DNA of 64,000 nucleotides. Origin: Bacilli bacterium. Lineage in GTDB: Bacteria > Bacillota_I > Bacilli_A > RF39 > UBA660. Shown here in pieces: positions 1-64,000 of this stretch. The stretch's first letter is position 1, and every line of letters starts with the position of its first letter. The DNA is taken from contig JBJEEB010000021.1 of NCBI GenBank assembly GCA_051872655.1, positions 66,535-130,534 of the forward strand, given 5' to 3'. The position numbers and the translations under genes were made by a program. The notes below the pieces were generated by a model, which was not told the origin of the DNA, did not search any database, and saw nothing but the letters and a program-made list of their open reading frames with translations.

Positions 1-681
1 TGTAGTTCCCATATCTAACTTAAAGAATTTATTTTCAAATATTACTGGAGTTCTATTAATTGCTTCAAGGTAGGCAAATAATAATGGTATTTGAATAAAT
101 GACAGAAGACAACTTGACATTGGATTAATCTTATTTTTTTGATAAATTACCATCATTTCTTGTGCTTTTCTCTTTTGATCTTCTTCACTTGTTTTATCTT
201 TATATTTCTTTTCTAATTTTTCTAATTGGGGTTGAACTTCTTTCATCTTCTCTGATTGCATAGCGGTTTTTCTTGTTAATGGATATAATATTAATCTTAT
301 TATTAGACAAGATATTATAATAGCAAATCCATTTGCTACTCCCTTACTTAGTCCAATCTTACCAAGTAGCACACCAATGTTTATAATTACCCATGCTAAT
401 GGTTTTACAAATATTGTAGTCCATAATCCTTCATATTTAGAAAAAGGTTTAAAATTCTCACAACTAGGTAGTTTATCAACATCAACTTTATTTTCTTTGT
501 ATAGTTCTATTACTTCTTCATTTGTCGGCCTACACAAAACGTTTTCAGTTAGTGCCTTTCCTGTTTCTTCATATTTTACAGCCTTTTTATCCTCTCCTGT
601 TAACGTTTTAGTACATCCTGTTAATATAACTAAACTTAGTATGATTAGTACTATTTTAAATGCTTTTTTTCCTTGTTTCAA
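1..681 (-). CDS. yidC: membrane protein insertase YidC/SpoIIIJ-type lipoprotein (3' end runs off the window)
   Basis: Own minus-strand translation from TTG at 681 (GGTGAT RBS at 685-690). It reads MKQGKKAFKIVLIILSLVILTGC (lipobox) ... PLTRKTAMQSEKMKEVQPQLEKLEKKY ... MMVIYQKNKINPMSSCLLSFIQIPLLFA and is open in frame to position 1. It lies downstream of rnpA, the usual arrangement. It is absent from the ORF track because there is no stop in the window. Confidence 0.85.
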   Translation of the reverse strand, partial: MKQGKKAFKIVLIILSLVILTGCTKTLTGEDKKAVKYEETGKALTENVLCRPTNEEVIELYKENKVDVDKLPSCENFKPFSKYEGLWTTIFVKPLAWVIINIGVLLGKIGLSKGVANGFAIIISCLIIRLILYPLTRKTAMQSEKMKEVQPQLEKLEKKYKDKTSEEDQKRKAQEMMVIYQKNKINPMSSCLLSFIQIPLLFAYLEAINRTPVIFENKFFKLDMGTT

Positions 682-682
682 T

Positions 683-1006
683 TTAATCACCTATACTTAA
701 TAGTTTTAACAATTCTTTTTCCATTTCTTGATATGTTAAATCTATTATGCCTTTCTTAACAATTATAACATAGTCATAGTTTTTTTGCACTATATTTTTA
801 TTATTATCAATAATGTTTTTTACCCTTCTCTTGATTTTATTTCTTATTACTGCTGTTCCTGTTTTTTTAGGAACAGTAATACCGTATTTATTTTTATCAT
901 TATTCTTACGATAATAAACACTAAAGTATTTATTTCTTTTACATTTATTAGTATTTATTATTTCGGTGTATTCTCTTGATAATTTAATTATTTCTAACTT
1001 TTTCAT
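683..1006 (-). CDS. rnpA: ribonuclease P protein component
   Basis: 107-aa basic protein with KKTGTAVIRNKIKRRVKNII, directly downstream of rpmH. Confidence 0.9.
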   Translation of the reverse strand: MKKLEIIKLSREYTEIINTNKCKRNKYFSVYYRKNNDKNKYGITVPKKTGTAVIRNKIKRRVKNIIDNNKNIVQKNYDYVIIVKKGIIDLTYQEMEKELLKLLSIGD

Positions 1007-1044
1007 ATTTATTTAGATATAAAAAAATAAAAAAGAAAACAAAA

Positions 1045-1167
1045 TTATGCACATAATTTTTTTCTTTTTTTATTTCTTCTACTTTTTAAAACATTACCTT
1101 TAATTCTAGCAAAGAAACCATGTTTTTTAGCTTTTTTTCTGTTATTAGGTTGATAAGTTCTTTTCAT
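1045..1167 (-). CDS. rpmH: 50S ribosomal protein L34
   Basis: Below the ORF-track size cutoff. Own translation is [40 protein letters not shown], with the canonical L34 MKRTYQP start. A GGAGGTG RBS lies upstream on the minus strand. Confidence 0.9.
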
Positions 1168-1380
1168 TATATATAACACCTCCAAGTCAAATGCTATTTT
1201 ATTATATAGTTTTATTTTGTTTATGTCAAGAATTTTCCTAATAAAAATTATTTTTTAAAACTCTAGGCATAAGAAAATTCTGATAGTATTAGATATGAAG
1301 TAAAATAAATAAAAAAAACCACTTCCTTTTTTTGATATTTTTTGATACAATTATATTTGAGGAAAATAGGGTGACATTAT

Positions 1381-2193
1381 ATGGGAAAGATTATTGCAAT
1401 AGTTAACCAAAAGGGTGGCGTTGGAAAGACTACTACTAGTATTAATTTAGCTGCTTCTTTGGGTGTTTTAAATAAAAAAGTATTACTTGTTGATTTAGAT
1501 CCGCAAGGAAATGCTACTACTGGAGTTGGTATAAATAAAGGTGATATTTCTAGTAGTATTTATGAAGTTCTAACTATGAAAAAATCAATATTTGATTCTA
1601 TTATTAAAACAAAAAGTAAAAATCTATCTCTACTTCCAGCTTATCTTAATTTAGCGGGTGTAGATATGGAACTTATTGAATTAGAAAGAAAAGCTAAAGA
1701 AACAGGAACAAGTTTTAATAGGGTAACAAGACTCAAAGATGAACTATCAAAAGTAAAAAATAATTATGATTTTATATTTATTGATTGTCCTCCATCTCTT
1801 GGTATTCTTACTACTAATGCACTAGCTGCTGCTGATTCAGTTTTAATTCCAGTACAATGTGAATATTTTGCCCTTGAAGGAATTATGCAGCTTATAAATA
1901 CTATAATGCTTGCACAGAGAAAAGTTAATCCTAACTTGGATATTGAGGGAGTACTTCTTACAATGTTTTCTAACACTAACCTAGGAATAGAAGTTATTGA
2001 AAGTATAAAAGGATTTTTTAAAGAAAGAGTTTATGATACAATTATTCCAAGACTAGTAAGGCTAGCAGAGGCTCCTAGTCATGGTAAACCAATACTTGAA
2101 TATGAACCAAGAAATAAAGGTACTATAGCATATCTAAATTTAGCTAAGGAGGTTATAGATAGAAATGGAACAAAAGAAGAAAGCATTGGGTAG
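1381..2193 (+). CDS. parA: chromosome partitioning ATPase ParA/Soj
   Basis: Deviant Walker A NQKGGVGKTTT, DLDPQGN, and FIDCPPSLG. Confidence 0.93.
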   Translation: MGKIIAIVNQKGGVGKTTTSINLAASLGVLNKKVLLVDLDPQGNATTGVGINKGDISSSIYEVLTMKKSIFDSIIKTKSKNLSLLPAYLNLAGVDMELIELERKAKETGTSFNRVTRLKDELSKVKNNYDFIFIDCPPSLGILTTNALAAADSVLIPVQCEYFALEGIMQLINTIMLAQRKVNPNLDIEGVLLTMFSNTNLGIEVIESIKGFFKERVYDTIIPRLVRLAEAPSHGKPILEYEPRNKGTIAYLNLAKEVIDRNGTKEESIG

Positions 2194-3043
2194 GGGGCTT
2201 GAAGAACTTTTTTCAACAGAAGTTCTTGATTTTGATACTTTTGAAAGTAATATAATGGAAAATGCTAAATCTAATGAGATTCAAGATATCCCTGTTAATG
2301 AAATTAGACCAAATCCATATCAACCAAGAAAAACCTTTAATGAGGATGCACTTAGAGAATTATCTGAATCTATTAAGAATCATGGTGTATTTCAGCCTAT
2401 TATTGTTAAAAAGGGAATTAGAGGTTATGATTTAATTGCCGGTGAGCGAAGACTTAGAGCTAGTAAAATGGCAGGATTAGATAAAATACCCGCTATTGTA
2501 AAAGATTTTTCTGATGATGAAATGAGAGAAATTGCCCTTTTAGAAAATATTCAAAGAGAAAATCTTACTGCTATTGAACTTGCTTGGGCATATAAAGGAA
2601 TTATTGACAATTTGGATATAAGGCAAGAAGATCTTGCTTTGAAAATTGGTAAAAGTAGAAGTCATATAACTAATACTTTAGGATTACTTAATTTACCTGA
2701 AGAAGTTCAAAAAATGATTTTAAATGGTGAACTTTCTATGGGTCATGCTAGAGTTTTGTCTAAAATGGAAGATGAAAGTAAAATTACTGATTTGGCTAAA
2801 AAAATTATTAATGAGGGACTTAGTGTTCATGAAATAGAAAATATTAGTAAAAATGAAGAGATTAAAAAAAGAGTACCTATTACTAGAAGAAATAAAGATA
2901 CTGATTATACTAATATTGAAAATGAGCTTAGAGATATCCTTGGTACTAAAGTTAAAGTAGATAATAAAAAGATTAACATTTATTTTGAAAATGTTAATGA
3001 TTTAAATAGAATTTTAGAAATTATGAATATTGAAATAAAGTAG
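2165..3043 (+). CDS. parB: chromosome partitioning protein ParB/Spo0J
   Basis: N-terminal KKKALGRGLEELF, plus NPYQPRK and LIAGERRLRASKMAG ParB-box motifs. It overlaps the end of parA. Confidence 0.93.
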   Translation: MEQKKKALGRGLEELFSTEVLDFDTFESNIMENAKSNEIQDIPVNEIRPNPYQPRKTFNEDALRELSESIKNHGVFQPIIVKKGIRGYDLIAGERRLRASKMAGLDKIPAIVKDFSDDEMREIALLENIQRENLTAIELAWAYKGIIDNLDIRQEDLALKIGKSRSHITNTLGLLNLPEEVQKMILNGELSMGHARVLSKMEDESKITDLAKKIINEGLSVHEIENISKNEEIKKRVPITRRNKDTDYTNIENELRDILGTKVKVDNKKINIYFENVNDLNRILEIMNIEIK

Positions 3044-3060
3044 AGAAATCTACTTTTTTA
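3038..3060 (+). terminator. intrinsic terminator after parB
   Basis: Stem AGTAGA/TCTACT with a GAAA loop, followed by a T-run. Confidence 0.6.
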
Positions 3061-3219
3061 TTTTTGGTTACTTCTAGTTAACTAGCTTGTTGTTCGAAAT
3101 AACTTTTTATTAAAATTCATTTTTTATATGTTATAGTCACTTATAAATGATATGATTATCTTGCTTGCAGTAAGTTCAACTTGGAAGAATTTTTATCGAA
3201 TTTTGTCTTACTAAATTGT

Positions 3220-3249
3220 TTGCAAAATCACTCGGCAGTATATTATAAT
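3220..3249 (+). promoter_or_regulatory. sigma-A-like promoter for the cold-shock gene
   Basis: TTGCAA (3220-3225), an 18-nt spacer, then TATAAT (3244-3249), about 40 nt upstream of the GTG start. Confidence 0.45.
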
Positions 3250-3286
3250 ATTCTTGTAAGAAAGAACAGAAAGGTAAGGTGGTATT

Positions 3287-3499
3287 GTGCAAGGAAGAGT
3301 TAAGTGGTTCAACAACGATAAAGGTTATGGATTTATTGATTATCCAAATAGTGAAGATATTTTTGTTCATTATTCCGCAATTAAACAAGATGGTTACAAG
3401 ACATTATCTGAGGGACAATTAGTTGAATTTGATCTTATCGAAACTGCTAAAGGATTACAGGCAATAAATGTTTTAGCAGTTACTAATGTTAAGGCATAA
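3287..3499 (+). CDS. cold-shock protein, CspA family
   Basis: GTG start after AAGGTGG. RNP motifs present: [16 protein letters not shown] and DIFVHYSAI. Confidence 0.92.
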
Positions 3500-3566
3500 A
3501 TTTTATATATAAGACAGCTTAGAAGTACTTAATGGCTATCTTATTTTTTTATATTGTGAGGTATCT

Positions 3567-4229
3567 ATGAAATATTTAAAAAATCTTATTTTATCTTTTA
3601 AAGAAATCTTTTTACTATTTATTTTACAGTATGCTATTCTTACCTTTTGTTTATTTATTTTTGGTATGGATAAATCTATTATAATTGGTAGTATATTTAT
3701 CTGTATCATAGAAATTATATATGTTATTTTTAAGTATAAAGGAAAAAAAATCAAAGTAGAGCAATATAATCTTTTTCCTTATATATTACTAGGTATTGGT
3801 ATTACTACTACTTATAATATGATTTTATTTGCAATGAATTTGGGTAATGAAGTGAATACTAACATTAATATTGTTTTTAATATTATATGTTCTGGAATAG
3901 TTGGTCCTATATTTGAAGAAACTTTATTTAGATATAGTTTTATTAATTATTTAAAGAAATTTAATAATACTAAAATGTCTATTATTATTTCTTCAATAGT
4001 TTTTGCTATTTGTCATACTGGTATAACTACTATTATATATGCTTTTATTATTGGTCTTGTTAATTCTTATTTATATATTAAAAAGAAAAATATTTTAGTA
4101 CCTATTGTTATTCATATGTCTGCAAATATATTTGTTAATGTATTAAATATTTTTAATCCTTATATTTTAATAATTGGAATATTTTTAATTGTACTTAGTG
4201 TAACTATTATTAGAGAAGGTAAAGATTAA
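3567..4229 (+). CDS. CPBP family intramembrane glutamic endopeptidase (CAAX/Abi-like)
   Basis: Polytopic membrane protein with the EETLFRY, FAICH and HMSAN motifs. Confidence 0.8.
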   Translation: MKYLKNLILSFKEIFLLFILQYAILTFCLFIFGMDKSIIIGSIFICIIEIIYVIFKYKGKKIKVEQYNLFPYILLGIGITTTYNMILFAMNLGNEVNTNINIVFNIICSGIVGPIFEETLFRYSFINYLKKFNNTKMSIIISSIVFAICHTGITTIIYAFIIGLVNSYLYIKKKNILVPIVIHMSANIFVNVLNIFNPYILIIGIFLIVLSVTIIREGKD

Positions 4230-4412
4230 TTTATTATGTATATCATATTATCAGTTTACTTTAAACTTCATTATTTTAAATGGAGTTTTTTAATCTTATG
4301 TGATTAATTTTTTATCATTTATTATGTTAGAATTGTCTTATAAAAGATAATTATTTTTTCTTTACTTTTATGGCTTTTTATTATACAATATTGGTAAGGA
4401 AGGATTGGTTTT

Positions 4413-5699
4413 ATGGATAAGTATAATTTAATGCCTGCGGATACTTATGTGGTAGTAAATAAAACTATTCTTCATAATGAGGATAGAAAGATTATAACAA
4501 GTTTATATCTTCCTATTATTGGTACTGATGCTGTTATGTTATACTTTACTTTATGGTCTGATTTAGATAATGCAGAAATTATAAGTAGTGAATATTCACA
4601 TCAGAAATTAGTATCTTCTCTTAGAATAACAATTAATGAATTAAAGACAGCTTTTGATAAACTTGAAGCTATTGGTCTTATTAAAGCTTTTATTAAAGAA
4701 GGTAATGTTAATAATTATATATATGAAATATTTAGTCCTGTTAGCGCGAGTGAGTTTTTATCTCATCCAATACTTAATATTACTCTATATAGTAATGTTG
4801 GTAAAAGAGAATATGATAATTTGGTTAAATCATTTAAAATACCAAGATTAAATACTTCTAATTATAAGGAAATTACTAAATGTTTTAATGATGTCTTTGA
4901 AAGTACTAGTATGACTTCATATGATTTATCTCTTGAGGATATTAGAAAATATAATAAGCTTAAACTTAATATTAATAGCAATTTTGATTTTAATTTTCTT
5001 ATTAGTTCGATGCCTAAGAATATTGATACTAATAGAATGTTTACCAAAGATATAAAAGAACTTATCATTAATCTTTCATTTATATATGATATAGATGCAA
5101 TTAAGATGTCTAATATTATTAAGGTATCTTTAAATGATAATGGTACTATTAATCGTGAGAATTTAAGAAAAAATGCGAGAAATTATTATCAATTTGATAA
5201 TGGTGGTCTACTTCCTACTATTGTAGATAATAGTCAACCAGAATATTTAAGAAAACCTATTGGTGATACATCTAAAAGAGCTAAAATGATTTATACATTT
5301 GAAACTATATCTCCAAGAGAACTTCTTATTAGCAAGAATAATGGAAATGAGCCTACGAGAAGAGATCTTAAATTAATTGAGGATTTGCTTATTGACTACA
5401 AATTGAAGCCTGGAGTAGTTAATGTTCTTTTAGACTATGCAATTAATGTTAATAATAAAAAACTTACTAGAGGTTTTGTAGAGACCATCGCAGGAGAATG
5501 GCAGAGAAAAGGTATTGAAACTGTTGAAGATGCTATGAATACTTGTGAAAAAGTACATAAGAAAAATTCTAAAAAAATTGATAGAGAAGATAATAGAAAT
5601 AGTAGAACTCCTGATTGGTTTGATAAGGAAATTAATAAAAATAATGTTTCTGATGATGAAAAAAATCAATTAGAAGAATTATTAAAGGAGTATAAATAA
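4413..5699 (+). CDS. dnaB: replication initiation/membrane attachment protein (Bacillus DnaB-type, DnaD-domain family)
   Basis: 428 aa, the size of Bacillus DnaB. Its stop overlaps the dnaI start (TAATG), matching the dnaB-dnaI operon of Bacillota. The C-terminal DnaD-like region reads LTRGFVETIAGEWQRKGIETVEDA. Confidence 0.7.
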   Translation: MDKYNLMPADTYVVVNKTILHNEDRKIITSLYLPIIGTDAVMLYFTLWSDLDNAEIISSEYSHQKLVSSLRITINELKTAFDKLEAIGLIKAFIKEGNVNNYIYEIFSPVSASEFLSHPILNITLYSNVGKREYDNLVKSFKIPRLNTSNYKEITKCFNDVFESTSMTSYDLSLEDIRKYNKLKLNINSNFDFNFLISSMPKNIDTNRMFTKDIKELIINLSFIYDIDAIKMSNIIKVSLNDNGTINRENLRKNARNYYQFDNGGLLPTIVDNSQPEYLRKPIGDTSKRAKMIYTFETISPRELLISKNNGNEPTRRDLKLIEDLLIDYKLKPGVVNVLLDYAINVNNKKLTRGFVETIAGEWQRKGIETVEDAMNTCEKVHKKNSKKIDREDNRNSRTPDWFDKEINKNNVSDDEKNQLEELLKEYK

Positions 5700-6610
5700 T
5701 GAAGAAAATAAATGATGTTATCAAAGATAATTTTAAGTTTAATAATATTGATTTAGAAAGAAACTTTGATAAAGAAATAGAAGATGATACTTTTAAAAAA
5801 ATCGTCAGTAAGATTAAACTTCCTAAAGATGAACTTGTTAAATATACTTCTCTAATTAAAGATTCTGCTTTAGAACTTAAAAACTGTGCTAATTGTAAAA
5901 ATATTATGGAATGTAAGAACTCAGTTATGGGATATGTTTATTATCCTAGTGCAGAAGAAAATAATTTAGTATTCTCTTATGTTCCTTGTAAATATAAGAA
6001 AAAACTTGATAAAGATACTGAATACCAGAATAATATTATTTTGTTTGATATGCCTAGAGGAATTCTTGATGCTTCAATGAAAAATATTTATACTGATGAT
6101 AAGAATAGATTAGAAGCAATTAAGTGGCTTACTACATTTATTAAAAAATATGAAAATAATGAAAAATGTAAAGGGTTATATTTAGCAGGTAATTTTGGAT
6201 GTGGTAAAACTTATTTAGTTAGTGCAATGTTTAATGAACTTGCTAAAAAAGGAGTAAAATCAGTAATTGTTTATTATCCTGAATTTTTAAGAGAATTAAA
6301 AGGTAGGTTTAGTGATGATTACAATGAAATATTTAATAAGGTAAGAAGAGCTCCTTTACTTCTTTTAGATGATATTGGAGCAGAAACTGTTACTAATTGG
6401 AATAGAGATGAAATTCTTGGTAGTCTTCTTCAATATAGAATGCAAGAAGGATTACCAACATTCTTTACTTCAAATAATACTATTAAAGAACTCGAAGAAC
6501 ATTTAATTGGAAATGATAATGAAGGTAAAGTTAAATCAAGAAGAATAATTGAGAGAATAAAATATTTAACTGATGAAATAATAATGATAGCGGAAAATAG
6601 AAGAAAGTGA
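5699..6610 (+). CDS. dnaI: primosomal helicase loader DnaI
   Basis: N-terminal Cys cluster (CANCKN..C..PC), Walker A GNFGCGKTYL, and Walker B LLLDDIGAE. Confidence 0.88.
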   Translation: MKKINDVIKDNFKFNNIDLERNFDKEIEDDTFKKIVSKIKLPKDELVKYTSLIKDSALELKNCANCKNIMECKNSVMGYVYYPSAEENNLVFSYVPCKYKKKLDKDTEYQNNIILFDMPRGILDASMKNIYTDDKNRLEAIKWLTTFIKKYENNEKCKGLYLAGNFGCGKTYLVSAMFNELAKKGVKSVIVYYPEFLRELKGRFSDDYNEIFNKVRRAPLLLLDDIGAETVTNWNRDEILGSLLQYRMQEGLPTFFTSNNTIKELEEHLIGNDNEGKVKSRRIIERIKYLTDEIIMIAENRRK

Positions 6611-6618
6611 GGACTAGT

Positions 6619-6942
6619 ATGGAAAATGGTAATTATGGATTTAAATTTGATCCAAATAAGGTTGAAAAAAGCTTTGATAATGGTAGTAAGTTAAGCATAG
6701 AAAGTGATGGTGGAGACCTTAATATGTCTCCAGACAAGAACTATGTTACTGCAAATAATCCTAATAAGAAAGCTAGTACTAAGAAACTAGTTAAAGTATT
6801 AAATAAACCAGTTACTACTAATGATAGGCTAGGTCCTGATGTGGTTAGTCCTGGTAATAAGGGATTTGCTAGTGTTATAGGACTTGCCGCTATTATAGCG
6901 GTAGCTGGATTAATTATTGCTTTTATAGCGCTTAAATATTAA
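6619..6942 (+). CDS. hypothetical C-tail-anchored small protein
   Basis: ATG at 6619 after GTGAGG (the track uses GTG at 6607). The body is hydrophilic and ends in a single C-terminal TM, GLAAIIAVAGLIIAFIAL. Confidence 0.5.
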   Translation: MENGNYGFKFDPNKVEKSFDNGSKLSIESDGGDLNMSPDKNYVTANNPNKKASTKKLVKVLNKPVTTNDRLGPDVVSPGNKGFASVIGLAAIIAVAGLIIAFIALKY

Positions 6943-6963
6943 TTATAATTGGGAGGGATAGTC

Positions 6964-9879
6964 ATGCTTTGTGCTTTAGATGTTAAAACTAGTTATTCTA
7001 TTTTAAGCAGTTTAGTTAGGACAGATAAATTAACAGAAAAGGCCAAAGAGCTTGGCTATTTTTCTTTAGCTATAACTGATTCTAATAATATGTTTGGCAC
7101 TTATGAGTTTTATTTATCATGTAAAAAGAATGATATTAAACCTATTATTGGTATTAAAATAGAAAATAATAGTGATAAATTTATATTACTAGCTAAGAAT
7201 AACGATGGTTATAAAAATTTAATCAAAATTGCCACTATTATATCTGAAGGTATTATTGATAATGATACTTTAGTTAAGTATTCTAATAATTTAATATTAA
7301 TTATGCCTTGGAATAGTTATAACGAAGATATTGTATCTATATATGATGATTATTTTGTTGGCTACTCAAATATAGAAGAAAAAAATAATATTAAAGAAAA
7401 AGCAGTATTTATAAATGATGTTAGTTATTTAGAAAAAAATGATTATAAATATTTAGATTATCTTATTATGATTAGGGAAGATAAAAAACTAGGGGAGTTT
7501 GAACTTAATACTTTTAAAGATAAGTATTTACTTAATAATGATGAATTTAATCTTATTACTGATAGTGAAGTAAGAGATAATATGAATTATATAGTCGATT
7601 CTTGTAATGTTACTTTAGAGTATACTCCTGGATTACTTCCTATATATGATGAAAGTATTAATGCTAGTGAATTTCTTAGAAATCTTTCTTACAAGGGTAT
7701 TAAAAGAAGACTTAATGATAATGTTAGTCCTGAATATACCCAAAGATTAGACTATGAACTTGATATTATTGATAAAATGGGATTTAGTGATTACTTTTTA
7801 GTAGTATGGGATTATGTTAAATATGCTAAATTTAATAATATTTTAGTGGGACCTGGTAGAGGTAGTGCTGCTGGTAGTCTTGTATCTTATGCTATTGGTA
7901 TTACTGATATTGATCCTATAAAATATGATTTGTTGTTTGAGAGATTTTTAAATCCTGAAAGAGTTACTATGCCTGATATTGATGTTGATTTTGATAGTGA
8001 GAAGAGAATCCTGGTTACTGATTATGTTATTAATAGATATGGTGAAAAACATGCTATTGGAATTATTACTTTTAATACTTTTGGTGCTAAACAAGTAATT
8101 AGAGATTTAGCTAGATGTATGAGTATAAGTCTTCCTATTACTGATGATATATGTAAATCTATTACTAGTAAAGATTTAACTGGTTCTTATATAGAGGGCA
8201 GTAAATTTTATAGATTAATTAACTCTAAGAGAGAATTTAAAATGTTATACGAAATAGGAAAGCATTTAGAGGGACTTCCTAGACACATATCTATTCATGC
8301 TGCTGGTATTGTAATGAGTAGAAAACCTATAGATGAAATTATTCCTTTATATAAAAATTCTATTGGTATATATACCACAGCTTATTCAAAAGATTATTTA
8401 GAACCATTAGGTTTATTAAAAATGGATTTCTTGGGTATTGATAATTTAACTTTAATTAGTAATGTTATTGAAGAAATTAGAGAAAAAGAAAAAATTAATA
8501 TTACTTTTGAAAGAATACCTGATAATGATAAAAAAGCTCTAGATATATTTTATAATGTTGATACTGATGGTATATTTCAATTTGAATCACCTGGTATGAA
8601 AAGATTCTTAGAAAAATTAAAAGTTACTTCTTTTGATGATATAGTGCTTGCTCTTGCTTTATATAGACCTGGTCCTATGGATAATATAGATACTTTTATT
8701 AGAAGAAGAAATGGTAGTGAAAATATTACTTATATTCATCCTGATTTAGAACCTATTTTAAATAGTACCTATGGTATTATTGTATATCAAGAGCAGATTA
8801 TGCAAATAGTTAGACTAATGGCAGGTTATTCTTTTGGAGAAGCTGATATTTTAAGAAGAGCTATGTCTAAGAAAAAAGAAGATATTATATTAAAAGAAAA
8901 GCCTAAATTTATAAATGGATGTTTAGATAATGGATATGATGAAAAGACCGCTAATGAGGTATATGATTTAATACTTAAATTTGCTAATTATGGATTTAAT
9001 AAATCACATTCTGTTGCTTATGCTCTTACATCTTATAGAATGGCCTTTATTAAAGCTTATTTTCTTAAATATTTTGTCAGTGCTATTCTTACTAATTCTA
9101 TTGGTAATGATACTAAAACTGATACTTATATTAATAGAGCAAGAAAAGCTGGTATTAAGATATTGCCTCCTGATATTAATTTGAGTACTAATAAATATTA
9201 TGTTGATGGAAATAGTATTAGATGTCCTTTATCAGTTATAAAGAATGTTGGTACAGTAAGTAGCAATGATATAATTAAAGAAAGAGATAATGGTTTATTT
9301 ACTGATTTTAGTGATTTTGTACTTAGAATGAGTAATACTTCTATTAATAAGAGAGTTATTACTAATTTGATTAATGCTGGAGCTATAAACTTAGGATTTA
9401 ATAGAAGAACCCTATTAGAAAACTTAGATAGTGTTTTAAACTATGCTGAAATAGCTAAAGATTCTGGAATGATCGAAGTTGAAAAGCCATTTATTGAAGA
9501 ATATGAAGAGTACTCAAAAAAAGAAATTATGGAAAATGAACTTAAAACTATTGGTTTTTATTTAACTGAACATCCAACTGCTAAATACAGAGAAAATAAT
9601 AGTATTAGTTCTCTTAATATTAACAATTATTTTGATAAAAATATTAATATAGTAATTCTAATTAAAAAACTAAGAGAAACTACTACAAAGAATAATGATG
9701 TTATGGCTTTTATTACTGGTGAAGATGAGTATGGTGAAATAGCTTTAACAATATTTCCTACTATATATAAAAAATTTAATAGTATTAGTGAAGGTAATAT
9801 TATTAAAGTATTTGGAAGAGTAGAAAGAAGATTTGATAAATATCAAGTTATTGTTAATGAAATTAAAATATTAGAATAG
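6964..9879 (+). CDS. dnaE: DNA polymerase III alpha subunit, DnaE type
   Basis: ATG at 6964 follows the GGGAGGG RBS. Motifs PGRGSAAGSLVSYAIGITDIDP, MPDIDVDF, RHISIHAAG, and NKSHSVAYA. Confidence 0.93.
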   Translation: MLCALDVKTSYSILSSLVRTDKLTEKAKELGYFSLAITDSNNMFGTYEFYLSCKKNDIKPIIGIKIENNSDKFILLAKNNDGYKNLIKIATIISEGIIDNDTLVKYSNNLILIMPWNSYNEDIVSIYDDYFVGYSNIEEKNNIKEKAVFINDVSYLEKNDYKYLDYLIMIREDKKLGEFELNTFKDKYLLNNDEFNLITDSEVRDNMNYIVDSCNVTLEYTPGLLPIYDESINASEFLRNLSYKGIKRRLNDNVSPEYTQRLDYELDIIDKMGFSDYFLVVWDYVKYAKFNNILVGPGRGSAAGSLVSYAIGITDIDPIKYDLLFERFLNPERVTMPDIDVDFDSEKRILVTDYVINRYGEKHAIGIITFNTFGAKQVIRDLARCMSISLPITDDICKSITSKDLTGSYIEGSKFYRLINSKREFKMLYEIGKHLEGLPRHISIHAAGIVMSRKPIDEIIPLYKNSIGIYTTAYSKDYLEPLGLLKMDFLGIDNLTLISNVIEEIREKEKINITFERIPDNDKKALDIFYNVDTDGIFQFESPGMKRFLEKLKVTSFDDIVLALALYRPGPMDNIDTFIRRRNGSENITYIHPDLEPILNSTYGIIVYQEQIMQIVRLMAGYSFGEADILRRAMSKKKEDIILKEKPKFINGCLDNGYDEKTANEVYDLILKFANYGFNKSHSVAYALTSYRMAFIKAYFLKYFVSAILTNSIGNDTKTDTYINRARKAGIKILPPDINLSTNKYYVDGNSIRCPLSVIKNVGTVSSNDIIKERDNGLFTDFSDFVLRMSNTSINKRVITNLINAGAINLGFNRRTLLENLDSVLNYAEIAKDSGMIEVEKPFIEEYEEYSKKEIMENELKTIGFYLTEHPTAKYRENNSISSLNINNYFDKNINIVILIKKLRETTTKNNDVMAFITGEDEYGEIALTIFPTIYKKFNSISEGNIIKVFGRVERRFDKYQVIVNEIKILE

Positions 9880-9889
9880 GAGGTTATTT

Positions 9890-10453
9890 ATGAAAGGTAA
9901 ATTTATTGTTATATCTGGTCCTGGAGGAGTAGGAAAAGATACTATAGCTAAAGAATTAGTAAAAAGAACTAATATTATATACTCTGTGTCTATGACTACA
10001 AGAAAAATTAGAAGTAACGAAGTAAATGGTAAAGATTACTTCTTTGTAGATAAAGATACTTTTGAAGATAATATTAAAAATGATAATATTTTAGAGTATA
10101 CTTTCTTTAATGGCAATTATTATGGTACTCCAAGAGATTTTGTTTTTAATAATATTAATAAAGGTATTGATGTACTTGCAGTACTAGATATAAAAGGCGC
10201 TCTAAATATAGAAAAAATATATCCTTCCGCTATTAGTATATTTATTATGCCTCCAACATTCGAAGAGTTAGAAAGAAGAATTAGAGAAAGAGGTACTGAC
10301 TCTGAAGATGTTATTAGACAAAGATTAAAAATTGCTAAGGAAGAAATTAAAAATAGTAATAAATATGATTATGTAGTTATCAACAACACTGTGGATAAAT
10401 CAGTAGAGGAAATAACTAATATTATAAAGAAAGAAAAGAATATGGATATTTAG
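9890..10453 (+). CDS. gmk: guanylate kinase
   Basis: P-loop SGPGGVGKDT, plus YSVSMTTRKIRSNEVNGKDYFF. Confidence 0.9.
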   Translation: MKGKFIVISGPGGVGKDTIAKELVKRTNIIYSVSMTTRKIRSNEVNGKDYFFVDKDTFEDNIKNDNILEYTFFNGNYYGTPRDFVFNNINKGIDVLAVLDIKGALNIEKIYPSAISIFIMPPTFEELERRIRERGTDSEDVIRQRLKIAKEEIKNSNKYDYVVINNTVDKSVEEITNIIKKEKNMDI

Positions 10454-10598
10454 TATATATTTTTCATTGAATTAATCTAAAATGCACAATTAAAAGCACT
10501 TTTTATAAATTTAAGATTAAAATTTTCATTTGATATTTAATATAGTTTTATTGCTTTATTTATTTTTTTGTGATATGATTTTTTTGGGTGAAATAATT

Positions 10599-11495
10599 AT
10601 GGAAAAAAGAATGAAATGGCTAATTGTTTTGAATATTATACTTATTATTTTAGTGGTTGGTTTAAGTATCTTTATTACTTATGATAAAGTATTAAGGAAT
10701 GATAGTGAAGATAAAAATATTCCTCATGATGATAATGTAACTAGCATTAAAATAAATGATGATTTGGATTATGTTTATAATGCAAGTTATTCTTATGAAA
10801 ATAAATATACCGAGTATTCAAGAACAATTTGGGGTGATGATGATAAGATAATAACTATTAGTAATTTTGGAATTCCTGTTGATTTTAGAACAGTAAGGCA
10901 ATATGTTAGTGATTTAACAGTTCCTTATATTAATATTAATTCTAGTTATGCTAGTACTGTTAATAATGAATTAGAAAATCTATATATTGAATATGCAAAG
11001 AATTTTGATGTTTGTGCTGATGATATGGCGAAGTATTCTGTGGGTTGTACTGAAATACTAACATATAGAACTTATAATTATCGTGATATTCTATCTGTTG
11101 TAGTCATTTATGGCATGCAAGTAACTTCTAATTGGATATTATCTTATAATACTTATAATTTTGATTTAACTACTGGTAGTGAAATTACATATAATGATAT
11201 GATATCAATGCTTGGATATAATAAAGATACTTTATTACAGAGTCAAGAAACGCTTTTGAAAAATAAAATGGATGAATTATGGAAAAACATTGATTTATCT
11301 ACTGATTGTGTTGTAGAGGGAAATAATATGAATTGTTATGATATAGCTAATAAAATGTTAGAGGATTCTATTAATGACAAAAGTATATTGTTTTTTGCTA
11401 ATAATGATGGTGTATTAAATATATTTGCTATTCCATATTTTAATGGTGCATTAAATGGTGATATTAATAAGTATTTAATTAAAGTAGAGTTATAA
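10599..11495 (+). CDS. hypothetical membrane-anchored protein
   Basis: ATG at 10599 after GGGTGA. It has an N-terminal TM (WLIVLNIILIILVVGLSIFI) and then a hydrophilic domain. No family recognised. Confidence 0.55.
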   Translation: MEKRMKWLIVLNIILIILVVGLSIFITYDKVLRNDSEDKNIPHDDNVTSIKINDDLDYVYNASYSYENKYTEYSRTIWGDDDKIITISNFGIPVDFRTVRQYVSDLTVPYININSSYASTVNNELENLYIEYAKNFDVCADDMAKYSVGCTEILTYRTYNYRDILSVVVIYGMQVTSNWILSYNTYNFDLTTGSEITYNDMISMLGYNKDTLLQSQETLLKNKMDELWKNIDLSTDCVVEGNNMNCYDIANKMLEDSINDKSILFFANNDGVLNIFAIPYFNGALNGDINKYLIKVEL

Positions 11496-11572
11496 TCTCT
11501 ACTTTTTTACTAATAAATTAATTTGATAATTTTAGTAATTTTTGATTTTATATTATAATACTCTTATATGGT

Positions 11573-11791
11573 ATGGGATTTTTTATGAAAAAAATAATTT
11601 TTTCACCTTGTTTTTTAATAAAAGATAAAAAACTTTTTGAGATTTCTGATGTGAAGATAACCCAAACTTTAAATAACTACTTTATTATTACAAAATATGG
11701 CTCTATGATACATCCTGATATTGTATCTAGTAAAATTGTTAACAGCATTATGGTCTATGACAATAAACCGCTTGGAGATTTTTTTACTTAG
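11573..11791 (+). CDS. hypothetical small protein (possibly a gene fragment)
   Basis: ORF only; no recognisable motif. Confidence 0.25.
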   Translation: MGFFMKKIIFSPCFLIKDKKLFEISDVKITQTLNNYFIITKYGSMIHPDIVSSKIVNSIMVYDNKPLGDFFT

Positions 11792-11890
11792 TTGATTTTA
11801 TTATTGATAATGAAAGTGAGTATATTTTTTTACAAGGTTTTTCTAGAACTTTAATACAAAAAATGTTCGGACTAGTTAATTTAGAAAATT

Positions 11891-12025
11891 ATGGAAGAAA
11901 TTAAAAATAGTAATAAATATGATTATGTAGTTATCAACAACACTGTGGATAAATCAGTAGAAGAAATAATTAATATTATAAAGAAAGAAAAAAATGGTAG
12001 TTATTTTATTAATATTGAAAAATAA
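11891..12025 (+). pseudogene. relic duplicate of the gmk 3' end
   Basis: 11893-11997 is near-identical to 10339-10445, with 3 substitutions and 1 indel by eye. It encodes MEEIKNSNKYDYVVINNTVDKSVEEIINIIKKEKN..., compared with the Gmk C-terminus KEEIKNSNKYDYVVINNTVDKSVEEITNIIKKEKN. Confidence 0.85.
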
Positions 12026-12069
12026 GTAAAAAGATGCTAGAATATATTTGAGAATAGGAGTGAATAAGA

Positions 12070-12753
12070 TTGAAAGTAGAAAATACTAAGAAAAAAAATA
12101 AGAAAGAGTGTAAACTAATTGAAAACAAAAAAAATAAAATATTGCTAATTACAATAATTTGTGCTACTTTGTTGATTGTGATATTTATTATATCATTTTA
12201 TATCAGTAAGAATGATTTAAGTTTAACGGCTAAAGAAGCTGAATTACTATTAAAAGAAAAAGATGAATTTTATAAAGAAATTATTAGTCCTCAACCATAT
12301 TGTGGAAAAAGTGCCAAAATTATATATTCCGATGATAATGAATGGCCTGTTTCTGATGAAGAATATAATGATATATTATATTGGGCTATTTCAAGTGAAT
12401 TTTATACATATAGTGATTTAAAAAATTATGTTATGAAAAATATATCAAACGATTTAATTGAAAAAATTCAATCTAATACATTAAATCAAAATTTATATTT
12501 GGAAAAGAATAATAAACTATATTGTGGTAGATTAGGTGCAGGTCATATTTCACCAAAAACAACATACGAGCTTATTAAATATGATAACACTAGTATAAGT
12601 GGTACAATTACTAATACATATGATAAAGAAACAATTGATATGGGACTTGCAGTAAATAATAAAATAAATATTGTTTTAGTAAAAGAAAATAATTTTTGGA
12701 AGATTGACACTTATGAATTTATCAATAATAATGTAACTAGTGATGATGCATAG
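12070..12753 (+). CDS. hypothetical membrane-anchored protein
   Basis: TTG start after AGGAGTG. It has an N-terminal TM and then a soluble domain. No family recognised. Confidence 0.5.
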   Translation: MKVENTKKKNKKECKLIENKKNKILLITIICATLLIVIFIISFYISKNDLSLTAKEAELLLKEKDEFYKEIISPQPYCGKSAKIIYSDDNEWPVSDEEYNDILYWAISSEFYTYSDLKNYVMKNISNDLIEKIQSNTLNQNLYLEKNNKLYCGRLGAGHISPKTTYELIKYDNTSISGTITNTYDKETIDMGLAVNNKINIVLVKENNFWKIDTYEFINNNVTSDDA

Positions 12754-12958
12754 AGTATTCTGATATTGAAATTGATAAAGAAAATATACTTGAATATAAA
12801 GAGATTTGTAGTGTGTCTCCTAGCAATCAAAAAAATAGAATTTAGATATGTTTATTCACTAGAAACTAATAAGTTAATTCTTCAAAGTAAAGAAGGAATA
12901 TATTGCAATTAATTTTTTCTTTATAAAAATCATTGAATATCAAAATAAATAACTCTTA

Positions 12959-13038
12959 CTTTAGAGACTTAATGGCTCTAAAGTATTTTTTTAAGACTAT
13001 AGGCTTAAAAAAACAGCGAGCAACTTTAGTGCGAGATG
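12959..13038 (+). repeat. three-hairpin module, copy 1
   Basis: h1 is ctttagag|acttaatgg|ctctaaag. h2 is ttttttaag|actatagg|cttaaaaaa. h3 is cagcgagca|actttag|tgcgagatg. Confidence 0.8.
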
Positions 13039-13118
13039 AAATAAATAATATAATTTACTTGAAAAATGTAGTATTTTAGTATATACTTATATTAACTTAT
13101 TGAGGTGGGAGGAATATA

Positions 13119-13877
13119 ATGAAAAGCAGTAGAATAATGAAGATATTTGAACAATATGTTAGAAAATATGATATGAATAATATTAATATTAAAGCTAGAT
13201 ATTTTCATTCTTTAAAAGTTATGGAAATAGCTAAAGATCTTGCTACAGAACTTGGTATATTTACTGATGAAGAAATAGCAGTCTGTGAACTTATTGGTTT
13301 ATTTCATGAAATCGGTAATTTTTCTAGTACTCCTAACTATCATATAGATGAAGATAATGAAGACTCAAGTAATAAGGCTATTGAAGTATTATTTAATAAA
13401 GGTTTAATTAGAGAGATAAGTAAAGATAAAACTTATGATAATGTTATTAAACTTGCTTTATATGCTTATGATAAAATTGGATTTCCAGATAATATTGATG
13501 AGAAGACTAAACATATATGTGCTATTATAAAAGATGCTCATAACTTAGATTCTTTTAGATTATTTGTTAATTATCCTTATGTAGATACAAGAATTAATAG
13601 TTATCCTAATAATTTAGTATACGAAGACTTTAAGAAGTTTAAAAATATTAGTCCTAGGGTTGCTGATAATTCTTCAGATACTGTTCTTATGGTATTATCA
13701 AAGATGTATATTTTTAATTATAAGTATTCCTACTATTTATTAAAGCAAAATAATTATATTAGTAAATTATTTGATAGTCTTACTTTTGATAATAAGGAAA
13801 TTGAAGATTTTTATAAAAAGATATTTATAGTACTTAATAACTATATTAATAAAAGGATTGGTGTTTATAATGCTTGA
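13119..13877 (+). CDS. HD-domain-like phosphohydrolase family protein
   Basis: [13 protein letters not shown] followed by [11 protein letters not shown] (HE in place of HD). Its end overlaps the valS start. Confidence 0.5.
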
Positions 13878-16407
13878 TAAAAAATATGACCATTTAATGG
13901 TAGAAAAAGATAAATATGAAATGTGGAAAGAAAATGGTTACTTTACTGGTGGTGATTTAAGTAAAGAACCTTTTTGTATTGTTATTCCACCTCCTAATGT
14001 AACAGGTAAATTACATTTAGGTCATGCTTGGGATACTTCTATTCAAGATATTCTTATTAGATATAAAAAAATGAAAGGTTTTGATGCGGTATGGATACCT
14101 GGAATGGACCATGCTGGTATTGCTACTCAAGCTAAGATTGATAAAAAACTTAAGAGTGAGGGTATTGATCCAAGAAGTATGGATAGAGAAGAATGGCTTA
14201 AGGTTGCTTGGGCTTGGAAAGATGAATATGCAGAAAATATTCATAATCAGTGGGCTAAACTTGGACTTGCTCTTGATTATACTAAAGAGAGGTTTACTTT
14301 AGATGATGGTTTATCTAAAGCAGTTAGAAAAGTATTTGTTACTCTATATAATAAGGGTTTAATTTATAGAGGAGAGAGGATTATTAACTGGGATCCAGTA
14401 GCTATGACTGCTTTAAGTACAGAAGAAGTTATTTATAAAGATGTAGAGGGAGCCTTCTATCATATTAAGTATTTTCTTGAAGATAGTGATGAATACTTAG
14501 AAGTAGCTACTACTAGACCAGAAACTTTATTTGGTGATACTGCTGTTGCTGTTAATCCTGAAGATGAAAGATATAAAAAATATATTGGTAAGAATGTTAT
14601 ACTACCTATCGTTAATAAAAAGATACCTGTAATAGGAGACAATCATGCTGATATGGAATTTGGTACTGGTGTTGTTAAAATAACTCCTGCTCATGATCCT
14701 AATGACTTTGAGGTTGGTAATAGACATAACTTAGAGAGAATTGTTGTCATGAATAAGGATGCCACAATGAATGAAAATGCTGGTATATACGCTGGTATGG
14801 ATAGATTTGAATGCAGAGAAAAACTTGTCAAAGACTTAGAAAGAGAAGGATTATTAATTAGTATCCAACCTATTAATCATAATGTTGGTTTTTCTGAGAG
14901 AACTGATGTTATGATTGAACCTTATTTATCAAAACAGTGGTTTGTTAAGATGAGACCACTAGCGGATAATGTTCTTGCTAACCAAAAGAATAAAGATACT
15001 AAAGTTAACTTTGTACCTGAAAGATATGAAAAAATTATGAATCACTGGATGGAAATCACTTATGACTGGTGTATATCTAGACAATTATGGTGGGGTCATA
15101 GAATACCTGCTTGGTATAGAGGTGAAGAGGTATATGTTGGTATGGAGGAGCCTAGTGGTGATGGTTGGGTACAAGATCCTGATGTTCTTGATACATGGTT
15201 TTCATCTGCGTTATGGCCTTTTAGTACTCTAGGATGGCCTGATGATACTGATCTTCTTAAGAGATATTATCCTAATAATGTATTAGTTACTGGATATGAT
15301 ATTATTCCATTTTGGGTAAATAGAATGACTTTCCAAGGTCTTGAATTTCTTGGTAAAAGACCATTTAAGGATTGTTTAATACATGGACTTATTAGGGATA
15401 AACAAGGAAGAAAAATGAGTAAAAGTCTAGGTAATGGTATAGATCCAATGGATGTTATTGAAGAATATGGTGCAGATTCACTAAGATTCTTCTTAACTAC
15501 TAGTACTGCTTCTGGTATGGATTTAAGATATGATGAAGAAAAAGTTAAATCTACTTGGAACTTTATTAATAAAGTATGGAATGCTTCTAGATTTGTATTA
15601 ATGAAGTTAGAAGGATTTAATAGTAGTGATTATACTCTAGATAATTTAAAAGAAGAAGACAAATGGATACTAGATAAACTTAATACTACTGTTAAAGATG
15701 TTACTAAGTATATGGATAAATATGACTTTAATCTAGCAGGATCTTCAATATATGATTTTGCTTGGAGTTGCTTCTGTGACAAATATATTGAGTTATCTAA
15801 ATTCTATGAAGATAATACTACAAAGAGTGTATTACTAAAAGTACTTACTGATATACTAAAAATGTTACATCCTTTTATGCCTTATGTTACTGAAGAAATA
15901 TACTCAATGCTTCCTATAAAAGAAACTAAATCTATTATGATAAGTAGTTACCCAGAATATAGTAAAGATATGGTATTTAAAACTAATATTGATATTATTC
16001 TTGAATTTATCACTATGTTTAGGAATAAAAAAGCTGAACTTGGAATAGGTAGTAATTATAATGTATATATAAATATCAACAATGAAGAAGATAAGAAAAT
16101 TATTATTAATATGTTAAAACTTAATGATAAAATTATTGATAAGAAAGATAATTATAATGAAAAAGTAGAATATAATGGATTAGAAATAGAAATTTATTTT
16201 GATAATAGTAAAAATCTTAAAGAACAAGAAGAAAAACTAATTAAAGAAAAAGAGTTACTAGAAAAGTCTATTGAAAGAAGAGAAAAACTACTTAGTAATG
16301 AGAATTATATAAATAAAGCACCTTCAAATATAGTAGAAAAAGAAAAAGAAGATTTAAGAAAAGAAAAAGAATTGCTAAATAATTTACTTAATAAATTTAC
16401 AAAATAA
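13870..16407 (+). CDS. valS: valine--tRNA ligase
   Basis: HIGH motif [19 protein letters not shown] present, and a C-terminal coiled coil. ATG at 13870 gives the typical N-terminus [19 protein letters not shown]. Confidence 0.95.
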
Positions 16408-16454
16408 TTATTATATGATAAAATTATTTTATAGTAGTGAAAGGAGTATGTTTT

Positions 16455-16805
16455 ATGGCTAAATTTTGTTCTAATTGTGGAAAAGAAGTAAATGAGAATG
16501 CTGTTATTTGTGTTAATTGTGGCTGTTCTTTAGAAAATAAAGCTAATAATCAATCTGTTAATGTTACAATTAATAATAATGCTAGTGGAGTTTCTCCAAA
16601 ATCTAGATTAGTAGCTTTCTTACTTTGTACTTTTCTTGGTGGACTTGGTATTCATAGATTCTATGTTGGCAAAGCAGGTACTGGTGTTTTATGGCTATTG
16701 ACATTAGGATGCTTTGGAATTGGCTCATTTGTTGACTGGATAGTGATACTATGTGGATCATTTAAAGATAATAATGGTCTTGTAGTTTCTGAATGGAATA
16801 AATAA
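16455..16805 (+). CDS. zinc-ribbon plus TM2 domain membrane protein
   Basis: MAKFCSNCG..CVNCG zinc ribbon, then the TM2-type FLGGLGIHRFYVGKAGTG. AAAGGAG RBS upstream. Confidence 0.75.
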   Translation: MAKFCSNCGKEVNENAVICVNCGCSLENKANNQSVNVTINNNASGVSPKSRLVAFLLCTFLGGLGIHRFYVGKAGTGVLWLLTLGCFGIGSFVDWIVILCGSFKDNNGLVVSEWNK

Positions 16806-16822
16806 GAAAGGAGAAAGATATT

Positions 16823-17188
16823 ATGGCTAAATTTTGTTCTAACTGCGGAGCAGAACTTAATGAAGAACAAGATATTTGTTTAAAATGTGGGGTTAGAGTT
16901 AAAAACACTAATAATAAAGTAGATAGTAATCCTAATGCTAAATCAAAGATGGCTGCTGGACTACTTGGTATATTTTTAGGTCAATTTGGAGTACATAACT
17001 TCTATCTAGGATATACTGGTAAAGCTGTTGCTCAACTATTACTTACTATTTTTGGGTATATTTTAGCAATATTTATTATTGGAATATTTATGGTTGCTGC
17101 TGCTGGTATATGGGGACTAGTTGAAGGAATTATGATTCTATCTGGTTCAATTAATACTGATGCTAATGGTGTTCCATTAAAAGATTAA
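16823..17188 (+). CDS. zinc-ribbon plus TM2 domain membrane protein (paralog)
   Basis: MAKFCSNCGAELNEEQDICLKCG, then GIFLGQFGVHNFYLGYTGKA. Confidence 0.75.
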   Translation: MAKFCSNCGAELNEEQDICLKCGVRVKNTNNKVDSNPNAKSKMAAGLLGIFLGQFGVHNFYLGYTGKAVAQLLLTIFGYILAIFIIGIFMVAAAGIWGLVEGIMILSGSINTDANGVPLKD

Positions 17189-17205
17189 TGTATAATTAAT
17201 TTTAA

Positions 17206-17235
17206 ACATCTCATAATAATTATGAGGTGTTTTTT
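17206..17235 (+). terminator. hairpin plus T-run between the TM2 gene and the DUF421 gene
   Basis: 10-bp stem ACATCTCATA/TATGAGGTGT with one G.U pair, a 5-nt loop and TTTTT. The 3' arm contains the GAGGTG RBS of the next gene. Confidence 0.6.
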
Positions 17236-17237
17236 AT

Positions 17238-17948
17238 ATGAATAATATATTACATATTTGTTTTAGAACTATTTTAGTATTAATGATTTTATTTTTTATT
17301 GCAAAAATGCTTGGCAAAAAACAAGTATCTCAGCTCAATCTTTTTGATTATATTGTAGGTATTACTATTGGATCAATAGCTGCTGATATTTCACTTGATT
17401 TAGAAAAAGATTTAATCGCAGGTGTTGTTTCTTTGCTCCTTTATGGAATTATTGCTTATATAATTGCTAAAGTTACGATGAAGAGTATTATTCTTCGCAG
17501 ATTTTTTACTGGTGTACCAACTATTTTAATGGAAAATGGTAAAATTATTGAGTCTGGATTAAAGAAGTCTAAAATTGATGTAAATGATTTTTTAGCAGAA
17601 GCAAGAACACAAGGATATTTTGATTTAAATGAAATTTCATACTCAATTATGGAAATTAATGGTAGTATTAGTTTTTTGCCTAAAGAAAAAGATAAACCCT
17701 CTAGTAAGAGTGACGTTAATGCCAAACTTAAAAAAGATGGTATGGTAGCGAATGTTATCATTGATTCTAAATATATGGAAAATAATATGGCCTCAATGGG
17801 AAAAGATAAAGAGTGGTTAGATCATGAACTAAAAAACTTAGGTTATAAAAACTATGATGATATTTTATTAGCTACTTGTGACAACTATGATAAAATTACT
17901 GTATACAGAAAAAATGTAAAGCCAGATAAAAATACTATTTTAGAATAG
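17238..17948 (+). CDS. DUF421 (YetF-like) membrane protein
   Basis: N-terminal TMs with the GKKQVSQLNLFDYIVGITIGSIAA signature. Confidence 0.7.
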   Translation: MNNILHICFRTILVLMILFFIAKMLGKKQVSQLNLFDYIVGITIGSIAADISLDLEKDLIAGVVSLLLYGIIAYIIAKVTMKSIILRRFFTGVPTILMENGKIIESGLKKSKIDVNDFLAEARTQGYFDLNEISYSIMEINGSISFLPKEKDKPSSKSDVNAKLKKDGMVANVIIDSKYMENNMASMGKDKEWLDHELKNLGYKNYDDILLATCDNYDKITVYRKNVKPDKNTILE

Positions 17949-17995
17949 TTTTATTTTTTTATATGATGTATAATTATCTTTAGAGTAGTGATGTT

Positions 17996-19372
17996 ATGAA
18001 GTATTTAAAGAAGTTATTTTTAATTTTAATTATTATTACATCTTTTATGTTAGTATACAGTGTTATGTTTCCTAATATAGAAATAAGTACTAATAATATT
18101 GAATTAAACAGTAATTATATTATTAAATATAAAGCTTATAATTTGTTTACTAATTTATCTGATAAGGTAGTAATTCAAGACAACATTGATATAAATAGGG
18201 TTGGAGAATATGTAGTTACCGCTAGGGCCAATTATTTATTTTATCATGTAAAGAAAGAATTTAAAGTTAACGTTATCGATACTATTAGTCCTATTATTAC
18301 TTTAAATGGTAATATGATAGTTAATGTATGTCCTAATACGGATTATATAGATGAAGGATATACTGCCAGTGATAATTATGATGGTGATATTACTAATAAA
18401 GTTACTATAAAGAAGTTTGATAATAGTGTTTTTTACTCTGTAGTTGATAGTAGTAATAATAGGACTGAAATCGAAAGAAAAATTAATTTTACTGATGAAG
18501 AAAAGCCAATAATAAACTTAGATGGTGGTAATGAGATTACTATCTATTTAGGTAATGATTATACTGAATATGGTTATACTGCTAGTGATAATTGTGATGG
18601 TGATATTACTAATAAAGTTGTAGTTACTGGTAATGTAAATAGTAATAATATTGGTGCTTATACTATTAAATATGAAGTAAACGATACTGCTGGTAACAAA
18701 ACAGAAGTAATAAGAACTATACATGTTGTAAATAAACCAAGCTATTATGGTAATGGTGCTATATATTTAACTTTTGATGATGGACCTAGTGATATAACAG
18801 GAAGAGTACTTGATATTTTAGATGAGGAAGGAGTTAAGGCAACATTCTTTGTTACACACGGTGGCAATTATGTAAGAAGGGCATATAATAGTGGACATAC
18901 TATAGCACTTCATACTTATACACATGATTATAGTTATTTATATTCTAGTGTAGAAAATTATTTTGTTGACTTAAATAATGTTAGTAATAGTGTATATAAT
19001 ACTATTGGTATTTATCCTAAGATTATTAGATTTCCAGGTGGTTCTTCTAATACAGTAAGTAGACACTATAGTTCTGGTATTATGTCTAGACTTACTAAAG
19101 AAGTAATAAATAGGGGATATACCTACTATGACTGGAATGTTGATTCTAATGATGCTGGAGGAGATGGGTATAATAGTAATAAAATTTATAATAATGTAAT
19201 AAATGGTTTATCTCATAGTAAAACTAATATAGTCCTTATGCATGATTCTAATAGCCACACTGGTACTGTTAATGCTCTTAGAGATATTATTAAATATGGT
19301 AAAAATAATGGTTATACTTTTAAAGCTATTACTAGTGATACCCCAATAGTAAGACATGGTGTTAATAATTAA
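17996..19372 (+). CDS. polysaccharide deacetylase (NodB domain) with two Ig-like DUF5011-type repeats
   Basis: GYTASDN(Y/C)DGDITNKV occurs twice. NodB motifs LTFDDGPS and HTYTHD are present. It has an N-terminal signal or anchor. Confidence 0.8.
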   Translation: MKYLKKLFLILIIITSFMLVYSVMFPNIEISTNNIELNSNYIIKYKAYNLFTNLSDKVVIQDNIDINRVGEYVVTARANYLFYHVKKEFKVNVIDTISPIITLNGNMIVNVCPNTDYIDEGYTASDNYDGDITNKVTIKKFDNSVFYSVVDSSNNRTEIERKINFTDEEKPIINLDGGNEITIYLGNDYTEYGYTASDNCDGDITNKVVVTGNVNSNNIGAYTIKYEVNDTAGNKTEVIRTIHVVNKPSYYGNGAIYLTFDDGPSDITGRVLDILDEEGVKATFFVTHGGNYVRRAYNSGHTIALHTYTHDYSYLYSSVENYFVDLNNVSNSVYNTIGIYPKIIRFPGGSSNTVSRHYSSGIMSRLTKEVINRGYTYYDWNVDSNDAGGDGYNSNKIYNNVINGLSHSKTNIVLMHDSNSHTGTVNALRDIIKYGKNNGYTFKAITSDTPIVRHGVNN

Positions 19373-19456
19373 AATATGTGAAATTAAGGGAAATAATTTA
19401 ACTATATGGTATTATTTCCCTTATTTTGGTATAATAATAATGAAAGGAGTAAAATA

Positions 19457-20020
19457 ATGAGTAAGGAAATTAATAAATATCTTAATTTATCTATAGTTAT
19501 GTCTATACTTTTTGTTATATTAGGTATTATTCTTGTAGTTTCACCAGAATCTTCAATTAATACTATTGCTTATATGTTGGCATCTTTCTTACTAGTTTAT
19601 GGTACTTTTAACTTTATTGATAGTTTTACTATTAATCCAATATTTTTCTTTATGAAAATGGCTAGTGGTGCTATTTCTATAATACTTGGTATAGTTATAT
19701 TTTTAAATCCAAATATATTTAAAAACTTAATTCCAATTGCTTTAGGTATATTCTTTATTATTAATGGTATTTTTAAAACTAGAATGTCATTTATTATTAA
19801 AGATATTGGTAATTACTTTATTTTATCTTTTATTGCTTCAATTTTGACTATAATATGTGGAATAATTTTAATTATTAATCCTAGTATATCTGCAATTATG
19901 ATTACTACAATGATTGGAATTGTAACTTTAGTATATGCTATATTTGATATAGTTGATGCTTTTATATTAAAACATAAAGTAAAAGAGATATCTAAATATT
20001 TTGAAAAATTATTAAAATAG
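19457..20020 (+). CDS. HdeD/DUF308 family membrane protein
   Basis: ATG at 19457 after AGGAG. Six hydrophobic repeats of the DUF308 type. Confidence 0.55.
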   Translation: MSKEINKYLNLSIVMSILFVILGIILVVSPESSINTIAYMLASFLLVYGTFNFIDSFTINPIFFFMKMASGAISIILGIVIFLNPNIFKNLIPIALGIFFIINGIFKTRMSFIIKDIGNYFILSFIASILTIICGIILIINPSISAIMITTMIGIVTLVYAIFDIVDAFILKHKVKEISKYFEKLLK

Positions 20021-20129
20021 TACTGAGGTACTATTTTTTGGTATACAAATGTTTGTTTTTTTTAATTTTAATATTTACTATTTATTTTGGATATGTTATA
20101 CTTTTATATGTAAATATGGAGGTATTAAA

Positions 20130-21200
20130 ATGTTAGATTATATTATTATAGGGCTTTTGGTAATAGTTATTATTTTGATTATTATAGCTATTAGTAAGAA
20201 TGTTAATGAAGGAAAGATTACTGAGAGGCTTGGTACACTAGAAACTAATACTGTTAAAGAATTATCTAGTTTTCAGATTGATATTATGAAGACGATGAAT
20301 GATAATTTTAATGGTTTAAATGATAGAATGGAGAAAAAGTTAACACAAATTAATGATAAAGTTAATGAGAGACTAGATGATAATTTTGCTAAGACTAATA
20401 GAACATTTACTAATATATTAGAAAGATTGTCTAAGATAGATGAAGCTCAAAAGAAAATTGATACTCTTTCTACTGATATTGTTTCACTACAAAGTATTTT
20501 AACTGATAAAAAGAGTAGAGGTATATTTGGAGAAATTAATCTTAAACATATTTTAGTTAGTATATTTGGTGAGAAAAATGACAAAGTATATAGACTTCAA
20601 TATACTTTTCCAAATACTACAATAGCAGATGCTGTTATATTTGCTCCTGAACCTTTAGGAACTGTGGCTATTGATTCTAAATTTCCTTTAGAACATTATC
20701 AAAAAATGGTAGATAAAAATCTTTCTCAAGTAGATAGAAATATGGCTGAAAAAGAATTTAAAATTGATGTTAAAAAACATATTGATGCTATTGCTAATAA
20801 GTATATTATACCTGGCGTTACTTCTGATCAGGCTATAATGTTTTTACCTGCTGAAGCTTTATTTGCAGAGATTAATGCTTATCATAGTGATTTAATTGAA
20901 TATGCTCATAAAAAAAGAGTATGGATATGTTCTCCTACTACTTTGATATCTACATTTACAATTATTGAAGTACTTCTTAAAAATATGGAAAGGGATAAAT
21001 ATGCTAGTATTATTCATGATGAATTAAATAAACTTGGAGTAGAATTTAGTAGATATAAAGATAGATGGGATAAGTTATCTAGAAGTATTGAAACTGTTAA
21101 TAAAGATATAGAGAATATTCATGTTACTACAGATAAAATTAGTAAAAGATTTGATTCTATTAGTAAAGTTGAAATTCATGATAAAAATGAAATAGAATAA
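20130..21200 (+). CDS. rmuC: DNA recombination protein RmuC
   Basis: ATG at 20130 after TGGAGGT. It has an N-terminal TM, a coiled coil, and a C-terminal AIDSKFPLEHYQ...MFLPAEALF nuclease-like domain. Confidence 0.85.
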   Translation: MLDYIIIGLLVIVIILIIIAISKNVNEGKITERLGTLETNTVKELSSFQIDIMKTMNDNFNGLNDRMEKKLTQINDKVNERLDDNFAKTNRTFTNILERLSKIDEAQKKIDTLSTDIVSLQSILTDKKSRGIFGEINLKHILVSIFGEKNDKVYRLQYTFPNTTIADAVIFAPEPLGTVAIDSKFPLEHYQKMVDKNLSQVDRNMAEKEFKIDVKKHIDAIANKYIIPGVTSDQAIMFLPAEALFAEINAYHSDLIEYAHKKRVWICSPTTLISTFTIIEVLLKNMERDKYASIIHDELNKLGVEFSRYKDRWDKLSRSIETVNKDIENIHVTTDKISKRFDSISKVEIHDKNEIE

Positions 21201-21241
21201 TAAAAACTCTTAATAATATCTTATTATTTGAATAAATTTAA

Positions 21242-21463
21242 ATGAGGGATATTATGATAAGAGTTTTTTTCTTTTTACTTGGATTTGGTCTTATGGTAAT
21301 AGGATGTAGTTTTATCATATTATATCTAAATTTAACTACTATCGGGTATAATTTTTTAGAATATGTTAATTTTATTATAAGAAGAATAGAATGTTATTTT
21401 AGTATTATTGGTTTTATAATTATGATTTTATCTATTACTTTGAAAGGGGAATATAGAAAATGA
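21242..21463 (+). CDS. hypothetical small membrane protein
   Basis: Two predicted TMs. The start is uncertain (ATG at 21242 or 21254). Confidence 0.4.
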   Translation: MRDIMIRVFFFLLGFGLMVIGCSFIILYLNLTTIGYNFLEYVNFIIRRIECYFSIIGFIIMILSITLKGEYRK

Positions 21464-22086
21464 ATTATATTTATGATATAGTACTTAATTTTAATAAAGA
21501 TTATTATAATTTTTTTGAATGGAATAAAAAAGATAATATTGTTAATGTAAAAAAAATACCATTATTTCTTATTAATAATGATACTTTTAAAATGTTTAAA
21601 TATGATAATGTTACTGTATGTAATTCTTTCATTAATTTGATTAAAGATAAAACTTATACGTATTCTAGAGTAAAACTGGGTAATACTGCTTTAGTAACTA
21701 ATGGCAAAGAAGTAATTGGAGTTCTTTTTAATGATAAGGGTAATTTAATTAAAAGAAGTAGTCTTTTATTAGATGAAGAAGAAGAAGTATTAAATGAAAT
21801 AAATGATAGTAATATCTTTAATATAGAAATAGTTAAGTCTTCTAAAAATAAAGTATCTTTTATTAATAGAAGTCAAAAAGAAAAGAAAGATTTTCTTATT
21901 AATTATATTAATAAAGAGAATAATATTACTAATTTAAAGTATTTATATTATGATTATTTTGAAAAAGAAGTTAATGATATTGGTAATATTAAAAGTTCTT
22001 TAATTAAAGAAATTAAACATAATTGGAATAGTAAATTAGATAAGTTTTATGAGACTGTTAAAATATTTAAGAAAATAAAAAATTAA
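21460..22086 (+). CDS. hypothetical protein
   Basis: 208-aa ORF overlapping the previous stop. No family recognised. Confidence 0.5.
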   Translation: MNYIYDIVLNFNKDYYNFFEWNKKDNIVNVKKIPLFLINNDTFKMFKYDNVTVCNSFINLIKDKTYTYSRVKLGNTALVTNGKEVIGVLFNDKGNLIKRSSLLLDEEEEVLNEINDSNIFNIEIVKSSKNKVSFINRSQKEKKDFLINYINKENNITNLKYLYYDYFEKEVNDIGNIKSSLIKEIKHNWNSKLDKFYETVKIFKKIKN

Positions 22087-22139
22087 GGGAAGAATATATC
22101 TTCAACCTCTTAAAATAGTTACTTTATCATAGTGAATTT

Positions 22140-22300
22140 TTATTTACCCACACTATTTAACAAAGAATCCGTTTCGTTAGATTAGCAATTAAGATTAGTT
22201 TGTGGTATGTTGCTTAAATTAGGTTTCAAAAGGGGGGTAAAATTCCTTTGCACACTGTTATTGGCTCTGCCAATAGCGTAGTGGGTTACTAAAATGTCAT
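22140..22300. ncRNA. candidate structured non-coding RNA (family and strand unresolved)
   Basis: 305-nt gene-free gap that is locally richer in G+C. ACCCAC (22146-22151) pairs with GTGGGT (22281-22286). Internal hairpins are TATTGGC-tct-GCCAATA (22258-22274), CAAAAGG..CCTTTG (22227-22250), and TAGCAA/TTGCT(t)A. Confidence 0.35.
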
Positions 22301-22315
22301 TTTAGTTTTAAAAAG

Positions 22316-22359
22316 CGAAAATCCATTAGTTATGTAATTTCTTTTGGATTTTCGTTTTT
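22316..22359. terminator. bidirectional intrinsic terminator
   Basis: 10-bp stem CGAAAATCCA/TGGATTTTCG. An A-run lies upstream and a T-run downstream, so it is usable on both strands. Confidence 0.7.
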
Positions 22360-22391
22360 GATTCATCTATATAATAAATTAATATTAATTA

Positions 22392-22946
22392 TTATAATCC
22401 CATGGCTAAAGCCATTACAGCCATAAGAACGCAAAAACCAATTACAGATAATCCTACAATTAATATAATTTTTCCAGCTTTAGCACTAAAATAAGTCTTA
22501 TCTTCCCCCATATTTATGGTAGGTACAAATAAGTTTTGCACTTCAGGAATATTAATATCATTAACCAATATTTTTTTACAGTAAACATTATTATCAATTT
22601 TAAAATTATATGCTAAAGAATAGAATATAGAATATAATTGTCTAATAGGTTCCCAGTTTCCTTGTTTAGTCGTATCTTCAAAATCTAATATATCATCAAA
22701 ACCATATTCTTTTTCCTTATAATTTATCCATCCAACAACAATTAACTCATCAGTTGTTAAAAATATTTTTATATAAGTTTTATAAAAACTTTGTTTAGCC
22801 CATAAGTTATTTAACTTTAAAACTTTTTCTCCATTATAATCAGTTTGAATAAACTTGTTTACATTTAAATAATTATTTATTAAATTATTAGCTTCTTCAG
22901 CAGAACAATTTAATTTAAGTCTTAAAACTTGTCTAGTATTATCCAT
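22392..22946 (-). CDS. hypothetical protein with C-terminal TM anchor
   Basis: ORF from the track. I prefer the internal ATG at 22946, which overlaps the upstream stop by 8 nt. No family recognised. Confidence 0.5.
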   Translation of the reverse strand: MDNTRQVLRLKLNCSAEEANNLINNYLNVNKFIQTDYNGEKVLKLNNLWAKQSFYKTYIKIFLTTDELIVVGWINYKEKEYGFDDILDFEDTTKQGNWEPIRQLYSIFYSLAYNFKIDNNVYCKKILVNDINIPEVQNLFVPTINMGEDKTYFSAKAGKIILIVGLSVIGFCVLMAVMALAMGL

Positions 22947-23463
22947 TATTTTTACCATCCTTCCTATCAGCAAAATCATAAAGCATAAATATTCTATATA
23001 CTAATATTAACAATTCAAATAACAACACTATTGCACTGATTTGTTTAACCCCCATATCATCAAAATAAAGAAATAATAAGAACAATGCAATAACAACCCA
23101 CAAAATCCAATAATATAAATATGATTTTATTCTTTGACTCTTATTCATATTTTGATAATCATTTGCACTTTTTACAAATTCTCTATAAGAAAGATTCTTA
23201 ATACTAACAAAAGCTATGCCACCCCATGATATAAAGTAAGCAACTAATGTCGTTGGAGAATACACAGATATTTTTGGTGTTTTATTCTTTTTTATCAAAT
23301 TATATGTGTAATAGAACATATTAAATAATAAAATAATTATCCAATAACCTGCTAAAAAGTATGAAAAGATATCATCATTAACATTAAGATTGGTAACTAT
23401 CATAAGAATTATAAGAAATAAGGTCACTTCAATTAGATTCAAAAAATTTATATATTTTTTCAT
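22939..23463 (-). CDS. hypothetical polytopic membrane protein
   Basis: 174 aa with 4-5 hydrophobic segments. Confidence 0.5.
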   Translation of the reverse strand: MKKYINFLNLIEVTLFLIILMIVTNLNVNDDIFSYFLAGYWIIILLFNMFYYTYNLIKKNKTPKISVYSPTTLVAYFISWGGIAFVSIKNLSYREFVKSANDYQNMNKSQRIKSYLYYWILWVVIALFLLFLYFDDMGVKQISAIVLLFELLILVYRIFMLYDFADRKDGKNNG

Positions 23464-23550
23464 TTTTTCACCACACTTCTTCTCTTGACATAGGTTTTTT
23501 ACACTCTCACATAATAAATTGTGTATTTTTTTAGTATCTTCCTTTATTTG

Positions 23551-24702
23551 TTAGTTATATTGAGATTTATATGTTTCATATTTTTTTTCTAATACTGTAT
23601 CACTAAACTTAAGATTTACATCTTCACGCATCTTTTCTAATGCTTTATATTGAATATAAGTGTCTTCAGATTTTTTTTCTTCTACTAATGAAGTAATTAT
23701 TTCTTCTTTAACATCTTCAAGAGCTGGTTTTTCTTTTTGATCTATTCTATATATAACGTGATATCCATATGAAGTTTTTACTGGCTCTTTACTATAAGAA
23801 TTGTTTTCTAGTTTTTGCATTGCTTCCATGTATGCACTTTCTAGACTAGCATTATATGCTTTGTATCCTAATTCTTCATAAGTAATTTGATCTTTATATT
23901 CTTCTTTTACTTCATCAAATGTCTTTCCTTCATTTAATTTAGATATTATTTCTTTAGCTAAATTTTCTGCATTTTTCTTATCTTCATCAGTTGCATTACT
24001 ATCTACTTTTACTAAAATATGTTTAGTATTAATATCCCCATATACTTTATCTTCATAATAGTTATTAATTTCTTTATCAGTAATTAGTCCTTTTACATAA
24101 TCATCAGTATATTTTGATCTTCTATATTGTAATCTTAAATATTCAATAAATGCTCTTTCACTTCCAAAACCATTTTTAGCTAGAAATTCTTCTTTACTTA
24201 TTCCATAATATTGATTATACATATTGTAATAATTTTCTGCTTCTTCTTGTAATTCATCATTCATTTCATCATTTTCAGGATATTTTTCTTCAAGAACTTT
24301 ATTATCTATTTTATCTAATAGTGAACTTATTGAATATATTTCTTTCATGTCTTCATATAAATCTTCTGCTGTTATAGTTAAACCATCTATCTCTGCTACT
24401 GGTTCTAGTCCATTTTCTAATTTTGCTATTCTATCAGGCCATATTAGAATAACTACTAATATAGTAGCAAGTACTCCACCTATTACTCCATATATAGCTA
24501 ATCTATATTTATCTATAAAGTCATAAAATTTAAATAATCTATCATACTCTTTTTTAGTAGATTTCTTTTTAACTTCTTTCTTTACCTCATTAATATTCTT
24601 TTCTTCATTTTCTGTTACTTTTGGTTTTTCTTTCTTGATTTCTTCCTTTTTGATAGTATTCTTTTTAGTACTCTTTTTTTGTACTTCTTTTTTGTTTGCC
24701 AT
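23551..24702 (-). CDS. PpiC/parvulin-type peptidyl-prolyl isomerase (PrsA-like foldase), membrane anchored
   Basis: ATG at 24702 after AAAGGAG. It has a Lys-rich N-terminus, one TM, and a parvulin core (NTKHILVKV ... SYGYHVIYRID). Confidence 0.8.
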   Translation of the reverse strand: MANKKEVQKKSTKKNTIKKEEIKKEKPKVTENEEKNINEVKKEVKKKSTKKEYDRLFKFYDFIDKYRLAIYGVIGGVLATILVVILIWPDRIAKLENGLEPVAEIDGLTITAEDLYEDMKEIYSISSLLDKIDNKVLEEKYPENDEMNDELQEEAENYYNMYNQYYGISKEEFLAKNGFGSERAFIEYLRLQYRRSKYTDDYVKGLITDKEINNYYEDKVYGDINTKHILVKVDSNATDEDKKNAENLAKEIISKLNEGKTFDEVKEEYKDQITYEELGYKAYNASLESAYMEAMQKLENNSYSKEPVKTSYGYHVIYRIDQKEKPALEDVKEEIITSLVEEKKSEDTYIQYKALEKMREDVNLKFSDTVLEKKYETYKSQYN

Positions 24703-24902
24703 TTTGTTATCTCCTTTCAAAGTTACATTAATATAATATCAAAAATAGTAAAAAATTACAATATCATTTTTTAAATATGGGGAAAATAACATATTTTTAT
24801 TTATTAATTTTAATTTATATTATTTTAAAATGTAACTAGCCCAGCACACTTTTAATGTTTTTCCATAAAATACTATGAATAGAAAAAAAGGAGGAATGTA
24901 TT

Positions 24903-24995
24903 ATGTGTAATTGTGGAACATGTGGCGGATCTAGTGCTGCTATTGTATTAGTATTATTTATCCTATTAATAATAATACTTGGAGCTTGGATATAA
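24903..24995 (+). CDS. tiny hydrophobic peptide, YjcZ-like (30 aa)
   Basis: Below the ORF-track cutoff. An AAGGAGGA RBS lies 7 nt upstream. The sequence is MCNCGTCGGSSAAIVLVLFILLIIILGAWI. Confidence 0.6.
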   Translation: MCNCGTCGGSSAAIVLVLFILLIIILGAWI

Positions 24996-25013
24996 TAAAG
25001 GAGGTGCATTAAT

Positions 25014-25115
25014 ATGTCTGGAAATAGTTCATGTAAAGGGAGTAATGGTTTTTTAATCGTTATTGTTTTATATATTCTACTTGCTATTATACTAGGTTCT
25101 GCTTTCTTTTATTAA
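25014..25115 (+). CDS. tiny hydrophobic peptide, YjcZ-like (33 aa)
   Basis: An AAGGAGGT RBS lies 7 nt upstream. The sequence is MSGNSSCKGSNGFLIVIVLYILLAIILGSAFFY. Confidence 0.6.
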   Translation: MSGNSSCKGSNGFLIVIVLYILLAIILGSAFFY

Positions 25116-25132
25116 AATATCTTAGTTCAGAG

Positions 25133-25157
25133 AAACTATCTTCGGATAGTTTTTTTC
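25133..25157 (+). terminator. intrinsic terminator after the tiny-peptide pair
   Basis: Stem AAACTATC/GATAGTTT with a TTCG loop and a T-run. Confidence 0.7.
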
Positions 25158-25180
25158 TATTATAAAAAGTAGGTCTATTC

Positions 25181-25537
25181 CTACTTTAATTTGTTATATA
25201 CTTCTTCTAGTGATAATTTTTCTTCATTATGATATTTTGGTATTAAGTGTAAGTGAAAGTGTTTTACTTCTTGTCCTAAACCATTATTTTCACATAGTGA
25301 TATTCCATCATAATTTAATCTTTCTTTTAATAATTTTGATATTTGTTTTGCTATCTTTAAAATATGATGTAATACTTCTTCATCTATATCAAAAAAATCT
25401 TGATAGTGTTTTTTAGGTACTATTAGAGTATGTCCTGTATGATTTGGATTTACATCTAAAAATACTTTGACTATATCATCTTCATATATTGTATAAGATG
25501 GTATTTCATTATTTATTATTTTGCAAAATACATCCAT
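25181..25537 (-). CDS. HIT family (histidine triad) protein
   Basis: Contains the HFHLHLIP triad and NPNHTGHTLIVPKKH. Confidence 0.9.
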   Translation of the reverse strand: MDVFCKIINNEIPSYTIYEDDIVKVFLDVNPNHTGHTLIVPKKHYQDFFDIDEEVLHHILKIAKQISKLLKERLNYDGISLCENNGLGQEVKHFHLHLIPKYHNEEKLSLEEVYNKLK

Positions 25538-25692
25538 GTTATTACCTCCATATTAAGTATAACAAAAAAAAGAAAATAAATAAATATTTTCTATAGTGAA
25601 TATCTGCGAATATTCTAATATAATTATGTAAATTTTGATATATTTTTATTCATTATATTAACTTTTTTTACTTTCTTTGATATAATTTAAGT

Positions 25693-26364
25693 ATGAAGAG
25701 TAGTAATAAGATATTGTTTATTATATTTATATTCATAATTGGTATTAACTTTGTTAGTGCTAAAGAAAAAGTTACTTTTTCTAAATGTGTTGATGGTGAT
25801 ACTATTAAGGTATTAATTGATGGTAAAGAAAATACTGTTAGAATGCTTGCTATTGATACTCCAGAGTCTGTTCATCCTACTAAAGGAACTGAATACTATG
25901 GAAAAGAATCTAGTGAATATACCTGCAGTAAAGTTAGTAATGCTAATAAAATTGAATTAGAATATGATAATAATAGTGATAAAAAAGATAAGTATGATAG
26001 AGTTCTTGCTTGGATATGGGTAGATGATATTTTACTTCAAGATGAACTTGTTAAAAATGGATATGCAGAGGTTGCTTATTTATATGGTGATTATAAGTAT
26101 ACTGATACTTTAAAAGATCATCAATCTGTAGCTGAAGCATCTAAAATTGGTATTTGGAATGAAGAAGCAAGAAAGGAGTTTGATTCAAATAGTAGTACTA
26201 AAGAAGATAACGATACTAATAAAAGTGATAGTGATAATTATATTGATTTAGAGAATATGTCCACTAGTGATATTATTATAATAATTGTAGTATTAGTTAT
26301 TGGTGCTATATTAGGTCCTACTATTAAAAAATGGAAAAGAAAAATAAAAAAATATACTAAATAG
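25693..26364 (+). CDS. thermonuclease (SNase family), secreted and C-terminally anchored
   Basis: Signal peptide, CVDGDTIKV..VRMLAIDTPE, and a C-terminal TM followed by a basic tail. Confidence 0.85.
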   Translation: MKSSNKILFIIFIFIIGINFVSAKEKVTFSKCVDGDTIKVLIDGKENTVRMLAIDTPESVHPTKGTEYYGKESSEYTCSKVSNANKIELEYDNNSDKKDKYDRVLAWIWVDDILLQDELVKNGYAEVAYLYGDYKYTDTLKDHQSVAEASKIGIWNEEARKEFDSNSSTKEDNDTNKSDSDNYIDLENMSTSDIIIIIVVLVIGAILGPTIKKWKRKIKKYTK

Positions 26365-26378
26365 AAAGGAATGTTAAT

Positions 26379-27293
26379 TTGAAAAAAGATATTACACTTG
26401 TTATTTTAGCAGCAGGTATGGGAAGTCGTTTTGGAGGTCTTAAACAAATTGAGCCTATGGGTCCAAATGGAGAGTTTATTATTGATTATTCTGTATATGA
26501 TGCTATTAAAGCAGGATTTAATAAAATTGTGTTTTTAATAAAAAGGGAAAACTATGAATTATTTAAAGAAACTATAGGGACTAGAGTAGATCCTTATATA
26601 AAAGTAGAATATGCTTTTCAAGAACTTAATAATTTACCTAGTGGTTATTCTTTACCTAGTGATAGAGTTAAACCTCTAGGCACTGCTCATGCTGTGCTTT
26701 GTTGCAGAGATTTAGTAAAAGAAAATTTTGCTATGATTAATTCTGATGATTTTTATGGAAGAGATGCTTTTATCAAAGCTTATGATTATCTAAGTAAATT
26801 AGATGAAACTTCTAGTGATTATGGTATGATTGGATATAAAGTTATTAATACTCTTACAGAAAATGGTTCTGTTAAAAGAGGGGTATGTAATGTAGATAGT
26901 AATGGATATCTTACAAATCTAACTGAAAGCAAGGTAGAAAAAGTAAGTAATGAAATAATAGCTAGTCCACTAGATGGTAGTGATAGTTTTGTAGTTGAAG
27001 ACACTGCTACTGTTAGTATGAATTTTCTACTATTTACACCAACTATATTTAATTATATAGAAGAAAGTTTTCCTAAGTTCTTTGATAATAATAAAGATAA
27101 TTTAATTACTTCGGAGTATTTAATTCCTGATGTACTAAGTAATTTAATTAAAGAAAAAAAGGCTAGTACTAAGGTAATTCCTACTAGTGCTAACTGGTAT
27201 GGAGTTACTTATAAGGAAGATACTCCTGGTGTTAAAGATGCTATTAGAAATCTTGTAAATATTCATGAATATAATGATAATTTATGGGATTAA
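26379..27293 (+). CDS. sugar-phosphate nucleotidyltransferase family protein
   Basis: TTG start. Contains the LAAGMGSRFGGLKQ signature. Confidence 0.7.
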   Translation: MKKDITLVILAAGMGSRFGGLKQIEPMGPNGEFIIDYSVYDAIKAGFNKIVFLIKRENYELFKETIGTRVDPYIKVEYAFQELNNLPSGYSLPSDRVKPLGTAHAVLCCRDLVKENFAMINSDDFYGRDAFIKAYDYLSKLDETSSDYGMIGYKVINTLTENGSVKRGVCNVDSNGYLTNLTESKVEKVSNEIIASPLDGSDSFVVEDTATVSMNFLLFTPTIFNYIEESFPKFFDNNKDNLITSEYLIPDVLSNLIKEKKASTKVIPTSANWYGVTYKEDTPGVKDAIRNLVNIHEYNDNLWD

Positions 27294-27379
27294 TATGTTA
27301 AATTATGTTATTTACATAAATCTATTTAATTTTTAATTTATATTTGTTATACTTATATTGTATAGAAAGGATGATTTAA

Positions 27380-27907
27380 ATGAAATATAATATTCGTGGA
27401 GATAAAATGGTAATTACTGATGCCATTAAAGAGTATACTGAAAATAAACTAGGTAGATTAGAGAAGTATTTTAAAGATGATGATATTAAAGCTAATGTAC
27501 TTGCTAAAGTAAGAGGTAATTCTCAAATAGTAGAGGTTACTATTCCTACTAGTAAATATGTTTTAAGAAGTGAGGAAGAGAACGAAGACTTATATGCCGC
27601 TATTGACTTAGTTACTGATAAGTTAGAAAGACAAATTAGAAAAAATAAAACAAGATTAAATAGAAATACTAAAGAAAGTGTTAGAGAATTTAACTTTGAC
27701 TATGAAGTTAAAGATGATGAAGAACCTAAAGAAAAGGTAGTTAAGAGAAAAAATATTGAGACTAAGCCTATGGATGAAGAAGAGGCTATTCTTGAAATGG
27801 AACTACTTGGTCATTCATTCTTTGTTTATAAAGATATGGATACTAACAATACTTGTGTTCTTTATAAAAGAAAAGATGGAGACTATGGTCTAATTGAAAC
27901 TGAATAA
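27380..27907 (+). CDS. hpf: ribosome hibernation promoting factor, long form
   Basis: N-terminal ITDAIKEYTENKLGRLEKYF and a C-terminal dimerisation domain (FFVYKD..VLYKRKDGDYGLIE). hpf-secA synteny as in Bacillus. Confidence 0.9.
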   Translation: MKYNIRGDKMVITDAIKEYTENKLGRLEKYFKDDDIKANVLAKVRGNSQIVEVTIPTSKYVLRSEEENEDLYAAIDLVTDKLERQIRKNKTRLNRNTKESVREFNFDYEVKDDEEPKEKVVKRKNIETKPMDEEEAILEMELLGHSFFVYKDMDTNNTCVLYKRKDGDYGLIETE

Positions 27908-27914
27908 AAATATG

Positions 27915-27944
27915 AGTATCAACAGAAATTGTTGATACTTTTTT
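27915..27944 (+). terminator. intrinsic terminator after hpf
   Basis: 10-bp stem AGTATCAACA/TGTTGATACT, a 5-nt loop and a T-run. Both arms are TATCAACA-type DnaA-box variants. Confidence 0.75.
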
Positions 27945-27956
27945 ATTTATAATTGT

Positions 27957-28021
27957 TCATCCACAACTATTGTGGATATATTTATTTTATATTTATCTCT
28001 ATCAACATATATTGTTAATAA
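27957..28021. promoter_or_regulatory. DnaA-box-like cluster upstream of secA
   Basis: TCATCCACA (27957-27965) and the inverted TGTGGATAT (27971-27979) are each 1 mismatch from TTATCCACA. CTATCAACA (27999-28007) and TGTTAATAA (28013-28021) follow. Confidence 0.5.
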
Positions 28022-28032
28022 ATAAACTTTAA

Positions 28033-28115
28033 GTTTTAAAGACTATAGGCTTTAAAACTATTTTTGAAGACCATAGGCTTCAAAAATCACCAGAGTGACT
28101 ATAGGCACGAGGTGA
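28033..28115 (+). repeat. three-hairpin module, copy 2
   Basis: h1 is gttttaaag|actatagg|ctttaaaac. h2 is tttttgaag|accatagg|cttcaaaaa. h3 is tcacc-aga-gtg|actatagg|cac-ga-ggtga. Confidence 0.85.
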
Positions 28116-28199
28116 AACTATAATAAAATAAGGAAATATTTAATATTTACTAGTTTTTTTAATTAAAATATAGTAAAATATTATCTAGGAGATGATTTG

Positions 28200-30695
28200 A
28201 TGTTTAAGATACTTAAAAAAATGTTTGATAATGAATATAAAGAATTATATAGATTTAGTAAATTAGCAGATCAAATAGATGCTTTAGATGAAGAAATGAG
28301 TAAATTATCTGATAAAAAACTTGCTAGTTATACTGATAAGTTTAAGAAAAGACTAGAAGATGGTGAAACCCTTGAAGATATTTTAGTAGAAGCCTTTGCA
28401 GTAGCTAGAGAGGCTGCATATAGATGTGTAGGAATGAAACCTTTCTATTGTCAATTACTTGGTGGTCTTGCTATTCACTATGGTAATATTGCTGAGATGA
28501 AAACAGGTGAAGGTAAAACTCTTACTTGTGTTCTTCCAGCATATTTAAATGCTTTAACTGGTAAAGGTGTTCATATTGTTACTGTTAATGAATTCTTGTC
28601 TACCAGAGATTCTGAATGGATGGGTAGTATATTTAAATTTTTAGGTCTTACTGTAGGTCTTAACTTAAGAGAGTTATCTTTTAAAGAAAAGCAAGAAGCT
28701 TATAACTGTGATATTTTATATAGTACTAATAATGAGCTTGGATTTGACTATTTAAGAGATAATATGGTAGTTAAAAAAGAAAATAGAGTTCAAAGACCAC
28801 TTAACTATTGTATTGTCGATGAAGTTGACTCTATCTTAATAGATGAAGCTAGAACTCCACTTATTATATCCGGTGGGGTTATGCAAGCTGCTAATCTATA
28901 TACTGATGCTGATAGATTTGTAAAATCTCTAAATGAAAATGAAGATTATATTATGGATGAAAAAACTAAAGCTGTTAGTCTTACTGATGAAGGTAGTAGA
29001 AAAGCAGAAGAAAGATTTCATTTAAATAACTTATATGATATTAATAATACTGCTTTAGTACATCATATTAATCAAGCTTTAAAGGCTAATTATGCTATGA
29101 GTTTGGATGTTGATTATGTTGTACAAGATGGTGAGGTTGTTATTGTAGACCAATTTACTGGTAGACTTATGAAAGGAAGAGCTTTTTCTGATGGTTTACA
29201 TCAAGCTATTGAAGCTAAGGAAGGTGTTAAGATTCAACAAGAAACTAAAACTCTTGCTACTATTACATTCCAAAATTACTTTAGAATGTATCATAAGTTA
29301 TCTGGTATGACTGGTACTGCTAAAACAGAAGAAGAAGAATTTAGAAATATATATAATATGTTTGTTATTCAAATTCCTACTAATAAACCTGTTATAAGGG
29401 AAGATGCTACTGATTTATTATATCCTGGCAAAGAAGGTAAATATAATGCTATTGTTAGAGAAATAGAGAAAAGACATAATGAAGGACAGCCTGTACTTGT
29501 TGGTACTATTGCTATTGAAACTTCAGAATTATTAAGTAAAATGCTTACTAAAAAGAAAATTCCTCATGAAGTATTAAATGCTAAGAATCATGCTAGAGAG
29601 GCAGAAATTATTGCTCATGCTGGTGAAAAAGGTGCTGTTACTATTGCTACAAATATGGCAGGTCGTGGTACTGATATTAAACTTGGTGAAGGTGTTAAAG
29701 AACTTGGTGGTCTATGTGTTATTGGTAGTGAAAGACATGAATCTAGAAGAATTGATAATCAGCTTCGTGGTAGAAGTGGTAGACAGGGAGATCCTGGATT
29801 TACTCAGTTCTATGTATCTTTTGAAGATGATTTATTAGTTAGATTTGGTTCTGATAGATATAGAGGTATGCTTGCTAACTTAGGTTTTACTGGAGATCAA
29901 GCTATTCAAAATAAGATGTTTTCTAAAACAGTAGAATCTGCTCAAAGAAAAGTTGAGGGTAATAATTTTGATATTAGAAAGCAACTATTAAACTATGATG
30001 ATGTTATGAATAATCAAAGAGAGATTATCTATGCTAAAAGAAATGAAATATTAGATAATGATTCTATTCATGAAACTGTTCTTAATGGTTTTAAAGATTA
30101 CATTAGTGATATTGTTAATTCTCATTTAGGAGAATCTAATAAATTAAAAGAAAATGATTATAGTGAAATACTAGAGGCAGTAAATGAAAACTTACTTAGA
30201 AAATATAGAATTAATTTATCAGAAATTAATGGTAAGCATCCTGAAGAAGTAATTGATATTATATATAATAATGTTCTTAAAGATTATGAGGAGAAACTTG
30301 AAGATATTCCAGTAGAAATTAGAGATGAATTTGAAAAGGCTATATCTCTTAGAGTAATTGATAATTATTGGATGGAACATATTTCTACGATGAGTCATTT
30401 GAGAGATGGTATTGGTCTTAGAGGATATGCTAATACTAGTCCTCTTCAGGCATACACTATGGAAGGATATCAATTATTTGATGAGATGTTAGCTCGTATT
30501 AATAAGGATGTTAGTATTTATCTACTTAAATCAGAAATTAGACAGAATATTGAGAGAAAACAGGTAGCAAAGAATGCCATTACTAATGATAGTAAGGATC
30601 ATGCTAAGGTACAAAAGAAAAGTACTAAAGTAGGTAGAAATGATCCTTGTCCATGTGGTTCGGGCAAAAAATACAAACAATGTTGTGGCAAATAG
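28200..30695 (+). CDS. secA: preprotein translocase ATPase SecA
   Basis: ATG at 28200, 8 nt after AGGAG. Contains MKTGEGKTL and [19 protein letters not shown]. The C-terminal SEC-C zinc motif is [15 protein letters not shown]. Confidence 0.96.
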
Positions 30696-30748
30696 TTAAA
30701 AGCTTGAAATAAGAGCTTTTTCTATACGTAAAATTACCTAATTTTATT

Positions 30749-30796
30749 TAGATACGTTATTAAATACGTTGTGAGAAAGTATCTAAAACGTATCTA
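30749..30796. repeat. TAGATACGTT motif set a
   Basis: TAGATACGTT (30749-30758), TAAATACGTT (30761-30770), and the inverted AACGTATCTA (30787-30796). Confidence 0.8.
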
Positions 30797-30908
30797 GAAA
30801 GAAAAGTAAACAAGAAAAACGTAGTATTTTCAATGCTTTTAGAGGCTTTGAACCATTGCCATAGTGATATTGGTAAAAATGTAGTATAATTGAAATGGAG
30901 TTGATAAA

Positions 30909-31427
30909 ATGTTGGTAGCAAAAGAATTTGAATTGAAAGATAAAGAGTCTTTATTTGATATGGTAGATGAAATAAATAATTTTGATGCAAATTTTGAGGG
31001 ATTAAATAATATAAAAAATATTGATAATTATGAGGATTTCTTATTAAAGTTAGAAAAAAATAAACATCAAGAATTAATAAAAGAAGAATACTCGCCACAA
31101 ACTACTTTTGGAGTTTGGGATGATGAAAAATTAATTGGAGGTTTTAATCTTCGACATATAATTAAGGGCAATTTGATAAATCATGGAGGTAATATTGGAT
31201 ATTTGATTAGACCTACAGAAAGAAAAAAAGGATATGGTACAAAACTATTGGAACTAGCTATAAAGGAAGCTAAGAAATTAGGTTTAAAGAAAGTATTAGT
31301 TAGTTGTAGAAAAGAGAATATTGGATCAGAAAAAGTAATTATTAATAATAATGGCATATATGAAAATGACTATTATGATGAAAGTAAAAATGAAACATAT
31401 AAGAGATTTTGGATTGAAATAGAGTAA
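30909..31427 (+). CDS. GNAT family N-acetyltransferase
   Basis: Acetyl-CoA motif RKKGYGTKLLELAIKEAKKLGLKKVLVSC. GGAG RBS upstream. Confidence 0.8.
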   Translation: MLVAKEFELKDKESLFDMVDEINNFDANFEGLNNIKNIDNYEDFLLKLEKNKHQELIKEEYSPQTTFGVWDDEKLIGGFNLRHIIKGNLINHGGNIGYLIRPTERKKGYGTKLLELAIKEAKKLGLKKVLVSCRKENIGSEKVIINNNGIYENDYYDESKNETYKRFWIEIE

Positions 31428-31434
31428 TATAAAT

Positions 31435-31456
31435 TAGATACGTTTTTAGATACGTT
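31435..31456 (+). repeat. TAGATACGTT motif set b (direct pair, 12-nt period)
   Basis: TAGATACGTT at 31435-31444 and at 31447-31456. Confidence 0.85.
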
Positions 31457-31529
31457 CTGCTAGTGAAGCGGAGTGTAACCGAGTGTAGTCAAGTGCATTA
31501 AAGTGCAAATTTAAAGGATAAAATGCTCT

Positions 31530-31605
31530 AAAGTGGAGCAAAATGACACATATTTAAAAGCCATGCTGGTCGGGGAGCAAATATAAGCAGTGTTGCGGAA
31601 AATAA
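31530..31605 (+). pseudogene. relic copy of the secA 3' end (SEC-C motif fragment)
   Basis: The relic reads aaagtggagcaaaatgac ... ccatgctggtcggggagcaaatataagcagtgttgcggaaaataa. It aligns to the secA end aaagtaggtagaaatgat ccttgt ccatgtggttcgggcaaaaaatacaaacaatgttgtggcaaatag. It encodes ..[14 protein letters not shown] and is interrupted by an indel and a stop. Confidence 0.75.
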
Positions 31606-31663
31606 CCATAAAATAAGGGCTTGTAAGATTTTTCTAAATCCAAAAGTGGAAGAAAAATACCAT

Positions 31664-31684
31664 TAGATACGTTTTAGATACGTT
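31664..31684 (+). repeat. TAGATACGTT motif set c (direct pair, 11-nt period)
   Basis: TAGATACGTT at 31664-31673 and at 31675-31684, about 90 nt upstream of the dfx-like gene. Confidence 0.85.
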
Positions 31685-31775
31685 TTTATGATAATTTAAG
31701 GGGCAAGTATTTAGTATTTGTTCCTTTTGTGATATAATGAGATAAATAGTAATTTTTTTAGAAGGAGGAAATAAA

Positions 31776-32156
31776 ATGGAATTAGTGGTAAAAAAATGTA
31801 TGAAGTGTGGTGCAATAGTTATCCCATATAAAGATTGTGAGTGTCAAGAATGTGGAATAAAATGTTGTGGAGAAGAAATGAGAAAATTAATAGCAAATTC
31901 TGAAGAGGCATCATTTGAAAAACATGTTCCAACTTATGAAATAGTAGAAGATGAAATATCAGTTACAGTTAATCATGTGATGGAAAAAGAACATTATATA
32001 GAATTTATAGCATTAGTCACTGAGACAAAAATATATGTAGAAAGGCTATATCCTGAAATGGATGCACAAGTAAGATTTAAATATGTAAAAGACGCAACTT
32101 TATATGCATATTGTAATAAACATGGTTTATGGATGAGCAAAGTAGATAAATTATAA
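31776..32156 (+). CDS. dfx: desulfoferrodoxin-type superoxide reductase
   Basis: 126 aa. N-terminal desulforedoxin Cys cluster (CMKCG...CCGEEM), then EKHVP, HVMEKEHYIEFI and YCNKHGLW. Confidence 0.85.
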   Translation: MELVVKKCMKCGAIVIPYKDCECQECGIKCCGEEMRKLIANSEEASFEKHVPTYEIVEDEISVTVNHVMEKEHYIEFIALVTETKIYVERLYPEMDAQVRFKYVKDATLYAYCNKHGLWMSKVDKL

Positions 32157-32189
32157 TTAAATAAAAATTTGTATTGAAAGGATGATAAA

Positions 32190-32447
32190 ATGGATAATAA
32201 AATATATCAAAGTTGTGGTATGCCTATAACTTCAAATGAACAATTAGGTACAAATAAAGATGGAAGTATCAATAATGATTATTGTAAATATTGTTATTTA
32301 AATGGAGAATTTATTGATAAAGTAAGTATGGAAGAATATATTGAAATGTGTTCACAATATGGTGAACAAGCTGGAATGACAAATGAAGAAATGAAAATTA
32401 ATTGTGAAAATTTATTTCCTACTTTAAAAAGATGGAATAATAATTAA
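32190..32447 (+). CDS. putative zinc-ribbon domain protein
   Basis: CGMPI..GTNKDGSINNDYCKYCYLNGEF pattern. Confidence 0.55.
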   Translation: MDNKIYQSCGMPITSNEQLGTNKDGSINNDYCKYCYLNGEFIDKVSMEEYIEMCSQYGEQAGMTNEEMKINCENLFPTLKRWNNN

Positions 32448-32467
32448 ATTCGATTTATATCAAATTT

Positions 32468-32497
32468 TAGATACGTTTTTTATATCTATAGCGTATC
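32468..32497. repeat. TAGATACGTT motif set d
   Basis: TAGATACGTT (32468-32477) and a partial inverted AGCGTATCT (32489-32497), followed by a T-run. Confidence 0.7.
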
Positions 32498-32530
32498 TTT
32501 TTTATTAAAATAGTATGATGAGTTGATAAT

Positions 32531-32797
32531 ATGATATTTGAAAATGAAATATTTAAAATATATTATAATGAATGCGATGAAAGATGTTTAAATAAGTTAA
32601 TTGATATATTAACAATCAGAATACCAATAATTATACAATTTTTTAAGTTGAATTTTGATGGTAAAATAACTATAAAATTATACAATGACATAGAACAATA
32701 TAAAAGTAAACTAATTTCATCATTTGAAAAAGAAACCCAAAAAAATAATATAGAACCAAGAAAGTATCAAAATTGGATGATTGCTAATACTGAAGAA
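32531..32797 (+). pseudogene. truncated gene of unknown function, fused in frame to a Dam-like fragment
   Basis: The first ~89 codons of ORF 32531..32845 show no methyltransferase similarity, and the reading frame then runs straight into Dam-like sequence. Confidence 0.4.
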
Positions 32798-33004
32798 GGA
32801 TTTGGAAAAGAACAGCAGAAAAAACTTGCAAAAGTTTATAGATAATTAGCGGATAGAGGATGCTTTGTAATGCTTTCAAATCATAATACATCATTAGTAA
32901 AGGAACTATATAAAGACTTCAATATTCATGTAATAGAAGCTAAAAGAAATATAAATGCAAATGGAAAAAAGAGAGGCAAAGTAGAAGAAGTAAATTATAA
33001 CTAA
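32798..33004 (+). pseudogene. C-terminal relic of a Dam-type (D12 class) N6-adenine DNA methyltransferase
   Basis: GFGKEQQKKLAKVYR, then an in-frame TAA at 32843, then LADRGCFVMLSNHNTSLVKELYKDFNIHVIEAKRNINANGKKRGKVEEVNYN*. This matches the conserved Dam C-terminal block. The N-terminal two thirds are missing. Confidence 0.7.
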
Positions 33005-33085
33005 TTATGAAAATAAGAGGGGATTTGAAGAATAAATAAAGTATAATATACATTATATATAATAGGATGTGCATTAAATGAGTAA

Positions 33086-33261
33086 AGAATATTATTATCA
33101 GATAATGATTTTAAGTTACTACATGGTGATGCACTTTTATTATTGAAAAAATTAAAACTTAGAGTGTAGATATGTCATTTGTAGAACCTCATATTTTTTT
33201 ATCAGGCGATAGAATAATTTGTAGTGATGGCAAAATGGTATCAGTTAAAAAATTTATTTAG
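33086..33261 (+). pseudogene. N-terminal relic of a beta-class N4/N6 DNA methyltransferase
   Basis: NDFKLLHGDALLLLKKLK, then a frameshift, then SVDMSFVEPHIFLSGDRIICSDGKMVSVKKFI*. The pattern expected for the family is hGD...Lk.l...SVDli..DPPY...G; here DPPY has decayed to EPHI and the rest is deleted. Confidence 0.6.
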
Positions 33262-33310
33262 TAAAATAAGAGGAATGTATGATATAATAATATTGGAGGA
33301 TAGAGATAAT

Positions 33311-33772
33311 ATGGATAATATAATGAGTTTTGGTATAGAAGAAGCTAGAAGGACAATGAATGAAAATAAGGGTGGTCCTTTTGGAGCTGTTATTACTGAT
33401 GGTGATGGTAATATTATTAGTGTAGCTTCTAATTTAGTATTAGAAAAGCATGATCCTACTGCTCATGCTGAAATTATGGCTATTAGAAAAGCTGGAGAAA
33501 AACTTGGCACTCATGATTTATCTGGATGCATATTATATGCTACTGGTTATCCCTGTCCAATGTGTTTATCTGCAATTATATGGGCTAATATTAAAAAAGT
33601 CTACTATGGGACTAATTTAAAAGATGCTGAAAATATTGGATTTAGAGATGATTTTATTTATAATTATATTAAGAATAAAGATAATGAAACTTTACAATTA
33701 ATTGAACTTAATCGTTATGGTTGTTTAAATTTATTTAATGAATATAAAGATAAAAACAAAGAGATATATTAG
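33311..33772 (+). CDS. guaD: guanine deaminase (CMP/dCMP-type zinc deaminase fold)
   Basis: ATG at 33311 after GGAGGA. GGPFGAVI, DPTAHAE and PCPMC motifs, collinear with Bacillus GuaD. The track's upstream extension runs into the methyltransferase relic. Confidence 0.85.
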   Translation: MDNIMSFGIEEARRTMNENKGGPFGAVITDGDGNIISVASNLVLEKHDPTAHAEIMAIRKAGEKLGTHDLSGCILYATGYPCPMCLSAIIWANIKKVYYGTNLKDAENIGFRDDFIYNYIKNKDNETLQLIELNRYGCLNLFNEYKDKNKEIY

Positions 33773-33782
33773 GGAGGTATAT

Positions 33783-35399
33783 ATGGAAAAAGTATATATA
33801 TTTGGTCATAGAAATCCTGATACTGATAGTGTTACTGCCGCTATTACATTATCATATTTGAAAAATAAAATTGGTATGAACACTGTTCCAGCAGTACTTA
33901 GTTCTATTAATTTAGAATCTAAATTTGCCCTTAATTATTTTGGAGTAGAAGAACCAATATTTTTGAATGATGTTAATATTAAGATCAAAGATCTAGAATA
34001 TACTAAAAATTATACTGTTAAAGAGAAAGATTCTATATATGAAGCATATTATAGAATGAATAAGGCTGGTATTAGTAAAATACCTGCTGTTGATAAAGAT
34101 AAAAATTTACTTGGTATTCTTAGTATGAAAGATATTGCTAAAGATCAGTTTTCTTTTAATTACAGTTATGTTGATGCTACTTATGAAAATATTTGTGAGG
34201 TAATTAAAGGTCAGAGTATATTAAAATTTAATGATGAAATTACTGGTAATTTACTAGTAGCTTCATATAAAAGTACTACTTTTATTGAAGAAATTAATTT
34301 GGATAAGGATAGTATTTTAATAGTAGGAGATAGACATAGTATAATTGAATATGCTGTTAATTCTGGTATTAAATTAATTATTATTACTGGTAATAATAAA
34401 ATTAAAAAGGAGCATATTGATATTGCCAGAAAAAATAACGTTAATATTATTGTTACTCCTTATAATACTCTAGAGACTACTAAAATATTTAATTTATGTA
34501 ACAATGTTACTACTATTCTTAATACAGAAAAGGTTCTCTGTGTTAATGAAAATGATAGTATTAATGAATTTATTAAACTTGCTAATAAAACTAGATATAG
34601 TTATTATCCAGTGCTTGATAGAAAAAATAGGTGTAAAGGTATTATTAGATTATCTGATGTTGGTTTTTCTCATAAAAAAAGTGTTATTTTAGTTGATCAT
34701 AATTCTTATGAACAATCCGCTATTGGTCTTGAAGATGCTAATATTTTAGAAATTATTGATCATCATAATATTGGTACTATTGGCACTAATATGCCTATTA
34801 GTTTTAGAAATATGCCTGTTGGTAGTACTAATACTATTATTTATAATTTGTATAAAGAGCATAGAATTAATATTCCTAAAAAAATGGCAGGCCTTATGTT
34901 ATCTGGAATACTTTCTGATACTTTGATACTTACTAGTCCTACTACTACTGATGAAGATGTTGTGGCAGTTAAAGATCTTAGTAAAATAGTTAAAATTGAT
35001 TATAAAGATTATGGTTATAAAATGATTAAAGCTGGATCTTCTCTTAAGGGAATGACTAGAGAACAAGTTCTATATAAAGATTATAAGAACTATGTAATTA
35101 ATGGTAATAAAGTTGGGCTTGGACAAATTGTTACTACTGATATTAATGAAATTCTTAATGATAAAAGTGAGTATATTAATTTACTTAATAATATTAGTGA
35201 AAAGAATAATTATCTTTTTGTATGCCTATTTATTACTAATATATTAGAAAATGGTACTTATGTACTTTATAGTGATAGAGCTAAAGATATTTTAAGTTCT
35301 GCCTTTGATATAGAAAATATTTCAGAAGGAGAATTTTTAAATGGTATTGTATCAAGAAAGAAACAGATACTTCCAGAACTTATGAATGATATGGAATAA
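33783..35399 (+). CDS. ppaC: family II inorganic pyrophosphatase with CBS-domain insert (DHH-CBS-DHHA2)
   Basis: ATG at 33783 after AGGGAGG. Contains FGHRNPDTDSV, VDHNS and DHHNIG, with a CBS pair in between. Confidence 0.85.
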   Translation: MEKVYIFGHRNPDTDSVTAAITLSYLKNKIGMNTVPAVLSSINLESKFALNYFGVEEPIFLNDVNIKIKDLEYTKNYTVKEKDSIYEAYYRMNKAGISKIPAVDKDKNLLGILSMKDIAKDQFSFNYSYVDATYENICEVIKGQSILKFNDEITGNLLVASYKSTTFIEEINLDKDSILIVGDRHSIIEYAVNSGIKLIIITGNNKIKKEHIDIARKNNVNIIVTPYNTLETTKIFNLCNNVTTILNTEKVLCVNENDSINEFIKLANKTRYSYYPVLDRKNRCKGIIRLSDVGFSHKKSVILVDHNSYEQSAIGLEDANILEIIDHHNIGTIGTNMPISFRNMPVGSTNTIIYNLYKEHRINIPKKMAGLMLSGILSDTLILTSPTTTDEDVVAVKDLSKIVKIDYKDYGYKMIKAGSSLKGMTREQVLYKDYKNYVINGNKVGLGQIVTTDINEILNDKSEYINLLNNISEKNNYLFVCLFITNILENGTYVLYSDRAKDILSSAFDIENISEGEFLNGIVSRKKQILPELMNDME

Positions 35400-35462
35400 T
35401 ATTGACTTCTTACTATTTTTGATGTATTATATTAATATATTTTTGGGGAAAGTAGGTATTTT

Positions 35463-35972
35463 ATGGAAAAAGAAAAAAATGCTTCAAAATTAGATGATTA
35501 TAATATTTTTTTGGAGGCTTCTAATAATATTAATGATAGAATTAATGATTTAAATTATAAAATTAATACTTGTATTGAAGATATTAAACTCGCAAAGAAA
35601 ATTGATATTGCATCAGTAATTATTGCTTTTGTGACTATTTCTACTTGTATTATATCTTTAATTAATAGATTTCCTGTTTTTTGGTCTGTCTCTTCCGCTG
35701 TAGTGTCTGCTATTTCTATCAATTGTGCACTTTATGCTGCTTCTTATAGCAATGAAAAGACTAGAGAATTGAACTTACTAACAAATGAAAAAGATAATTC
35801 AGAAGTAGAACTTGAAAATATTGAAAGTTTAATTAAAGATATAGAAAAAGAATTAGAAAATACTTATAATAATGAAAGTTTATTAAATTATGAATCGCTT
35901 GATAAATCACCTGATAAAGTTTCTAATAAAGGACTTATTAAAAAGAGGACTATTGAAAGTGATAAAAAGTAA
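35463..35972 (+). CDS. hypothetical membrane protein
   Basis: Coiled-coil ends flank two central TMs. No family recognised. Confidence 0.5.
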   Translation: MEKEKNASKLDDYNIFLEASNNINDRINDLNYKINTCIEDIKLAKKIDIASVIIAFVTISTCIISLINRFPVFWSVSSAVVSAISINCALYAASYSNEKTRELNLLTNEKDNSEVELENIESLIKDIEKELENTYNNESLLNYESLDKSPDKVSNKGLIKKRTIESDKK

Positions 35973-36072
35973 AGTATATTTATTGATAATATAATAAATA
36001 TACTTTTTATTTTAATTTTTTATTTCTTATTTTATAGAAATCTGCTATAATATAGGAGAAAGAGGTGTTATA

Positions 36073-37257
36073 ATGATTATATTAGCAGTAAATGCTGGTA
36101 GTTCATCTTTAAAATTTACTGGATTTGAAATGCCTAGTGAAGATGTTCTTATCAGTGGTGTATTTGAAAGAATAGGAATTGATAATAGTTTTTATACTAT
36201 TAAATTAAATGGTGAAAAAATTAAGAAAGAGGTTCAATTACCTAATCATAAGGTTGCTTTTGAAATATTAATTAAAGAACTTATTGATAATAATATTGTT
36301 GAATCTTTAGAAGAAATTAAAGGTGTAGGTCATAGAATTGTACAAGGTGGTGCTTATTTTGATAGAACTGTAATAGCAGATGATGATGCAGTTAGTAAGA
36401 TTGATGAGTTATCTAGTCTAGCTCCACTTCATAATCCTGCTGCTATAGTAGGTATTAATGCTGCAAAAGAAGTTATGCCTAATGCTGTACAAACTGTTGT
36501 ATTTGATACGGCATTTCATCAAACTATGAAACCATGTGAGTATATGTATGCTGTACCTTACTCTTGGTATAAAGAATATGGTATAAGAAAATATGGAGCT
36601 CATGGTACTAGTCATAAATATGTATCTCAAAGAATGAATGAAATTCTTGGAAGAAATGATACTAAACTTATTACTTGTCATATTGGTAATGGTGCTTCAA
36701 TTAGTGCTGTTAAAGATGGTAAATGTGTTGATACTTCAATGGGTCTTACTCCTAATGCTGGTTTGATTATGGGTTCTCGTTGTGGAGATATGGATGCTAC
36801 TGTTGTTACTTATGCTATGGAGAAAACTGGTATGAGTCCTAAGGAGATGGATACTGTTCTTAATAAACAAAGTGGATTATTAGGTATTAGTGGTGTATCA
36901 AGTGATTCAAGAGACATTGAAGAAGGTATTAAAAATGGTAATGAAAGATGTATATTAGCACAAGAAATGTATGTAAAGAGAATTGTTGAATATATTGCTA
37001 AGTATTATGTTCTTCTTGATGGTTGTGATGCTATTGTGTTTACTGCTGGTGTTGGTGAAAATTCTATTAGTACTAGAAAAGAAATCCTTGATAAGCTTGC
37101 AGTACTTGGTATTAAAGTAGATGAAGAAGCTAACAATGTTAGAGGAGAAGAAAGAAAAATTACAACTGATGATTCTACTGTACCTGCTTATATTATTCCT
37201 ACTAATGAGGAATTAATGATTGCAAAAGATACATATTCATTAGTTTTACAAGGATAA
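36073..37257 (+). CDS. ackA: acetate kinase
   Basis: ILAVNAGSSSLKF, GHRIVQGG, and HLGNGASI-type CHIGNGASISAV. Confidence 0.95.
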   Translation: MIILAVNAGSSSLKFTGFEMPSEDVLISGVFERIGIDNSFYTIKLNGEKIKKEVQLPNHKVAFEILIKELIDNNIVESLEEIKGVGHRIVQGGAYFDRTVIADDDAVSKIDELSSLAPLHNPAAIVGINAAKEVMPNAVQTVVFDTAFHQTMKPCEYMYAVPYSWYKEYGIRKYGAHGTSHKYVSQRMNEILGRNDTKLITCHIGNGASISAVKDGKCVDTSMGLTPNAGLIMGSRCGDMDATVVTYAMEKTGMSPKEMDTVLNKQSGLLGISGVSSDSRDIEEGIKNGNERCILAQEMYVKRIVEYIAKYYVLLDGCDAIVFTAGVGENSISTRKEILDKLAVLGIKVDEEANNVRGEERKITTDDSTVPAYIIPTNEELMIAKDTYSLVLQG

Positions 37258-37258
37258 T

Positions 37259-38209
37259 ATGAATATATATAAACAAATATTTAAAATAATAAAAAAATAT
37301 AATACCATTGTTATTGCAAGACATATTGGTGCTGACCCTGATGCTTTAGGTTCACAGTTTGCTCTTAAAGATATTATTTTAAAATTATTTCCGGAAAAGA
37401 AAGTATATACTGTTGGTAATCCTGCTAGTAGGTTTAAATTCTTTGGTAATAATGAAAAATTAGATAATATTGATACTACTAAAGGATTACTTATAGTTTT
37501 AGATACTCCTGATATTAAGAGAATAGATGGTGTTAGTCTTGATAATTTTGAATATGTTATAAAAATAGATCATCATCCTATTATTGATAAATATGCTAAT
37601 ATTGAACTTATTGATGATACTGCTTGTAGCACTAGTCAATTGATACTTGAATTTGTTTTTAATAATAAAATAGAGATAAATAAAGAAATAGGAGAAAAAT
37701 TATACTTAGGAATTGTAGGAGATACTGATAGATTCTTACATGATTATACATCTACTAAAACATTTTATTTGGTGAATAAGTTGCTTGAAGAAACTAAAAT
37801 TGATTTTACTTCTTTGTATAAATTTTTATATCAGAGACCTATTTCAGAAATTAGATTTGAAGGTTATATTTATCAAAATTTAACTCTTACCGAAAATGGT
37901 GTTGCTTATATTAAAATTACTGATAAGAAGTTGAAAGAGTTTGGTGTAGATAGTGCTGCTGCTGGTAATATGATTAATAACTTAAAGTTTGTTAATGAAA
38001 TTATTGTATGGGTGTTTCTTACCGAAGATATTAAAAGTAATTTAATTAGATCCAATATTAGATCTGTTGGACCATATATAAATGAAATTGCCACTAAATT
38101 TGGTGGTGGTGGCCATAAATATGCCTCAGGGGTTAAGCTTAAAACTTGGGAGGACTCTGATAAGCTAATTAATGAACTTGATGAATTAGTTAAGAATTAT
38201 AGAAGTTAA
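37259..38209 (+). CDS. nrnA: DHH/DHHA1 phosphoesterase, NrnA-like oligoribonuclease/pAp phosphatase
   Basis: ARHIGADPDALGS, DHH, and GGGHKYASG. Confidence 0.85.
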   Translation: MNIYKQIFKIIKKYNTIVIARHIGADPDALGSQFALKDIILKLFPEKKVYTVGNPASRFKFFGNNEKLDNIDTTKGLLIVLDTPDIKRIDGVSLDNFEYVIKIDHHPIIDKYANIELIDDTACSTSQLILEFVFNNKIEINKEIGEKLYLGIVGDTDRFLHDYTSTKTFYLVNKLLEETKIDFTSLYKFLYQRPISEIRFEGYIYQNLTLTENGVAYIKITDKKLKEFGVDSAAAGNMINNLKFVNEIIVWVFLTEDIKSNLIRSNIRSVGPYINEIATKFGGGGHKYASGVKLKTWEDSDKLINELDELVKNYRS

Positions 38210-38217
38210 ACTTTTGT

Positions 38218-38246
38218 TTGACTTTTTTTTATTGTTGTGATAGAAT
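38218..38246 (+). promoter_or_regulatory. sigma-A-like promoter for sigA
   Basis: TTGACT, a 17-nt spacer ending in TG, then TAGAAT. Confidence 0.5.
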
Positions 38247-38294
38247 ATTAAATCGCTTGAGGGGGATACCGTAAAATAATAAAAGGAGGTAATT

Positions 38295-39536
38295 ATGGAT
38301 AAAATAATTAATGAAATCAAAAATATTAAAGTTTTTGATTTAAAAAAATATTATGAGCTTATTGAAAAATATGGTGAGAAAAACGTTATAAATGCATTTA
38401 GAACATTACTTGTTAATGGTAAAAATGATGAAAGTAAAATGCATATTTTACGAAAATATTGTTATGCATATATTACTATTGATATTGAAAATTTGGTTAT
38501 TGATAAGAATAGTTATAAAAAATTATGTAATAAATATGGTGAAAATAATGTTGATAAGTATATTATTGAATATGAAGAAATTGGTACAAATGCTAAGATT
38601 TCCGATAATATTTCTAAAATTTTAGACTTTTTAGTAAAGGATGAAGAGGAAAAAGAAGAAAATATTACTGATAATGATTTTAATAATGATGTTATTGTAG
38701 ATGATTATACAGATGATCCTGTAAAACAATATTTAAAAGAAATTGGTAAAATACCTACATTTTCTGAAGATGAAGAAAAAGAAATATTTAGAAAATATAA
38801 TAATGCTATCGATGAAAAAGAAAAGATTAAAATAAAACAAAAAATTGTTACTGCTAATTTGAAACTTGTTGTTAGTATAGCTAAAAAATATGTTAAACCT
38901 AGTTATTCTATTTTAGATGTTATACAAGATGGTAATATTGGTCTTATGAAAGCTATTGATAAATATGATCTTAATAAAGGATATAAATTTAGTACTTATG
39001 CTACTTGGTGGATAAAGCAATCTATTACAAGAGCATTGTCAGAAAAATCTAGAATGATTAGATTGCCTGTACATATATGTGAATTAATTAGAAAAGTTAC
39101 TGCAAATCGTGAGAAACTTGCATATGAGTTAGGAAGAGAACCAAATGATGATGAACTTGCAAAAAGTTTAGGTATTTCTGTCCAAAAATTAAAAGAAGTA
39201 ACTACAATAATTAATGAGCCTATATCTTTGCAAACTCCTGTTGGTGAAGAAGAGGATGAATCTATTGAATCATTTGTACCTGATGAAAATCATTCTATAG
39301 AAGAAGATTATTATAAAATTGAGCTAAAAGATCTTTTTTCTAATATTTTTTCAACATTATCTCCCAAAGAACAAACAGTTATTAAACTTAGATTTGGTTT
39401 TGATAATGATAAAATATTGACATTAGAAGAAGTTGGAAATGTGTTAGGAGTAACTCGTGAAAGAGTCAGACAAATTGAATCTAAGGCTTTAAGAAAATTG
39501 AATAGAAATAAAGATTTGAGATCTTTTCATGGATAA
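38295..39536 (+). CDS. sigA: RNA polymerase primary sigma factor
   Basis: Region 2 (IQDGNIGLMKAIDKYD, YATWWIKQSITRA) and region 4 (TLEEVGNVLGVTRERVRQIESKALRKL). Confidence 0.95.
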   Translation: MDKIINEIKNIKVFDLKKYYELIEKYGEKNVINAFRTLLVNGKNDESKMHILRKYCYAYITIDIENLVIDKNSYKKLCNKYGENNVDKYIIEYEEIGTNAKISDNISKILDFLVKDEEEKEENITDNDFNNDVIVDDYTDDPVKQYLKEIGKIPTFSEDEEKEIFRKYNNAIDEKEKIKIKQKIVTANLKLVVSIAKKYVKPSYSILDVIQDGNIGLMKAIDKYDLNKGYKFSTYATWWIKQSITRALSEKSRMIRLPVHICELIRKVTANREKLAYELGREPNDDELAKSLGISVQKLKEVTTIINEPISLQTPVGEEEDESIESFVPDENHSIEEDYYKIELKDLFSNIFSTLSPKEQTVIKLRFGFDNDKILTLEEVGNVLGVTRERVRQIESKALRKLNRNKDLRSFHG

Positions 39537-39540
39537 TTAT

Positions 39541-39570
39541 GATATAAGTATATTTGCTTATATCTTTTTT
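39541..39570 (+). terminator. intrinsic terminator after sigA
   Basis: Stem GATATAAG/CTTATATC followed by a T-run. Confidence 0.7.
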
Positions 39571-39630
39571 ATTTTTAGTTTTCAAAATAATAGAAAAGTG
39601 TTATAATTATTAGGAAAAGAGGAATATAAG

Positions 39631-40401
39631 ATGCTAAAAATAGAAAATTTAGATGTAACAACTGATAATAAAAAAATATTGAAAAATTTTAATTTAGTTA
39701 TTAATGATGGAGAAGTACACGTTATAATGGGACCTAATGGTACTGGTAAATCTACTTTATCTAGAGTAATTATGGGAGATGCTAATTATAAAATTATTAA
39801 TGGTAGCATAGTTTTTAATGGTGATGATTTAACTTGTTTTTCAACTGATGAGAGAGCTAAAAAAGGAATTTTTCTTGCTATGCAATATCCTATGGAAATT
39901 GAGGGTGTATCTAATCAAGATTTTTTAAGGACTGCAATTAGTAGTGTTAATAATAAAAGAATAGGTTTATATGATTTTATATTGAAATGTGAAAAAGGAG
40001 CAGAAGAATTATCGATGAATAAGGATTTAATTCATCGTAGTTTAAATGTTGGTTTTTCTGGAGGTGAAAAAAAGAAAAATGAGGTACTTCAAATTAAGCT
40101 ACTTATGCCTAAATTTATTATTTTAGATGAACTTGATTCTGGCCTTGATATTGATAGTCTTAGAATTACTAGTGAAAATATTAAAAAATATAAAGAAGAT
40201 AATCCTAATACTTCTATTCTTATTATTACACATCATCCAAAAATTTTAGAATATTTACATCCTGATTTTGTTCATATTATGAATGATGGTAAAATTATTA
40301 AAACAGGTACTTATGATTTGGCTATTGAAGTAGAACAGAATGGATATAATTATTTTAAAAATAAGAATAATGATATAACTAAAGAGGCTACTAATGAATA
40401 A
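39631..40401 (+). CDS. sufC: Fe-S cluster assembly ATPase SufC
   Basis: GPNGTGKSTL, the ABC signature FSGGEKKK, and ILDELDSGLD. Confidence 0.93.
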   Translation: MLKIENLDVTTDNKKILKNFNLVINDGEVHVIMGPNGTGKSTLSRVIMGDANYKIINGSIVFNGDDLTCFSTDERAKKGIFLAMQYPMEIEGVSNQDFLRTAISSVNNKRIGLYDFILKCEKGAEELSMNKDLIHRSLNVGFSGGEKKKNEVLQIKLLMPKFIILDELDSGLDIDSLRITSENIKKYKEDNPNTSILIITHHPKILEYLHPDFVHIMNDGKIIKTGTYDLAIEVEQNGYNYFKNKNNDITKEATNE

Positions 40402-41158
40402 AATAAGTATAGTAAATAATAAAATTATTCCTTTGGATAATGATGACGTTATTATTAATGATAATATTATTACTTTTAATAATAATGGTAATTATCTTAT
40501 TGAATATATTGATTCTAATGATATTAATATTATTATTAATATTAATGATAGTGTTTGTATACAATTATTTGAATATTCTAATAATGAAAATATTAATACT
40601 AATATTAAATATTATTTGAATAAAAATTCTTCTTTAATAGTTAGTAAATTTTATTATAATGATAATACTAATGAAAAAGTTAATATTTATTTAAATAAAA
40701 AGAAAGCTAGTGTTAAGTATAATTTTTCTAGTATTAGTAATAACTTTGATAATTATTTAATTAATATATATCATAATGATAATAATACTAGTAGTGATAT
40801 ATTTAATAGAACTGTAGCTAAAGATGGAAGTTCTAATAATTTTGATATTAATAGTTATGTAGATAATAAAATACTTGATTGTTATTTAAATCAAAGTACT
40901 AAAATTATTACTTTAGGTGAATCTAATAATAAAATTAATCCTAATATGTTTACTCATGATAATAGTGTTACTGCTATTCATTCTTCAGTAATTGGTAGTA
41001 TTAATGAAGAGGAATTGTTTTATTTAATGAGTAGAGGTATTTCTTATATGACCGCTATTAAAATTATTATAAAGGGAATTATTTTATCTAATATTAATCC
41101 TAATATAGAATATAGAGAGAAAATTCTTAATATTTTAGAAGAAATAGGAGGTGAATAG
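40394..41158 (+). CDS. sufD: short SufB/SufD family protein
   Basis: 254 aa, with the conserved C-terminal block EELFYLMSRGISYMTAIKIIIKG. It sits between sufC and sufS. Confidence 0.7.
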   Translation: MNKISIVNNKIIPLDNDDVIINDNIITFNNNGNYLIEYIDSNDINIIININDSVCIQLFEYSNNENINTNIKYYLNKNSSLIVSKFYYNDNTNEKVNIYLNKKKASVKYNFSSISNNFDNYLINIYHNDNNTSSDIFNRTVAKDGSSNNFDINSYVDNKILDCYLNQSTKIITLGESNNKINPNMFTHDNSVTAIHSSVIGSINEEELFYLMSRGISYMTAIKIIIKGIILSNINPNIEYREKILNILEEIGGE

Positions 41159-42355
41159 ATGAATAGAGATGATTTTAAATTATTAAATAATAATATTGTA
41201 TATTTTGATAATGGAGCTACTACTTTGAAACCTAAATGTGTTAGAGATGCTATTATTAAATATTATGATGAATATACTGCCAATGCTCATAGAGGAGATT
41301 ATAAACTTAGTAGTACTGTTGATAGTTTATATGAAGGTACTAGAGAAAAAGTTAAAAATTTTATTAATGCCAAAGAAACATCTGAAATTGTTTTTACTGA
41401 TGGTACTACAAATAGTATGAATATGATTGTATTTGGATTTTTTAAAGATTATTTGAAGAAAAATGATGAAGTTCTTATTACTCTTAGCGAACATGCTTCT
41501 AATATTTTACCTTGGTTTATATTACAAAAAGAAATTGGTATTAAGGTTAAATATATAGAACTTAATGAAAATCATGAAGTTACTATGGATAATATTAAAA
41601 AAGCTATTACTGGTAAAACTAAAGTTATTTCGCTTGCTTATACTACTAATGTAATAGGAGATGAGAGGCCTATTAAAGAAATAAGTAAATTAGCTCATGA
41701 TAATGGTATACTGTTAGTAGTAGATGCTGCTCAAGCTATTGCTCATAAGAAAATAGATGTACAAGATGATGATATTGATTTTATGGCCTTTTCTGGTCAT
41801 AAGATGTATGGTCCTACTGGTATTGGGGTATTATATGGTAAGTTTGATCTTTTAGATAAAGTAAAACCTTTAAATTATGGTGGAGGAATGAATGCTATGT
41901 TTACTAAGGATGGATATGTTGAACTTAGAGAGATTCCTACTAGATTAGAGGGTGGAACTCCAAATATTGAAGGTGTATTAGGTCTTGGAGAAGCTATTAC
42001 TTACTTAGAAAGTATTGGTATGGATAAGATTAATGAATATGAAAAAAATCTCAGAAAATACTTGATAAATGAATTATCTAAACTTGATTTTATTACTATA
42101 TATAATAAAGAGGTTGATACTAATATAGTTGCTTTTAATATTAATGGTGTATTTGCTCAAGATGCTGCAATATATTTAGATAAATATAATATTTGTGTAA
42201 GAGCGGGTAATCACTGTGCTAAGATGCTTGATAATGTATTTAATATTAGTAATACTGTTAGGATTAGTTTAAGTTTTTATAATAATAAAGAGGAAATTGA
42301 TTTACTTATTAATGTACTTAAAAATAGTAGTAATATATGGAAGGAAATATTATAA
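41159..42355 (+). CDS. sufS: cysteine desulfurase SufS
   Basis: FSGHKMYGPTGIGVLYG PLP lysine, and the RAGNHCA active-site Cys. Confidence 0.93.
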   Translation: MNRDDFKLLNNNIVYFDNGATTLKPKCVRDAIIKYYDEYTANAHRGDYKLSSTVDSLYEGTREKVKNFINAKETSEIVFTDGTTNSMNMIVFGFFKDYLKKNDEVLITLSEHASNILPWFILQKEIGIKVKYIELNENHEVTMDNIKKAITGKTKVISLAYTTNVIGDERPIKEISKLAHDNGILLVVDAAQAIAHKKIDVQDDDIDFMAFSGHKMYGPTGIGVLYGKFDLLDKVKPLNYGGGMNAMFTKDGYVELREIPTRLEGGTPNIEGVLGLGEAITYLESIGMDKINEYEKNLRKYLINELSKLDFITIYNKEVDTNIVAFNINGVFAQDAAIYLDKYNICVRAGNHCAKMLDNVFNISNTVRISLSFYNNKEEIDLLINVLKNSSNIWKEIL

Positions 42356-42783
42356 TGGATAAAGATTTAAAAAGAAGTATTATTCTAGATAATTATCAAA
42401 ATCCTAATAATAAACATACTAGTGATAGTAGTTATGTTAAGATTAATACGAGAAATGTTAGTTGTATTGATAATTTAGATATCTATTTAAATATTAAAAA
42501 TAATATTATTGAAGATATATCTTTTGAAGGAGAAGCTTGTGTTATAAGTATTTCCTCTACTAATATATTAATTAATTTACTTATTGGTAAGACTAAAGAG
42601 GAAGGTATATATCTAATTGATAATTATTTAAAAATGATTAATGAAGAAGAATATGATAAAGATATTTTAAAAGAATTAGAAGTATTTGATGATACTAGTA
42701 AACAGCCATCTAGAATTAAATGTGCTACTTTGTCTGCGAATGGTATTAAGAATTATTTAGAGAAAGAAGAAAATCACTCATAG
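42355..42783 (+). CDS. sufU: Fe-S scaffold / sulfur acceptor SufU
   Basis: TAATG overlap with sufS. Contains NPNNKH and three conserved Cys residues (VSCID, GEACVIS, IKCATLS). Confidence 0.85.
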   Translation: MDKDLKRSIILDNYQNPNNKHTSDSSYVKINTRNVSCIDNLDIYLNIKNNIIEDISFEGEACVISISSTNILINLLIGKTKEEGIYLIDNYLKMINEEEYDKDILKELEVFDDTSKQPSRIKCATLSANGIKNYLEKEENHS

Positions 42784-42805
42784 TTATATGGGTGATTATT
42801 TTTGT

Positions 42806-42828
42806 CTATCAACAATACCTGTGGATAG
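42806..42828. promoter_or_regulatory. inverted pair of DnaA-box-like 9-mers upstream of polC
   Basis: CTATCAACA (42806-42814), a 5-nt spacer, then TGTGGATAG (42820-42828). Confidence 0.5.
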
Positions 42829-42831
42829 ATT

Positions 42832-42915
42832 AATTTAGAGACTATTCTTAGGCTCTAAATTACTATGAAAAGACCTTAGGCTTTTCATATAGTGAGAGAC
42901 TACAGGCTCGAACTA
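42832..42915 (+). repeat. three-hairpin module, copy 3
   Basis: h1 is aatttagag|actattcttagg|ctctaaatt. h2 is tatgaaaag|accttagg|cttttcata. h3 is tagt-ga-gag|actacagg|ctc-ga-acta. Confidence 0.85.
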
Positions 42916-43008
42916 AAATAATAATAAAACTTTGTAAAAAGAATGTAAATATGTTTAATTTACTTCTTTTTTTTAGTATAATAATAAATAGGAAGTTTAG
43001 GTGGTATT

Positions 43009-46000
43009 ATGCAAGATAAAATGAAAAAATTACTAGACCAAATAGGTATGAATAGTGACTACTTAGAAAATGCTAGTATTAAGAAAATAGTTGTTTATGA
43101 TAATAATAAACTATGGAACTTTATTATTGAAAATGATAAAATACTACCCGTTTATATATATAATGAACTTATTAATAAGATTAAATGTACTTTTAATACA
43201 ATAGAAAGTATTAAACTTACTATAAAAATAAATAATGATAGTGATGAATATATTAATGATTATATGGATAATTTAATTAACATATTTAGTAATGATAGTT
43301 ACAAATATAGGGTATTTATTGGTAGAAATATTAATATTAATGATGATAAATATGTATTTGAAGTATATAATAAGGCTGAAAATACTTATTTAATAGAAAA
43401 ATTAGATTATATAAATAACTCACTTAAAGATTATGGATTTAGTAAAAAAATAGAATTATCTCTAGTGGAAGAAAAAGAAAATGAATTACTAGATAAAATA
43501 GAAAAAGAAAAAATAGTTGAAGCTCCTAAAATAATAACTAAGAAAGAAAATATTAATGAAAGTAAATCTGAAGATAAAAAGCATTTTAGACCAAAGAAGG
43601 ATACTAGTATTACTCCAATCAAAGATTTATTATATGAAGTAGATAATATTACAATAGAAGGTACTATTTTTGGTATGGATATGTTTGAGTCAAAAAGTGG
43701 CTATAAGATTATTACTCTTAAGGTTACTGATAATACTGATAGTATTTATGTTAAAATGTTTACTAAAGATAATGAGGAATATGCTAGAATTAAAGAATTA
43801 CTTAAAGTAGGATGTTGGTATAACTTTTATGGTAAAGTAGCTATGGATAAGTTTTCTAATGAACTTACTTTTACTACAAGATATAAAGATGTAGAGAAAA
43901 TTGACAAACCATTAGTTGAGAAAATAGAAGATAATGAAGAAGTAAAAAGAGTAGAACTACATGCTCATACAATGATGAGCCAAATGGATGGTATTACTGG
44001 AGTTGATCTTAATAAGCATACTTGTGAACTTGTTAGTAGATGTATTGATATGGGATATAGAGGTGTTGCTATAACTGACCATAGTGGTTGTCAGGCTTTT
44101 CCTATTGCTTATGGTATTATTTCTTCACATAATAAGGGTATTGAGGATCCTAGTAAGCATTTTAAAGGATTATATGGTACTGAACTTACTGTTGTAGATG
44201 ATACTGTTAATATTGTTATAAGAAGTGATGATAGATCTTTAAATGGTACTACATTTGTTGTATTTGATACTGAAACTACTGGATTTAATGCTGGTGGTAA
44301 TGATCAAATGATAGAAATTGGTGCTGTTAAAATTAAAGATGGTAATATTATTGATAGATTTGATGAACTTATTGATCCAGGAAGACATATTCCTGATAAG
44401 ATTACTGAACTTACTTGTATTACTGATGATATGGTTAAGGGTAAAGATAATGAAGAAAATGTTACTAAGAGATTCTTAGAATGGACTGGAGATTTACCAA
44501 TGGTAGCTCATAATGCTAAATTTGATATTTCATTTATTGAAATGGCTATGAAAAAATATAATTTAGGTGAGTTTACTAATACTGTTATTGATACTTTAGA
44601 GTTATCTAGAGCTATTGATACTGGATATTCAAGACATAGTTTATCTGCTTTAGTTAAAAGATATAACGTTCCTTGGGAAGAAGATGCACATCATAGAGCT
44701 GATTATGATGCTGAAGGTACTGCATATGTATTTCATAAAATGGTTAGTAAGCTTACAATGCAAAACTTGGAAAAAATTAGTGATTTAGAAAAGTTAATTC
44801 CAAAAGATGAAATTTATAAATTTGGTAGAACTTATCATTTTAATGCTATTGCTCTTAATAAGACTGGTCTTAAAAATTTATTTAAGATTATATCTCTTGC
44901 TAATACTACTTATTTATATAAAACTCCTAGAATACTTAGAAGTAAATTAAATGAACTAAGAGAGGGGCTTATTATTGGTAGTGGCTGCTACGAAAGTGAG
45001 GTATTTATAGAGGGTAGAAGTAAAGAAGGAGAAGAACTTACTAATATTATTAACTTCTATGACTATGTAGAAGTTCAACCTCCTGAAGTATATGGTCATT
45101 TAATTCAAACTAGTGATTTTAAAGATGAATTTGAAGTTAAGGAGCATATTAAAAAGATTATTAATGCTACTCGAGATGCTGGTAAAATTATTGTAGCTAC
45201 TGGGGATGTTCATCATTTTACTAGAGAAGATAAAATATATAGGGAAATTATTGTTAATCAGAAAGTACCTGGTGGTGGAAGACATCCTCTTGCTAAAAAT
45301 GATATAAAAAATATTCCTTCACAGCATTTTAGAACTACTAGAGAAATGCTTGATGATTTTGCTTTTCTTGGTGAGGATCTTGCTTACGAAATTGTTGTTA
45401 CTAATACTAATAAAGTTCTTGATATGGTAGATGAAATAGAGGTTATTATTGATACTGGTGGTATTCCTTTTTCTCCACGAGTAAAGAGTGATGATGGCAC
45501 ATCTTATCTAGATTGTCCTAGGGTTGTTACTGATTTGGTTTTTAATAGGGCTAAAGAATGGTATGGAGATAATTTACCTCATAATATTGAAGAGAGAATA
45601 TCTACTGAATTATATGGTAACATTGTATATAAATGTTGGGAAGAAAAAATTAAAGAAGATTATCCAAATATTTCTGATGAAGAATTTGATACTAAGTTAT
45701 TTGAGAATTTACATAATACTTTAGTTAGTGGTTATGATACTGTTAAAATTCTTGTTGGTGATTATGTTAAAAAACACTGGTCAGAAGAAGATGGAGAACT
45801 TAATGATAAATCATTAGATAAGAAAATTAAGAAAGTTTTTGGTGGTGTTATTGGTGGTGGATTTGATCCTATATATCTAATTGCTCAAAGACTTGTTAAG
45901 CACTCTAATGATGAGGGATTTTTAGTTGGTTCGAGGGGTAGTGTTGGTAGTAGTTTTGTTGCTACGATGATGGGTATTACTGAAGTTAATCCATTACCTG

Positions 46001-47631
46001 CCCACTATAGATGTTTAAAGTGTAAGCATAGTATATTTAAGGATGATGATGGTAAAGATTTAGGTGCTACTTATTCTAGTGGATTTGACTTACCTGATAA
46101 GAAGTGTCCTATATGTGGTGAAATACTCTATAAAGATGGTCAAGATATGCCATTTGCTACTTTCTTAGGATTTAATGCTGATAAAGTTCCTGATATAGAT
46201 CTTAATTTTTCTGATTTGAATCAAGCTTCTGCTCATGAATATACTAAGGTACTATTTGGTGTTGATAATGTTTATAGGGCTGGTACTATTGGTACTGTAG
46301 CTGAAAAGACTGCTTTTGGTTTTGTTAAGGGATACTTTGAAGACAAGGGTATTACTAATAAAAGAGCCTGCGAAATTGAAAGACTAGCTATGGGATGTAC
46401 TGGTGTTAAGAGAACTACTGGACAGCATCCTGGTGGTATTGTTGTTGTTCCTGACTATATGGATGTATCTGATTTTACTCCATTCCAATTTCCTGCTGAA
46501 GATCCTACTAGTGCATGGAGAACTACTCATTTTGATTATCATGCTATTGATCAGGATTTATTAAAACTTGATATATTAGGTCACTCTGATCCTACGCAGC
46601 TAAGACTTATTCAGGAATTATCTGGTACTGATGTTTCTAAAGTTCCTCTTGATGATAAAGATACAATGAGTATATTTACTTCTACTAAGGCTCTTGGTGT
46701 TACTAATGAACAAATTATGTGTGAAACTGGTACTCTTGGTATTCCAGAGTTTGGTACTCCATTTACTATTAGTTTGGTACATGAAACTAAACCTACTACT
46801 TTTGCCGAACTTATTAAAATATCTGGACTTTCTCATGGTACTGATGTATGGCTTGGCAATGCTCAAGAATTAATTAAAAATAATATTGTTCCATTTAAAG
46901 AAGTAATAGGTTGTCGTGATGATATAATGGTTTATCTAATGTATCATGGAGTAGAACCTATTAAAGCATTTAAAATAATGGAATTTGTTCGTAAAGGTAA
47001 AGCTAGTAAAGATCCAGAAACATGGGCTAAGCATAAAGAAACTATGGAAAAGGCTGGTATTGAAAGTTGGTTTATTGATAGCTGTTACAAAATTAAATAT
47101 ATGTTCCCTAAAGCACATGCTGCTGCTTATGTTATTAGTGCTTTTAGAATTGCTTGGTATAAAGTTCATATGCCTGCTTACTTCTATGCTAGTTGGTTTT
47201 CTACTAAAGCTACTGACTTTGATATTGAAGCTATGATTAAAGGTTATAATGATATTAAGAGAGTACTTACTGAAATTGAAAGTAAGGGATATGAGGCTAC
47301 TAATAAAGAAAATGGTGTTTCTGAATGTTTAAAAGTAGCACTAGAAATGTCTGCGAGAGGTATTAAAGTTGCTCCTTATGATTTATATAAGAGTAAGAGT
47401 ATGATATTTACTGTTCTTGATGATAATACTATTATACCTCCATTTAGAGCTATAGATGGACTAGGAGATGTTGTTGCTAAAAATATAGAGAAAGAGGCAG
47501 AAAGAGCTCCATTTATTAGTATTGAAGACTTTCAAACTAGATGTAAGGTATCTCAAACTTTAATTGAAAAGATGCGAAGTATGGGTATATTTAGTGGTAT
47601 GCCTGAAACTAGTCAGTTAAGTTTATTTTAA
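43009..47631 (+). CDS. polC: DNA polymerase III PolC-type
   Basis: 1540 aa. PHP motif HAHTMMSQMDG, a 3'-5' exonuclease insert (FVVFDTETTGF ... HNAKFDISF ... HRADYDA), a zinc module (CLKCKH..CPICG), and PDIDLNF. Confidence 0.97.
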   Translation: MQDKMKKLLDQIGMNSDYLENASIKKIVVYDNNKLWNFIIENDKILPVYIYNELINKIKCTFNTIESIKLTIKINNDSDEYINDYMDNLINIFSNDSYKYRVFIGRNININDDKYVFEVYNKAENTYLIEKLDYINNSLKDYGFSKKIELSLVEEKENELLDKIEKEKIVEAPKIITKKENINESKSEDKKHFRPKKDTSITPIKDLLYEVDNITIEGTIFGMDMFESKSGYKIITLKVTDNTDSIYVKMFTKDNEEYARIKELLKVGCWYNFYGKVAMDKFSNELTFTTRYKDVEKIDKPLVEKIEDNEEVKRVELHAHTMMSQMDGITGVDLNKHTCELVSRCIDMGYRGVAITDHSGCQAFPIAYGIISSHNKGIEDPSKHFKGLYGTELTVVDDTVNIVIRSDDRSLNGTTFVVFDTETTGFNAGGNDQMIEIGAVKIKDGNIIDRFDELIDPGRHIPDKITELTCITDDMVKGKDNEENVTKRFLEWTGDLPMVAHNAKFDISFIEMAMKKYNLGEFTNTVIDTLELSRAIDTGYSRHSLSALVKRYNVPWEEDAHHRADYDAEGTAYVFHKMVSKLTMQNLEKISDLEKLIPKDEIYKFGRTYHFNAIALNKTGLKNLFKIISLANTTYLYKTPRILRSKLNELREGLIIGSGCYESEVFIEGRSKEGEELTNIINFYDYVEVQPPEVYGHLIQTSDFKDEFEVKEHIKKIINATRDAGKIIVATGDVHHFTREDKIYREIIVNQKVPGGGRHPLAKNDIKNIPSQHFRTTREMLDDFAFLGEDLAYEIVVTNTNKVLDMVDEIEVIIDTGGIPFSPRVKSDDGTSYLDCPRVVTDLVFNRAKEWYGDNLPHNIEERISTELYGNIVYKCWEEKIKEDYPNISDEEFDTKLFENLHNTLVSGYDTVKILVGDYVKKHWSEEDGELNDKSLDKKIKKVFGGVIGGGFDPIYLIAQRLVKHSNDEGFLVGSRGSVGSSFVATMMGITEVNPLPAHYRCLKCKHSIFKDDDGKDLGATYSSGFDLPDKKCPICGEILYKDGQDMPFATFLGFNADKVPDIDLNFSDLNQASAHEYTKVLFGVDNVYRAGTIGTVAEKTAFGFVKGYFEDKGITNKRACEIERLAMGCTGVKRTTGQHPGGIVVVPDYMDVSDFTPFQFPAEDPTSAWRTTHFDYHAIDQDLLKLDILGHSDPTQLRLIQELSGTDVSKVPLDDKDTMSIFTSTKALGVTNEQIMCETGTLGIPEFGTPFTISLVHETKPTTFAELIKISGLSHGTDVWLGNAQELIKNNIVPFKEVIGCRDDIMVYLMYHGVEPIKAFKIMEFVRKGKASKDPETWAKHKETMEKAGIESWFIDSCYKIKYMFPKAHAAAYVISAFRIAWYKVHMPAYFYASWFSTKATDFDIEAMIKGYNDIKRVLTEIESKGYEATNKENGVSECLKVALEMSARGIKVAPYDLYKSKSMIFTVLDDNTIIPPFRAIDGLGDVVAKNIEKEAERAPFISIEDFQTRCKVSQTLIEKMRSMGIFSGMPETSQLSLF

Positions 47632-47671
47632 AAAATGCACAATCATTGTGCAAAATTATGTCAAAAAAAGT

Positions 47672-47708
47672 AAAAATGCACAATTTTTTAAAAATATTGT
47701 GCATTTTT
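47672..47708. terminator. bidirectional terminator between polC and the AraC-type gene
   Basis: 13-bp stem AAAAATGCACAAT/ATTGTGCATTTTT. A second small hairpin, TGCACA-atcat-TGTGCA, lies at 47636-47652. Confidence 0.7.
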
Positions 47709-48214
47709 TAATTAAATATAGATATTTTTCTTGTAGGTAACTTTTTGGGTTTTTGGTTATTTAAATATTTTGTTATTTTATCCTCTAGTGAATATAGCTT
47801 AGATATGGAGGTCCTTATTATTTGAATTTCTTTTTCACTTAAATTACTTAATGGCATTATAAATTTTTTATATACTCTTGGAGAAACTCCTATTAATTTA
47901 GAAAATACTTCAGAATAGTATTCTATAGAATTATAGCCACTTAGTATAGCAATTTTTAGTATCGTGTTGTTTGAATTATAGTAGGTTAAACTATCTAATA
48001 CTTTTATTATGTTTATATATTCTTTAATGGTTATTCCTAATTCTTTTTTAAATTTTTTCATAACATATGTTTTATCATAACTAAAAATACTACTAATATC
48101 TGATATGGTTATTTCTGTTTTTATATTATTTTTAATATAAGTTAGAATATTACATACGAGTTCATTTGAATAAATAAGAATCCCTCCTAGTAATATTTTA
48201 GCATAAAAAGCCAT
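47708..48214 (-). CDS. AraC-family helix-turn-helix protein (HTH domain only)
   Basis: ITISDISSIFSYDKTYVMKKFKKELGITIKEYIN ... IAILSGYNSIEYYSEVFSKLIGVSPRVYKK. There is no ligand-binding domain. Confidence 0.7.
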   Translation of the reverse strand: MAFYAKILLGGILIYSNELVCNILTYIKNNIKTEITISDISSIFSYDKTYVMKKFKKELGITIKEYINIIKVLDSLTYYNSNNTILKIAILSGYNSIEYYSEVFSKLIGVSPRVYKKFIMPLSNLSEKEIQIIRTSISKLYSLEDKITKYLNNQKPKKLPTRKISIFN

Positions 48215-48273
48215 TTTTGTTTAACTTTTTTAATGTTTATAGAATTATAATTAGTGTGAAAGGAGGAAATACA

Positions 48274-49611
48274 ATGAATTATGCAAGATGGTCTACTAAA
48301 GAAGAATTATTAAAAGTTCTTAAGGAAATAGACATTAATTCTAGTATTCAAAAATCAGGAATACCAATGTGTTATGATAAGAATAAAATATATATAAAGG
48401 ATGATAATTCACATACTCTTGTTATTGGTGCTCCTGGTAGTGGTAAAACACAAGCTGTTATGTTACCACAAGTAAAATTAGCTATTAAAGCTAATGAATC
48501 ATTTTTTATAAATGATGTTAAGGGTGAAATTTTAGAAAAGGTTGGAGGTGAACTTAAAAAGCAAAATTATAATATTATTGTTTTAGATTATGCTAATTTA
48601 GAAAAAGGTAATCATTATAATATATTAGATTTTCCTTATTATTTATATGCTAATAATAATAAAGATAAAGCTATTCAGATGCTTGAAGAAATTGGTTTTT
48701 ACTTACTTCATGATAGTAATGATACTTCTGATATCTTCTGGGAGAATACTGCGATTGAATATTTTATTGGATTAGTACTATATTTATTTGATCATGCTAA
48801 GAAAGAAGAAATTAACTTAAATAGTGTATTTGCTTTATCAAGTCAAATTAATGATAATAATAATGAAAAAGTTATTAATAATTTAGATAAGAACTCTAGT
48901 ACTTATCAGTATTTGGCTAATACTTTAACTGCTCCTCTTGAGACTAAACATGGTATTGTTGTTACATTTAGTCAAAGAATAAAAACATTTATTACTAAAG
49001 AAAATCTATCTAGTATGATGTCTATATCTGACTTTGATATTACAAATATTGATAAAGAAAAAACTGCTATATTTGTTATAAGTGGTATTTCTAATTATGC
49101 TAATACTTTAATATCTATATTATTAGAACAAATCTTCTATAGTATTCAAATGTATGATAATAAAGATAATAGATTTAATTTAATTATTGATGAATTTGAT
49201 AGTTTAATGCCTATTAAAGACTTCTATGGTAAATTAAATTATGCTAGAGGTATTAATATTAGAGTTACTGCTTTTATTAAGAATCTTACTAATTTAAACA
49301 ATATTTATGGTAATAAAAATAAGGATTTAATTAGAATGTGTTTTGATAATATTATTTATCTTCTAGCTAATGACTTATATACTCTTGAAGAAATTAGTAA
49401 ACTTTGTGGAGACACTGGAAGAGGTCCTCTTATTTCTATTGAAGAATTAAAGACTATGGATTACTTTAATGAAATTATTTTAATGCCTAGAATGATGCCT
49501 ATTAAAACTAAGATTAAACCTGATTATGAAATAGAATGGAATATGGATAAATCTATTATTGATGTTCCTAAACTTAGCATAGAAAAAGCTAATATATTTA
49601 ATTTGAAATAA
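48274..49611 (+). CDS. soluble TraG/TraD/VirD4-like (type IV coupling protein-like) P-loop ATPase
   Basis: ATG at 48274 after AGGAGG. Walker A VIGAPGSGKTQAVMLP, DVKGEI, NYNIIVLD..HYNIL, and Walker B LIIDEFDSL. It has no N-terminal TM. Confidence 0.6.
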   Translation: MNYARWSTKEELLKVLKEIDINSSIQKSGIPMCYDKNKIYIKDDNSHTLVIGAPGSGKTQAVMLPQVKLAIKANESFFINDVKGEILEKVGGELKKQNYNIIVLDYANLEKGNHYNILDFPYYLYANNNKDKAIQMLEEIGFYLLHDSNDTSDIFWENTAIEYFIGLVLYLFDHAKKEEINLNSVFALSSQINDNNNEKVINNLDKNSSTYQYLANTLTAPLETKHGIVVTFSQRIKTFITKENLSSMMSISDFDITNIDKEKTAIFVISGISNYANTLISILLEQIFYSIQMYDNKDNRFNLIIDEFDSLMPIKDFYGKLNYARGINIRVTAFIKNLTNLNNIYGNKNKDLIRMCFDNIIYLLANDLYTLEEISKLCGDTGRGPLISIEELKTMDYFNEIILMPRMMPIKTKIKPDYEIEWNMDKSIIDVPKLSIEKANIFNLK

Positions 49612-49659
49612 AAAATATTTCCCAGAATTATTTCCCGGGAAATATTTTTTATTTCAAAT
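49601..49659. terminator. bidirectional terminator: 23-bp perfect inverted repeat containing the TTCCCGGGAA-type palindrome (P1)
   Basis: ATTTGAAATAAAAAATATTTCCC (49601-49623) is the exact reverse complement of 49637-49659. The two arms include the stop codons of both convergent genes. The inner 16-bp palindrome TATTTCCCGGGAAATA lies at 49629-49644. Confidence 0.8.
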
Positions 49660-50033
49660 TAATAATAACTATTATCATATGCCATTGCCATTCCTAGTAT
49701 TGAATTAATTACTGTAACTACTAGAAAAACTATTGATAATATTAATCCTACTGTTGCTTTTGTTTTATTTGTTTTTGACTTTGATCCTTTTGAACTAAAT
49801 ACTATTCCACATATTGTTACTGGATAACCAAATAATGGAATGAACCAAGCTGCTATTGAAACAAGTCCTAGAATGAAACCTGTCACTGCATGTTTGTCTG
49901 AAGAGTCATTATTATTTGATGAAGAATTTACTTGTCTCTGAACAGTATTATTTTTTATTGCTACACCACACTTCAAACATATTACTTGTTCTTCATTTAG
50001 TTCTGCTCCACAGTTACTACAAAATTTAGCCAT
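49659..50033 (-). CDS. zinc-ribbon membrane protein (DUF4190-like C-terminus)
   Basis: MAKFCSNCGAELNEEQVICLKCG followed by two TMs. The N-terminus is near-identical to the ORF at 16823. Confidence 0.7.
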   Translation of the reverse strand: MAKFCSNCGAELNEEQVICLKCGVAIKNNTVQRQVNSSSNNNDSSDKHAVTGFILGLVSIAAWFIPLFGYPVTICGIVFSSKGSKSKTNKTKATVGLILSIVFLVVTVINSILGMAMAYDNSYY

Positions 50034-50323
50034 AGTTACCTCCTTATCTAGTTAAATTATATCATTTAATATCTATTTTAACAATTGTTTTTGAATATTT
50101 GTAAATGATTTGAAATAAAAAATCTAAAATAATCAAATCAATATGATATAATAACTTATGAATAGATATTGTAATGATATGAATGCTAGAAAATATAATA
50201 AAGAAACTTTTACTAAAGGTATGTATGATATATTTGATAAAGACGAGGTTGATAATCACAAAATCATTGGTATAGGTTTTGAATTATTATAAACTATTTT
50301 AAAATATTTATTATATAAACTTT

Positions 50324-50407
50324 AATATGAAGACTATTTATAGGCTTCATATTATTCATTAAAGACCTTAGGCTTTAATGATAGTGAGAGACTATAGGCT
50401 CGAACTA
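50324..50407 (+). repeat. three-hairpin module, copy 4
   Basis: h1 is aatatgaag|actatttatagg|cttcatatt. h2 is cattaaag|accttagg|ctttaatg. h3 is tagt-ga-gag|actatagg|ctc-ga-acta. Confidence 0.85.
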
Positions 50408-50435
50408 ATAAATTATTTCCCGGGAAATAATTTAT
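50408..50435. repeat. 28-bp perfect palindrome AtaAATTATTTCCCGGGAAATAATTtaT (P2)
   Basis: Checked base by base: 50408-50421 is the reverse complement of 50422-50435. It abuts module copy 4. Confidence 0.85.
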
Positions 50436-50515
50436 AAATAGAAAATAATATATAAAGACTTTATTTTAAGTCTTTTTTTTAGTATAATTAGTATATAGAA
50501 AGACTTGGTGATATT

Positions 50516-53101
50516 ATGAAAAAAATAGTTCTGGTAGATGGTAATAATTTATTATTTAGAAGTTATTATGCTACTGCCTATACTGGAAATATAATGAGAA
50601 ATAAAGAAGGTTTTCCTACTAATGGATTATATGGATTTGTTAATATGATTAATAAAATTATATCAGAAGAGAAACCTGAGTATATGATGGTAGCTTTTGA
50701 TATTGGTAAAACATTTAGACATGAAAAATATGAAAGATATAAAGATGGTAGAAAAGAAACTCCAGAGGACTTAAAATTGCAATTTCCAGTAGCTAAGAAA
50801 ATACTTACTGCTATGGGGATTAAATATTTAGAGTGTACTGGATATGAAGCTGATGATATTATTGGTACAGTATCTAAATGGACAGAAAATGATCTTGAAT
50901 ATGAAGCTTTAATTGTAAGTAGTGATAAAGATTTATTACAATTAATTAGTGATGAAACTATAGTTAAACTTCTTAAAACTAAAGATTATATTATGATGGA
51001 TAAGAATACTTTTAGAGAAACTTATGGTTTTGATCCAATTAAAATGATTGATTTAAAGGCATTAATGGGAGATGCTTCAGATAATATACCTGGTGTTAAA
51101 GGTATTGGTGAAAAAGGTGCTATTAAACTTTTATGTGAATATGGTTCTTTAGATGGTATATATGAGAATATTGACAAAATTAGTGGTGCTACTAAAATTA
51201 AATTAATAGATGGTAAAGATGATGCTTATTATAGTAGGGATTTAGTTACTATATATAGAGATGTACCTCTTGATATTACTTTTGATGATTTGTTATATAA
51301 AAAAGAAAATACTGATGAACTTATTGATATTTATAATGACTTAGGTTTTTATTCTTTACTTAGAAAGATGGATACTAATAATAATGATAAAGATGAAGAA
51401 AAAGATGTAAAAGATAATTTTAAAATTATTAGTGATATTAATGATATTGTGATAGATGAAGATACTGCTATATACTTAGATACTACAATTGGTAATTATC
51501 ATGATGTAGATATTATTGGTATTTCTTTATATAATAAAAAATATTCTTGCTATATTCCTTATGATATATTTAAAAATAATACTAATATTTTAAATACTAA
51601 CTATAATTTATATACTTATGATTATAAAAAGTTAATTGTAGTATTTAATAGATATGGTATTAAAATACCTAATATTAGTTTTGATACTATGATTAGTGCT
51701 TATTTACTTAACTATGAAACTAAAGATGATATTTGTTATTTAGCAAGTAAAATGAATTATAGTATTCCAAGTTATGATAAAAAAGAAATTGTTTCTGAGG
51801 AAGAAAGATGTAATAGAGCTATTCTTAAAGCTAAGTTTATATATAGTACTAAAGATAAATTATATGAAGAAATGAAGAAAGAAGATAATATATATCTATT
51901 TGAAAGTATTGAAATGCCTCTTGCTAAAATTCTTGCTAATATGGAAATAGAAGGTATTAGAGTTGATAAAAATATTTTAAAAGATATGGGAGAGGAAATT
52001 AAAATTAAACTTGAATTAATTACTAAAGACATTTATAATTATGCTGGGGAAGAATTTAATATTAATTCTCCTAAAAAGTTGGGTGAGATATTATTTGATA
52101 AATTAAAATTACCTGGTGCTAAAAAGAATAAGACTGGTTATGTTACTGATGTTGATGTACTAAAGAAACTTACTGATTATCCTATAGTTAATAAAATTTT
52201 AGAGTATAGAGCTCTTGCTAAGTTATATTCTACTTATATTGATGGTATTATTAATACTATAAGAGAGGATGGTAAAATACATACTATTTATACTCAAACT
52301 CTTACTAGAACAGGAAGATTATCTTCAATAGAACCTAACTTACAGAATATTCCTATGAGAAGTGAATATGGTAGACTTATTAGAAAAGCATTTTTACCAG
52401 AAGAAAATAGTATTATTATGTCTTCAGATTATTCACAAATTGAACTTAGAGTATTTGCTCATTTATCTGGAGTAAATGACTTAATTAATGCTTTTAATGA
52501 AGGAATAGATATTCATACTAAGACTGCTATGGACATTTTTAAGGTACCTATGGAAGGTGTTACAAAGAATATGAGAAGACAAGCTAAAGCCGTTAATTTT
52601 GGTATTTTATATGGAATTAGTAGTTATGGCTTGTCTGAAGATCTTGGTATTACTGTTAAAGAAGCTAAAGAGTTTATTAATAAGTATTTTGAAACATATC
52701 CTGGAGTTAAAGATTATATGAATAATGAAATAGAAGAGGCAAAAAAGAATGGTTATGTTAAGACGATAATGAATAGAAAGAGGGTTATTGAGGAATTAAA
52801 AAGTTCTAATTATATGGTTAGAAGTATGGGTGAAAGAATGGCACTTAATACTCCTGTTCAAGGATCAGCTTCGGATATACTAAAGAAAGCTATGGTAGAA
52901 ATTGATAATAGATTTGAAAAGGAAAATATCAAGAGTAAGATGTTACTTCAAGTACATGATGAACTTATATTTAATGTATATAAAGATGAATTAGATAGAG
53001 TTAAAAATATTGTATATGATACTATGACAAAAGTATTTGATTTAAAGGTACCATTAGATGTAGATATTGAAGTGGGAAATAATTGGTATGAAGCAAAATA
53101 G
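50516..53101 (+). CDS. polA: DNA polymerase I
   Basis: 5' nuclease domain (LVDGNNLLFRSYYA, GDASDNIPGVKGIGEKGA) and polymerase motifs (DYSQIELRVFAH, RRQAKAVNFGILYG, QVHDEL). Confidence 0.96.
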   Translation: MKKIVLVDGNNLLFRSYYATAYTGNIMRNKEGFPTNGLYGFVNMINKIISEEKPEYMMVAFDIGKTFRHEKYERYKDGRKETPEDLKLQFPVAKKILTAMGIKYLECTGYEADDIIGTVSKWTENDLEYEALIVSSDKDLLQLISDETIVKLLKTKDYIMMDKNTFRETYGFDPIKMIDLKALMGDASDNIPGVKGIGEKGAIKLLCEYGSLDGIYENIDKISGATKIKLIDGKDDAYYSRDLVTIYRDVPLDITFDDLLYKKENTDELIDIYNDLGFYSLLRKMDTNNNDKDEEKDVKDNFKIISDINDIVIDEDTAIYLDTTIGNYHDVDIIGISLYNKKYSCYIPYDIFKNNTNILNTNYNLYTYDYKKLIVVFNRYGIKIPNISFDTMISAYLLNYETKDDICYLASKMNYSIPSYDKKEIVSEEERCNRAILKAKFIYSTKDKLYEEMKKEDNIYLFESIEMPLAKILANMEIEGIRVDKNILKDMGEEIKIKLELITKDIYNYAGEEFNINSPKKLGEILFDKLKLPGAKKNKTGYVTDVDVLKKLTDYPIVNKILEYRALAKLYSTYIDGIINTIREDGKIHTIYTQTLTRTGRLSSIEPNLQNIPMRSEYGRLIRKAFLPEENSIIMSSDYSQIELRVFAHLSGVNDLINAFNEGIDIHTKTAMDIFKVPMEGVTKNMRRQAKAVNFGILYGISSYGLSEDLGITVKEAKEFINKYFETYPGVKDYMNNEIEEAKKNGYVKTIMNRKRVIEELKSSNYMVRSMGERMALNTPVQGSASDILKKAMVEIDNRFEKENIKSKMLLQVHDELIFNVYKDELDRVKNIVYDTMTKVFDLKVPLDVDIEVGNNWYEAK

Positions 53102-53106
53102 ATAAT

Positions 53107-53144
53107 AAAATTATTTCCCGGGAAATAATTTTGGGAAATAATTT
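53107..53144. terminator. 26-bp perfect palindrome AAAATTATTTCCCGGGAAATAATTTT (P3) plus an extra half-site; likely the polA terminator
   Basis: The palindrome spans 53107-53132. GGGAAATAATTT is repeated in tandem at 53133-53144. Confidence 0.7.
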
Positions 53145-53162
53145 GATAGTGAGGTGATGTAT

Positions 53163-53984
53163 ATGCCAGAATTACCTGAAGTAGAAACTGTTAAAGAATC
53201 ACTTAAGCCTAGGCTAGTTGGAAGAAAAATTAAAAGTGTTAATATTTTATGGGATAATATTATTGCTTATCCTAGTAAAGAAAAGTTTATTAAAGATATT
53301 AATGATAAAATTATAATTGATATTAAAAGAAGAGGTAAATTTTTATTATTTGATTTAGATGAATATTATCTTTTATCACATCTTAGAATGGAAGGTAAAT
53401 ATTTCTTTAAAAATCATGATGATGAAATTAATAAACATGAACATGTTATTTTTAACTTGGATAATGAACAAGAATTAAGATATATGGATACAAGGAAATT
53501 TGGTAAAATGTATCTTATAAAAAAAGAAGATATTAATAATATTGGTCCTTTAAAAGATTTGGGTTTGGAACCTTGGGATGATAATCTTAATAGTGATTAT
53601 TTACTTAATAAATACAAAAATAAAAGACTTCCTATTAAGACTGTACTTTTAGATCAGAGTATTATCGTAGGTATTGGTAATATTTATGCTGATGAGATTT
53701 TATTTCTATGCAAGATTAATCCTTTAAAAAAGTGTAATTTACTTAGTGGAAAGGAATGCACTAATATTGTTAAATATACTAGAGAAGTATTAGAAAAAGC
53801 TATTAAGTTAGGTGGATCTACGATTAGAACTTATAGTTCTGTAGATGGTGTACATGGATTATTTCAAAATGAACTTCTTGTTCATGGTAAAGATAAAGGT
53901 ACTTGTCCTAATTGTAATAATAAAATAGAAAAAATTAGGGTAGGTGGAAGAGGTACTTATTACTGCCCTAAATGTCAGAAATAA
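53163..53984 (+). CDS. mutM: formamidopyrimidine-DNA glycosylase
   Basis: ATG at 53163 gives the obligatory MPELPEVE N-terminus. The C-terminal zinc finger is CPNC..CPKC. polA-mutM synteny. Confidence 0.93.
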   Translation: MPELPEVETVKESLKPRLVGRKIKSVNILWDNIIAYPSKEKFIKDINDKIIIDIKRRGKFLLFDLDEYYLLSHLRMEGKYFFKNHDDEINKHEHVIFNLDNEQELRYMDTRKFGKMYLIKKEDINNIGPLKDLGLEPWDDNLNSDYLLNKYKNKRLPIKTVLLDQSIIVGIGNIYADEILFLCKINPLKKCNLLSGKECTNIVKYTREVLEKAIKLGGSTIRTYSSVDGVHGLFQNELLVHGKDKGTCPNCNNKIEKIRVGGRGTYYCPKCQK

Positions 53985-54091
53985 TATATTGACAATTATT
54001 TTACATATATTTTGTAACCTATTTGGTTACATTTTTCTTTTTTTATTGACTTTATTATATTTATTATGATAATTTAAAGTTGGTGAAATTT

Positions 54092-54499
54092 ATGAATGAT
54101 GAGATGTTTAGATTATCTTTAATTGATATTACTAATAATGATTTACTTAATGATTTTGTAAATAATATATTTGGTTATGATTTTGATTTAAAAAATGAAG
54201 AATATGTTTATATTCAATATAAAATTGTATCTGAAAATATTGTTCTTAATATTTATGATAATAAAAATAGTAATAGATTTAAAGCTTATATATTTACTTT
54301 AAATAATATTAATAGTGATAATAATTCTATTTATATAAATGTTAATGATGAATATAATAAGTATAAGAATGGTAGTAAAAATAATTTATGTTTATTATCT
54401 AGTTTACTTGTTAGTAAAGATAATAATGAAAAAAAAGAGATTATTGAATCTCTATTTAGTGGTAAAATTAAAGATATATTTATTCATTATTTTCTTTAA
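54092..54499 (+). CDS. hypothetical protein
   Basis: ATG at 54092 after GGTGAA. Asn-rich, with no recognisable family. Confidence 0.4.
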   Translation: MNDEMFRLSLIDITNNDLLNDFVNNIFGYDFDLKNEEYVYIQYKIVSENIVLNIYDNKNSNRFKAYIFTLNNINSDNNSIYINVNDEYNKYKNGSKNNLCLLSSLLVSKDNNEKKEIIESLFSGKIKDIFIHYFL

Positions 54500-55622
54500 T
54501 TATTGGTTTTATCTGATATTCTCTTTTAATAAGAGAATAGTCTGTAACTAATGAATATATTTTGGTTATTCTAAGTTCTATATCTAATGTTTTAGATATA
54601 TTTTTTTTATAACTCGTTATTAATGGTAATTTGATATCTTTTTTTATTTTATTTAAATATTTCTTTCCTTTTAAATTAAAACCTAGTACTCTTATATAAT
54701 CTATATTTAGATTAGAGGCTTCTTCTTTGGTAAAACTAGTTAAGATATGTAGAAGCATTCTTGATATTTTATTATAAGTATATCTTTTTGTTTTAATATT
54801 TTGAATTAATTCTTCATAAGTATTGGACAAGTTTATACTTTTTATTATTCTTGATTCAATTCCTTCATCTACTGTTTGATATTTATTTATTTTGCTATCT
54901 TCAGATAATACTTTATATTTTAATATTTGTAGATAATTATCCATACTTACTTTATATAAATACTTCTTATCAAATGGTATTAAGTTATTAATATTTTTAT
55001 TATTTAGATATAATTTTCTTATATTAGATGCTGATGTAATATTATCTACTATTTCTTCTCCATGATATGATGTTTTTCTTTTTATATTAAGGTACTTTAT
55101 ATTGTATTTATGTTCTTTTATTTGTTTTATATATGATAGTGCTAATAAATCATTTGGAGTATCTACTTTTACATTAGTTATATCTTCAAGTGCTTTATTA
55201 GTAGCAGTTGCATAGTTTAATCCTTTACCTAGATATTCTTTTACTTTTTTTTGATATTCTATATTATTTATTTGGATATCTGCGAGTAATTCTAAGTCTT
55301 TAATATTATCTCTTTCTGTTCCAAATACTAGGGTATCTATTTTTAGATTATTTAGTATTTCTATGGCTCCTTTAGCAAATATATCAGAAGACTGAGTAGC
55401 ATATACAAAAGGAAGTTCTATTACTAAATCAATACCATTATCTAAGGCTATTTTTGTTTTATCCCATTTATTTAATAGTGATATATCTCCTCTTTGAGTA
55501 AATGATGAAGAAATTACTGAAATTATAATACTATTAGGATATATTTCTTTTATTTTGTTTATTTGATATAAATGTCCTAAATGAAATGGATTATATTCTG
55601 CGATTAAACCTATTATATGCAT
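54480..55622 (-). CDS. tmcAL: tRNA(Met) cytidine acetate ligase TmcAL (YlbM/UPF0348)
   Basis: GLIAEYNPFHLGHLYQ nucleotidyltransferase motif, with family-typical length. Confidence 0.8.
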   Translation of the reverse strand: MHIIGLIAEYNPFHLGHLYQINKIKEIYPNSIIISVISSSFTQRGDISLLNKWDKTKIALDNGIDLVIELPFVYATQSSDIFAKGAIEILNNLKIDTLVFGTERDNIKDLELLADIQINNIEYQKKVKEYLGKGLNYATATNKALEDITNVKVDTPNDLLALSYIKQIKEHKYNIKYLNIKRKTSYHGEEIVDNITSASNIRKLYLNNKNINNLIPFDKKYLYKVSMDNYLQILKYKVLSEDSKINKYQTVDEGIESRIIKSINLSNTYEELIQNIKTKRYTYNKISRMLLHILTSFTKEEASNLNIDYIRVLGFNLKGKKYLNKIKKDIKLPLITSYKKNISKTLDIELRITKIYSLVTDYSLIKREYQIKPIIKENNE

Positions 55623-55730
55623 ATTTATCACCGGTTATATAATATCATAATTATTTAAATAATGCAAAGATTTGTTAAATATATAAATGTATGATATAAT
55701 ACACTTGTATTTTGAAGTGAGGTTGTTTTT

Positions 55731-57239
55731 ATGTATTTGATTAATATTATTAATTCAATAGGAGAACATTATTTAGAATGGAGAAAAGTATATAATGTCA
55801 TTGGTAGTATTTTAGCTATACTAATGGCATATAAAACTTTATATTGGTTCATAGGAATATTTTTTACTAGAAAGTTTAAACCTGCTAAAAATAATCATAA
55901 ATATGCTATTCTAATTGCTGCGAGAAATGAAAAAAATGTTATTGGCAATTTACTTGATAGTATTAATAAACAAGATTATCCTAGTGATCTTATAACTACT
56001 TTTGTAGTAGCGGATAATTGTACTGATAATACTGCTGAAATTGCTAGAAAACATGGAGCAGTCTGCTACGAAAGATTTGATAATGAACACAGAACTAAGG
56101 GATTTGCTTTACAATATCTTTTAGAAAAAATTGAAGAAGATTATGGAAGAATGAGTTTTGAAGGATATTTTATATTTGATGCAGATAATTTATTAAAAAG
56201 TGATTATATTAGTAAAATGAATGATGCTTTTGATTCTGGTGAAAAAATTGTTACTTCTTATCGTAATACTAAAAATTTTGATGAAAATTGGATAGCTTCT
56301 ACTTATGCTATTCATTGGATTAGATCTATTAGATGTAATCATAGAGCTAGATCTGTACTTAGACTGGCCACTAATATACAAGGTACGGGTTTTTTATTTA
56401 CTAATGAGATAGTTAAAAATGGATGGCATTATACCTCTCTTACTGAGGATAGAGCACTTACTGCTGATGCTGTTGCACAAGGCTATAGAATTTCTTATCA
56501 AGATGAAGCAATGTTCTATGATGAACAACCTACTAGTTTGAAAGTTGCTTTAAGACAAAGAACTAGATGGGCTAAAGGACATTTACTTGCTTTCATTGAA
56601 TCTGGACCTTATTTATTTATTAATATTTTCTTTGGAAAATTATTTTTAAAAACTAAATGGAAAGATAATGAAAAAAAAGAAAAAAAGAAAAGTTTTAAAG
56701 ATATAATGTTATCGATACTTGAGTCTATTAGACATAGATTTGCTTCTTTTGATACATTAATGCAACTTACTCCTTTTTCTGTATTTAATCTTGCTAGATG
56801 GCTTATTGTAATTGTTATTATGTATGGTTGTTACTGCTATAACAATGGTATTAATGTTGTTAATTTATTCAGTGGTAGTACATATTTAGCTAAATTACTT
56901 GGAAATTTATTTAAAATTAAAATAGTTATGAATCCTGGTATTAATGCTTTATTTGTTGGAATGCTTATTTCTATTTGGTTTAGGTTATTATATAGGCTTG
57001 GTATGTATATTCAAAATATGTGGGTGGCTATTTATGTATTTATTGTTGAAAGAAAGAATATTAAAAAGATTCCTTTTATGAAGAAAGTTTTATATACATT
57101 GACTTGGCCTACATTTGATATTATAGGTAGATATAGTACATATGCAGCATTATTTATGAAAGTTACTTGGAAACCTATTCCTCATGATAGTAAAGTTACT
57201 ATTGATGATATTAATAAAGATAAAGAAAAAAACTCTTAG
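55731..57239 (+). CDS. family 2 glycosyltransferase, membrane-integrated (processive type)
   Basis: IAARNEKNVIGNLLDSINKQDYP, FDADN and QRTRWAKG (QxxRW), with C-terminal TMs. Confidence 0.8.
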   Translation: MYLINIINSIGEHYLEWRKVYNVIGSILAILMAYKTLYWFIGIFFTRKFKPAKNNHKYAILIAARNEKNVIGNLLDSINKQDYPSDLITTFVVADNCTDNTAEIARKHGAVCYERFDNEHRTKGFALQYLLEKIEEDYGRMSFEGYFIFDADNLLKSDYISKMNDAFDSGEKIVTSYRNTKNFDENWIASTYAIHWIRSIRCNHRARSVLRLATNIQGTGFLFTNEIVKNGWHYTSLTEDRALTADAVAQGYRISYQDEAMFYDEQPTSLKVALRQRTRWAKGHLLAFIESGPYLFINIFFGKLFLKTKWKDNEKKEKKKSFKDIMLSILESIRHRFASFDTLMQLTPFSVFNLARWLIVIVIMYGCYCYNNGINVVNLFSGSTYLAKLLGNLFKIKIVMNPGINALFVGMLISIWFRLLYRLGMYIQNMWVAIYVFIVERKNIKKIPFMKKVLYTLTWPTFDIIGRYSTYAALFMKVTWKPIPHDSKVTIDDINKDKEKNS

Positions 57240-57258
57240 TTTTAGAACTAGAGTTTTT

Positions 57259-59238
57259 TTATATTGTCTTATTTTTGTTTTCTTTGATTTGTTTAAAATA
57301 ATTATATTTTAATGTTAAATCATTTTTCTTTATTAAATAATTAATATAATAATTTTTGTCTTCTAGTGATATCTCATTAATTTCTTTATTATTTGTTACT
57401 ATACCACCGTCTACATAGACATTTCCATCATACCAAGAATAGTCACTAAAAAATACTATTCCTTGATAATTTGGATTTAAAGCATCATTTCCTATATAAT
57501 AGTTTTGATTGTATTCTATTCCAAATAAATTTAATATTGTTGGTAGTACGTTTAATTGTGATGTTACTTCTTTTACCACCTTTTTATCTTTATTATTAGT
57601 CCAAATAAAGAATGGAGTATGATTAATTAAGTTATTATTTGTTTCTTTATAATTATTAAAAATTGATTGATCTGATAAAGTATATAGATAGTGGTCCGTA
57701 AATACTACTATTGTTGTATTATCTAATAGTGATCTTGTTTCTAATTCTTGCATAAGTAATTCTATCATATAGTCAGTTTCTTTTGCTTGCCTTCTTGAGC
57801 AGTTTTCTTCAGTTAATTCTGGATATACATAATCTTTTGGTAGTTCTTCAAGATTATTTTCTTTTAAAATATCTTCAGTTACTAATTTTCTACAATTTCC
57901 TTTTTCTACACTAAATGGCATATGATTAGTGAAAGTTATTATGTAATCTACAAATTTTTCACTTTCAAACATTTTTTCTTTAAAAGTTTCATTTAATATT
58001 AATTCTCTATCTAAAACATATGAATCATCTTTATATGTTCCTAAATCTATTAATCCATAATAATTATCATAACCCCAATTTTTATAATTTGCTCCGCGTG
58101 AATAATACTCACTGGTATTCATATGAAAAGCATTTACTGAATAACCTTGATTTTTAAATAGATTAGCTAAAGAATATGGAAATGCATTTTTATTAAATGT
58201 ATAAGCATTCTGTGTATAAGATAATGGTGTTATAAAACCAGTATTAACAGCAAATTCTGAATTAAATGTAGATCCTCCTCCATTATAATATGAATAGTGA
58301 TTAGTAAAATTAATACTATTATTCATCATTTTATATAATGTTGGTGTATCTTTTTCAGTTATGAGCCAATCATCTATGCCTTCTAACTGAATAATAATTA
58401 GATTGTTATCTTTATATTTTCCAGTATATTTGTTTGTTTCATAAATTTCTTCCTTGGAATATTCTTCTGATAGAAAAGATAATTCTTCTTCATTTGTAGT
58501 TTTTTTTGCTTTAATAAATGTTATATAAAAATTTCTTACAGTATATTCATATATTCCTGAAACCATCATACTTTTATTATTATCATTAAAGTTTATATAT
58601 ATATTTCTTGGGTTTCTCCATGTACTCCAAGTTAATTCTTCATTTGGAGTACCTAATAAAAATGGAATTATAAAATGAAGTATTAAAAATATAAAAAATA
58701 TTCTAATAACGTTTTTTAATTTTGTTTTTTCTCTATTTGGATAATATTTTAATCCAATTATAAATGATAATATTATCGGTATTATTAATATATATACCCA
58801 TATATTACAATTTTTTATAGCATCAATAAAGTACTCAGAACCTTCTCCTACTAGAAGAAGCATATTAAAATCAAAAAAAGTACCTGTCATTGAGTAATAG
58901 ATATTATTTGTTATGTATATAATAAATGATAAAATAAAAAAGATTATGTATATTGTTTTACCTATCTTTTTTTTATAAAAGAGAGATACTCCTAGTATGA
59001 AAAATATCCATGATAAAGTAAATAATATTGGAACAAATTTTACTATACCATAAAAATGTATTTTATAACCTAATATTCTAGTAAATAGATCTATTAATAT
59101 AAATGGTAGAGCAAGTAATATTACATAGTAGTATTTTTTTATTATATATATTATCTTATTTAGTATATTTTTTATGTTTATATTTATTTTTTTCTTTGTA
59201 TTTTTACTTTTTTTCTTTTTATTTGATTCTTTTGACAC
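57259..59238 (-). CDS. LtaS-family (sulfatase-fold) lipoteichoic acid synthase / phosphoglycerol transferase
   Basis: N-terminal polytopic TM region, then an extracellular alkaline-phosphatase-superfamily domain (QLEGIDDW, GGGSTFNSEFAVNTG, NHMPF). Confidence 0.8.
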   Translation of the reverse strand: MSKESNKKKKSKNTKKKININIKNILNKIIYIIKKYYYVILLALPFILIDLFTRILGYKIHFYGIVKFVPILFTLSWIFFILGVSLFYKKKIGKTIYIIFFILSFIIYITNNIYYSMTGTFFDFNMLLLVGEGSEYFIDAIKNCNIWVYILIIPIILSFIIGLKYYPNREKTKLKNVIRIFFIFLILHFIIPFLLGTPNEELTWSTWRNPRNIYINFNDNNKSMMVSGIYEYTVRNFYITFIKAKKTTNEEELSFLSEEYSKEEIYETNKYTGKYKDNNLIIIQLEGIDDWLITEKDTPTLYKMMNNSINFTNHYSYYNGGGSTFNSEFAVNTGFITPLSYTQNAYTFNKNAFPYSLANLFKNQGYSVNAFHMNTSEYYSRGANYKNWGYDNYYGLIDLGTYKDDSYVLDRELILNETFKEKMFESEKFVDYIITFTNHMPFSVEKGNCRKLVTEDILKENNLEELPKDYVYPELTEENCSRRQAKETDYMIELLMQELETRSLLDNTTIVVFTDHYLYTLSDQSIFNNYKETNNNLINHTPFFIWTNNKDKKVVKEVTSQLNVLPTILNLFGIEYNQNYYIGNDALNPNYQGIVFFSDYSWYDGNVYVDGGIVTNNKEINEISLEDKNYYINYLIKKNDLTLKYNYFKQIKENKNKTI

Positions 59239-59306
59239 TTCAAATCACCACTACTGAAATTATACTATAATATTGTTTTTTTGTAAATAATTTAGAAAAA
59301 ATAGTA

Positions 59307-59385
59307 AATTAATAAGACTTTAGGCTTAGTAATTATTTTTGAAGACCTTAGGCTTCAAAAACAGCGAGCAACATAGTGCGAGATG
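59307..59385 (+). repeat. three-hairpin module, copy 5
   Basis: h1 is aattaataag|actttagg|cttagtaatt. h2 is tttttgaag|accttagg|cttcaaaaa. h3 is cagcgagca|acatag|tgcgagatg. Confidence 0.85.
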
Positions 59386-59459
59386 AAATAAATAGAAAAG
59401 TATTTATTTTTTTTTATTTATTTGATATAATTTAATTAGAGTAGAAGGAAGGGCTAGTT

Positions 59460-61217
59460 ATGTTTAAAGAAATTACTGCTATTAGTAAAAATTATGCTAT
59501 TGTTAAGATAGATAATGTTATTAATGATGATTTACTTAATTTGAATGTTATATTCGAAGAAAATAATAAAAAAATACTAGGAGAAATTGAAGAAATAATT
59601 AATAGTGAAGCTAAAATTACTTTTTTAGGAGAATTTATTAATGGTAAATTCTTTGATGGTATTATTAGAAAACCTAGTATTAATGCTAAGATTAGAATCA
59701 TTAATAGTGAAGAACTTGCTGAACTTACTGGTTATAATGATAATACTGCGATGATGCTTGGCTTATCTCCTTTATATAACAATAGTCCAATTAAAATTAA
59801 TATAGATGATATGTGGAGTAATCATACTGCTATATTTGGTAATACTGGTAGTGGTAAAACATATGGTGTAGCTAGACTAGTACAAAATTTATTTACTATG
59901 AATAATTATATTCCTTTTAATAGTGTTATATTTATATTTAATAATACTGATGAATATGATAATGCTTTTAAATCTATAAGTAGTTATAATTTTAATTTTA
60001 ATTATAAAATGTTTAGTACTGATACAACTGATAATAATATTTTAAAATTACCGTTATGGCTTTTATCAGTAGATGATTATGCTAATTTACTTGATGTAAA
60101 TGCGTATAGTCAAATTATGGTTATTGAAAAAATGCTTAATTATGTATCTTTGTTTGCTAAGAACGATGAAGAATCTAATAGATATAAAAACCATTTAATA
60201 GCTACCGCTATTACTTCTGTACTATATTCTAATCAAGTGTCTGCTAGAATAAGAGATCAAATATTTTCTATTTTAACTAGTTGTAGTACTAAAGAATTAA
60301 ATTTAGATGTAGAAGTTCCTGGTGTTGGTTATACAAGACAATTTAGAAAATGTTTTGAAATAGATAGTCAAGGTCAGTTTGCTGAAAGGGTACTTATAAC
60401 TGAATATATTAAAAAATTTATTGATAATGATACTAAATGGAAAGAAGATTATACTCCGGTATATTTTACTATTGATGATTTGGAAGAAGCGCTTAATTTT
60501 ACTTTAATATCTGAAGGGGTATTGCTTAATGAAAAATCATATGCTGAAGGAATTGCTTTAAAAGTTAAGTTACATAGTATTGCAAATAGTTCTTTAAGAA
60601 AATATTTTGAAGTAGAAAATTTTTGTACGATAAATGAATTTATTTCTAATCTAATATTAGTTGATGGAAATAAGAGAGCTCAGATAATTAACTTTGTACT
60701 AGAAGGTATTGATGATAGATTTGCTAAAGCTCTAGTAAAAATATATTGTAGAATTTTCTTTAATTTTATGAAGAGTCTACCTACTAGAGGTTCTATGCCT
60801 ATTAATATTATGCTTGAAGAAGCACATAGATATGTTCAAAAAGATATTGATAGTGATATACTTGGATATAATATATTTGAAAGAATTGCTAAAGAAGGTA
60901 GAAAATTTGGAGTGATGATAGATTTAATTACTCAAAGACCTACTGAATTATCTGAAACAGTTTTATCACAATGTAGTAATTTCTTAATATTTAAAATTAA
61001 TCATCCTACTGATTTAGCTTATATTGAAAAAATGGTACCTAATATTAGTAGTGATGTTTTAGAAAAACAAAAATCACTTCAATCTGGGACTTGTGTTGCT
61101 TTTGGAAAAATGATGAAGATTCCTATGATAGTTAAGATGGAACTACCTAATCCAGAACCACAGAGTTCTAATGCACATGTATTTGACAAATGGATGATAC
61201 AGTGGAAAAATAATTAA
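59460..61217 (+). CDS. HerA-like / DUF87 FtsK-HerA superfamily ATPase
   Basis: N-terminal barrel-like domain, Walker A FGNTGSGKTYGV, Walker B plus catalytic Glu in INIMLEEAHRYV, then KEGRKFGVMIDLITQRPTELSETVLSQCSNFLIFKI. Confidence 0.65.
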   Translation: MFKEITAISKNYAIVKIDNVINDDLLNLNVIFEENNKKILGEIEEIINSEAKITFLGEFINGKFFDGIIRKPSINAKIRIINSEELAELTGYNDNTAMMLGLSPLYNNSPIKINIDDMWSNHTAIFGNTGSGKTYGVARLVQNLFTMNNYIPFNSVIFIFNNTDEYDNAFKSISSYNFNFNYKMFSTDTTDNNILKLPLWLLSVDDYANLLDVNAYSQIMVIEKMLNYVSLFAKNDEESNRYKNHLIATAITSVLYSNQVSARIRDQIFSILTSCSTKELNLDVEVPGVGYTRQFRKCFEIDSQGQFAERVLITEYIKKFIDNDTKWKEDYTPVYFTIDDLEEALNFTLISEGVLLNEKSYAEGIALKVKLHSIANSSLRKYFEVENFCTINEFISNLILVDGNKRAQIINFVLEGIDDRFAKALVKIYCRIFFNFMKSLPTRGSMPINIMLEEAHRYVQKDIDSDILGYNIFERIAKEGRKFGVMIDLITQRPTELSETVLSQCSNFLIFKINHPTDLAYIEKMVPNISSDVLEKQKSLQSGTCVAFGKMMKIPMIVKMELPNPEPQSSNAHVFDKWMIQWKNN

Positions 61218-61221
61218 TATT

Positions 61222-61247
61222 AAGCCTTATAAATTAAGGCTTTTTTT
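61222..61247 (+). terminator. intrinsic terminator after the HerA-like gene
   Basis: Stem AAGCCTTA/TAAGGCTT followed by a T-run. Confidence 0.75.
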
Positions 61248-61249
61248 AT

Positions 61250-61479
61250 TTATCAACATTATCCACAGTGTTGTGGATAAGTAAATTAACATCTGTTTAT
61301 AACAAAATTCTACAAAATTTGTTGATAACCCTTTAAAACCTTTATTTTATATGTTATTATATTGTTGAAAACTTGTTTATAACTTGTCAATTTACATGTT
61401 TATAAAATTTTTATACTAGACAAATTTTTATTTTGTTATATAATAAAGTTAATGAATTCTTTATTTAGGAGGTTATGGT
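61250..61479. promoter_or_regulatory. oriC part 1: DnaA-box cluster and AT-rich region upstream of dnaA
   Basis: TTATCAACA (61250), a perfect TTATCCACA (61259-61267), a perfect inverted TGTGGATAA (61272-61280), and TGTTGATAA (61320). TGTTTATAA occurs three times (61294, 61374, 61397). Confidence 0.8.
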
Positions 61480-62841
61480 ATGAATATAGAAATTATTTGG
61501 AATAATTTTCTTGAAAAAATTAAGGAACGTATATCTCCTTTATCTTATGATACTTGGTTTAAAGATACTAAATTATATAAGATTGAAAAAAATACCGCTA
61601 TTATAATTGTACCAATGATTTTACATAAGAAACATTTGGAAGAAAACTATTTAAGTGAAATAGAAGAAATTTTTAATTCAATTACTGGTACTAATTTTAA
61701 TTTTCAATTTAAGTTAGAAAATGAAATATCTCAAAATTTTTTAGAAGAAAAAATAATTGATGAAACAGAAAATATAGGTGTTCCTCATCAAAGTAGTAGT
61801 TCTGCTAATCTAAATAGTGAATATACTTTTGATAATTTTATTGTTGGAGATTCTAATAGATTTGCCTTTACTGCTGCGAGAGCTGTTGCTGAAAAACCTG
61901 GTAAAGCTTATAATCCTTTATTTTTATATGGAAAAAGTGGTCTAGGTAAAACTCACTTAATGCATGCTATTGGTAATTATATTTTAGAAAATTCTAATAA
62001 AAGAGTTCTCTATGTTTCTAGTGAACAATTTGTAAATGATTATATATATGCTGTTAGAAATAATGAAAAAAATAATTTTGATAGAATAGATTCATTTAAA
62101 AATAAATATAGAAATATTGATGTATTGATAATTGATGATATTCAATTTTTGGGTAGTGCTACTAAAGGACAAGAAGAATTTTTTCATACTTTTAATGAAT
62201 TACATGATTCTAATAAGCAGATAATAATAGCTTCTGATAGATCTGTAGATGATTTAAAAATGTTAGAAAATAGATTAATTACGAGATTTAATTGGGGTCT
62301 TACTGCTAATATAACCCCACCAGATTTCGATTTAAGGGTAGATATAATAAAAAAGAAGATATCTCATCAAGAGGCTGCGGAAGATATACCTATTGAAGTT
62401 ATTGAATATATAGCTAATATAAATGATTCTGATGTTAGACAGCTGGAAGGTGCAATTACAAGGGTATTTGCTTATGCTCTAATGATGAATAGAGGAATTG
62501 TTAATTTAGATATTGCAATAGAAGCTCTTAAAGATAAAGTATCAGAAAAAAGTGTTTATAAAAATGATGTTCATCGAATACAAAGAATTGTTTGTGAATA
62601 TTTTAAAATTGATATTGAAGATTTAAAAGGAAAAAAAAGGAGTAAGGATGTTAATTATCCTAGACAAATTGCCATTTATCTATGTAGAAAAATGACGAAT
62701 GAGTCTTTTCCAAAGATGGGAACTTATTTTGGTGGTAGAGATCATTCAACTATTATTAGTGCATATCAGAGAATTGAAAATGATTTGAAGACAAATCTAC
62801 AATTACAGGTGGTAATAAATGAATTAAAAGAAAAAATATAG
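61480..62841 (+). CDS. dnaA: chromosomal replication initiator DnaA
   Basis: FLYGKSGLGKTHL, LIIDDIQFL, and the C-terminal DNA-binding block PRQIAIYLCRKMT..S.PKMG..FGGRDHSTIISA. Confidence 0.97.
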   Translation: MNIEIIWNNFLEKIKERISPLSYDTWFKDTKLYKIEKNTAIIIVPMILHKKHLEENYLSEIEEIFNSITGTNFNFQFKLENEISQNFLEEKIIDETENIGVPHQSSSSANLNSEYTFDNFIVGDSNRFAFTAARAVAEKPGKAYNPLFLYGKSGLGKTHLMHAIGNYILENSNKRVLYVSSEQFVNDYIYAVRNNEKNNFDRIDSFKNKYRNIDVLIIDDIQFLGSATKGQEEFFHTFNELHDSNKQIIIASDRSVDDLKMLENRLITRFNWGLTANITPPDFDLRVDIIKKKISHQEAAEDIPIEVIEYIANINDSDVRQLEGAITRVFAYALMMNRGIVNLDIAIEALKDKVSEKSVYKNDVHRIQRIVCEYFKIDIEDLKGKKRSKDVNYPRQIAIYLCRKMTNESFPKMGTYFGGRDHSTIISAYQRIENDLKTNLQLQVVINELKEKI

Positions 62842-62973
62842 TGGATAAAATTCAATCTATCAACATGTTTTGTTGATAAAAAATATATGTAAAATAAGAA
62901 AAAATAAAAGTTATAAACAATATCAACAGTATAATAATAATAATTATATAATAAAAGAAAGAGGATGATAAAA
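62842..62973. promoter_or_regulatory. oriC part 2: DnaA-box cluster between dnaA and dnaN
   Basis: AGTGGATAA (62840), CTATCAACA (62857), TGTTGATAA (62871), TTATAAACA (62911), and ATATCAACA (62920). Confidence 0.7.
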
Positions 62974-64000
62974 ATGAAATTTAAAGTAAAAAAAGAAATA
63001 TTATTAGAAAGTTTAAATAATACTGCTAGAGCAATATCTACTAAAAATTTGATACCAATACTTACAGGTATTAAGTTTGAATTAAAAGAAGATGGTTTAT
63101 ATTTATATGCTAGTGATACTGATGTATCAATTAGATCTTTTATACCTAAGGATAAACTTACTAGTACTAGTGAATTAGGTAGTATTGTTATTGGGGGTAA
63201 GTATATTGTTGAAATAATTAGAAAATTACCTAATACTGATATTTCTATTGAAGTTATAGATGGTTATAAATTAATTGTTAGTACTGATAATACTGAATTT
63301 AATTTAAATGGTATTAATCCTAATGAATTTCCTAATTTAGATTTAGATGAAACTAAGGAGCCTATTGTTATAAATAATGGTATTTTTAAGGATATAATTA
63401 ATCAAACTGTATTTGCTACTAGTCAAAGTGAAACTAGACCTTTGCTTACTGGTATTAATTTTAGAATTTTTGGTAATAGTTTTGAAGTATTAGCTACTGA
63501 TTCTTATAGACTTGCTAGAAAGTATGTAGAAATAGATAAAGATATAGAAAATGAAGTTAATATTGTAATTCCTGGTAAAAATTTACTTGAGCTTACAAAA
63601 ATGTTAGATGATGATACTGCTAGTTTAGAGATGCATTTATTTAGTAATAAAATATTATTTAAATATAAAAATATTGTATTCTTATCTAGATTATTATCTG
63701 GTACTTATCCAACAACATCTAATATTATACCTAAAAATTTTAATATAGAATTAGAATGTAGTTTCGATGATTTGTTTAATATGATAGATAGAGCATCACT
63801 TCTTACTTCAGATAGAGAAAAAAATACTGTTAAATTATCTTTAACTAAAGAAGAACTTATGATTTCTTCAAATAGTCCTGAAATAGGAAGAGTAGAGGAA
63901 AAAATGAATATTACTTCTGATAAAGAAATTAATATTTCATTTAGTTCTAAATTTATGCTTGATGCTATTAAGAGTTTTAATAAAGAAAAAGTTGTTCTTT
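62974..64000 (+). CDS. dnaN: DNA polymerase III beta sliding clamp (3' end beyond the window)
   Basis: Own translation from ATG at 62974 after AGAGGATG: MKFKVKKEILLESLNNTARAISTKNLIPILTGIKFE..., open to the window end. It is absent from the track because there is no stop. Confidence 0.92.
   Translation, partial: MKFKVKKEILLESLNNTARAISTKNLIPILTGIKFELKEDGLYLYASDTDVSIRSFIPKDKLTSTSELGSIVIGGKYIVEIIRKLPNTDISIEVIDGYKLIVSTDNTEFNLNGINPNEFPNLDLDETKEPIVINNGIFKDIINQTVFATSQSETRPLLTGINFRIFGNSFEVLATDSYRLARKYVEIDKDIENEVNIVIPGKNLLELTKMLDDDTASLEMHLFSNKILFKYKNIVFLSRLLSGTYPTTSNIIPKNFNIELECSFDDLFNMIDRASLLTSDREKNTVKLSLTKEELMISSNSPEIGRVEEKMNITSDKEINISFSSKFMLDAIKSFNKEKVVL

Follow-up and report, generated by a model that had tools for sequence, protein, structure and literature searches.

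The window, that is, the whole 64-kb stretch of DNA that was analysed, has a G+C content of 25% and includes five intergenic spacers that carry a module of three directly abutting hairpins (Table 1). These five loci, all on the forward strand, had been listed in an earlier note on this DNA, and its account was borne out, both for their location and for the distance of 75-109 nt between each module and the following start codon. Comparison with Pfam confirmed the downstream genes as an HD-domain gene with valS, secA, polC, polA, and a HerA-like (DUF87) gene, the last of which is followed by dnaA, at position 61480 (Pfam). The focal module, 5' of secA, lies in a spacer that runs from terminator to promoter, given that the terminator of hpf precedes it.

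Table 1. Coordinates of the hairpin modules and of the neighbouring transcription signals in the window.
Feature	Position	Strand	Details
Module 5' of HD-domain gene and valS	12957..13038	+	h1 12957-12985, 5-nt loop; h2 12986-13013; h3 13014-13038, variant box CAAC/GUG
Canonical terminator of hpf	27914..27940	+	5' of secA module
Module 5' of secA (focal)	28032..28114	+	h1 28032-28059, box 28040-28051
secA module, h2	28060-28087	+	box 28068-28079
secA module, h3	28088-28114	+	variant box UGAC/GGCA 28096-28107; G.A/A.G internal loop, 1-nt bulge
secA promoter-like site TTTACT-17-TATAGT	28146..28174	+	between module and start (TTG 28197, ATG 28200)
Module 5' of polC	42831..42915	+	h1 42831-42862, apex extended 2 bp; h2 42864-42889; h3 42890-42915, GUGAG-AGAC...GGCU-CGAAC, tandem G.A
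polC -10 (T-run and AGTATAAT)	42977..42982	+	invariant in 9 species
Module 5' of polA	50323..50407	+	h1 50323-50354; h2 50356-50381; h3 50382-50407
Terminator-like hairpin AAAGACTT/AAGTCTTT and T8, then polA -10 TAGTATAAT	50454..50488	+	
Module 5' of HerA-like (DUF87) gene, divergent spacer	59307..59385	+	h1 59307-59334; h2 59336-59361; h3 59362-59385, variant box CAAC/GUG
HerA-like gene -10 GATATAAT	59426..59431	+	3' of module

The hairpins share an apical box, which is captured by the pattern AGAC-N(4-8)-GGCT. The window contains 13 matches to this pattern, all on the forward strand, of which 12 are intergenic, fall within the five loci, and have complementary arms on both sides; the thirteenth, at position 2050, lies inside an open reading frame and has no stem. 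The double-box pattern matches the window three times, against an expectation of 0.00 (100 shuffles), and a covariance model of a single hairpin, built from 78 sequences and run with its filters off, recovers only the five modules in the 64 kb, with no match on the reverse strand. The folds of these modules leave linkers of 0-1 nt between the three hairpins, and the fold z-scores range from -2.9 to -6.3 in four of the five, the module of the HerA-like gene (59307) being weaker, at -1.4. The apex had been described in the earlier note as invariant, which holds for the AGAC/GGCT box in 12 of the 15 hairpins and fails in the other three, all of them third hairpins with variant boxes, in each of which the A.G mismatch is nonetheless kept. 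Individual hairpins are shared mosaically among the modules of the window, as in the case of the third hairpins of the modules at 12959 and 59307, and of the second hairpins of those at 28033 and 59307.

An exact-pattern scan with one genome per species recovered 98 stretches, approximately 82 of which come from low-G+C gut MAGs, the others being chance matches within simple repeats of G+C-rich genomes. The carriers include uncultured Bacilli or Tenericutes, Clostridium sp. CAG:302, Firmicutes CAG:321, and the complete 1.46-Mb chromosome CP091726.1, and the carrier MAGs are AT-rich gut genomes of roughly 1.4 Mb. At least 120 further stretches were found in a metagenome scan. Where a locus encodes PolC or PolA, the protein shares 77-97% identity with its counterpart in the window, so this subset consists of close relatives, while a search for PolA homologues is uninformative on phylogenetic breadth, its best 120 matches all being at least 87% identical. 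A scan of the viral collection produced one chance match only, in a giant-virus MAG, and a phage origin was rejected on the grounds that this sole viral match is due to chance.

The window has five modules per 64 kb, and the first 596 kb of the loci yielded additional modules at a rate of approximately one every 20 kb; the overall spacing is roughly one module per 13-20 kb. These figures are based on the matches of the covariance model, given that a strict regular expression undercounts the density, the terminal hairpins failing its stem filter. The whole window gave no match to Rfam at the gathering score, and permissive Rfam scans of three modules recovered only sub-threshold noise, in agreement with the earlier note, which did not recognise in the module a T-box, a known riboswitch, or a ribosomal leader. 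A literature search on the 12-mer box, in both orientations, returned unrelated primer matches only.

In the relatives, as in the window, a module consists of two or three directly abutting hairpins, each with a stem of 7-8 bp of free sequence, capped by a box of four positions (A-U, G-C, A.G, and C-G). The eight nucleotides of this box are the only invariant positions, and three to five pair types are found at every position of the stem. Among 132 non-identical hairpins with 4-nt loops, stem positions 1-7 are paired in 93-99% of the cases and position 8 in 62%, beyond which the pairing drops to a background of 13-43%; A-U, U-A, G-C, and C-G all occur at every stem position of this set. Seven perfect Watson-Crick pairs flank the box in 117 of its 210 unique occurrences. 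The loop is usually NNUA, and is CUUA in half of the hairpins (66/132). The apex of the first hairpins often has 2-4 additional base pairs, which means that conservation resides in the box rather than in the loop.

The pairing of these stems has been maintained through changes in both arms. In an alignment of 78 non-identical hairpins, 94.6% of the cells are paired, against 62.2% in shuffles, and the covariation score of 0.79 (against 0.17) was reached in none of 500 shuffles. When the partner is displaced by 1-3 columns, pairing falls to 24-57%, and stem position 7, which was not used in the selection of the sequences, is paired in 77 of the 78 hairpins, by four pair types. The stems, which the earlier note had proposed to check for covariation, covary strongly across about 200 related loci (95% paired, 62% when shuffled). 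Compensatory double changes are seen in the second hairpin among the polC orthologues.

The 3'-most hairpin of the module is built differently, with one pair beside the box, two purine-purine positions, and then a 4-bp G+C-rich foot. The purine-purine positions are G.A in 37 and A.G in 24 of 65 terminal hairpins, while the foot, which was likewise not used in the selection, is 92% paired (77-95% per position), and the covariation score of the terminal hairpins is 0.63, against 0.14. The pairs of the box may also be exchanged with the A.G mismatch kept, from A-U to U-A at 28096-28107 of the window and in one relative (locus L089), from C-G to U-A in the AGAU/AGCU boxes of three other loci (L028, L036, and L095), and from G-C to A-U in the CAAC/GUG type. 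The tandem G.A/A.G pairs are reminiscent of a kink-turn, but the 3-nt bulge of that motif is absent (there is 1 nt in 28088-28114). A helix that would close the 5' and 3' flanks was sought by folding, which produced only inconsistent A/U pairings.

Given this, it is well supported that the modules represent a lineage-specific family of dispersed intergenic structured elements, previously undescribed, and it seems clear that the family is defined by its structure and one mismatch rather than by its sequence. A lineage-specific dispersed repeat was one of three options offered by the earlier note, and is the one that the data favour.

The mismatches of the stems are distributed asymmetrically between the strands, with 58 purine-purine and 6 pyrimidine-pyrimidine mismatches when read on the sense strand. 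The sense strand also folds better than its reverse, by 0.6-3.9 kcal/mol, in all the comparisons, which covered the five window modules with RNA parameters and three of them with DNA parameters as well. Transition-type mismatches on the sense strand amount to 15 G.U and 9 A.C in 1,099 pairs, and were compared with those of 358 terminator-like hairpins from the same loci, which have 102 G.U and 34 A.C. Read on the reverse strand, the ratio becomes 9 G.U to 15 A.C, which differs from that of the terminators (p = 5e-4), while the sense ratio of 15:9 is compatible with the terminators and likewise with 1:1 (p = 0.3), and the wobble test is, as an assignment of the folded strand, suggestive only. 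The purine-purine bias, the better fold, and the wobble statistics all point to the sense strand as the carrier of the selected structure. The covarying stems and the restriction of the A.G and G.A mismatches to one strand also support the view of the earlier note that what is selected is a single-strand structure and not a duplex operator. Transition-type mismatches are, in addition, rarer in the module pairs than in the terminators (2.2% versus 4.2%, p = 0.0016), and this near-perfect palindromy, like the 15:9 ratio, would also fit a constraint at the level of the DNA or the correction of palindromes by template switching.

The modules lie upstream of a promoter or shortly past stop codons. 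The genes that follow them have their own T-run and RGTAYAAT -10 element, approximately 25-35 nt before the ATG, and in the case of polA, the terminator-like hairpin and the -10 are conserved jointly with the module in six species. At three loci (L081, L087, and L098), it is only past the module that the promoter TTGAAA-17-TATGATAAAAT and a T-box leader of full length (95-105 bits with Rfam) start. The earlier note had placed the module upstream of the promoter rather than inside the mature leader, a position supported by the footprinting of polC and polA and by the promoter and T-box that follow the module at L087. A leader or riboswitch would be at odds with the conserved -10 on the 3' side of the module, with the T-box after it, and with the antisense orientation of half of the modules.

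On the 5' side, the modules are flanked by an A-rich tract and then TT, and on the sense 3' side the flank is rich in A and has no U tract; the conserved motifs of the two flanks are AAUAUUGUU or UAAACUYUUA (5') and AUAUA (3'). Compared with a MITE, which has terminal inverted repeats and a target-site duplication, these flanks are conserved motifs and not duplications, and no empty and filled sites with matching flanks were recovered as a pair. No sigma-70 promoter at a fixed distance 5' of the first hairpin was found in the position profiles, where -10-like hexamers occur at scattered distances. In approximately 40% of the cases, in both orientation classes, the neighbouring gene has a terminator of its own between its stop codon and the module, and a sense-strand terminator follows within 150 nt in only about 20% of the modules. 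The modules themselves have no immediate U tract after the hairpin on the sense strand, as a terminator would on the strand that is transcribed; on the reverse strand, the hairpin, itself A+U-rich, is separated by 3-5 nt from the beginning of a U-rich tract.

Only 1 of 158 modules is internal to an open reading frame, even though 89% of the DNA is coding. In a sample of 47 modules with complete neighbours, from which orthologous duplicates had been removed, 16 lie in sense and 19 in antisense in co-directional spacers, with seven in divergent and five in convergent spacers. The resulting co-directional, divergent, and convergent counts (35/7/5) are practically those expected from the spacers of at least 60 nt at the same loci (35.4/6.7/4.9; p = 0.99). 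The uniform orientation with respect to the downstream gene that was reported for the window is correct for all five of its modules, but is not found in the relatives, with 19 antisense and 16 sense. Modules antisense to genes sit on the C-rich strand and begin 10-80 nt past the stop codon of the convergent gene, for example, ruvB, lon, mutL, rnr, whiA, obg, alaS, mgtA, and spoVT, while sense modules precede polC, polA, rmuC, recU, parA, dut, rnjA, gpmI, and others, and apbE, ssuA-like genes, sporulation genes, and transporters are also found among the neighbours.

Among 42 distinct neighbours, approximately 10 are genes of DNA metabolism, so that any enrichment is modest. The replication/secretion regulon suggested in the earlier note does not emerge from this sample, in view of the 16 sense and 19 antisense modules, the use of spacers as available, and the varied neighbours. 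The same note had named, as an outcome that would count against a regulatory RNA, many copies scattered in both orientations with no gene-class bias, and such a scatter in both orientations is indeed observed, with a gene-class bias that is weak, yet present. Some modules start 1-13 nt past a stop codon, and at one locus (L065), the stop codon of an open reading frame lies inside the first hairpin and the next frame begins 22 nt after the second, with the module occupying a 64-nt intercistronic gap in an apparent operon. Both orientations are found within a single 24-kb contig, UROI01000001.1 (loci L074, L022, and L091), and the orientation is therefore not tied to replication; a replication-polar element (ssi, Chi, or KOPS-like) was rejected. 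Other DNA sites seen near modules include pairs of DnaA boxes and a Noc-site-like palindrome.

The upstream regions of polC, aligned from nine species, and of polA, from six, are homologous from exactly the first hairpin onwards, and the homology runs on through the spacer, the -10, and the ribosome-binding site to the start codon. It begins at this point also when the genes further upstream are unrelated. At four loci (L063, L095, L059, and L022), polC has an inward-pointing module at both ends, and its 3' module is found in three different downstream contexts. These alignments and contexts indicate that the module is in linkage with the gene that lies 3' of it, regardless of which end of that gene, its start or its end, is adjacent. 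The gene on the 3' side is also the longer of the two neighbours in 35 of 47 independent cases (binomial p = 0.001, Wilcoxon p = 2e-4), a polarity that is present in all four context classes, with median lengths of 331 aa for the 3'-side gene, 188 aa for the 5'-side gene, and 246 aa for all open reading frames. This polarity is moderate, and could be a by-product of the linkage to conserved core genes.

The sense-specific structure, the position outside the mRNA, the linkage to the adjacent long gene and the polarity towards it, and the occurrence at either end of the gene together suggest, tentatively, that the module may be a REP/BOX-like dispersed element with a role as polar boundary or insulator for transcription units, which its sense-strand hairpins would exert when bound by a putative factor. 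Antisense noise is known to increase with A+T content (PMC4783119), and in a genome of 75% A+T, both spurious and read-through transcription would be expected. The module would lie beyond the limits of the mature mRNA, before the promoter or past the stop codon or terminator, and would point at the neighbouring gene, in most cases a long and conserved one, with which it is inherited. Polymerases that enter this gene from outside would then transcribe the sense strand of the module, and the nascent hairpins could be recognised at the A.G box by the putative factor, which might terminate the incoming transcript or target it for degradation. In this way, the 5' end of the gene would be insulated against promoter occlusion, and the 3' end against antisense collisions.

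From these features, we infer both the factor and the insulation, together with the transcription of the sense strand over the modules, which is an assumption of the argument; modules that are antisense to both neighbours would require spurious or divergent promoters for such transcription. Any termination would have to depend on the putative factor, given that there is no sense U tract and that only about 20% of the modules are followed by a canonical terminator. The copy inside the apparent operon at L065 speaks against a boundary role, considering that termination there would be counterproductive. A narrower version, in which the modules would be oriented, factor-dependent signals for termination or decay that bracket long essential genes, as at both ends of polC, and shield them from read-in and antisense transcription in a reduced, highly A+T-rich genome with a tendency to transcriptional noise, appears unlikely.

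A second explanation, possible if doubtful, is that the modules are REP/REPIN-like or MITE-like repeats, selfish or domesticated, that are mobilised as single-stranded DNA, in which case an HUH/Y1-type enzyme would read the A.G box and the tandem G.A as structural marks, and any effects on the neighbouring genes would be incidental. There are precedents for single-stranded DNA marked by its structure, in the action of RAYT on REP, of TnpA on the ends of IS200/IS605, and of IntI on attC, and the fact that such enzymes typically recognise structure rather than sequence counts in favour of this explanation. The spread over all types of spacer in proportion to their availability, in both orientations, would be expected of such a repeat, as would the presence/absence polymorphism at the 3' end of polC, where the window is without the module that several relatives carry. 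The same can be said of the mosaic sharing of hairpins, the stop codon that lies inside the element at L065, the conserved 5' and 3' flanks, and stems that are near-perfect DNA palindromes. The module of rmuC at L080 is, in turn, 97-98% identical over 93 nt to that of polA, while the first hairpin of rmuC is different in other species. The spread over spacers, the presence/absence polymorphism, and the near-identity of the rmuC and polA modules look like the behaviour of a mobile or gene-converting repeat.

Even so, with only eight invariant nucleotides, the stems are far too diverse for recent copy-and-paste, and orthologous sites have retained their modules, with changes of a compensatory kind, while few relics with a mutated box were seen. 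Random insertion would not predict a polarity towards the longer neighbour, nor is there a lagging-strand bias, both orientations being present in the 24-kb contig. A REPIN is an inverted doublet of REPs (PMC3337134), unlike the direct tandem of hairpins seen here, and no transposase was found among the part of the open reading frames that was covered, in fragments of 8-15 kb and the 64-kb window.

It is clearly unlikely that the modules are DNA-level elements, in which extruded hairpins, cruciforms, or single-stranded DNA would offer a platform, at the ends of long genes, to a protein that binds DNA or acts on its topology, by analogy with the BIMEs of E. coli, which bind gyrase and IHF. Such a role would suit the many modules that lie in presumably untranscribed spacers between terminator and promoter, the independence of their orientation from the transcription of the neighbours, and stems that are more perfect than those of RNA terminators, with G.U about as frequent as A.C. 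It would also suit the nearby DnaA-box pairs and Noc-site-like palindrome, and the association with long genes, where transcription-driven supercoiling would be greatest. Arms of 11-12 bp with mismatches, however, make poor cruciforms, and it is hard to see what use duplex DNA would have for conserved purine-purine mismatches on one strand; no candidate protein is known, and the orientation is not tied to the direction of replication.

Independent small RNA genes, for example, a multi-hairpin protein sponge like CsrB/RsmZ, are a quite improbable alternative. In their favour are the strand-specific structure, with its repeated, identical, protein-sized binding units, the orientation independent of the neighbours, and the good terminators that follow the polA and HerA modules. 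This option of the earlier note is nevertheless not supported, given that there is no promoter at a fixed position (no -10 at a fixed upstream distance) and no consistent terminator, with a sense terminator within 150 nt in only about 20% of the cases. Modules that lie 1-13 nt past a stop codon or fill an intercistronic gap also count against it, as does the lack of a GGA-type motif.

It is very improbable that the modules are intrinsic terminators on the reverse strand, whose reverse complement would end the transcripts that leave the adjacent gene. The antisense class, whose reverse complement begins 10-50 nt past the stops of ruvB, lon, obg, rnr, mgtA, and others, where there is often no other terminator, is placed as this would require, and a U-rich tract follows on the reverse strand. 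This tract begins 3-5 nt late, however, after an adjacent hairpin that is A+U-rich, and the wobble statistics are opposite to those of real terminators (p = 5e-4). The conserved mismatches would, moreover, be C.U and the loops pyrimidine, and a canonical terminator already lies between polC and its 3' module.

The co-regulation of a replication/secretion regulon by a cis-regulatory RNA or protein platform has the slightest chance of all, given that, despite the position of all the window modules before polC, polA, secA, valS, and the herA-like gene, of those in relatives before rmuC, recU, dut, and parA, and their inheritance with the downstream gene, half of the modules are antisense, at the 3' ends of genes, the neighbours include gpmI, rnjA, apbE, ssuA-like genes, sporulation genes, and transporters, and the module lies upstream of the promoter. 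Readings as a LexA, NrdR, CodY, CsrA (GGA), or K-turn site were dropped, the sequence being off their consensus.

In their genomic behaviour, the modules appear closest to the REP/BIME and BOX repeats. REP sequences act as 3' barriers of the mRNA or terminators, and as protein-binding sites. Like the modules, the REP/BIME and REPIN-RAYT elements are short, imperfect, extragenic palindromes present in many copies and both orientations (PMC3116915, PMC3337134), and REP/BIME are often clustered beside stop codons or between cistrons, with a conserved irregularity of the stem that gives each hairpin its polarity. The stems of the modules, by contrast, have no common sequence, the A.G box of four positions being their only constant part, and they lack the GTAG foot of REP. 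They are also spaced at one per 13-20 kb, occur in divergent promoter spacers as well, and are arranged as direct tandems on one strand with linkers of 0-1 nt, rather than as the inverted doublets of REPIN.

The BOX, RUP, and SPRITE elements of Streptococcus pneumoniae (PMC3049150) have a narrow lineage, an intergenic position, and extensive secondary structure in common with the modules. BOX is also modular, with a variable number of internal units (here two or three), and further points in common are slow transposition and possible co-transcription with the neighbouring genes (PMC3049150). One BOX element forms a composite with T-box leaders (PMC3049150), and here the module adjoins a T-box leader. 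BOX is, however, made up of the conserved boxA, boxB, and boxC, whereas the modules, compared by description, consist of a structure and a mismatch, and show a polarity towards the longer, conserved neighbour. Under this conservative reading, as a repeat family defined by structure and a mismatch, the modules exemplify a type of family that repeat finders based on sequence similarity will miss.

Rho-independent terminators also form hairpins directly past stop codons, and some modules are, like them, the only structure in a convergent spacer or past a stop codon. The modules differ from these terminators in their conserved apex and tandem G.A, in the lack of an adjacent sense U tract, and in their additional occurrence 5' of promoters in divergent spacers. 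In integrons, the attC sites have the cores RYYYAAC/GTTRRRY at the foot of one long hairpin and form cassette arrays beside the integrase, whereas the conserved part of the modules is near the apex, and the modules are dispersed singly, not in arrays. A functional analogy may be drawn with the Sal boxes of TTF-I, found up- and downstream of the rRNA genes, and with the mTERF sites, which are polar terminator or insulator sites. These are likewise oriented and in tandem, located both 5' of the promoter and 3' of the gene, and owned by the unit that they flank; they consist of duplex DNA bound by known proteins in eukaryotes or organelles, while the modules are selected hairpins of putative function.

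If the reading as a polar boundary is true, the modules would represent a dedicated insulator system for bacterial transcription units, and would bear on the means by which reduced genomes of very high A+T content tolerate spurious and antisense transcription when it is pervasive. The A.G box would, in turn, be a defined ligand, and thus a handle for a putative RNA-binding or single-stranded-DNA-binding protein in an uncultured lineage of the human gut. In the fragments of 8-15 kb and the 64-kb window, polC was the only gene seen bracketed by inverted modules.

The module found upstream of rmuC in one MAG (L080) is 97-98% identical to the polA module over 93 nt, and the first hairpin of the rmuC modules in other species differs from that of this MAG. 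The resemblance of this rmuC module to the module of a different gene, combined with its divergence from the rmuC modules of other species, suggests, at the level of the sequences, that copying or gene conversion has occurred between modules.

A perfect palindrome of 26 bp, TAAATTATTTCCCGGGAAATAATTTA, is flanked by the polA module on one side and by a terminator-like hairpin on the other, and has a core, ATTTCCCGGGAAAT, which equals the consensus of the Noc-binding site of Bacillus subtilis. The palindrome, which also occurs in the related loci L091 and L075, is present in three of the six polA orthologous regions and absent from the other three. In the same region, a hairpin built from the octamers AAAGACTT and AAGTCTTT, with T8 after it, stands immediately 5' of the polA -10 element, and a third copy, AAAGACTT, adjoins the ribosome-binding site. 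These three sites do not vary across the six species, and the octamer is similar to a module hairpin's 5' half.

The window also contains DnaA-box-like 9-mers in inverted pairs, arranged as TTATCAACA-N4-TGTGGATAA, with one pair just upstream of the secA module and one just upstream of the polC module, the latter being retained in several relatives. Four such boxes are clustered 5' of dnaA, and 48 DnaA-box matches with at most one mismatch were observed, against 26 expected. The GC skew of the + strand is positive across the window (1-64000), including both flanks of dnaA, and no origin-type switch is visible within it; the only dip coincides with a stretch of - strand genes (22-26 kb), and the skew therefore tracks gene orientation.

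Coordinates of the features in the window and in related loci
Feature	Location	Remarks
Compared rmuC and polA modules	L080 2624-2668; window 50331-50374; L091 1332	
26-bp palindrome	window 50409-50434	
Palindrome core	window 50415-50428	inside the palindrome
Octamers	window 50454-50461, 50468-50475, 50499-50506	
DnaA-box-like pairs	window 10377-10398, 11931-11952, 27957-27979, 42807-42828, 61259-61280	
Four-box cluster	window 61250-61328	
Post-polC inverted repeats	window 47635-47705; L063 7575-7700	
Intercistronic module	L065 4209-4279	
T-box leader	L087 4248-4442 (-); L081 667-860 (+); L098 4681-4874 (-)	Rfam, 95-105 bits

In the spacer that follows polC, two inverted repeats, TGCACAAT...ATTGTGCA, which look like operators, occupy the site at which several relatives carry an antisense module. 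In the related locus L065, as in L008, L021, and L084, a two-hairpin module fills the 64-nt gap between two ORFs of the same strand, and in L065 the first of these ORFs has its stop codon within the 5' arm of the module's first hairpin.

Among the relatives, a genuine T-box leader lies immediately 5' of a gene assigned by NCBIfam to dUTP diphosphatase, which is an unusual target for T-box control. The sporulation proteins SpoVT, SpoVAE, CwlD, YutH, and a PdaB-like protein are encoded in the MAGs of L087, L066, L058, L012, and L090, which are approximately 1.4 Mb in size and labeled 'Tenericutes' or 'Bacilli'.
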